A DNA stretch of 55,357 nt, counting the filler, from Sluysia triapertura (lineage: Eukaryota): assembly GCA_046118255.1 (NCBI GenBank). It is 4 parts of 4 records of this genome, joined end to end, with 100 filler letters (N's around TTAATTAATTAA, not from the genome) between each part and the next. Parts side by side here need not be neighbours in the genome. Positions count along the whole stretch, not along the records: positions 1 to 13,069 come from JBJNIA010062200.1; 3 more parts are not named here. One strand, written 5' to 3'. A model generated the notes under the pieces. The model worked only from the letters and a program-made list of their open reading frames with translations, searched no databases and was not told the origin of the DNA. The translations under genes were made by a program, and so were the position numbers. Position 1 is the first letter of the stretch. Every line of letters begins with the position of its first letter. This document shows positions 1 through 55,357 of this stretch, one piece after another.

Positions 1-70
<70 letters not shown>

Positions 71-74
71 TATT
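1..74. repeat. (TAT)n microsatellite
   Basis: Near-perfect TAT/ATT repeats read directly from the window start. Confidence 0.97.
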
Positions 75-409
75 GTTCAATAATTTTAATTCTATGCAAC
101 TTTTATTGTAACTGCCAGCAATTGACAGTTTTAATTTAAATAAAACAGTATCTACCCAATTTACTGTCAATTGTTGACAGTTATTCATACATTCAGTCAA
201 CATGTGAAGTTATGTGAGTGCACATACTCAAAGATTCAATTGCCTTTATTCAGTGATTGATTGGACGTCCAATCAACTCTACTTCTCTATTTTATCTCAC
301 TAGTTTGGATTGGACGTCCAATCAATATAGAATTGTCAAGCTGAATGCATACAGTTTTGTTATTGGACAGCCAGTGACAGTGTACCAGAATAGTTTCATT
401 GTTTTAAAA

Positions 410-1129
410 AGATTAATTTTTTTGCTTGAGTCACCATACAAATTGCATTAAAGAAATATTTTATTCTATGCAACATTTGCAATTGAAGAGGCAGATAAAA
501 TGATGAGTTATCAATTAGCTTAAGATATTGATAAAGTTTTAAGAATTATGCCATTAAAATTAAGTAATAAAAATAAGAAGAAAAATAGAAAGATTTTTAG
601 TCAACTACAAATGTATGTAGCAACATATTATAGTGATGTTGAAAAGAAGTACGAATCTTTGTTGCACGATCCACAATTTGTTGATGCCACATCAGAAAGT
701 AATTTTCAAACACGGTTGAAACAATGTAGTTGGGCTATGATTAATGATGTTAGAGAAAGATACTTTTAGATTAATATGTGAAACATTAATGCATTATACT
801 TATAAATCATACCTATCTAAAGTTTTAGTCTTTGTTAAAGTTTATCCTGAGCATGGTATAATGAATCCATTATAAATAAAATGAATATTAAAGACATTTT
901 GGCAGTATGCTCGAAACAAAAAGAAAACGTGAATCTTTTCAAATCAAGTAACGCATGTGATATGTTTGCTCACCCGTTTACCAGTAGAAGATAAGATTTC
1001 GAAGATATTGTTATGGTTGTCAATCTCAATGTTACAGAAAATGTTGATACTTATCGTCATAGAATTAGTCGAACTGTATGAGCTGTTAAAACAGATTATG
1101 CTACTACTTTCATATTTCCTGAAATTGAA
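410..1129 (+). pseudogene. Degraded DEAD-box RNA helicase (motifs II-VI), in frame with the downstream CCCH ORF
   Basis: Manual translation gives motif II-like FAIEEADKMM (~476-505), motif III-like QLQMYVATY, motif IV KVLVFV (~830, shifted frame), motif V-like TSRR*DFEDIVMVVN and motif VI-like YRHRISRTV*AVKTDYATTFI. There are several in-frame stops and at least two frameshifts. No Q motif or motif I was seen. Confidence 0.8.
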
Positions 1130-1702
1130 ATGCCTTTTGTTGCAATGGTAAAGAAAGTGGGACTTACTGTACAAAATATTGATTCCTTAATAATTAACAA
1201 TAATCTTCATGCTCCACGATCAAAGATTCATAATGATAATGCAAAGTATATTGATTTTAAGTCATCATCTGTGGATAACAAACTCCTACGTACAAACATT
1301 TCTAGTTCAACAAACTTCGATAAACATTACAAAAAGGCTCTATGTCCGTATATAACAGTGCAGAGTGGAAAATGCACAATATATGGGTCGAAATGTAAGT
1401 ACTTTCACTCCGGGAGCGAGCTTGAAGAGCTAAAAATTAACTCAACAGTTACCAGTATGCATCTTGACAGAATAAATGGCTTGCTGACATCTATTGATAT
1501 TTTTTCTCCATCCACAAAAGAACTCAAAGAATTCACCAACAATTTCACAGAAATACAGTTGGATGATCTTTTACCTGATGAAATTAAAGTAAATAATAAA
1601 CATAATTATAATTATGATAATTTAATTATACTTTTTTTAGTTAATGAAACTGGATCTCGAAGAACATGGTGTATTCAGAAATTAACCCTCAAACATTTTT
1701 AG
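1130..1702 (+). CDS. CCCH zinc-finger-containing region (TIS11-like lead-in), C-terminal to the helicase; probably part of the pseudogene
   Basis: YKKALCPYITVQSGKCTIYGSKCKYFHSGSEL is a C-x9-C-x6-C-x3-H finger with a YK..LC lead-in and a trailing EL. A likely intron runs GTAAAT...TTTTTTAG at about 1589-1640. Confidence 0.7.
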   Translation: MPFVAMVKKVGLTVQNIDSLIINNNLHAPRSKIHNDNAKYIDFKSSSVDNKLLRTNISSSTNFDKHYKKALCPYITVQSGKCTIYGSKCKYFHSGSELEELKINSTVTSMHLDRINGLLTSIDIFSPSTKELKEFTNNFTEIQLDDLLPDEIKVNNKHNYNYDNLIILFLVNETGSRRTWCIQKLTLKHF

Positions 1703-2150
1703 ACTAATTATTATAAATAAATTTAGGTTTTCATATATGTATTTTTTTAATTTGTTAAATTTTGGAATATTTTTTTTGAATAACGTAAGAATAAAATATA
1801 ATATTTTTCGGTGCAATAATATTTCTTAAGAAAGTAAATCTAATTTCGCTAATAAACAATCATAATTTGTTAATTTTAACCAACACAAAAATTTCATATA
1901 ATTATGTAAAATCTTGTCTAAAATTATGTCAAATTGTGTAAAATTCTGTGTGGGTTGAAAATCAAATCGTCTATTTATACTAATTTTACATATGACGAAA
2001 ATATATTAAATTCTATGTATATAAGTAATAAAAATAGTAATAATAATCTACAAAGTATTATTTAATAGTAATAATTTACGAGTAGTAACTAATAATAATA
2101 CATAGTAATTATTGTTTTTTCGTTTGAAATAATGATACTAGATAATTTAT

Positions 2151-2335
2151 AACACATAATAATAACACATAATAATTATTGTGTTATGTCTAAATTTTTT
2201 AATAATAATAATAATTAATCTATAAGTAATAACACATAATAATTATTGTCTTCTGTCTGAAATTATTTGCAATAATAAGTAATTTTAAGTAATACATAAG
2301 TGACACATACTAATCATTGTTTCTATCTAAAATTG
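2151..2335. repeat. Diverged ~70-bp tandem repeat (3 copies) with a near-palindromic core ACACATAATAATTATTGT
   Basis: Cores at about 2164, 2231 and 2302, each followed by (A/C)T(G/A)TCT(A/G)AA(A/T)TT. Confidence 0.65.
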
Positions 2336-4632
2336 TTGATAAATTTTAAGTTTATAGTATTTATATTAAATCTCACTTTAATATGGTTTTTGTCGATTAA
2401 AATCCTTTTAAATTTGATATAACATTATTCTCTCAATCTTTAATTTAAGTTAATTTTGATATAGAATACTTTTATTAATTTTTAATTGTATACTAGCTTT
2501 ACTCAATCTCAATTTAATATAATTTTAATTCTCATATTAGAATAATCTTTATGTTCTTAAAATTTATAATATATTGTCTTTATAGAATATCATTTTAAAA
2601 TGATTATTTATTTTATTTTAATCCAAAACTAATTGTTATTTGTTATTAAATTTTGAATTTATATTAACTCCATTAAATCTCATTTTAAATTTATATAAAG
2701 CATTATAATCTTAATGATAATTATTTTAATTTTACTTTTAAATAATTTTTATTTCAAATAAATTTATGTTAAATCAATTTAAATTTTAAAAAATTAATGA
2801 ATATTATGTTACAAAAATAATAATATTATTAATATAATAACATAACAATATTAATATCATTTTGATTTTATTAATCTTTCGCAGTTATAATGCATATTAT
2901 AATATTTGTGCTATTATCGACTTTATATTATTATTAATACCCATATAAAATAACTTGCAGTTTTTCTCGCTTAACTTTGAAGAAGAGCTTAAAATTTAGT
3001 TATAATTAAGTTATATTTTAAAATCAAATAAAATCTAATTACTAGTCTTCACTTCCTATTTTTCGCCCCATTTTAAAACGAAGATCAATGTAATAATAAA
3101 ATTTATTGATAAACTGAATAAAATAATCATTCATTATTCAAATTACGAATAGTATATACATAGTGAAAATAAATTACCAAAACAATAACATGCACTGTAA
3201 TTAATTAATATGTAAAGAAAATTGGCTATAAAACTTTAGTATAAGATTGTTATGTAATTGAATTAGATATAAAGTAAGATAGTAATTATGAAAAACAGAT
3301 TATAGAGAAGATCTTATATGCACAAAGAAAAGAATAAATGTAAATACTAAGGCCATACAATTGTGCAAATTTTGAAATTATAAATTAATAATTTATTTTG
3401 AAATTAATAAATAAATATTTTCGAATAATAAAAGCTGTAACACAACAGTTGCATTGGATCAATTAAAATTTGGTTTATTTTCACAAATAACAAAACTGTA
3501 ATATAACAGTTTAATATCCAATTAATAAATCATAACTTACCGAATTAATGTCTAAATTAATTAATACATATCGCTATATAAAATAAGTATAAATAAAGTC
3601 AATTGTAAGTTGTTTGGTTTTCAAAACTACAAGGAACATACTAATATTTTGTATTCTGTTCCGAAGGATTAAAAAGGAAATTTCATAAATATTCGTGGGA
3701 ATTCATCCGCTCGTGAAAAAAAATTGATCGACTCAATCGCTTTACTGTTTATCAGTTTTAAATTTAAGCCTCCTTGAGGAATTAATAAAATAATACTTAA
3801 AATCTGTAATTATTTCATGTTACCTTCAGCTAGTAACAAAATCTAGTTAAAAATAACATAAAAACAGCAGGAGTTTAATACCCTATTGTGATAAATTAAT
3901 TCATTGCTATTATTATATTTTAAAAATTATGGTTTATTAGTTTTGTAAGAATTATGTTTATCGGATTATTCTACAATGAGTTATTTTAGTTGTATGTACA
4001 CTAATTCGAAGTTTTACTCAATTTAGAATGCGATTTTAGTTAGTCGCGATTTTTATACTTCTCAGTTGTCCGAGATGGAAGTGCTTAATCAACAGTCTAT
4101 TCTATTAAAACTTTATTAAACGTTTGTCTTTGTTAGGTAACGTGCTGTTTACTTTTATTTGATTACGAATTTATTTTAATATTTGCTTCGCTGTATAGTA
4201 TGTTAAACTTTAATTACTTTCTTATGACGATTTGATTTTCTCGTACAGACTTTATTTTATCTGTTGAGTTTACGTTTAAATAGTTCTTAAAAGGTTCATT
4301 AATTATTTTATAAACTCGGTTTTACAATCCCTTCTAATTTATTAGGAAGTAAGTCAAATCAAATCAGTAGTAAATTTATTTAGTTATAAAATGAAACAAT
4401 AATAAAATTTAATAATATAGTTAAAATTTTATTTAACAGTTTTATAACTCAAGCTACGAATTATCTTACCAGATAGAACAGTTACTTCTTCTAGTATCAA
4501 TTTACTCGATAACAATAAGTGTTTCCTTGTTTCCTTTAGTAGTAATAGTTTCGTTCAATGATCTACTTCTAGTAATAACCACGTATGGCGATAACGACTT
4601 CTTTTAACAATAACTTGACAACTAGTCCTTTC

Positions 4633-4685
<53 letters not shown>

Positions 4686-4960
4686 TAATAATAATAATAT
4701 ATTAATTTATATTGCACTCATATCTACTGCATAAGTACTCAAAAGCGCTTATGGTTAATCATTCACAATAATATTTTTGAATCAGAAAGAACTTTCTTAA
4801 ATATTTCATAATCTTCGAATAATTTGGCATTTTCTGGTAACTGGTTGTATATTTTGAGACATAAACGGTATACAACCGATCACCTAGCTTGTTATCACTG
4901 TGGATTCTGTGCTTTCCAAGTTTCGTATTATTTCTAAAAGATATCCGGGACTTCCGTTAC
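4633..4960 (-). mobile_element. 3' end of a CR1/L2-clade LINE with a (TAT)n tail
   Basis: The minus strand encodes ...KLGDR...KIYNQLPENAKLFEDYEIFKKVL, followed by the 3'UTR TAAGCGCTTTTGAG...GATATGAGTGCAATATAAATTAATA and a (TAT)n tail (4633-4698). A homologous end lies at 51650-51910. Confidence 0.7.
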
Positions 4961-5554
4961 ATTTATATTTTATTTTATCTCCTATTTTTATTGAAACCCT
5001 GCCTTTTCAAATTTTCCAAAAAGATTTCAATGTAAAAAATTAATTTGCATGAATATGAAACAATTAGCATCGCCAAGACACTTTCAGAAGGAGTTTAAGA
5101 AGAAAATAAGTTAAGCAATTATAATTAGAAAATTATGTAAATGTAATTTAAGCAAATTTAAGACGCACAATAATTCTCCGCAAAAGAATGGTGTACAGAA
5201 AATTATAAAAATGTATAATTTTTAAAGAAATTTTATGTGATTTATGTAATTTAATATTTTGTTTTTTTTAGTAATTTTATAATATTAATTTTCAAATAAT
5301 TATCTGCTAAAGAAAAACCATTTACGAATTTCCTTATATATTTTCAGTTGTAAATGAAAATATAATTTCCTATTTGTAAACGACAACTTGATTATTATAC
5401 TATACTCTATATATTTTTATTATTTACAATATATTTTATTATATACAATCCAAATTCAAATTTAAAAAAGAAAAATTTATATTTTATGCGAATTCCTTAT
5501 CAGTAGATAAAGAAAATATGTTTAAGTCGGTGAAAATCATATCAGAAAAATCTC

Positions 5555-5950
5555 CTGTGGTGGCCAACCTATTTTCTTAATAAATTTTACTAAAAATTTA
5601 TGTCACACACTTTCAAAAACTCATCAAAAACATTCTTCTTACACAAGTTTTTGCCAACATAACAATTTCTCCCAAAATCTACAACTTACATTTTCAAATC
5701 CATAACTAATACAAAAACAATTAAAATCATACTTGTTTTAACGCCACATAACAACTTTGTAAAATTCTTCACAACCATTTATATACTTTAATTCTTTTCG
5801 TATTCATCAAAATAAACTGTCAAAACATTCCAAATCTTCAACATTTTAACCAAAACCACACTTTCAAATCTTTTCAAACACTCTAAATTCACGATTTTGT
5901 ACCATTAAATCCTAATATTTAAACAACATAGAATTACAATTCTTCAAGGC
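5555..5950 (+). repeat. G-depleted LTR-like or promoter-like tract starting CTGTGGTGGCCAAC
   Basis: About 400 bp almost free of G on the + strand. The same start motif and skew occur on the - strand at 17546. Confidence 0.45.
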
Positions 5951-6429
5951 TTTTCTGTTTTAATAAGTTCAATATGTCAAGAAGATCAAGAAATTTAAAG
6001 ACAGATTATGTTATTTCAGATAGAAAGACTCTATGTGTTTAGAAATAATAATAATAACATTTTGTTATTATTATTACTATCACAATTTTTATTTTTATTC
6101 ATTTTATTTTCGTATTGTTGTATTAATAAAAAAGATTAATTTATTAACTTGGTCACTGCCATCATGTTTAATTTACATGTCTGCCTTAATGTTACTGTTG
6201 ATGATGGTTAGAGTCGTGTATGGTTATAATTTATATTAATTTATTGGCCACCCAAGCAGAATAAATCTCTACATTGCTTTTGTATGTTTCTGGTTGGATG
6301 ACCAATTAGTAGTAGTAATAGCAAAAAAATTTTTCTGTACGCTGTATTATCATTTGTTTGGCAGCAGTTTAATACCCACAATTAAAATTTTTGTACAAAT
6401 TTTTAAAAAGATTTTGCTAACTATAGTTT

Positions 6430-7100
6430 TCAATAAATCATGCTTTCTATAAAAATTGAATATTCTAAGCACAATGATCATGAAATCAACAATGATAACT
6501 GTGATCATATTTAAATTAATACTGATAACAATAAAGATGATAAAGTTCCCGTTATAATTGCTCAAGATAATCAGAATAAAGTTGATGATGTTAAATATGA
6601 CAGCTATCCAATATGTAATTGTAATATGTACAACCTGATTGATAACATTAAAGATGACAATGTTTGAGTTTTAAATGCTAAAGATGATCAAAACAAAATC
6701 AATGATGTTAAATATAACAACTATCAATTATGCTAAAGATAAATATAACCTGATTGACAACACTAAAGAAGACAATGTTCTAATTATTAATGTTAAAGAT
6801 GATCAGAAGAAAATTAATGATGATAACTTCGAAAACTTTCGAGCATATAATTTTGAAAATCAGCATAATGCGATTAGTATTAGTATCAAAATAACAATCC
6901 CGAACATGACAGTGGCGAAGTCGAATATTATGAAGCTAACAATGATAATCCTAATGATAACAAAGGTAACAGTGTTGGAGATGATGTTACACAAACTAAG
7001 AAGAAAGAAGATATCGATGATCAAGTTAGCAACAATCAAAGCATGATGATTCCTTCTACTGCTACGAAGATAACATCCATAAACTCGAATAGTACAAAGT
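6430..7100 (+). pseudogene. Asn/Asp-rich coding remnant with a 117-bp (39-aa) tandem repeat
   Basis: Repeat starts at 6524, 6641 and 6756 (spacings 117 and 115 nt): DNNKDDKVPVIIAQDNQNKVDDVKYDSYPICNCNMYNLI / DNIKDDNV*VLNAKDDQNKINDVKYNNYQLC*.. / DNTKEDNVLIINVKDDQKKINDD. Stops and a frameshift are present. Confidence 0.7.
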
Positions 7101-7164
7101 TGATTTTTTTAATTTTTATAAAAATAATACATGTCTTCATGAATTTTATGATAATAAATTAATT

Positions 7165-7620
7165 GTGTTCAATTTTCTTAATGATAATAATGATATTTAT
7201 AAAAGTAATAAAAATAAATCTAAGGCTTATGCAATTTATAACAATAGTAATTATGATTTTTCAATTAAACGTGATGACTATAGACTTAAAGATAATGAGC
7301 ATGAGTATTACATGTTCAATAAACAAAAAATTGCTCGTATAGCTGCCATGTGCCCAGCTTCTACCGACAACAAAGGTGTTTGCTTAAGATATGGAATGTT
7401 CTGTCATTACGCACATTCTGTTCACGAATTGACGATCACCAAAGAAGATGAAGCAACTTACAATAGACACTCACAAAGAATTTCAGAATTACTAAAGAGT
7501 ATTACAGTTGTCTCTACCACTTCATATCGCAGTATTTCAATAGACAATAATATCAAGGTAAATAGTTTTGACTTTGATATCTTTAGTGTTATCTATTATT
7601 TTTATTATCATTTTTTATAG
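7165..7620 (+). CDS. CCCH zinc-finger region, paralog of 1130-1702
   Basis: CPASTDNKGVCLRYGMFCHYAHSVHEL is C-x9-C-x6-C-x3-H. The downstream HSQRISELLKSI matches HLDRINGLLTSI in copy 1. A likely intron begins after IK (GTAAAT ~7558 ... TTTTTATAG 7620). Confidence 0.7.
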   Translation: MFNFLNDNNDIYKSNKNKSKAYAIYNNSNYDFSIKRDDYRLKDNEHEYYMFNKQKIARIAAMCPASTDNKGVCLRYGMFCHYAHSVHELTITKEDEATYNRHSQRISELLKSITVVSTTSYRSISIDNNIKVNSFDFDIFSVIYYFYYHFL

Positions 7621-8214
7621 TGAGTGAAACCACAAGAAAAAGATTCATACATGAGAGTGAAGTATCAAAATTAAAATTTTTCATAAATAAAGTTATATAT
7701 TGTTATTTTCAATCTTTGTCTAGAAAAAACATGACAATCAGTTTCGAATTAAGAATTTTAAATAAAATAAATTTAAAAGAAGCTAATCATATAATTTACG
7801 AAGTTAAATATCGATTAAATTTAAATTTTCAAAACGATCATAACTCAAAAATCATAATAATCTTTAACACAGAACATGTCCTAAGTTAAAACAACATGCT
7901 GAACAGGACGATGCAAAGAGCATGGATTGTCGTTTTCATAATGCTCCAATTACAAGAATCGGAGCAGAGATCTTTGAGTTTTAAAGAGAGAATAAAGTCA
8001 AATTTGTCGAGAAACAAAGGGAAGAATAATATGTGGGAGGGCTTTTTCTTTTTTATGATTAAAATTATATTGAAATCGTTAAAATTTTTAATCAATGAAG
8101 AACAATTTAAACAGGACTTTTTATCTTTTAATTTTAAGAAATTATATAAAACAATAAAACTTTCAATTAACGATAAACAATTTAAATAAATTAACAGAAT
8201 AGGCTTAAGGCCTT

Positions 8215-9690
8215 TTAAAACAATAATTTTACAAATAAATAAACAAGATTGAATTTTATATTGACAACAAAACAAGTTATAAAAATATAAATAAGTGATA
8301 AATGTAAATCTTTATCAGAATTAATAATTTCTGATTTAACAGAAACAGAGTTAGCAATTAAAGGACTGATTCTTTGCGTCATGCCATTGTCCTTTTGAAA
8401 AACGTAAAATGTGCAACATACTATTTCATCTAGATCACCAAATTCATTTCGTAAATTATCCTCATCTTCCATCAATTTAAAATTGTTACAATTAACAGTT
8501 GAATATCTATCTTTAAAATTTTGAATAAAGTCTTTATCAAACTCGAAATTGTTATCGAATGATATATGATTTTCTGATTCACTAGACTTATCACTTGAGT
8601 TAGCTTTACATCCACTAGAAGTAGAACTAATTTTTGATTTACTTTGTGAATCAGATGTTTCAGAAAATCCTGAAGATTTACATTCTAAATTTTGTATTTT
8701 AGGCTTGGATTTTTGTATTAGTATCTTGAACCAAACATGATTTAGAAGACCATTCAGTATCTGTATTAATATTATTAATATCATTGTTTGACAAAGAAAT
8801 ATCGTGAGAAATCTGTGGCACACTAACATTTGTAGTTTCTACATCTGAAGCAGCAATTTCTGTTGTTTGAACAGGAAATCAATGCAGACTATTTGACAAC
8901 TTTAAAGAATCATTTTTTAAAAAAATCAATAATATAAATTATAATTATTATGCAATAACTGTTTGTAATTTTGTATTACAATCATTTGTTTTTCAAATAC
9001 TATAAAAATCAACTCTAGCTTTATTTTCGATTTAATTATAATATTGTTTACAAATAAAGTAATCATTGTATATTATTTATTTTTACGTATTTTAAAAAAT
9101 TTAATAAATCTTGTATTAAAGACAAATTTATATTTTTGAAAATGTACTGTTTAGGGGTTGTAGATAATCGTGATTTTCAATATATTCTTGATTTAATTCC
9201 GATGGAACTTCTGGTAGTATTTCATGCTTGGAAGATTGTGATGGATTAATATTGCAATAACTTAATGATTTTGTAGGATAACAAGTTGTAAGGTTATCTT
9301 GATCAGACACAACAAAGCTTTTATTATCGAGAAAAATAATATCGAGATTGTGTATTTTTTGAAGTAACGTCAACAAAAAATACGTTGATCAGATAATAAT
9401 GAAGAAGGATTATTTTGACTATGACACGAATTAGAGTTAGGTGTGATATGCAAAAGTGGAACAATTTTCGAAGAATCTGTAGATAATTGTTGAGTTGAAC
9501 GTGAATCATGATCATGTAAGGGTTCTGATACGGAGCACTTACTGGAAGAAACAGAATGATCTGAATGAAGTGTAGCAATGTATGGGTTTACAGATAGATA
9601 ATGATTGTTCTTCAAGTTCATTTCTGGAGTTTTACTCACTTTTGTGGTAATTAAATCGGAAAATGAATCGCAGCTACTCATTTCTAGATA
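8215..9690 (-). pseudogene. Ser-rich low-complexity protein remnant (at least two exon-like blocks, frameshifted)
   Basis: Overlapping ORFs 9370-9705, 9324-9578, 9128-9376 and 8215-8829 join by frameshifts into Ser/Asn/Asp-rich sequence. An acceptor-like TATCTAG precedes AAATGAGT on the - strand. No domain was recognised. Confidence 0.45.
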
Positions 9691-12460
9691 AATAATAAAA
9701 TTCATTAAAATGATAATTTTAGTGCTAGTTTAATATTTAAGATTATTATCAATCTTCACCTTAAAATAGAAATTATTGAATCTAATTTCCTGACAAATTA
9801 TTTATTTCAACTTTTAATAAAATTTGCAGTCTTAAAAGGTATTTGTTCCTTTTACAGACTTTAAAGTACAAATTCTTAAAGGTATTAAAATACGAATTAT
9901 AAACGAAACTAGCTTTATGATAATTAATTCAGCACACAGATCATATATTTAATAAGCATCACAATAATGAGAAAATAAAAATAAATTTATCGCTAAAATT
10001 CTATTTGGAATTGATAAATATGTGATAACATTAACAACTAACGATAACAGAAATTTAAAAGTATCGATTTGTGTTTAATATATTTTATTTATTGAAAGGT
10101 TATTTTGCACACTTAATATTAAATATTAAATATATTTTTTAAATATTAAATTTATATAAAAAATAATATAATGAAAACGTATTTAAAAAATTATAATTTT
10201 ATAATTGTATTCAGAAAAAAAATATAAAAATTACAATATTCTAGCACTTTATATGAAATTTTAAATTTTGCAATTAATTTTTATACAAGCAGTTTTTAAA
10301 AAGTAACTAATATGAGGCTACTTTCTTAAGTAATATTAAACTTTTGCAATAATACTTTGTGGTTTTCTTAACACTTGAACAGCGTTCGGTTACATCTTTC
10401 AATTAACAAATATGAATATTTAATTAAATTTATTGAAGAAATGTGTGTCTTAATTAACCCATTAACACAAATAACGCAATTCAAAAATATAAAAATTAAA
10501 TATTCATACTAAACATATTAACTATTTATCTAAATATAAAAATGAATGCCCGTCGAAGTTTTCGGACACTGACGTAATGTACTATTGCATATTAAAAAAA
10601 CAAAATTAAAATTTGAAAATGTGTTCCAAAAAATGGAACATTGAGGATAATTGGATAAGGTAATTTTTTGTAATAGTTAAAATTATAATTTGAGCAAAAT
10701 TATAAAATACTGAACTTAATGAAAATGGATCGAAAAGTGCTTGGAATATTAATTAAAAATTAAAACATTTAAAGAGTTAATTCATTACATAAGGAATAAT
10801 AGATTAATTTATTTTGTGTCGATATTTATTAAAAAATAAATTCTGAAAAAAGCTGAAAATATATTTTCCTGAAATAGAAAATAACACCTTTTTGTTTCTA
10901 GTTATTTGTATATTCTTATAACCAATAATTTACCTTATTATCTTACAGACAATCAGTTTTGCTTCGAATTTTTTAAATTATTTCAGAGACATTCAAGACT
11001 TCCACAACGTAAATGTTTATAGATTACTGTTATGATTTTGAATTCTATTGCTTTTTTGGTAACCAATTAAATTCCTTATGAGATCTCCTTCTTACTTAAA
11101 TAGTAACAATTTTCGTACTTTTATACGTATGCAAGATCGGTCGGTATTTATCGATTGTGAGTTCCTTACAGTCTTAGTCTTACTCATTAAAGGTTAAGTT
11201 GTAAGTAGCAAACAAAAGAAATAGTAAATGGAGGTAAGTAATGATTTTTAAATGATTAACTATTTTTGCAATGTGAAGTCAATATTTTTCCTTGCAAATA
11301 AAAATAATTAATTAGATGAAAACTCACGTCGGAGTTTAGTATCGTATAGAAAAAACGGTGCTTTAAATCGTCTTTCTTTTAATATTTTTAGTGTATTTTA
11401 CGACCGAGTAAAAACGGCGTACCTTATATATAATTTCAAGTACAAATAGGGAAATTTATAATATAATATATTAAATACAAACAACAGATAAGAAACAAAA
11501 TTTAACAAATAATTAATGATAATAATAAATTTACCAGATTATAATATAATCAAAAATTTAGAAATTTCAGTTTAATTTTTCGTCTGCCAAATTAAAAGGG
11601 CGATTAAAAGAAAATTAGCGATTTTAAGTTTGATTTTACGCACAAAATAAGCAGACTTAGTATAAAAACTAACGAATAAATCAAATGCGCATCCGCTATA
11701 ATCGATCGAATTCCAAATAATCCAAATAAGAAATCGAAAAAAAGTTTCTCAGATTGATGTATGAGAAAAGTGTAGACTAATGAAGCTTTAAATAGATTTT
11801 TTAAACCTTGACCATGCTATTTTAAACGAAATACATTATTTTGTAAATTATTTTACATTATTTTATAAATTCAAAATATTAACATTTTATTTAAAATTTT
11901 TATATAAAACATTAAAAATTATTAGTATTAATTTTTTCTATATTAAAGTTTGCATGTATTAGAAAATTTTTAGTATTTATTGATTTTTTTAGTATTTTTA
12001 GATTAGAGAGAAACACACAATTTGATTTAATTTTTAGATATAGGATTAAAACATATACCATTTGATTTTATTTTTAGATATTTAGAATTATTGACACTTA
12101 TAAATGAGTACAATATACAACTGAATCTTAAATAAGTCAGAAAATCTTAGAAAAAGTACATCAGATAAAAGCTGAATTAACAGGTAATTAAAAAAATTAA
12201 AACCATTGAAACACATTGAAATAAAGTTTCAAATAAATACCCAAAATTCAAATTATTTTGACTAAATCATTATTAAAGTTCCGATAACAATCTATTGTAT
12301 AATAATAATAATATTGTTCTATATTGTTTAAAAAGCAATAAATTTCTGGTATTATACTATAACAAGAAGTACGTTGTTATAGTTAAGTGACTTTTAATAC
12401 AAAATTCAATAGTCTTAGTGTTTTATTTCTAAACAAGCTTCCGTTTTACAAATAGTTATG

Positions 12461-12996
12461 TTAAAATACATATAATGAATAAATAAAAGGCAAACGTTTT
12501 TTATGCGAATCACTATTTTGTGAATTATGATTATTAGTTTTAAATCTGATATCAGGAATGCTTGCTGTTTTAGCAGTTGATTTAGTGTTTCGACTAGTAA
12601 TTTTAAAAAAATAATTCTTTTTTCGTTTTTGAATTTGTTTTGTTGGCAATAACGAATCCCATTCTACTGGAACTGTTTGATTTTTGTTAGTAAAGTTTCC
12701 ATTTTCAGTAATTTTATTGTTAATTATTTCATTTTGTTCTTGTTCTTCATCATTATTTGATGATGTAGTAAATTGATTTTCATCTAAATTAAAACACAGG
12801 AATACTTTCTGTACATTCTGTACGTAAAGTAGTGTTTGGAGATTGTGGCAAATTTTCATTAGGTAAACACAGATAACGTTTTGGATTTTTCAAGTGCTTT
12901 TTGAATATATCCACATTTATTCATTCGTTGGCTCTCTAAGGGCTGTCCTCAGGCCTAGAATCTCTGCAAGTGCATCTGTTGCGGCTCTTATGAAAA

Positions 12997-13000
<4 letters not shown>
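12461..13000 (-). pseudogene. Possible SWIB/MDM2-domain gene remnant followed by a low-complexity exon
   Basis: The - strand reads ATDALAEILGLRTALREPTNE*MWIY/KKHLKNPKRYLCLPNENL, resembling the SWIB pattern LAE.LG.....R......W.YIK.H.L.DP. It has one stop and one frameshift. A candidate 22-nt intron is GTATTCCTGTGTTTTAATTTAG. Confidence 0.35.

Positions 13001-13069
<69 letters not shown>
13001..13069. repeat. (AAT)n microsatellite at a contig end
   Basis: Perfect AAT repeats running into the N gap. Confidence 0.95.
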
Positions 13070-13169
13070 NNNNNNNNNNNNNNNNNNNNNNNNNNNNNNN
13101 NNNNNNNNNNNNNTTAATTAATTAANNNNNNNNNNNNNNNNNNNNNNNNNNNNNNNNNNNNNNNNNNNN
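13070..13169. other. Artificial scaffold linker N44-TTAATTAATTAA-N44
   Basis: Identical 100-bp construct at three places. TTAATTAATTAA gives stops in all six frames. Confidence 0.97.
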
Positions 13170-13599
13170 AGGTTACTCAAAGGTCTCAAAAGTTTATTAA
13201 GATCTTAAATATCTTCAAAGATTCCGAAAGATCAACAAGATCATTCTACAAGGACTAAAATGATCCGAAGGTCCCGAAGGTATCTTCATACGTCAAGACA
13301 TTTTTCCAAACCTTACTTATATCTTCACAAGGGTCTCAATACCCTACAAAGGTATTCTTCGGTTTCAAAATGAATATAAACATTTCACTATTCGCTAATT
13401 ACCTTTATATTGTCATATTTCAACTATATTACATCATTTTTCTTATATATTTTAAATTCTGTATACTAACTAGACAATCCGAACAGTTGGCCAAGTTAAT
13501 ATAAATATATTTGAATTTTTAGAAAAAAAACTCAGTATAAGTTTTTGTATATGTTCATTTTAACATAATAATATCAAATTCCGACTTAAAATCTTAAAT

Positions 13600-14039
13600 T
13601 ATTTTTAATACTAGACCTTAAAACGGCTAGCGCAACAACATTTTAAAATATATTGTCACCAACATAGTTAAATGACGCGTTAAAATCATATTATCATTAT
13701 AATAGTCTTTTGTAATAAGTGTTTATTATAAATATTTTTTTGTAATTCACATTAGGTGAGAATTTGTTTTGCTTTGATTAATATGTAAAATAAATTCCTT
13801 TCTCGACACTAGACCTTAATACGACTAGTGAAACTTACAAATTAATTATTTTTGTTGTTCCAGTCCTTAAAAAGGCTAGAGAAATTATTTAAAATCTTTG
13901 AATTGTTTTTTATACTAGACCTTAAAAAGGCTATTGTTATTTATAATTTTTATTTGAACTAGACCTTAAGAAAGCTAGTGTGATATAATTAATTTAAAGT
14001 AATTAATATAAAGATTAAGTTCTAGTATTAAGGAGTTAA
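13600..14039. mobile_element. piggyBac-like MITE with internal palindromic ACTAGACCTTAAAAAGGCTAGT-type repeats
   Basis: The right end TTAAGTTCTAGTATTAAGGAGTTAA (TTAA-terminated) is the inverse of the left TTAATACTAGACCTTAA. Five ~22-bp motif copies sit at 13610, 13808, 13859, 13914 and 13958. Confidence 0.55.
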
Positions 14040-17000
14040 CCTACTCATTTCAAGTTTAGTTAGTCTATGTTAAATCATAACAACATGTCTCCAGAATTGG
14101 TATAAAACATGAATAATAGTCAGACTGACCCTTAGACATTTTGTAGTCATGTTAGTTAATTTTGATAAAACACTTGCATGTTATTCTTTATGAATACATT
14201 CACGTTAAGCTATTAGTAAGTCGAAAACTATAAGCGAACTCTGAATATTAATTTATTTTGCTATTAGGTAAGTTTTAGAATTTAAAAGTCAAAAAAACCC
14301 AGCAAAATATTCCTCTGCTATAGTTTTTTGAATTAAATTATCAAGTTTGTATTTTGTATTAATATAATTTATATTTTCACAAATATTTTAAAGATTTAAT
14401 ACATTTTACAAGGACATTCAATTGTCTTAAATATTTTTAAAATACGAATTTTTAATATACGAATAAACAGTTTAGTTTAAATGACAATCACAAAATAAAG
14501 AGAAAAAACGTAACAACTCTACAATTCTTGGTAATTTCAAGGAAGAAGTTTAAAAATTCACAATTATGAAAGAAAATAAAATAAAACAAAAGTAAAATGT
14601 AAGTAATATTTTATTTCTTTTACAGAAAAGTTAATTTCATTCCATAACATAACTATGGTTATAATATAATCCATTTATATCTGCTTTGTTAATTCCTATT
14701 TATTTGTGTATATCAAGTTTTTTTAGTTTTTATGATGTTTCTTCTCAATCCGTGCATTTTCCTTATAAGTGTAGCATGTTCATTCTTCATGCACATTATT
14801 TTATTTTCATTTTTATTTATTTTAAATATAACAATCATAATATAGCTATACTATAAAGAGAGATGTGTTAGAAGAAAGAATAAAGAAAAAAGATTTTTAA
14901 ATTTATATAATTCTGTTGCATATTATTATTACATACTATTTTTATTTTTATTCTCATTATTATTATTATTATTAATGCTATTGCTATTGTGAAAGATGAC
15001 ATTGCTATGTTATTATTAAGAGACTGTACTTTTATTGCATAATTTAATTTAACAAAGACAACTACACAAAACAATAAAGCATGATTTTATTAACTGCTTT
15101 AAGACGCCGTGTGAAGCTAAACAATTATTGTACAATTATTTTACATATTTAGTAAATCATTTTATGTAAGTGTAAATTTTAAATAGAATTGTTTTTCGTT
15201 CCATACTCATTAATTTTGTTTACTTTAAATATTATAAAGCTTAATTAAAGTTTACAACAACAAAAAAGAAATGGTGCTTTAAATAATTCATTTATCTAAT
15301 ATAAAATGTGTGTAAATTATAATTAATTTAATATAAAAAATGTTATTTAATTTTGGAAAAATTAATTACCAAAGTCTAAAATAATTTGCTTCATTGTGAA
15401 TCTAATTTATATGGTTTAATAAGTTTGCTTTTGCAATAGTTTCTTTATTTGTTACTGTGTACGGAATCGAAACAACTTTAACAACGCTCACTATAATACT
15501 AGACCCACTATTTATTTATATAACCAAATCGGAATTATATCGAACAATAACAATAATTATAAATATAGTAATTATACAATCGGCAGTAAAATATGATTAA
15601 ATGACAAGTTTAAATTAGATTCCTAAATTGTTTGTATTTTACTATTTATATACTGCGTTGTACATTTATAAAAGTCGACTTCCTTTTTAATTTTTTGATT
15701 AATTATTTTTCTTAATAAATTGAATCACTTTTGAAAACATTTGTCAGATCATGTTTAATTATTCTTGCTTTGTAAATTTAGATTTTGAAATCTTTCTTCA
15801 ATGATTTGTTCTGTCAGGTTAACATTGCAACTCTTCAAATCGTTATATTAATAATTTTAGCAATATAATATGAATAATTTTTAAATTTAAATAAAATACA
15901 TTTTAACAAGTAATAATTATTTCTAATTTTAAAATGAAATTTTTAGAAATAATTGTTAAAAGAATATTATTTAATAATTTTTAAAGAGAATGTTTCTTTT
16001 ATACTCAAATGTTATTTGCTAAAAATCAGTTTAAATACTGATTTTTTTGTTCATTCAAATCGTAATTCTATTTTATTTGAAAATTTTTATACGATTTACA
16101 TATCCAATTTGACGTTTAATTAACTTAATTAAGAGAAAATGTTGTTGTGAAAAATCTTTGAATGTTGGATGCTATGTTAGTGTTGAAACTCTGTACATAT
16201 TTGTTTTTAAAAGATCTTTCGATGAAGATATGGTTTCACCGAAGACAAACTTTGAGCAAAGTCAAATTTTAATTAATTCTTAATTATGGAATGGTGAATT
16301 TTTCATAGTTAGAATGATGACAAGGTGATGAATTGAATATGAAATGATTAATGAGAATTTTCTTACTTCTTTATTTATCAAATTAGTTATTCGATGAGGT
16401 TATCCTTTATATTTTCTATTTCAAACGCTCGATCAACTATAAAGTTGTATGTAAATTTAATACTTATTCACTCAATTTTCATATCTTTCAATTGAATCAA
16501 ATGAGAATTCTGTCCTTTTTACAAGAAATTCGGTAAAACCATGTTTAGAAATTAAACAGAATATATATGTTCACAAAAATATAATATAATCATGTCGAAA
16601 TTTATAACTCTAAATAATGATTATGCAATTAAATGTGTTAGTCACTTATGTTGGGATTGGTGAAGGATAAAGGGTTAAGAAACAGGATAACAGAATAAGG
16701 TGAATGTTATTAAAGAATTAATATAAAGAAATATGATGAACTGTAATGGTAAAATATTCGAATTTAAAAATTTATGAGAAATATGATGAAATAACCCTCT
16801 ACAAAGTTTATTTGTTAAAACATTAAAGTACATTTTTTGATTAACTTAAATAAATATGTTTAATTTGATAAATCATTAAAAAGAATGATGAACTGTTTAA
16901 AGCTTGATTATTTATCTTTAAATGAAATAGAAATGAAATGAATAGTAATTGAAAAGAAGAATGTTAGGAAAGACCTATTGGAATTTATTAAAAGTTTGTA

Positions 17001-17119
17001 ATTAAAATAAGATTTGATCCTTGAATATGGTAGTTTGGGATTTTATTTTAGTTTTAAAAGACAATTACAAAATAAATCTCAATATATTATAATGTTATTA
17101 CGAATAAATGTTAACAATG

Positions 17120-17546
17120 AATATGTATATGTGAAGTAGATTTAGGTTGGTGGAGTTGGGTAAAGATTTTAATGTAAAAGGTTTATATTTCTGAGGTGCT
17201 TGTTAAGGTTATTGAATAGTGTTATTGTGTTTATGATTTGTGTATTTTATTGTGATTGTGGTTTGTTTGTTAGAATATCTTATGAGTGAATGTTGTGGAT
17301 TATTCGAGATTGAATGTCGGAGTTTGTTGTGCTATGGATGGTTAAAAGTGTTAGTCGAATTGTTGATGTGTGTGAGTTCATGAGGTGTTATAAATATCGA
17401 GTGTTGTTTTTATGATGTTTGTGTTGGTGTAGTTCGATAGTAAAAAGTGTGATTGTTTTGAAAATTGAATTTTGGTGAAATTTAATTTGTGAATATTAAA
17501 TATGATATTTTGATAAATTTTAAATTATGAGTGTTGGCCACTACAG
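17120..17546 (-). repeat. G-depleted LTR-like tract (minus strand) starting CTGTAGTGGCCAAC
   Basis: C-depleted on the + strand. The start motif is 13/14 identical to 5555-5568, and both are preceded by GAAAAAT. Confidence 0.45.
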
Positions 17547-19550
17547 ATACTATTTTTCGTATCAAGGTTAAATTAATTTTAACAAATCTGCGTATGCACA
17601 TAAATAAAAACTTAGTAATTTAATATTTTGTTACTAATATAATATAAGCCTAATTTTTGAAAAATTAATTTCTCACATTTTTTACTTATTTAATTATGTA
17701 CTTTTCGTTAAAATACTTTCATTTTTAGAAAATAAGTTATTTTATTGAAAAATTAGTAGGGTAAGTTATTTTTTATAATCTTAATAAGGTTGTGATGACA
17801 GCCTAATATCACTATAATTTTTGTTAACTTTGAACACCTTCGTCAACTCGAATTTAGCCTTTACCTTCTGCTTTAAAATTGTTACACCACTCGACTCGAA
17901 AGAAATCATCAATAGAGTAACAATTAGCATTAGTGGAATAAATGCATTACGACCAACTACTCTCGGAAGTTTCAAAAAGATCAAACTATTAACTTAAGTA
18001 CAAAAAAGTGTAAGTCAAAATAAGTATTAGTCAAATAAAATATCTGTCTAGACCAGAATTACCAATTAATCCAATTGTGAAGAATCAGTTATTTTCCAAT
18101 GTACTTAAATTTCTAAAAAAATTTAGACGAATCTTCATAACAAAAACATTTTTGCATGATATCTCTGATCTAATTTTGAAAATTCAGATATTAAACTAAA
18201 AGGAAATAACTTAATAGTTGTTTTAGATGATATTTATAATCCCACAAATTCTATAATTGATCAAAATTAATTCAGAAAAGAATGATTAATTTAGATGATT
18301 ATGATGACAGTGAAGCCAGTGATACAAGAAATCAAAACGTTTTAAAAGATAAATTGTCACATAATACAAAATATAGCGATGAGGGTTCAGATATAAACGA
18401 AAGTGATGTTTCTTCGGATTAAAATTTAACAAAGTTATCTTAAAAACATCTGTACTGTAAAACAAAGCAAATTTGATAATTGTGTGCTGTGATTTTTGCT
18501 GATGCTTAAGCCTAAACCTACGGTAAAATTGAAAATTGAGCAGGGTTCGGTTACAGTAAGCGTCTTACGTCGTAAAGAGAGCACTTCTGTAACAATATAA
18601 GTTAAGATAAATGCAGTAACTTAACTTACAATCTAAATGTATGAGGGTCAATTATACTAGTTTAATGCCCAGTTATTAAATAAAATCGCAAACGTTTATT
18701 TAAAAATTACTAATACAAAAATTTAGGAAATTTAAATTTTAAAATAAACGATGAAAAAGGGTAAAAAAATTTTAATTGATTTGTATTAAAACTCAATTGA
18801 GTATTTATATAGTTAAATATGATTTTGCACTTTATTTTAACCCTCAATATATCTGGGAACCTTAAGCTTTACTAAATAGAATGTGATTTTAAGTATATTT
18901 TATGATATTAGCTTTCTTAAATAAAACTAATATCAAACTTAACATAAACAAATTACTTGTTGTATGGACTGAGATGGTTAAAGAATTTTACAAATAAATA
19001 ATTTTCCAGTGTTTGAGTATCGAATTCCCATAGAGATGTAGAATTTCTGATCACTCTTTGAGGATAAAACTTGTGGTATTGCAAATACAAATGGCGTCGT
19101 TACAAGAATTAATATTAAAATGACTGTTTCACTTGATGTGAATAGATTTTATTGCAAATGGCGATTTTCATTGTATTGAGGCTAGTTTATATACTAGTCA
19201 TCATCCAATGAAAATCGATGGAATGTTCCATAATATTTATAGAAGCTAATTTTCTTTTTTAGAATTTTTATTTTTAAGTAATTTTAACGATTAATAAATG
19301 ATTTTAAAATATTTTCTATGATTTTAAATGATTTTTTGTAATTTTAAATAGTTTTAAATAATTTTAAGGCGTCATTATGACATCTTAAAATTATTTTGTA
19401 GGGTTGTGATGGCAACCTAACACGTGTAACACCAAAAAGACAATAATAATAATAATTATTATTATTTTAAAAATACATAGGATTATCTGGTATTGATTTT
19501 ATGTAATTAATTCTTCAGTATATTTTAACAATTATTTTAACGTAATTTAG

Positions 19551-20233
19551 GTAAATACATATGCTGTGTAATTCAGTATCGTGGAGATGTTACCCCACGA
19601 GAAGTAAACGAATCCGTATTTTTTATTAAAAGGAGAAGTGATGTAAAATTTGTCGATTGGTGCCCTACAGGATTTAAACTTGGTGTTAATATGCAACCTC
19701 CAGCTAGAGTTACAGGCTCAGAAATTGCACCATCGGATAGAAGTGTTACTATGTTAGCTAATAGCACTTGTGTTAAAAGAATTTGGGAAACATTACTAAG
19801 AAAATTTGAAGTTATTTTCTCTAAACGATCTTACATTCACTGGTATATTGCAGAAGGTATGGAAGAAAATGAATTCATTGACGCTCGAAATGAAATATTT
19901 GCAATGATGAGAGATTATCACGATCTGGAAATAGAATCTGGTGAATTAGATGAAAATAATGAAGAAGGTGCAAATATTCCTGAAGCAATTTGTGAAGAAA
20001 TGGAAGATGAAGGCGAATGTGAAGAAGATAATGACGCAAGAATAACTGATATAAGTACAGAAGAAATGGAAGCGGTACCTGATGAATCAGGAGAGCCAGG
20101 ACAAACTGAAACAGAAGAATTAAATGATGGTAAGGAAGGTGAAGGTGAAGGTGAAGGAGAAGGAGAAGGTGAAGCAGCAGGTGAAGAAGAAGCCGATGAA
20201 GGAGAAGAAGAAGGGGAAACAAATGAAACTTAA
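19551..20233 (+). CDS. Terminal exon of a divergent alpha-tubulin with an extended acidic C-terminal tail
   Basis: After acceptor AATTTAG: (G)KYICCVIQYRGDVTPREVN...KFVDWCPTGFKLGVNMQPP...SKRSYIHWYIAEGMEENEFIDAR. This is colinear with alpha-tubulin [20 protein letters not shown]...FVDWCPTGFKVGINYQPP...[22 protein letters not shown]. The frame is open to TAA at 20231-20233, and AATAAA is at 20313. Confidence 0.92.
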
Positions 20234-23184
20234 AGTGACATTTAAATACGCTTTATTTTTATAATTTTGTTAAAAATCATGCCACTTATGTTAGTGGTTT
20301 GTCATTTTAAAGAATAAAATGAATATTTTTTCTTGATGTATATTATATTACATTTACTTACAATAAAAATATTTTAATGATATTATACAAACTTTTAGAA
20401 CTTACTTTGGTGAAATAATACAATTTTTTAATCTATTTTTTGATTTTATAAAGATTTGTTTTACGACACTTAAACAAATCATAATCTAAATTAAATGAAT
20501 TTAAATTTTTATAATTAATTAACTTTTTCATAACAATTAACTAAATGATTAATTTAGAATCATTCGGTGCAATAGTAAGTATTAAATTTTAAATAAGATC
20601 AATATATTCATTTGATTTCTAGCACATTAAGTCATTGGAACTTGATCAAAGTGTTACAAGAAATTGTAAATTAAGATCAAAATATATGCACGAAAAAATT
20701 ATTGAAAATAAAGTAAATTTAATGCGTATAATTTTATTCATACTTCTCATGATCTTTAGAATGTTTTATCCGGAGATTCGGTAAATGTGGTTCTACATAA
20801 TCACGGAATAGATATATTATCTCAAAATAATACCGTATGCTATTTTATTGTTTTAAATTACCACTTATAATTTGTAGTCATTTTGTGGTTAAAATTACTT
20901 AGAGTATTTTTCAGATTTTTTTAGCATTTAGTTTTCAATTTAAATAATTTATAAATTTAAATCGATTAAATTTTTTTTTGCATTTTACTCAAAATTTTTA
21001 GATATTGAAGATTATAAAATCTCAAAATTGAAAATAATTTTAAAATTAATAAAAATTTAATTAGAAATTTAGTATTTATATTTACAAATTAGGTGTAATC
21101 ATTATGACTTTCTGAACCTCTTTTAATTGGTTCAAATTTTGTGATAGAGATTTATATTGGATTTTTTTTGTCTGTATGTCCCAATTTGTCTAATTATGTG
21201 CTTTGTAGCGATAAAAATATACTTAGTTAAATTATACATTTGTAAAATTGAAATTTAACAAAATATTAAAATTAGTATTTAAGTTTTACTTTTGTGACGG
21301 ATATTTTTTTAAAGTTATAGCACAAATATTAGTAAAAATAAAACTTTGATTAATTTATTTGTCATTTTAAATAGTTATAAACGTTAAATTTTTATTTTAA
21401 ACTAATTTTTCTTTCAGTTTATGCCTAGTTATATAAAATATAAAATGCTGAGAAAAGTTAAAGATAAAAAGGATATAAGTATCAAAAAACAATTAATTTG
21501 TAATGCTTGCTAAAACTAAAGTTCTTAATTTCAAAGTAACCTTTTTTCAAAAAAATGATATTACTACTTTTTATTAGCTTAGCAGTCTATATCTAAATTA
21601 AACACATCTCTTAATATTTAAACAATTGCATAATATTTAAAATGTTTAAATTAATAAGGCTATAGATAAAGGTACTAGTTTCAAGTTTCCTAGTATTTCT
21701 GGAACATTAAATTAAATCTATGTTAATTTTGCAATTAAAAATCTAATTGAAAATTCATAATTTCAAATATTAAAAATCGATTAACTTTATAATATGAAAT
21801 TTTCTTAAAATATAATTCATTTTTAAAATGCGTCAAAAAATAAAAATAAAAACCAATGCAGATAAATACTGATTTATTCATTTTAGTAAAAATGCTAAAG
21901 TTTAAAATATTTAAGCATAAAATTAGATATTAAAAACTAAATAGTTTACTTCTGATTAAGCCTTTAATACGTTATGATTTGTCAATTATGATACACTTTA
22001 GAAAAGTATTTTAATTGTTTTTTCGAAAATTAAATAAAATTGAATGCTCCTAATGTTTAAAATGAGACTTTTTAATAAATATTTTTCGGAATTAATTTTT
22101 AAAGTTTAATAAGTTAGTAATTCTATTTTTTTACAAGTCTTTCTGTTAGTTTGTTTAAATAAAAAGTAATTAGATGAAGTAATTCAATGTTTGTTTATGA
22201 GGTTTCAGATACCATTTGACAGATGATTTGCGCTTCCAGAGTATTATTTAGTGCTGGTCTTGAGATTATTTATAAGGGCATAAGACAACCACTATATCCA
22301 TTATAGTGTACCATACAATGTATTGCTGTTTTTGAATTTTCAAATTAAATTGACGAATTTGACATCAAATTTGATTTGGTGGTACTTAGTCAGCTGAATA
22401 TTCTACAAAGTAACGCATTACAAATTTTATGTACAAATAAACGGTCTCATTGAACAATCCTTGTTTATTTTCTAGTGACCGATAGGTAAATTATCAGACA
22501 GCAATTAAGGATATAATATAATACAATTTCACTTAATATAAAATTTGATTTTAAAAGATAGATTGAACTAGTTTGCTCCAAACCAGATGTAAATTAATTA
22601 ATGAGTTTACGTGGATTTTAATCCTTCCATTATATAAATAAATCTTATTCATGTAAAATAAATTATTTGTCGGAGATGAATTTGATTAATTTGGTATGAA
22701 TTCCACCACGCGAATGCAGTTATGTTTATAGCGTAATTATCAATGTAAGTTGGTAAAAGTCCCGTTGCTATTACTTGTTGTGTGAGTTTAATAAAATTTA
22801 TGTTCTATTTATACTCATTTGCGTTACTGTAAAATATTAGTTAAATAATGTAATTAATTGTTAAAATAAATAATAGTCTACGTAAAACAATAAAATATTT
22901 TCTCTAACTGTAACATATCTACTGTTATTTTACAAAATAATAAAGGAATTGTTTTAATTGTTTTTGTAAATATGGTTTATTGTTTTGGTCTGTTTTGTCT
23001 GTCTCGTTACACATCCAATGTTATTCATTTTGAGCTATCAACCCCAACTTAACCATTTGTTTTTAGTAGTTATTTGTTCAGTTAACATTCAGTGCTTAAC
23101 ATCAACGAAAATTGTGTAAACATTTAAATACATTTTTTAAAAAGGGATACAAATTATCTTTTAATAATATTGCTTTATCTATAA

Positions 23185-36210: not shown

Positions 36211-37329
36211 ATAAAAAAAACTTACCAAATTAAAAAAAGGTGCGACAATATCAACAAATTATTGGATGAATCAGAAGAAAAAAATTCCAAAATAACCAAG
36301 TTGTACAGCAGCAATTAAGTGAACTTGCAAGACTATATGAATATTATTTAAAATGTATGGAAGACGTTATTAATTTTTTTAATGAAACAGTATCTTGGGA
36401 GTTGTAAATTATTAAATCATCTTGAAATTAGAAAACGAAGAGGCTATGCGTTGATTGGAAGCCAGGATTGAATATTTACAAGAATTATAGGGCTTGTCTG
36501 GAGATGGAGCAATAGAAATATCGATAGTTAACACTTACATTGTACAGGAATCGCCAGGTAAAGAAATGCTAAATCGAATTGAAGATGTTCAAAATATTTT
36601 AATGAAAAATTTCAAGAAAAATTAAACACATTAGAATTCGAAAAATGTTATCGTACGAATATCGAAGCCGAAATGTGAAACATTCCATTCGTCACCAACA
36701 GTCGTGATAGTCCAAATTACAGTACTGGTTCAATTTCACGAACTAGTACAGGAATTACTTCAGTATATCAACACATTTCCACTCGATTTGTACATTTAGT
36801 TAATATATTTAATCAATCGAGAGCCAAGATTGACAAACAAAAATTGTTCATCGAAACACATTTGGAAAATCTTCGCGATGTTATTATCGATCGTAGCATA
36901 ATTTTAATAATTACTACAAAAGACATGAGCATCCTTGTGAAAATTAATGTCTACAGTTGTATAATTAATTTTGTCTTATAATATCCATGATAGAACAAGG
37001 GTCCCTAACGATGGCGTGATTTTAAATAATGATTTCTCAATTTTTATAATTTCTTCCGCTTTCTGATTTTTATAATTCCTCTGACAATGTTTTGCAGGAT
37101 TGTGATAAAATCCTAGTCGCGTTGAAAGCAATTTGAATAATGAAAAGTAAAGCAGAAAATAGATATTCTATTCTAAATGTACATTAAATTTATAAAGTGA
37201 ATATTATTTTAAGAGTTAAGCGATTTAAAACGGGAAAGTATATTTCCATAAAATATAACAAAATATTCCTACCAACAATAATAACTACATAAATATGTTA
37301 TCATGGAAACATAACAAAATGACCCTAAC

Positions 37330-37701
37330 CCATATTATGTTGACTGGCATCGTTATTAATAGAAAAATCAGATTTATTCATAATGACACCATCAGTTGAT
37401 GTCGCCATATTAACTTGTTGTTGCTGTTGTTTAAAAATGTACGCTGTACTGTGAGTACTAGGAATAGCGCAAGGAGTTGCATATCTAAAAGATGTTAACA
37501 TTTGCAATGAACTTGACAAGTTATTTTGATTGGATAATAATAAATTAGAATTATTTTTATCGACTTCCCATGGATGATGTTCGATACTGGGACTGAACAT
37601 AATCAGATTGCTGGAATTTGGATGATTAGTTGACATGGTAACAGGAGTAAATTGGATACTGGACAAAGGATTTATTGAAGACACGTGAGACAAAGATGGT
37701 C
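37330..37701 (-). CDS. Exon (124 codons, phase 1-1) of an unidentified Ser/Gln-rich protein
   Basis: Acceptor AAATAG|GA, donor ATGG|GTTAG (or a stop at 37325 if terminal), 372 nt open with a poly-Q run. It splices in frame to exon 39074-39388. Confidence 0.65.
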
Positions 37702-38844
37702 CTATTTAATTAAATATAATTTATTTTCTTTCAACATAAAGTCAAATATTTCACAAAAATATTATAACAATTTCCTTAAATTAAATGAACTTCTTTTTTT
37801 TAGAAAAAACGCATTTTAATTTAAAGTAGAAAAACAATATTTGTTACTGAACAATTTATTGAAATACAATCAAGTTAGATAATAATCGAATAATTTTAAA
37901 ATCAATTTATTCAATTACACTTAATAGTATGTTTTTGACTCAAATCAAATTCAAGAAATTTAATATATAATTTATTAATTATAATTTATTAAAGCCAACA
38001 ACATAAAATAACAAAATTTATTTAAGTATAACAATTAATTAATTAATTAATTAAAGCTTCCAATCCAGCCAAGTTATTTTAGTGAGAATACTTGTAGATA
38101 TTGATGCAGAATATAAGATGGACAAGCAAACTGTCATTTGTTTCAAAATTTCAATTAATTTTTGAATGCACTTAACCACAATTAGAAACAGTTGATTTAT
38201 AAAGTATAAATGTATTTTTAATTTATTTTCTGATAATTTGCACATTTTAAAAAGGGTTTTGCAAATGGAAGTTCATTTTTATAAGATGTAAAGATTTGAT
38301 GATTATTATTCAGAAATTAAATTTTGATCTGAATATTTTCATTAGTTTTTTGAAATATATTTTACTTATTTTAAATTTAAATTAAACACCTGCTGCATAC
38401 AAGATTAAAGAAATTAATTCTATTATTTTTAAATAATTACATTCAAAATATTTACAAATTAGTTTTTGTCATAACCTAATAATATTTAGTACGCAGCAAT
38501 CAGGAATTTGATATTATTTAATTTAAAATTTTTTATATTGAAGATTAAAATTGAAAATATTTTCGAAAACATGGCAAAAAATACGAATGACTTCATTGTT
38601 GCAGAAATTGAGAATCATTAAAACGTTTGTTACATCATTTAATTCAAATATTAATTATAATGAAACAATCGCTGTTTTAATAAATACATCCATTTTCTGC
38701 GAATTTATGTATATGTTCAAAATGCATTCTTCATTAAAGAAGTTTTTATTCTAAGGTTGCAAAGTAACTATTTTTTCCGAAATTATGCGAAACAGTTTAG
38801 AATACTAGCACTATGATGCACTTAAGTAGTGTTGCATACTTAAA

Positions 38845-38995
38845 AACTCATTATCGGCCGTTGACGTAGTAATACGTCATTTTTTATTCGAAATTCAATA
38901 ATCACTGACGAAGTAATACGTTTTTAGACAGAATAACTTTGCTTGTGTTGCCATCAAACAATCGATTAAGAATTTAGTGGCAAGTTATGAGTTAA
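38845..38995. mobile_element. Small piggyBac-like MITE
   Basis: Begins AACTCATT and ends ATGAGTTAA. It contains two TGACG(T/A)AGTAATACGT motifs, with a related motif at ~30428. Confidence 0.35.
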
Positions 38996-39073
38996 TAAAT
39001 TATGATTCCATAATTTAGAATCCATTAATTTAAATCTTTGCCAATTAAAACCACACATAAAATTAAATTTAAC

Positions 39074-39388
39074 CTTGAATTATTGTTGAATTTTGGTTAG
39101 CAAATGAACTCGGAGGTTGTACGTCTGGAGAAGAAGATTTGGAACGAGTATGTACTGTTGAAAGAGACACAAAATTATCTTTTGTATTTTCATGAAATTG
39201 AGACATTTTATAATTAGTGTTATTTGCTACTGATGTTACTCCTGTACTTGTACTGATGCTATTGTTGTCAGTTTTACGAATGTCTGTTACTAAAGAAGGT
39301 TCACCAATATGTAGGTAATGTGATTCACCACCATAGTCATGGTGATTAACTTGAAGTATAGCAATTGGTGTAGTAGACCGAGCACTAT
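39074..39388 (-). CDS. Exon (105 codons, phase 1-1) of the same Ser/Thr-rich gene; not in the ORF track
   Basis: Acceptor CATTTAG, donor CAAG|GTTAAA, 315 nt open: SARSTTPIAILQVNHHDYGGESHYLHIGEPSLVTDIRK...SPDVQPPSSFANQNSTIIQ. G+GA forms Gly with the next exon. Confidence 0.7.
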
Positions 39389-39828
39389 CTAAATGTGAGA
39401 TATAAAACTATATAATTGTGGTAAGTTCTAAATTAATTTAAATTTAGCTATTTTTAAAGAGAATTACTGTTTTTATAAAAGATAAGCTTCAATAAAGTTT
39501 CAACAAAACATGTTAATTAGAAATTAATAATCAGAGAATGCACATATGACGAAAAATTTTGATATCATTTATAGGAAAATCATATCAAAATTACAAACAT
39601 ACGAACATTTTTTACATTAACAAAACACTAAATAAACTACTTGACTCATTCAAAAACACAGTCATCGTACATAATTATCATGAGTTATGGTTATTATTAT
39701 TTTAAATACTACTATCATTACTACTATCACTACTACTACCAGCATCACCGTTACTTTGATACCTGAAATTATGAAAAATAATAATTAAAATTAATAATTA
39801 AAACTTGTTCCAAAAATCGATACATTAA

Positions 39829-40111
39829 ATGCTATTGTTACTTAAATATGTATTATGTTTGATATTCCTTCATTTCTCATTCACATTAACGTATTTTGAA
39901 GATGGATACTACGTATTCGAAAAGGGAGATCTCAGTGTTGCATTAAATGATATTTATGTGAACATGAATGTAATTGATGGAGTAAGATGGTTATCAGTGA
40001 AGTCAGAAATTAAAGACTATATGTATGTGATGGGTATTTTATACTACAGTCTTGAAATTAATAAAAATTTATTAACGAAACAATCGTCAGATCTAATTCG
40101 TGAACTATTAG
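39829..40111 (+). CDS. Possible first exon of a secreted protein
   Basis: Signal-peptide-like MLLLLKYVLCLIFLHFSFT and a donor TTAG|GTACGA at 40112. No family was recognised. Confidence 0.3.
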
Positions 40112-40699
40112 GTACGATTAGATTTGTTTTTGTGATATTGTTTTTATTATATAATAAAGTTAAATTAAATTTTGTTGAATTGTTTATTTTACAATTAAGT
40201 GTTATTTTAAAAGGCATTAAGCCTAGTTTATTTCTTAGCGTGTTTATTTTTAAAATTTTAACTTTGTTAAATAGTTTGAAGTTAAAATTCTACTTGAAAG
40301 TTAATAAAATTTCAATTAAATTAAAGCCCTCCAAATCATTAAAATACTTCGGATTAGAGCAAATCTTAAGAAATTCTCCCGAATATAGTTATGTGAAGGA
40401 GGTACCTTTAATTCTGAAAAAAAATAATTAATTGAAAATGATGTGTAATTTTAGATTAACCATTATGCTTATTCAGTAGAGTGAATTGTTTATTAAAAGG
40501 TCGAATCATATTTATCGCAACCGAAACTAATCAAGAAAAGTCAGATATGGAAGTAACAAACTTAATTTGTACTAATTGTGACGGAGGCACACCTATTAGT
40601 CGAGTCAAATATTGATATATGACGATTCTGCGGCAAGAAATCAAAGGGACCAATTATATAAAGTCATTTACAAATACCCAAGAGAAATTAGATATAGGA

Positions 40700-41410
40700 G
40701 ATTAAACACGAAATACCTATAACAAGGGATAAAGAAACCATACGGAATACCATTATGTAATCAATCAATGTAATCAATCCATACTATAAAAAAGGCAGGA
40801 ATAATATACCAAGGTTTTCTGCATTTTCATCATCAGCGTTATTAGTCAAAAAGAAAGACGGTACAATGAGATTTTTATTTGATTTTAGGGAATTAAATAA
40901 CTAGAAAAGATCTTTTTCCATTACCGAGAAGAAATATTGGATAAACTAAGAAAAAGTGGTTAAATTCCACAATCCCATAATGTTTAAGATTCAAAGTTTT
41001 TTAGGACTTGCAAATTATTGTAGAAGATGCTTGATATTTCGCTACGGTAATGCAACCTTTAAGCAGATAAAAATGATGTAGAATTTAAATGGACAGAAGA
41101 GGAAACAATCGCAATTATTCATATAAAAGAAAAATTTACTACTGCTCCAAAATTACATTTCCTGCTATTAATAAACTTTATATTTTCAAAATGGATACTA
41201 GTAATTATGTACATGAGCAAAGAGATAGTAATAATTTAGGTGGTATAACATACACGATGACGTTTAAGCGAGCTGAAATAAATTGTTCTATTGTAGGAGA
41301 ATATCTTGCAATTGTAATATGAAGTAAGTCGATTAAATAGATGGTTTGCAAAATTATCAGAATTTGATTTAGAAGTTATTTTAAAATTAACCAGCACAGT
41401 GGAGCAATGA
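40700..41410 (+). mobile_element. Ty3/gypsy pol remnant (RT, connection, RNase H), heavily deleted
   Basis: IKHEIP..KKPYGIP; SSSALLVKKKDGTMRFLFDFRELN; KDLFPLPR..EILDKL; IQSFLGLANYCRR; EFKWTEE; KMDTSNY; RAEINCSIVGEYLAIV; RWFAKLSEFDLEV. Confidence 0.88.
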
Positions 41411-41442
41411 CATATACATCTAATATAAATTATGATTATTTC

Positions 41443-41684
41443 GGGAAAAGTAGAATATCCTATATGTAACTATAGTAGAATATGTAACTGTAGAGAACTC
41501 GTCATACGGTATCCATCATAATTCATCACATAATATTCACTATAACTCATCTCATATAGTTCATCACAACGCATCACTTAAAAACGATACACACATACAC
41601 AAACTATTAAACTCATTCAAAAGTAAACACGACCATCTCATCTAACTATCATGAACTATCATTATTATTATTACGATTTATATC
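41443..41684 (+). mobile_element. PPT and 3' LTR (truncated by the gap) of the gypsy remnant
   Basis: Purine tract GGGAAAAGTAGAA (41443-41455), then TGTAAC (41465 and 41483) and a G-poor tract. AAACTATTAAACTCATTCAAAA...TATCATGA resembles 39634-39700, a possible diverged 5' LTR. Confidence 0.55.
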
Positions 41685-41784
41685 NNNNNNNNNNNNNNNN
41701 NNNNNNNNNNNNNNNNNNNNNNNNNNNNTTAATTAATTAANNNNNNNNNNNNNNNNNNNNNNNNNNNNNNNNNNNNNNNNNNNN
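41685..41784. other. Artificial scaffold linker N44-TTAATTAATTAA-N44
   Basis: Same construct as at 13070. Confidence 0.97.
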
Positions 41785-42227
41785 AGGATTTGTCACAAAT
41801 TTTAACATTCAAAATTACTTTTATTATCGATTGTTTATAGTTTCACGTGCCATATTAAGAGATGTGAAAATAAGAAAACCAATTTTTGTATATTTAAACA
41901 TTTATTAGAGATAATCACTAAAATTCTTGCTCTCTGTGTGTGTCGGTAAAGAAATTAAAAGCATTATTTTCATTTTCATAGCTTACAAAGATAAGGTATT
42001 GTTTTATTACTAGCCGCTACTTAAGCGGCAGGTTGTTCAGGCTTGTTTTATTTTACAAAAATGCCGAAATTAAATTGTTTTTCTATTAAAAAGTTGTCCA
42101 AATTGCGGAGGAAGTGGTAGTCGGTGGGGTTTGGTCTGATGAGTATGAAGGATAATATGCAAATAGTTCTAATAATGCTCTTTATGTCTTAATTTTGAAT
42201 GATTAATCGACATTATTGAAATTTCAG

Positions 42228-43881
42228 GTACGAAGCATCAAAGTTGTCTCAGTTGGGTTTACACAAAGACTGTGACTTATTGTTACATAAATTGAATCAA
42301 ATGGAAACAACTTGCAATTCATTGAATGAACATATAACAGAAAAACGAAGCACTTTGTCTTTACAACATAAATCAGTGACGAATTTCGAAATAATAAAAT
42401 TAAATTTTGTGCGAAAATTACAAGAATGTATTAACCAATCGGAAGAGTTATTGAAACAAGATCAAAAATCACCAACCAATAAAAAGAAATTAAGTGTTGC
42501 TATTCAACAGTTTAATAAAGATCGTATGCAACCGTTGCAAAGTTTACTGGAAGAATTGGTGAAGCAAGGTCACGAGACTACTAGTACAATCACGAGTCAG
42601 GTAGGATCCAAACATATAAATCAAGAAATTGAAATGTGTCAGCAAAACTTCGATCGAATACTAACAAACATTTCAGCCGTAGAATTTAATATTGATAAAT
42701 CATTGATGGAAGAACAAAGATGTGAAAGTGCAGTGAATCATCTTACCAGTTTTATGAAAGAAATGGAGTCGGATTTGATTGGCGATAAAAATAAAAATAC
42801 TGTCCAATCATCTATCGAGTATCATCAAGCTAAGAGCCAATTAAATAATCACAAATTGTTATTGGAGAGATTAAAGAAACGATATCCAAGTCTTGAAGTA
42901 CTCACAACACAAATCGACAAAGTTTCTATGAATCCCGAACTTGTTCAGAAAATACAAAAATTAAATTTACAATATCAAAAATTGGTTACTGAAGCTCAAG
43001 AACAACAGAAATTATTCGAACGCGCCGTTAAATTAGCCAAGGCTTACAAGGAAAACTACGAACCTGCTCTTGTATGGTTAGAAACTGCCGAACGAGTACT
43101 GTCGAATCTTGATACTGATTCTGCGAGTTATTCGAATTCTTCTGGTGTTTTTGATAAACAAGAAATTCAGAAAAGATTGACAGATTGTCAGGTTATAATT
43201 ATTATCTATTTAAAGTTTAGTCATTATTTATTAACTTACTTGACCAATCAACTACGAATAATTCGTCATTGGATAATTTGGGCATTATTTTTCTATCGAT
43301 TTATTATTTAACAAATAAATATCAATATCAAATATTAAATGTGTACTATTAATAATGTCAATTTTAATTCACAAATTGTTGCTGTTGTTGTACTTAATAA
43401 TTTTATACTTTACAGCTAATTTACAATGATCCGAGTATTGAAGACAAATTAAAGAAATTAAAAGCAGTAAAGAATAAAATAAGTGGTGTTTTTGATTTAT
43501 CAGTAGAAAAAGACATCACAAGTCAAATCGATACATTGTTAAAACGCTCTGAACAGTTACAAAATGAATATACTGATAAAATTGATTTGATTTTAACGAA
43601 TAGTGAACAATATGCTTATTTTTTGAATCAAGCCAATCAAATGAATAATCAATACGATTTATTGACAAATAAAATTGAAGAATTTGACATGAGTTTAACC
43701 AATCAGTTTTCAATGAGAAATGATCTTGCAAATATTCAAGTAATTCACAAAATCTCACATTTAATCATATCTTATCACAATGCCTGCAAAATTATTGCTT
43801 ATTATTATTATATTATTATTAACGTTAACTATTAAATTTAGCATTATGCTTAATTATAATTATGCTCTCTAACTTGTAGTG

Positions 43882-43926
<45 letters not shown>

Positions 43927-46900
43927 AATCTACTAGAAGAAGTCATAAAACAAAAAGATCAACTTATTGAACTCAAAAACATCGAAGAACAACTGAAACA
44001 GACTACAAATGGTTAATAATTTAATTGTGCAATTATGTTGCTTTTATTCATTGCTATATGATTCATCTTAGTTATTTTTAATTATTAGTTATTATATAAT
44101 GTAATAAGGATAATAAGAATAATAAATATTAATTATAATGATAATAATAATTATTATTATTAACGGTAAGATAAAGTATTAAATGATATAATAATAAAGA
44201 TGTAGACACATTTGTTAGATATTATCATTTATTTCCATATTTCGATACAAATATCATTTTTCTGATAAAATCACCGTAAATTCATTCATGATTTGTGATA
44301 TAACAATCCGAGTTTGGTCGAACAAAAATCAATTTCGGTTCTATGAATCCAGAAATCGTTCAGAATATAAAAATAATTGGTAAATAAAACAAAATATCCA
44401 TATAAATATAAATGCAAAATGAAACCGAAAAACAAAATTTGCGTAAATTTTATTCGTTATAATTATATTTAGAACATTATTTATTTTATAGAAATAAAGA
44501 AAAGAATTATTGGCAAGTTTGACACGAAATATATCGCTTTTCTCATTTTATTTACACTGATATTTTCATTAATACAACACATCTTTTAGCTTTATCAGAA
44601 TGGGCGACAAAAATGTTGTAGGCCAAGCACATGCTAATTGAATCAAAAAGTTATCATCAATATTCAATTGTTCATGTGTACAATTAATTAAATAAAGAGA
44701 AACTTATTTTGTCCATTTTTAATAGCTTCAAACATGATCTGTTCGGTGTATACCGATTACAATCAATAATACACTTTTGGCTTCAATATTGCATTACCTT
44801 TTATTGGTATTAAATAGTTGCAAAAAATTATCGTCGTATTCTTCCTTAAAAGTTTCATCTTCCATTTTAAATGGTGTATTTAAACATAAATTATTTTTAA
44901 AAATCTAAAATTAAAAAAGATATAATAAAATCAAAGAAATATAACAAAGCCTATTATATCTATTATTATTGTGTTATCAGCCAATAAAAGTTAAGTATAA
45001 CTTTTGTTTCAATTACTTACGTTTATAAGTAACTAAGTTTATACTAAAACATTTTTTGAATGAAATATTTGTTTATTGCAGATAAATCAAGTTCACAATT
45101 GTTGCAATATCGATTTAAACAGTTAAAAGATATGTATGAAGATATATACGAAAAAGCACAACAAAAAGTTGTGCTATTCGAAACAGCAGTTCCTCTTGCT
45201 GAACGGTTTTTAACATCAAGTAATAAACTTGATCTAGTTTTGGAATCTTTGCATTCGAATATTCGACAAAGTGAACAAGAAAAAGAAGACAAACGTGACG
45301 AGACGGATTATTTGGAAAGCGAAGTAAATGTGGTTGAAAAAATCGTTTCACAAGCTCGCGATGATTTGTCAGAATTAAAGATGACTACGGCACCGAATTT
45401 CCGAGGATCTATGCAAGATCTCGAACAGAAACTGGTTCAAAATGAACAAAAATTTCATAGTCTTCAGAAAGAAGTCACTCAGAAAGCGATTAAGATTGGA
45501 ACAAATAAAACTAAAGCAAAGATTCAAGAAGATAAATTAAAGGATTGTTTTGAAGTTATTGGTGCGGTAAAGAAACAGTGTGATGAACTGTTGTCGAAAA
45601 TAAGCGATAATTATGTGGAATTGTGTAACGAAGAGACTCAAAGTCAATTAAAACAGCTCAACAAAACCTGGGATAATGAAAAAGACTTAATTCGACAAAC
45701 TATCGAGGATAGTAAACGATTGGTTCGACAAGCACCAAACATTGAGCTTGGTAGCTTGAAAAAGAGTGCTGATCGAGCTCGTAGAGAAGCAATGTGTATT
45801 ACAGTTGCTTTAGAAAGTTGTAATGGAAAAATGAATGAAATTGGAACATTGGCTAACAATTATGTGAATAATAAATCAGATATGTGGGATTGGATTAAAA
45901 ATTATCAAGATAAATTATTTGAAATGGATTCTGGAAGTGGTACATCAAATTTAGTCGAAGATATGGACTCATTTCTTGATCGATTAAAGTTAATGATGTT
46001 AGAAGTGGAAGATCAAAAACCTCTATTAGATCGAATAAGTAAGACAGGTTATGCTTTGTCTCGACAAATAGATCCTCGTCAAAGTAAAGAAATACAAGCT
46101 GATATTGATGAATTACAAAATCAATATGGGCAATTGAAACAACAAGTGCAAACCAAAATAATTCAAATCGAAGAGATGCTACAAATCAATTCAGAGGTTA
46201 TTATTACTACTATTATTGTTATTATTTCGGTTTAGTTTTTTGAAAAACTAGATCAACTGGCCAGTAATACAATGTCATTAAGTGATAGACTAAGTCTGTA
46301 TTCGAAACCATCAACTCAAATTGATAAATTGAATGAACAATTGTCATCAATTGAAGATATTGAATTCGATTTATCGAAAATCACCCATCAGCTTGATCGA
46401 ATTCATAAATTGAATTTTGAAAAATTCGGCAATTTGCAAAATAGAAAATCAGCATCTAATTTAATTGATACAAATATTGAAACTGATCCATGTTAGATTT
46501 GAATTTTATAATTATTACTAGCTTACTTATAATGTTAAGTAGATAATATTTTGTTATTAAGTAATAACAATTATAAAGTTAAATATAATTGGTTTATTTT
46601 TTTAGATTGTTTTTCTAAACGTTTACGTAAGATTTGTTTTTGTTTATTTTGTATTTATTTATTTATTTATGTTTGATGGATACTTATTTTGCTTTTTGTT
46701 GTATAAATTTTTTAATATGTTTTATAATAATCAACACAATCAATAACTTGCACAATTTATATACACAGTGCAATTTATTTAATAATGGCAAACATTTTCT
46801 ATTATTAGATATCTCAATAATTAACAAAAGTTACTAGAGAAAACTGTGTTATAGTTCGATAGAAAAGAACTGTTAAAATTAGTAACATTGGGGTTTTAAC

Positions 46901-49900
46901 ACTAGGTTTCAAAATAGTTTTATATTAAATTTCAATTAATTTAATTTAATTATTCATTAAGAAAACTTTAATCCTTTTTACTCCAATAATATTATGAAAT
47001 TATTTTCAACCAATCCCAAATAAACAAAATGTAACACATATATTATACGATAGTGTAAAATTCTAACTGAAATTAAAATTGCGACACTATTTAACCTCTT
47101 TTTAATTTGAAATTATTTATCAAAGTTTAACCATTTTTTTTCAATTCATGTTTTAACTTTTCGTATAATAATTGTTAAATTTATTTAGTGGTATAATTTT
47201 CCTTCAGCTAATGCTAGATCTAAATATACACTTTTTGGTTGAAATAGGTATACACAAAATCGTGCAGAAATAGTGATAATAAATAATAAGCATTGTGTTT
47301 TGTATGCTTTTGTGTATGTTTTTGTATGGCATTTGGTTTTAGATTTAGTATAAAATGCATTTTGGTCGTACAATTTATCTTAGTTATTAAATAAAGTAAA
47401 TTTTCTATAAATATTTTTGGGAAAGATATGAAATATCTTATTTAAAGGTAAACATTTGAATGTATTAATACAGTGTTTCCCCGAAAATAAGACCTAGCGT
47501 GATGTTTCACGGTGGTTTTAAAATAAGCCCTGGCTGATAGCCGAATAATGATATCTAATAAAAGTCAATAAATGCCTTGAGACGATGTTCAATGCATTCT
47601 TTAGCACCTGATTCTTTATTTAAAGCACAATTATTTTTAAATTACAATACATTCTGAGATACTTTCATTGTCAAAGCATTCTGATTAAGATTCACTTTCA
47701 GACAATCCTCCAAGTAAGATTTTCTTAGCTATTATCAAACTCGACGCACAATATCCATGAGAGAATGACCTAAAATAATGAAAATCGGTTAAATTAAGAA
47801 TGTTTAATTGATTTATAGTTAGTTGTTTTTAAACATAAAACGTGTTATTCATTAAGTAAATGTAGATCGGTTTTCATGTTTGTTGTATATTTAGAAATTT
47901 CATAATTCTCTACTTTGTAACTTTCTTTTTCGATAGATGAAAATAGAACAACCCCAAAAAATAAGCCATATTGTCATATTTTGGATAAAATACGGTAGTG
48001 TGTCATGAATAAAATAAAGACGAATCCATTAGGATACCATTAGATATTTTAGCATAGCATTCCATATTTATTTATCAAACTCTAAATTGTTGCTATCGAT
48101 GGACTTTGTACTCTTAGACAAATTGGATAATTTGCTTATGTAATCATTTTTTTGCAAAGTGCTTCATTATGATTTTGTATTCTACATTTATACCCTCTTT
48201 TTGGTGTACAGAAGACTTCACTTTACTATTTGAAACATATACCTATTGTATTTCAAATTAAATTGAACGTGCCAAATAATCAATTAGATACAAACAATAT
48301 ATCTTATTTCAATTTGGTAAACTTTATTAAATCCTTGTTTTTGATTAAAGTTTTTGTAGGTTTAATTTTTTTATAGTTGCCACATTTCAATGCAAAAAGA
48401 ATAAATTACGTTTTACAAAATTTAAAATAGAAATTATGATTAACAATAAATGAAACAAGGATTAATAAAATATAATAATTATAACAAAATTGTAAGAATA
48501 ATATTTACTTATCGTGCTTGTTCCTGTTTTTAAGAATGTTTTTATTTTTATATTATATTGCTATACAAGAAATAATAATGATAATAATGATAATAATAAT
48601 AATAATAATAATTCCAGTAAATTTTAAGTAACAAAAAATTTAATATCCGTAGTTTGGTATTTGTCATGATCATTTAGATGCATCATCGATTTGTTACAAA
48701 AAAAGTGATAATTCATAGATGATGAATTAATGGTTTGGAGTTGTTTTAATTCCATGAACCCCCAAATTTTCATTTTTATCCATATTCTCCGACAAAGTTT
48801 TAATTGATTTAACCGTTTATATGCTATAAGGTACAATCGACTATATAGCTACAACTTGAAGTAGGAAATAACTGACGAAAACTAGATCCTAATCTACATG
48901 CAACGGACATCAGAATATTTGTAATTGTTTTCTAAGATTAAAACACGACTAAAAGTACTACATTAGAAACTGTTCATATTTCTGTAGTTTATAACTCCAT
49001 TTTACAGGTACGTTTTTGAAAATTAAAATTATTAAAATTTTTGTTCATCGTCATTACTCCCAAAAATTTTACTTTATCCCATTTGGGGGGGTGTAATTTA
49101 ACCTGGCCCCGACTGCAGCAGTAATGTAATTTTCAGCTGCAAACGTTCTACTCTTTTAATGTCAGTTTAGACTTCTCATTTTTATTTAAACATTGATGAA
49201 TCTTTAATTTATTAGTCTAATTTAACCGAACTTAAATAAAAATTAGATATCAGAAACTTCAAATTTAATAGATATATTTTGTATTTACAAATGTTCAAAA
49301 CTTCAATACAAACACGACATCTCCTGACAACACTGCGACATACTTTCTTGAAAGTTCGGTTCCATTCCATAAGATGCATTCTGGAAAATCTGATGATTCT
49401 TCACAAAGTGTACAAAATTCTCACAAAATTATAATCGTTTATCAGAGTCATCTTCATTTAGGGCATGAAGAAGATGAGGTCTCTGTGGTTAGATACGGTG
49501 GAATGAGATTCGAGGAGATTTATCCATGTTTTCAGACGACCTTCTTTAGTAGCATTTGACACACTTAAAATTTGGATACAAGATTGAACATTGTCGACTT
49601 ACTCTGTACAGGTGTTCTGAAGTTTGCATCCCATCTTTCTTCAACATACTTGTAGGTAGTCCTTGCATAGTAATTCTTACTAACGAAGATACGTTCGTTT
49701 AAATCTAAAGTCCTTAGCTGCATTTTCTAAGAATGAGGTTCCAGAAGGACACTGAACAAAAATCAATAAGATCACTCAGAAGGAAATGAATAGTAACGAA
49801 GATAGCATAAAATGACATAAAAGAAGAAATTATATTTGTCGTTCATCGATATCTAATTTTTATTTTATTTATTTATTTCGGTTACTTTTATTATTTTTAT

Positions 49901-52900
49901 TAATAAATGAATTCGTTTCTAATTCCAGATGTAGCTAAATATGAGTCTATTGCCAATTCAATAAAAGAATTGAAAAAGAACATAAATAATGATAAATCAC
50001 ACTTAACAAAACTACTGAACCTGTCACAAGACTACAGAAATCACCAAGAACATTTAACGAAAGACTTGTATGAATTAAAAGAAGTAATTAGTAGAAATAT
50101 CCCGGAAGAAATGTCACTGAAGGCTTTTGAAATGAATAAAGCAAAGGTTAGAAAATTGGAATATTTAATCTTTTGATATTTACTCAGGTTTGTGATAGGT
50201 CGTTTCTTTTTTATTTTATTTATCGTCGTTGTTTTGATATCTTAATAAAATATTTAAACAACAATTTGAATTGATAATATATTGTTATATCTGACCAATG
50301 TAACAAATACAGTGCCATTTCATTTGATTAGAAGGAAGGAATCAAAATATCGCATGCATACATTCTACAATTGGCAGGTAAATTAAAATACAGTGGATCA
50401 CCATATAATGAGATCGTTATTATGTGTTTTAACGTGTTATAAGAACACAAACATACAAACAAAGAACAATAAAAATGGATGTCGAATAATAATAAAATTA
50501 AAATTTGAGCGTTATATGAGGTTTGTCGCAATTTTATCATCGTGTTATACGGGGATCCACTGTATTAGTAGTGCCTGGAACATGCTTTTTCTAAAAATCA
50601 ATTTTCTTGCAATAAACAAGTTTTGTTTGTACGATATACTGTGAAACAGTCGCACAATGTTTTCCTCACAGTATTTCGAAAACTTTTTTAATTGGTTCTT
50701 TCTTGAAGTCTTTATCGAATTTCGTATTTCGGAAAGGCAGTTTGTATTGAAGAGAGAAAGACTATTCTAATTTTTTATCCTTTTCTTTAAGGCAGAATAG
50801 TTTATTATTCTAGGAAATACTACTTGTTTGGTATTAAATGAAAGCTCTTTGATTTGATTTCTGAAAAATTCCTATCATCTTTACCAAACTACCAGATAGG
50901 CATCCCATCCTGAAAAGATTAATAAAACTTATCTGAAATTAAGATTCAAGAAGTACTAGAAGAACTATGTGAAAAGGACAATCAATTCCAAACTATTTTG
51001 AAAAAAGGACAACGCTTATTAGAAATAGCACAAAATCCTACAGAAGAATCCCTAGATCTTGATTATGAACACGAAGAATTGCAAAAGAATTTAGATGAAT
51101 TGAAAGATGAAGCTCATGATCAACTGAACCAATTAGAACAGCAATACGAATTGATGAAAAAATTAGACGAATTACAAACAGAAGTCAACGAATGGTTGAT
51201 TGAACAGAACGAACGATTAGTGGCACTGGGTCCATTACCAACAGAAACTAATCCAGTGTTAAATCAAATGGCAGAAACAAGACAGATTCGACAAGATATT
51301 GAACCGAAACACAGTCGAATAGAAGAAATTAATCAAATAGCTTATCAAATTGGTAAGTTTATTAAATTTTTGCTTGTTTTTGTTTCTAAATATAATTAAA
51401 TAAATAAATAATAAATTATCCAATAAAATGTTTTTAAGTATACATAATAAATAGATAATTTATTTACTGCTTTTTGTTTATTCAATAATATTTCTTAAAT
51501 AATTCGAGCATTGAGCACGGTTGGCCCAAAAATAATTTAAATAATTTATTTACAAAATTAAATAATAAATAAATAAATATAAATTATAAACAAATTGTTT
51601 CATAAATTATATAGCACTAAATGTATTGTATATATGTATTTTGTAATCAAATATTTACTGAACTATTAGAAAGACAAACTAGTGGCGAATACTTAGAGAG
51701 ATCCGTTGAAAATAAAACTTCATTTAAAGCCTCGACTAAGTTGAAGAATTTACTAGCTAATACTTCTGTTGAAGTTGGCAATGACGTTGATAAACATTGT
51801 AAGCTTCAAGAAGATTTTTGAGGGCTTATTATACCTATAAATAATTCGAAATATTATGGTGAATGATTTATGATATGAGCGCAATATAAATTAATATATT
51901 ATTATTGTTATATTTGGAATTTTATTAGCATAAGTTTTATATTTGAAGATTTAGATTTTGTATTTATACCATTCAAAGTTACCCATTTCGTGGTTATGAG
52001 TTTAAATGTTATTTTAGCCTTTTTCATAGCATTGATGCTAAAAAAATACAGTAAATAAATGTAAAGATAAATTATGTTTTGTTCTTGCTTAACTCTTTGA
52101 GGCATGGTGGGATTAAAAGTGTCCCACTTTTTTAGTTACAAATAATGCACGGTGGGATATTTTCTATACCTTCTTGAAAAATTTAAATTCCTACTAGAAC
52201 AGCGGTTTAATATTGCAAAAAAAATATTCTTAAAATCATTTTAAAAATATTCTTGTGCAACATGAGTCTTTTTATTTTCTAAAATTCCGTGCTTCAAAGA
52301 GTTAATACTTAATAGACTTGTGTACCATTCAATATAAAGGATGGTAAATATACAGGATCTTCCAAAAGTAACCGAACCCAAACTTAAATAAAAATTAGAT
52401 ATCAAAAAAGGCAAATCTTATTTCTTCGTTTATGTCATTTTATGTTATCTACGCGACTATTCATTTCTTTCTGTGAATCACTTTTGTTCTGACGTCATTG
52501 TTTGATTTTGGTGCACTTCTGGACCCTCATTCTTAAAATTGCAGCGACTGTATCTTCGTTACTAAGGATTACTAAAGATCACAGATTATAATAAAAAGTC
52601 TAGGACAAATGATCAACGAATAGAACCAAATTTCAGAGGAAACTTCTCAGAAACTTCTCAATGTTGTCAAAAGATTTCGTGAAGTTCAAGGTGAACATTT
52701 TAAACATTTGTAAATACTAAATATACCTACTAAATTTGTCGTTTTTGATATCTAATTTTTATTTAAGTTTGCGGCTTTTGGGACACCTTGTATGTAGCAC
52801 ACGTGTAATAAATTGAGGATCCTTATTGATTAGAAATATGAATATGCAGAAAAACACACTTGGAATTGAACATAAATGTTTAATAACTATAACGTGCTTC

Positions 52901-53513
52901 ATGCTAGAAAGTAAATACGGTCGGTGTTGCTAAATGTAAGTATAAAGCACTAGTATTATATCGAGAAAGGATTATTAATTTAAATATCGATCGTATTGAA
53001 ATGGTTAAATATAATATAATATAGAAATAGTGTGCATTACACACAAAGGCAGTGTACGTAAATGTTTATAATAAAAATGGTTTTATCGATGTTGTAAAAG
53101 AGGAAGTATTTGAAATTTAAATTAAACTTATCAAAATTTAAGATAACTAAAAATATATAAAATGGAAATTCAAAAAACATAATATAAAATAAAAATCTAC
53201 ACGAAAATGGATTTTTATTGTTAGCATTATTGCTATTATTATTATAGGTATAATGAGAGGCCAAAATAACAACCAACTGAAAAAAGAAATCGATAAACGT
53301 TTATCTGAAATCAATGAAAGTTGGGAAAGGTTATTGGATAGTATTGGACAACGTCAACACCATTTACAATGCGTTTTATTAAGCTTAGGTGAGTTTCATC
53401 GCGCAGTTGACGAATTTATTGCCTGGATTCTTCGTGCCGATAATAGTTTGATTAATATTGAAGTTAAGTATGGCGATACAGCTGCATTGGAAATTGGTTT
53501 GGCTCTTCATAAG
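42228..53513 (+). CDS. Spectraplakin (MACF1/dystonin/Short stop-like), internal spectrin-repeat exons: 42228-43191, 43416-43739, 43927-44011, 45082-46196, 46236-46491, 49929-50146, 50944-51352, 53248-53513; partial at both ends
   Basis: All eight exons have AG/GT boundaries with compatible phases and no stops, and encode spectrin-repeat W/L heptads. The last exon RQHHLQCVLLSLGEFHRAVDEFIAWI...GDTAALEIGLALHK matches MACF1/Shot RQHKLEGALLALGQFQHAL.EL..WL...GDPKVIEVELAKH. Confidence 0.88.
43883..43923. repeat. (TAT)n microsatellite directly before a splice acceptor
   Basis: The TAT run ends at ATTCAG (43926), the acceptor of exon 43927. Confidence 0.9.
47471..47995. mobile_element. pogo/Tc2-like non-autonomous DNA transposon
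   Basis: TA-flanked. Left CAGTGTTTCCCCGAAAATAAGAC matches the reverse complement of the right end, CCGTATTTTATCCAAAATATGAC, at 16/23. Subterminal AAAATAAG(A/C)C repeats are present. Confidence 0.6.
49224..49889 (-). mobile_element. Deleted IS630-Tc1-mariner element (DD41D/rosa-like)
   Basis: From ATG 49723 (-): MQLRTLDLNERIFVSKNYYARTTYKYVEERWDANFRTPVQSKSTMFNLVSKF*, later HLLHALNEDDSDKRL*FCENF. Long subterminal IRs AAATAAAAATTAGATATC. Homologous to 52353-52790. Confidence 0.8.
50391..50562. mobile_element. Tigger/pogo-like MITE
   Basis: TA|CAGTGGATCACCATATAATGAGA ... TCGTGTTATACGGGGATCCACTG|TA, i.e. imperfect 23-bp TIRs with a TA TSD. Confidence 0.8.
51650..51910 (+). mobile_element. 3' end of a CR1/L2-clade LINE, same family as 4633-4960
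   Basis: Shares AAATATTAT(G/T)GTGAATGATT and GATATGAG(C/T)GCAATATAAATTAATA plus a TAT tail with the 4.7-kb copy. Confidence 0.6.
52093..52301. mobile_element. piggyBac-like MITE, TTAA TSD
   Basis: TTAA|CTCTTTGAGGCATGG ... CCGTGCTTCAAAGAG|TTAA (13/15 TIR match). Confidence 0.88.
52353..52790 (+). mobile_element. Second, more deleted copy of the DD41D-like mariner element
   Basis: TA|CAGGATCTTCCAAAAG ... CTTTTGGGACACCTTG|TA, with a perfect 29-bp internal IR AAACTTAAATAAAAATTAGATATCAAAAA and the transposase C-terminus NVVKRFREVQGEHFKHL*. Confidence 0.82.
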
Positions 53514-53841
53514 GTTATAATTACTATTGATAAAAAATTTCTTAAATATTTTATAAACAATTATTTACTGACAATAATCAGTAAGCTATCGTTTGATAAA
53601 TTTAGATTATAAATCGTGACAAAGAACGAAATGATATTTTATTTCTGTGTTTAAATCGAGAATTTGGTAAAATTCAAGCTAAAGTCTGTTTTTTTAAATT
53701 GATTTTTAGTTTTAAGTTGGTTTTGGTTTATTTTCCTATACAAATTTGGTTTATTATTTTCAATAAATCTTTAAATATTTCGAAGTAATACAATGAGTTA
53801 TGTATAAGTTTATTGTTCGAAATGATATTAATTTTCATTCA

Positions 53842-53890
<49 letters not shown>
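53842..53890. repeat. (ATT)n microsatellite
   Basis: Read directly. Confidence 0.92.
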
Positions 53891-53891
<1 letters not shown>

Positions 53892-55286
53892 ATGCATGAC
53901 AGTCTATATTTGACATGCAACCTTTTTAAAATGCTATTTAATTATTACTATTTATTTTGTTGCATGCCATTGTTCCATATATTATCTATTATTTAATTCA
54001 TAAATTAATTTTACATTGAATTAATTTTATTATCAATCAAATTTTTATAACTAAATTAAGTTTTTATTATTAACTTCATTATAAATCTAGAAATGACAAA
54101 TAATTTTATTTGTAAGTTTTTGTAATTCAACAAATATATGTACGTACTGTTGCGCTTATGAATAAGAACATTATTATTATTTTTATTATTAGTATTATTA
54201 TTATTACACATTCATAAGATTTCACAATTAATTTAAGTTTATATAATTGCATGGCATAAGGATAATTAATTAATTACTGGTACTTGAAAATATCTGCGAA
54301 ATTCGTTTTTATTTTAAACCTTTTTAATATACGAAAGCACTGGAAAAATTTTTCACTATGAATTAGTTACATTTATTTTTACAAAATATCTGGAGGTTAT
54401 GTCTTCCTAATAAGCACGGTTTATATCAACGTGGATAATATCTTAGTAGGGTTGTTGTATATTATTCGTCAGATAGTAATCTCGATGTATCACCTGTACA
54501 TTTACGTAGTGGTTTATTTAGTTTATTTTATAATTTAAACTAGCTGTTACAGTTTTATTTAAACATAATATAACAAACTTACATTCATGGAAAATACATT
54601 GTTGCGAGATTATTGTTTGAATTGTGCTTCTCCTAAATTTCACTATTTACAGTAAAACTTATTGGATTAGAGAAACAAAACAAATTATTTAAAAATATAA
54701 ATTTTATTTCAGTAAAATAAAAATAAAAATTTTTAAAAGTGTAACTTTAAATATTAATTTCTAAATTTCATTGATTCTAAAACTTTTATTTTATTTATTA
54801 TATTTTAATTTACTAATTTAAATTCTAAAATTAGTATAACATTAAATTTTATTTTAACTTTAAACTCACGCATTATAAAATTATTACCTTCTTTTGTTTG
54901 ATATTGCTATATAATTTAAAATATTTTGTGATATTTTATTCCATTTCAAAAGTTCGATTTTTGTTATCTTTTTATGTTAATTATATTTTAACTGTTTGTT
55001 TATTGTGAAAACAATAACTTGGTAAAACTTTATCTAATATATGCAAAATATAAATAAAAATATTTACATTTATCTCACACTCGCTATATTGCAGTTTGCT
55101 AAGCACATTTGTCTCAGTAATCAGTAGCAGTTCACAGTACTAAATCAAAGGCGAAAAAATTGTCAAACCAATGTTAATAAATCTTCTACTTCATAGTCTG
55201 CTGATATGATTAATGACTGATGTGATTAATTAATTTTACAATATATTCTTTTTATCGTTAACAAAGGACTATTAATAATGGCTTAA

Positions 55287-55357
55287 CTCTTTGAGGCATG
55301 GTGGGATTAAAAGTGTCCCACTTTTTTAGTTACAAATAATGCACGGTGGGATATTTT
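55287..55357. mobile_element. Second copy of the piggyBac-like MITE, truncated by the window end
   Basis: TTAA followed by 71 nt identical to the start of 52093-52301. Confidence 0.9.

What the first reader, a model, noticed from the sequence alone, without database searches (positions are those of the whole stretch)
1..7900. Twice-repeated module: (TAT)n, double hairpin, swappable cargo, shared atypical CCCH finger
Seen: copy 1 (1-1700) and copy 2 (~6040-7700) are colinear at both ends but unrelated in the middle. Both have a TAT tract, hairpin A, hairpin B, a TTGG(A)CAG(C)CAGT motif and TTTTAAAAAGATT (402-414; 6401-6413), where the similarity stops. Copy 1 then carries an N-terminally truncated DEAD-box helicase, and copy 2 carries 39-aa N/D repeats. 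Both resume with a C-x9-C-x6-C-x3-H finger, an H..RI..LL.SI helix, IK|GTAAAT and AG|T(T/G)A(A/G)TGAAAC. Inference: this is either a gene-capturing mobile or exon-shuffling cassette that fuses variable N-terminal domains onto an RNA-binding CCCH module, or a fast-evolving lineage-specific RNA-regulator family. I do not recognise this architecture.
Basis: partly seen in the sequence, partly recalled or inferred. Interest (0 to 1): 0.8.

Follow-up and report, generated by a model that had tools for sequence, protein, structure and literature searches.

The report
Multicopy CCCH zinc-finger gene unit, two copies
Two old, diverged copies of a lineage-specific 1.6-kb gene unit encode a short single-CCCH RNA-binding protein behind a conserved upstream inverted repeat. 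The unit is present dozens of times in the genome, so the loci are real and related, but nothing shows a gene-capturing transposon.

Summary
The core observation holds. Two same-strand loci (about 100-1720 and 6240-7770) share an atypical C-x9-C-x6-C-x3-H finger plus helix (38% identity over 60 aa, E 2e-10). Each is followed by a short GTAAAT...TAG intron, the string AG|T.A.TGAAAC and an AATAAA. Upstream, most of the claimed similarity is at chance: the TAT tract, hairpin A and the bulk alignment. One element is clearly real: TTGG-N4-CCAA occurs four times in the window against 0.07 expected, as two pairs spaced 49 and 50 bp, and each pair forms a roughly 70-nt inverted repeat.

The middles are unrelated. 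Copy 1 carries a dead DEAD-box fragment from motif III to VI (39 bits against at most 4.5 for 2000 shuffles, 9 in-frame stops). Copy 2 carries frame-broken 117-nt repeats. New here: contigs of the one public run holding the locus put the copy-2 unit at roughly 50-100 genome equivalents at 85% identity or more, dropping near 7770.

No inverted termini, target duplications, reverse transcriptase or transposase were found, and the protein has no full-length relative in 1.8 billion representatives. My best reading is an amplified, fast-decaying, lineage-specific CCCH gene family, partly pseudogenes. A mobile cassette is not excluded. Interest is moderate.

The parts
1..70 (.). (TAT)23 microsatellite at the contig edge. 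It is probably not part of the unit.
   Evidence: TRF. Equivalent long (AAT)n tracts lie at 4633-4699 and 12996-13069. The 4633-4699 tract abuts an ultra-abundant repeat.
89..100 (+). 12-nt direct repeat ATTCTATGCAAC. The second copy is at 463-474, so the pair brackets the upstream block of copy 1.
   Evidence: Chance expectation is about 0.1, so significance is uncertain.
110..181 (.). Hairpin A, found in copy 1 only: a 19-bp stem rich in TGACAG.
   Evidence: DNA fold z -5.2. The copy-2 counterpart at 6145-6225 gives z +0.24. TGACAG occurs 9 times against 2.65 expected, 4 of them here.
256..326 (.). Hairpin B of copy 1: two GATTGGACGTCCAATC palindromes (core TTGG-N4-CCAA at 261-272 and 310-321, 49 bp apart).
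   Evidence: (z -8.0).
363..375 (+). TTGGACAGCCAGT motif, with a counterpart in copy 2 at 6358-6368.
   Evidence: One mismatch from TTGG-N4-CCAA.
402..414 (+). TTTTAAAAAGATT, a putative TATA-like core promoter element of copy 1.
   Evidence: Exact only at 402 and 6401. It lies 941 nt before the first Cys. The promoter role is inferred.
602..1120 (+). Dead DEAD-box helicase fragment (motif III/SAT to motif VI, RecA2 domain). It is in the same frame as the CCCH reading frame and lacks motifs Q, I, Ia, Ib and II.
   Evidence: HMM of three E. coli DEAD-box proteins scores 39.1 bits (positions 180-349) against a maximum of 4.5 for 2000 shuffles. All 18 PDB hits to 995-1078 are DEAD-box, with DDX23/Prp28 best. 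Pfam Helicase_C E 0.005. In-frame stops lie at 767, 779, 803, 818, 836, 848, 992 and 1079.
1130..1588 (+). Copy 1 main coding exon from the first ATG after the helicase relic. The CCCH finger is at 1343-1408 and the conserved H..RI..LL.SI helix follows.
   Evidence: 206-codon open frame at 1082-1699; 0 of 20000 shuffles are stop-free. Pfam zf-CCCH_UNK 20.8 bits, below the cut-off. BLASTP to copy 2.
1589..1640 (+). Putative 52-nt phase-0 intron (GTAAAT...TTTTTTTAG).
   Evidence: Read from the sequence. Both boundaries are shared with copy 2 while the interior is not. There are no RNA data.
1641..1685 (+). Terminal mini-exon (LMKLDLEEHGVFRN, then stop). AATAAA follows at 1716.
   Evidence: Inferred.
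6243..6306 (.). Hairpin B of copy 2: TTGGCCACCCAA at 6244-6255 and TTGGATGACCAA at 6294-6305, 50 bp apart.
   Evidence: z -3.1; minus-strand RNA z -3.5. All 13 core pairs are kept on the minus strand, 2 of them with both sides changed. Most family copies read C at 6256, which closes the G6256 x G6293 mismatch.
6358..6368 (+). TTGGCAGCAGT motif of copy 2.
6401..6413 (+). TTTTAAAAAGATT of copy 2, 950 nt before the first Cys.
6439..7092 (+). Broken N/D-rich former reading frame of copy 2. It includes the 117-nt tandem repeat at 6523-6826, stops TAA 6512 and TGA 6665, and frame changes near 6720 (unit 2 is 115 nt), 6880 and 7105.
   Evidence: Variable sites by codon position are 13/16/19, so there is no coding bias.
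7093..7557 (+). Copy 2 CCCH reading frame (finger 7351-7416). The first in-frame ATG is only at 7312.
   Evidence: 175-codon open frame; 0 of 20000 shuffles are stop-free. Pfam zf-CCCH_UNK 34.6 bits against a cut-off of 31.1. The TAG at 7090 that closes the frame reads C at its first base in most other copies.
7558..7620 (+). Putative 63-nt phase-0 intron of copy 2. The next codon is TGA (7621), and AATAAA lies at 7686.
   Evidence: Inferred.
6240..7770 (+). Extent of the multicopy unit around copy 2.
   Evidence: Summed contig depth is 770-1630 (5700 in one low-complexity bin) against about 16 for exact single-copy contigs. It falls to 172 at 7770-7939 and 248 at 6070-6239. 6803 contigs were laid, in identity classes 399/1323/3236/1845.

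Best explanation
The two loci are anciently diverged members of a lineage-specific, amplified family of small gene units of about 1.5-1.7 kb. Each unit has five parts in order:
- An upstream control block. Its only robustly conserved elements are a roughly 70-nt inverted repeat built from two TTGG-N4-CCAA sites five helical turns apart, and, 92-107 nt further on, a TATA-like TTTTAAAAAGATT.
- About 940-950 nt of fast-decaying leader or former N-terminal coding sequence, unrelated between the two subfamilies. In copy 1 it is a pseudogenised DEAD-box fragment from motif III to VI. In copy 2 it is frame-broken 39-aa N/D repeats.
- A conserved exon for a single TTP/Unkempt-like CCCH finger with unusual C-x9-C-x6-C-x3-H spacing, followed by a helix.
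- A short phase-0 intron and a mini-exon.
- A poly(A) signal.

Only the last third is kept open, at 206 and 175 codons. What selection preserved is therefore a short single-finger protein of about 80-170 aa, presumably binding single-stranded RNA. The upstream two thirds are debris of earlier fusions and repeat expansions.

The copy-2 subfamily has been amplified to roughly 50-100 copies at DNA level: the intron is retained and depth is flat over promoter, debris and exon. The window's copies are at least partly pseudogenes.

Shown: paralogy of the finger module, the helicase relic, the paired palindromes, the multicopy state. Inferred: promoter role, introns, expression, RNA binding, mode of amplification.
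For: - Finger paralogy. Pfam UNK-like CCCH.
- The nearest proteins in 1.84 billion representatives are TIS11-like multi-finger arrays that match only the finger part of the profile.
- Open C-terminal frames contrast with 9 stops in the 194 upstream codons (Fisher p 0.0013; 0 of 20000 shuffles stop-free).
- The helicase relic is colinear and in frame, scoring 39 bits against at most 4.5 for shuffles, and is absent from all frames of copy 2.
- TTGG-N4-CCAA occurs 4 times against 0.07 expected, in pairs 49 and 50 bp apart, each about 1.09 kb before the finger.
- The stem is kept in both copies with compensatory changes, and a family-majority base restores a pair.
- Multicopy depth is flat from 6240 to 7770, with a continuum of identity classes and a variable number of 117-nt repeats among copies.
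- No transposon protein domain was found in 34 other open frames of the window.
Against: - There are no RNA data. Only one DNA run holds the locus, so promoter, transcription start, introns and expression are all inferred.
- A leader of about 700 nt full of short reading frames would translate poorly.
- Copy 2 has no good ATG before 7312 and a TGA directly after the intron.
- Flat depth across coding and non-coding parts, with frame breaks apparently shared by most copies (no indel variants reported at them, which is weak evidence), looks more like neutral amplification of an already broken unit than like a selected gene family.
- The near-equal length of the unrelated middles (941 against 950 nt) is unexplained.
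- Depth comes from summed contigs of one run and is only a rough copy estimate.
Confidence: 0.55

Rival explanations
1. The unit is a non-autonomous mobile element. On this reading the conserved inverted repeat and the 3' part are the cis-acting or self-encoded parts, the middle is captured cargo such as the helicase fragment, and the unit is moved in trans by an unidentified enzyme. A variant has the CCCH protein acting like an ORF1-type RNA-binding protein of a half-LINE.
For: - About 50-100 copies at 85% identity or more, in a continuum of divergence classes, with depth dropping near 7770.
- Depth is flat over promoter, debris and exon, as expected for neutral copies of a whole unit.
- One contig joins 5303 to 7756 with 25 other letters between them, possibly a site lacking the segment (table 5c).
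- The middles are unrelated between conserved flanks.
- A structurally conserved subterminal hairpin is present.
Against: - No terminal inverted repeats or target-site duplications appear at either copy.
- There is no reverse transcriptase, transposase, Rep or integrase domain in the window.
- The 3' conserved part is conserved as protein, not as DNA termini.
- Retention of the intron argues against retroposition.
- The left boundary is obscured by a masked microsatellite, and the 5303-7756 joint lies in AT-rich sequence with unknown anchor length.
Confidence: 0.22
2. Hairpin B is a structured RNA transcribed from the minus strand, either a miRNA- or siRNA-like precursor or the 3' stem-loop of a retroelement with an (AAT)n tail. 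It would merely lie next to the CCCH gene.
For: - On the minus strand all 13 core pairs are kept in both copies, using G.U where the plus strand has C x A, and 2 pairs changed on both sides.
- The minus-strand RNA fold of copy 2 gives z -3.5, against -2.5 for the plus strand.
- There is a weak full-length Rfam match to mir-219 (24.7 bits, E 0.086).
- The hairpin has an arm of about 19 bp and a loop of about 27-31 nt.
Against: - The Rfam score is far below gathering (54.5).
- Each arm is itself palindromic in its outer TTGG/CCAA halves. An RNA stem does not need that, but a dimeric DNA-binding protein does.
- There are only two sequences, so the chance of four compatible spacer pairs is about 0.05.
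- The TAT/AAT tract is not conserved in copy 2 and is better explained as the tail of a neighbouring abundant repeat.
- There are no small-RNA data.
Confidence: 0.12
3. The two loci are independent genes that share only a common CCCH domain, and the upstream resemblances are chance in AT-rich DNA.
For: - Bulk upstream alignment is at or near chance.
- Hairpin A is not shared.
- The TAT tract is generic.
- The 13-mer with up to one mismatch is not enriched (3 matches against 1.15 expected).
Against: - TTGG-N4-CCAA occurs 4 times against 0.07 expected, with no shuffle reaching 4. The sites form pairs of equal spacing, in the same order and at the same distance from the finger.
- The intron position and flanking strings are shared.
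- The helix after the finger is also conserved, and it is not part of generic CCCH hits.
Confidence: 0.08
4. The in-frame stops are sense codons under a variant nuclear genetic code, so both loci are long intact genes: a helicase-CCCH protein and a repeat-CCCH protein.
For: - The genome is very AT-rich, at about 25% GC.
- The frame of copy 1 is continuous from 500 to 1699 apart from the stops.
Against: - All three stop codons occur in the broken part.
- They fall at helicase positions that are Leu, Arg and others, not one consistent residue.
- Standard-code open frames of 175-207 codons exist in the same window.
- Copy 2 also needs three frame changes.
- The helicase catalytic motifs are degenerate (HRISRTV for HRIGRTGR).
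Confidence: 0.03

Closest known systems
TTP/TIS11 (ZFP36) and Unkempt-type CCCH zinc fingers (Pfam PF00642, PF25427)
   Same: - The C...C...C-x3-H finger has aromatic and Gly positions and the trailing HS..EL, as in C-x-Y-A-H-G-x-x-E-L-R.
- Copy 2 passes the Pfam UNK-like cut-off.
- The best hits in the whole library are TIS11-like arrays.
   Different: - Spacing is C-x9-C-x6-C-x3-H instead of C-x8-C-x5-C-x3-H.
- There is a single finger, not a tandem pair.
- There is no (R/K)YKTEL lead-in.
- A conserved helix follows the finger, and no database hit covers it.
Nematode germline CCCH proteins (PIE-1, POS-1, MEX-5, OMA-1) as an example of fast-evolving, lineage-specific small CCCH regulators
   Same: Small proteins whose only recognisable part is the CCCH finger, with low-complexity flanks and rapid divergence. 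This comparison is from my own knowledge and was not tested.
   Different: Those proteins have two fingers, are single-copy genes and are not embedded in a multicopy unit. No homology was shown.
DEAD-box RNA helicases, nearest DDX23/PRP28
   Same: Motifs III to VI are colinear, without indels, over 173 codons. Residues 995-1078 are 15/27 identical to human DDX23.
   Different: - Motifs Q, I, Ia, Ib and II are lacking.
- There are 8 stops inside the fragment.
- The catalytic Arg and Gly of motifs V and VI are lost.
- It is a relic, not a gene.
Gene-fragment-carrying non-autonomous transposons (Pack-MULEs, Helitrons) and ORF1-only half-LINEs (HAL1)
   Same: A multicopy unit that carries a dead fragment of a host gene between more conserved flanks, with a subterminal hairpin. 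This comparison is from my own knowledge.
   Different: - No terminal inverted repeats, 5'-TC/CTRR-3' ends, target-site duplications, 5'-truncation gradient or poly(A)/microsatellite tail could be tied to the unit.
- An intron is retained.
NF-I type palindromic sites (TTGGC-N5-GCCAA) and inverted CCAAT boxes
   Same: TTGG/CCAA half-sites lie in inverted orientation, and in copy 1 they read ATTGG....CCAAT.
   Different: The spacer is 4 nt, not 5 plus the GC flanks. The two sites are also complementary to each other beyond the half-sites. No binding protein is known here.

Membership tests
TTP/TIS11 tandem CCCH zinc-finger family | C-x8-C-x5-C-x3-H spacing | tested here: not met
   Both fingers are C-x9-C-x6-C-x3-H.
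TTP/TIS11 tandem CCCH zinc-finger family | Two fingers about 18 aa apart, each with an (R/K)YKTEL lead-in | tested here: not met
   There is one finger per locus, with lead-ins KKALC and IAAMC.
UNK-like CCCH zinc finger (Pfam PF25427) | Score at or above the gathering cut-off of 31.1 bits | tested here: met
   Copy 2 scores 34.6 bits (E 1.8e-8). Copy 1 scores only 20.8 bits, below the cut-off.
DEAD-box helicase | Complete core with motifs Q, I, Ia, Ib, II (DEAD), III, IV, V and VI in an open frame | tested here: not met
   Only HMM positions 180-349 (motif III to VI) match, at window 602-1120. There are 8 stops inside the fragment, and nothing upstream of 602 matches.
Class II transposon or MITE | Terminal inverted repeats flanked by target-site duplications | tested here: not met
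   No repeat beyond AT-rich 8-9-mers lies at the unit edges. A 17-nt inverted match at 5551-5567 and 6244-6260 lies elsewhere.
Any autonomous transposon or retroelement | Transposase, reverse transcriptase, integrase or Rep domain | tested here: not met
   No Pfam hit at E 0.01 or better in 34 further open frames of 50 aa or more, nor in the unit's own frames.
Repetitive or mobile DNA in general | Many dispersed copies with common boundaries | tested here: inconclusive
   Copy number of about 50-100 and a right-hand drop near 7770 are seen.
mir-219 precursor (Rfam RF00251) | Score at or above the gathering cut-off of 54.5 bits | tested here: not met
   24.7 bits, E 0.086 at 255-327.
Spliced protein-coding gene | Transcript evidence for the start, the intron and the poly(A) site | not testable with these tools
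   No RNA run holds the locus.

The most novel reading that the evidence does not exclude
The unit is a new kind of small selfish cassette. In this reading a conserved 70-nt hairpin (paired TTGG-N4-CCAA) and a gene for a single-finger CCCH RNA-binding protein travel together. The cassette picks up and discards unrelated host fragments between them (a helicase piece, repeat arrays) while keeping the total length near 1.6 kb. It amplifies to about a hundred copies without encoding a recognisable transposase.
Probability: 0.12. Interest if true: 0.75.

Novelty: new variant of a known kind. Interest (0 to 1): 0.4.

Why it matters
If the best reading is right, this is a lineage-specific, amplified family of minimal CCCH RNA-binding proteins with an unusual finger spacing and a private cis-element. 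That is useful for annotating this genome and as a case of how gene debris, such as a helicase fragment or repeat arrays, accumulates in front of a conserved small exon. It would not change general understanding.

It would matter more if a genome-wide catalogue showed that the hairpin and the CCCH gene always travel together with changing cargo and precise ends. That would be an unclassified mobile element whose only encoded product is an RNA-binding finger.

Tried and rejected
- **Variant genetic code:** rejected. All three stop codons occur, at inconsistent helicase positions. Long standard-code frames exist nearby, and copy 2 also needs frame changes.
- **Small introns removing the stops in copy 1:** the only in-frame GT..AG candidate (984-1094) has weak signals and would delete the best helicase segment. 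Rejected by inspection.
- **Homology of the middles:** tblastn of the copy-1 pieces against the rest of the window found only the finger. The helicase HMM is negative on all copy-2 frames. Block alignment is at chance.
- **Relatives of the protein:** two word searches, one exhaustive profile search, one metagenome scan and one viral scan found no family member. No hit carries a helicase domain.
- **Exact-protein look-ups** found nothing.
- **Metagenome scan for the 16-nt palindrome:** it gave 99 single-site chance hits. None has a second site nearby, and the two AT-rich loci tested by BLASTN show no similarity to the window.
- **Structure prediction of the finger plus helix:** mean pLDDT was 49, so no fold search was made.
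- **Rfam, tRNA scan and Pfam on the other frames:** they gave nothing that identifies the organism or a transposon.
- **Literature search:** it gave nothing relevant.
- **Joined two-exon product:** it was only translated inside a script and was not used in any search.

Full report
**Setting.** The piece is 13,069 nt at about 25% GC. Gene-like stretches reach 26-33% GC and spacers fall to 14-20%. Long (TAT)n or (AAT)n microsatellites lie at both ends and at 4633-4699. Standard-code open frames of 175-207 codons exist, so the standard code applies. No tRNA, no Rfam family above threshold and no Pfam domain other than those discussed below was found. I could not name the organism. The single public run that holds the locus is coded and is DNA, kept as contigs.

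**What is shared.** A six-frame search finds exactly two C-x9-C-x6-C-x3-H fingers, at 1343-1408 and 7351-7416, both on the plus strand.
- The surrounding 60-67 residues, finger plus a following helix (H..RI..LL.SI), are 38% identical (BLASTP E 2e-10; tblastn E 2.3e-9). This is the only significant similarity between the two loci at protein level.
- Copy 2 passes the Pfam cut-off for the Unkempt-like CCCH finger (34.6 bits against 31.1). Copy 1 does not (20.8 bits).
- Each frame is followed by IK|GTAAAT, a T-rich tract ending in AG, the string T.A.TGAAAC, and an AATAAA about 30-65 nt later. The interior of the putative introns (52 and 63 nt) is not conserved. That pattern fits real phase-0 introns, but it is an inference without RNA.
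- In copy 1 the spliced product would be 168 aa, starting from the first ATG after the helicase relic (script only).
- In copy 2 the codon after the intron is TGA, and the first in-frame ATG is only 13 codons before the finger.

**The upstream block.**
- A stringent local alignment finds only a 14-mer and is at chance (28 against shuffle maximum 33).
- A lenient one is marginal (36 against maxima 33 and 34).
- Block by block, only the hairpin B to TATA-like segment rises above genomic controls (8 of 298 reach it). The hairpin A block, the segment after hairpin B, the intron plus 3' end and the middle are all at chance.
- Hairpin A is a strong 19-bp stem in copy 1 (z -5.2) but does not exist in copy 2 (z +0.24).
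- The TAT tract is best explained otherwise. The (AAT)22 at 4633-4699 directly abuts a repeat with summed depth of 260,000-510,000 against about 16 for single-copy contigs. The contig ends in the same kind of tract on both sides. These tracts are probably tails of that abundant repeat and the reason the assembly broke there.

**The real upstream signal.** TTGG-N4-CCAA occurs four times in the window against 0.07 expected, and no shuffle reaches four.
- The sites lie at 261 and 310 and at 6244 and 6294. These are two pairs spaced 49 and 50 bp, each about 1.09-1.11 kb before the finger.
- In copy 1 both sites are the perfect palindrome GATTGGACGTCCAATC.
- In copy 2 the spacers differ (CCAC, ATGA), but the two sites remain complementary to each other. 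That complementarity extends six more bases beyond the core.
- On the minus strand all 13 core pairs are kept in both copies, with two pairs changed on both sides and G.U where the plus strand has C x A.
- Most other copies of the copy-2 family read C at 6256. That closes the only G x G mismatch and gives a 19-bp stem.
- The palindromic half-sites suggest a dimeric DNA-binding protein. The inter-arm complementarity suggests a hairpin or cruciform. With two sequences I cannot separate these readings.
- The exact 13-mer TTTTAAAAAGATT follows 92 and 107 nt later, and only there. I read it as a TATA-like element, by inference.

**The middles.** Copy 1 was read in the finger's frame with X at stops. 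It scores 39.1 bits against an HMM built from E. coli RhlE, DeaD and SrmB, against a maximum of 4.5 for 2000 shuffles.
- The match covers HMM positions 180-349, from motif III (SAT, here VAT) to motif VI (HRIGRTGR, here HRISRTV-stop). This is window 602-1120, with almost no indels.
- The segment 995-1078 alone hits only DEAD-box chains in the PDB, with DDX23/Prp28 best.
- Motifs Q, I, Ia, Ib and II are absent. Nine in-frame stops lie between the ATG at 500 and 1081, and none lies in the following 206 codons (Fisher p 0.0013). The fragment is therefore dead and now serves at most as leader.
- Copy 2 has no helicase signal in any frame. Instead it has an ATG at 6439 followed by N/D-rich sequence with a 117-nt tandem repeat (2.6 units).
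- That sequence is broken by TAA 6512, TGA 6665, a 2-nt deletion in unit 2, and further frame changes near 6880 and at the T7 run at 7104-7110. Variable sites among the units show no third-position excess (13/16/19).
- The distance from the 13-mer to the first Cys is 941 nt in copy 1 and 950 nt in copy 2, although the content is unrelated. I have no explanation for this.

**Copy number, new in this stage.** I laid the contigs of the only holding run on 4710-9800.
- The exact locus is present at depth about 14-22. In total 6803 contigs were laid, in identity classes 399/1323/3236/1845 (99% or more, 95-99%, 90-95%, under 90%).
- Summed depth is about 35 at 5050-5219. It is 770-1630 from 6240 to 7769, with 5700 in one low-complexity bin. 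It falls to 172 at 7770-7939 and to 65-90 beyond 8960.
- The copy-2 unit thus has roughly 50-100 genome equivalents at 85% identity or more. Depth is flat over promoter block, broken repeats, finger exon and 3' end, and the right edge lies near the poly(A) signal.
- Joints show copies with one more or one fewer 117-nt unit.
- At least 15 distinct contigs cover the finger.
- The TAG that closes the frame at 7090 reads C at its first base in most copies.
- No indel variants are reported at the frame breaks. This hints, weakly, that most copies share them.
- The left edge is blurred by a masked microsatellite (6044-6111) and by a different, more abundant G-poor repeat at 5551-6040.

**Relatives.**
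- Word searches with two versions of copy 2 found nothing.
- A profile of both copies against 1.84 billion representatives found 56 proteins at E 1e-3 or better. All are multi-finger CCCH proteins that match only the finger part of the profile. Sampled members are TIS11-like arrays of C-x8-C-x5-C-x3-H, and none of ten sampled has a helicase domain.
- Metagenome and viral scans were empty.
- The finger-plus-helix module is therefore lineage-specific, and a helicase-CCCH parent protein is not in evidence.

**Interpretation.** The conserved 3' third is conserved as protein and kept open, while the rest has decayed. The conserved 5' element is a specific cis-structure. The two loci are far too diverged to be recent duplicates of each other, but each belongs to a family, shown for copy 2.

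I therefore read them as members of an amplified, lineage-specific family of small CCCH genes, partly pseudogenes. Their variable leaders record old fusion (the helicase fragment) and repeat expansion.

Amplification was at DNA level, because the intron is retained. I cannot tell whether it was by transposition or by segmental or tandem duplication. No inverted termini, target duplications or enzyme genes were seen. However, the flat depth and sharp right edge keep a mobile cassette alive as a rival, at about 0.2. A minus-strand structured RNA for hairpin B is a further possibility, at about 0.1.

**Limits.**
- There is one DNA run, contigs only, and no RNA.
- The organism is unknown.
- Only two sequences were available for all comparative statements.
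- Several motif tests used patterns chosen after seeing the data.

Noticed in passing
window 4700-5049 (with (AAT)22 at 4633-4699): Ultra-abundant repeat. Summed contig depth is 260,000-510,000 against about 16 for single-copy sequence, with about 100 variant contigs, and it directly abuts a long (AAT)n tract. The contig's own ends (1-70, 12996-13069) are the same kind of tract, so these may be tails of a SINE- or MITE-like family that breaks the assembly.
   Followed up: partly
window 5551-6040: G-poor stretch (GC skew -0.49) with depth 800-6200, so it is a separate and more abundant repeat just left of copy 2. A 17-nt GC-rich inverted match (core TTGGCCACC) links 5551-5567 with the first hairpin-B site at 6244-6260.
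   Followed up: partly
window 7105-7111: T TTT TTA, the classic -1 slippery heptamer. It lies in the frame that carries ATG ATG (7044), exactly where that frame hands over to the CCCH frame. Most likely it is just a homopolymer frameshift, and no downstream structure was tested.
   Followed up: no
window 255-327 (+): Weak full-length Rfam match of hairpin B to the mir-219 precursor (24.7 bits, gathering 54.5, E 0.086).
   Followed up: partly
window 123-380: TGACAG occurs 9 times in the window against 2.65 expected. Four of these lie in the copy-1 upstream block, mostly in the arms of hairpin A, and there are none in the copy-2 upstream block.
   Followed up: no
window 8110-8960 (-) and 9131-9729 (-), 12464-12889 (-): Long minus-strand open frames (207, 119+86 and 142 codons) without any Pfam hit or paralogue in the window. 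The 8110-8960 stretch is also multicopy (depth 365-1175).
   Followed up: partly
window 12920-12990: A GC-rich island of about 70 nt (about 50% GC) in otherwise 20-25% GC sequence, directly left of the terminal (AAT)n. There is no Rfam match.
   Followed up: no
window 5303 / 7756: One contig of the run joins 5303 to 7756 with 25 other letters between them. It may be a paralogous site lacking the 2.45-kb segment that holds the G-poor repeat and copy 2. The anchors are AT-rich and their length is not given.
   Followed up: no
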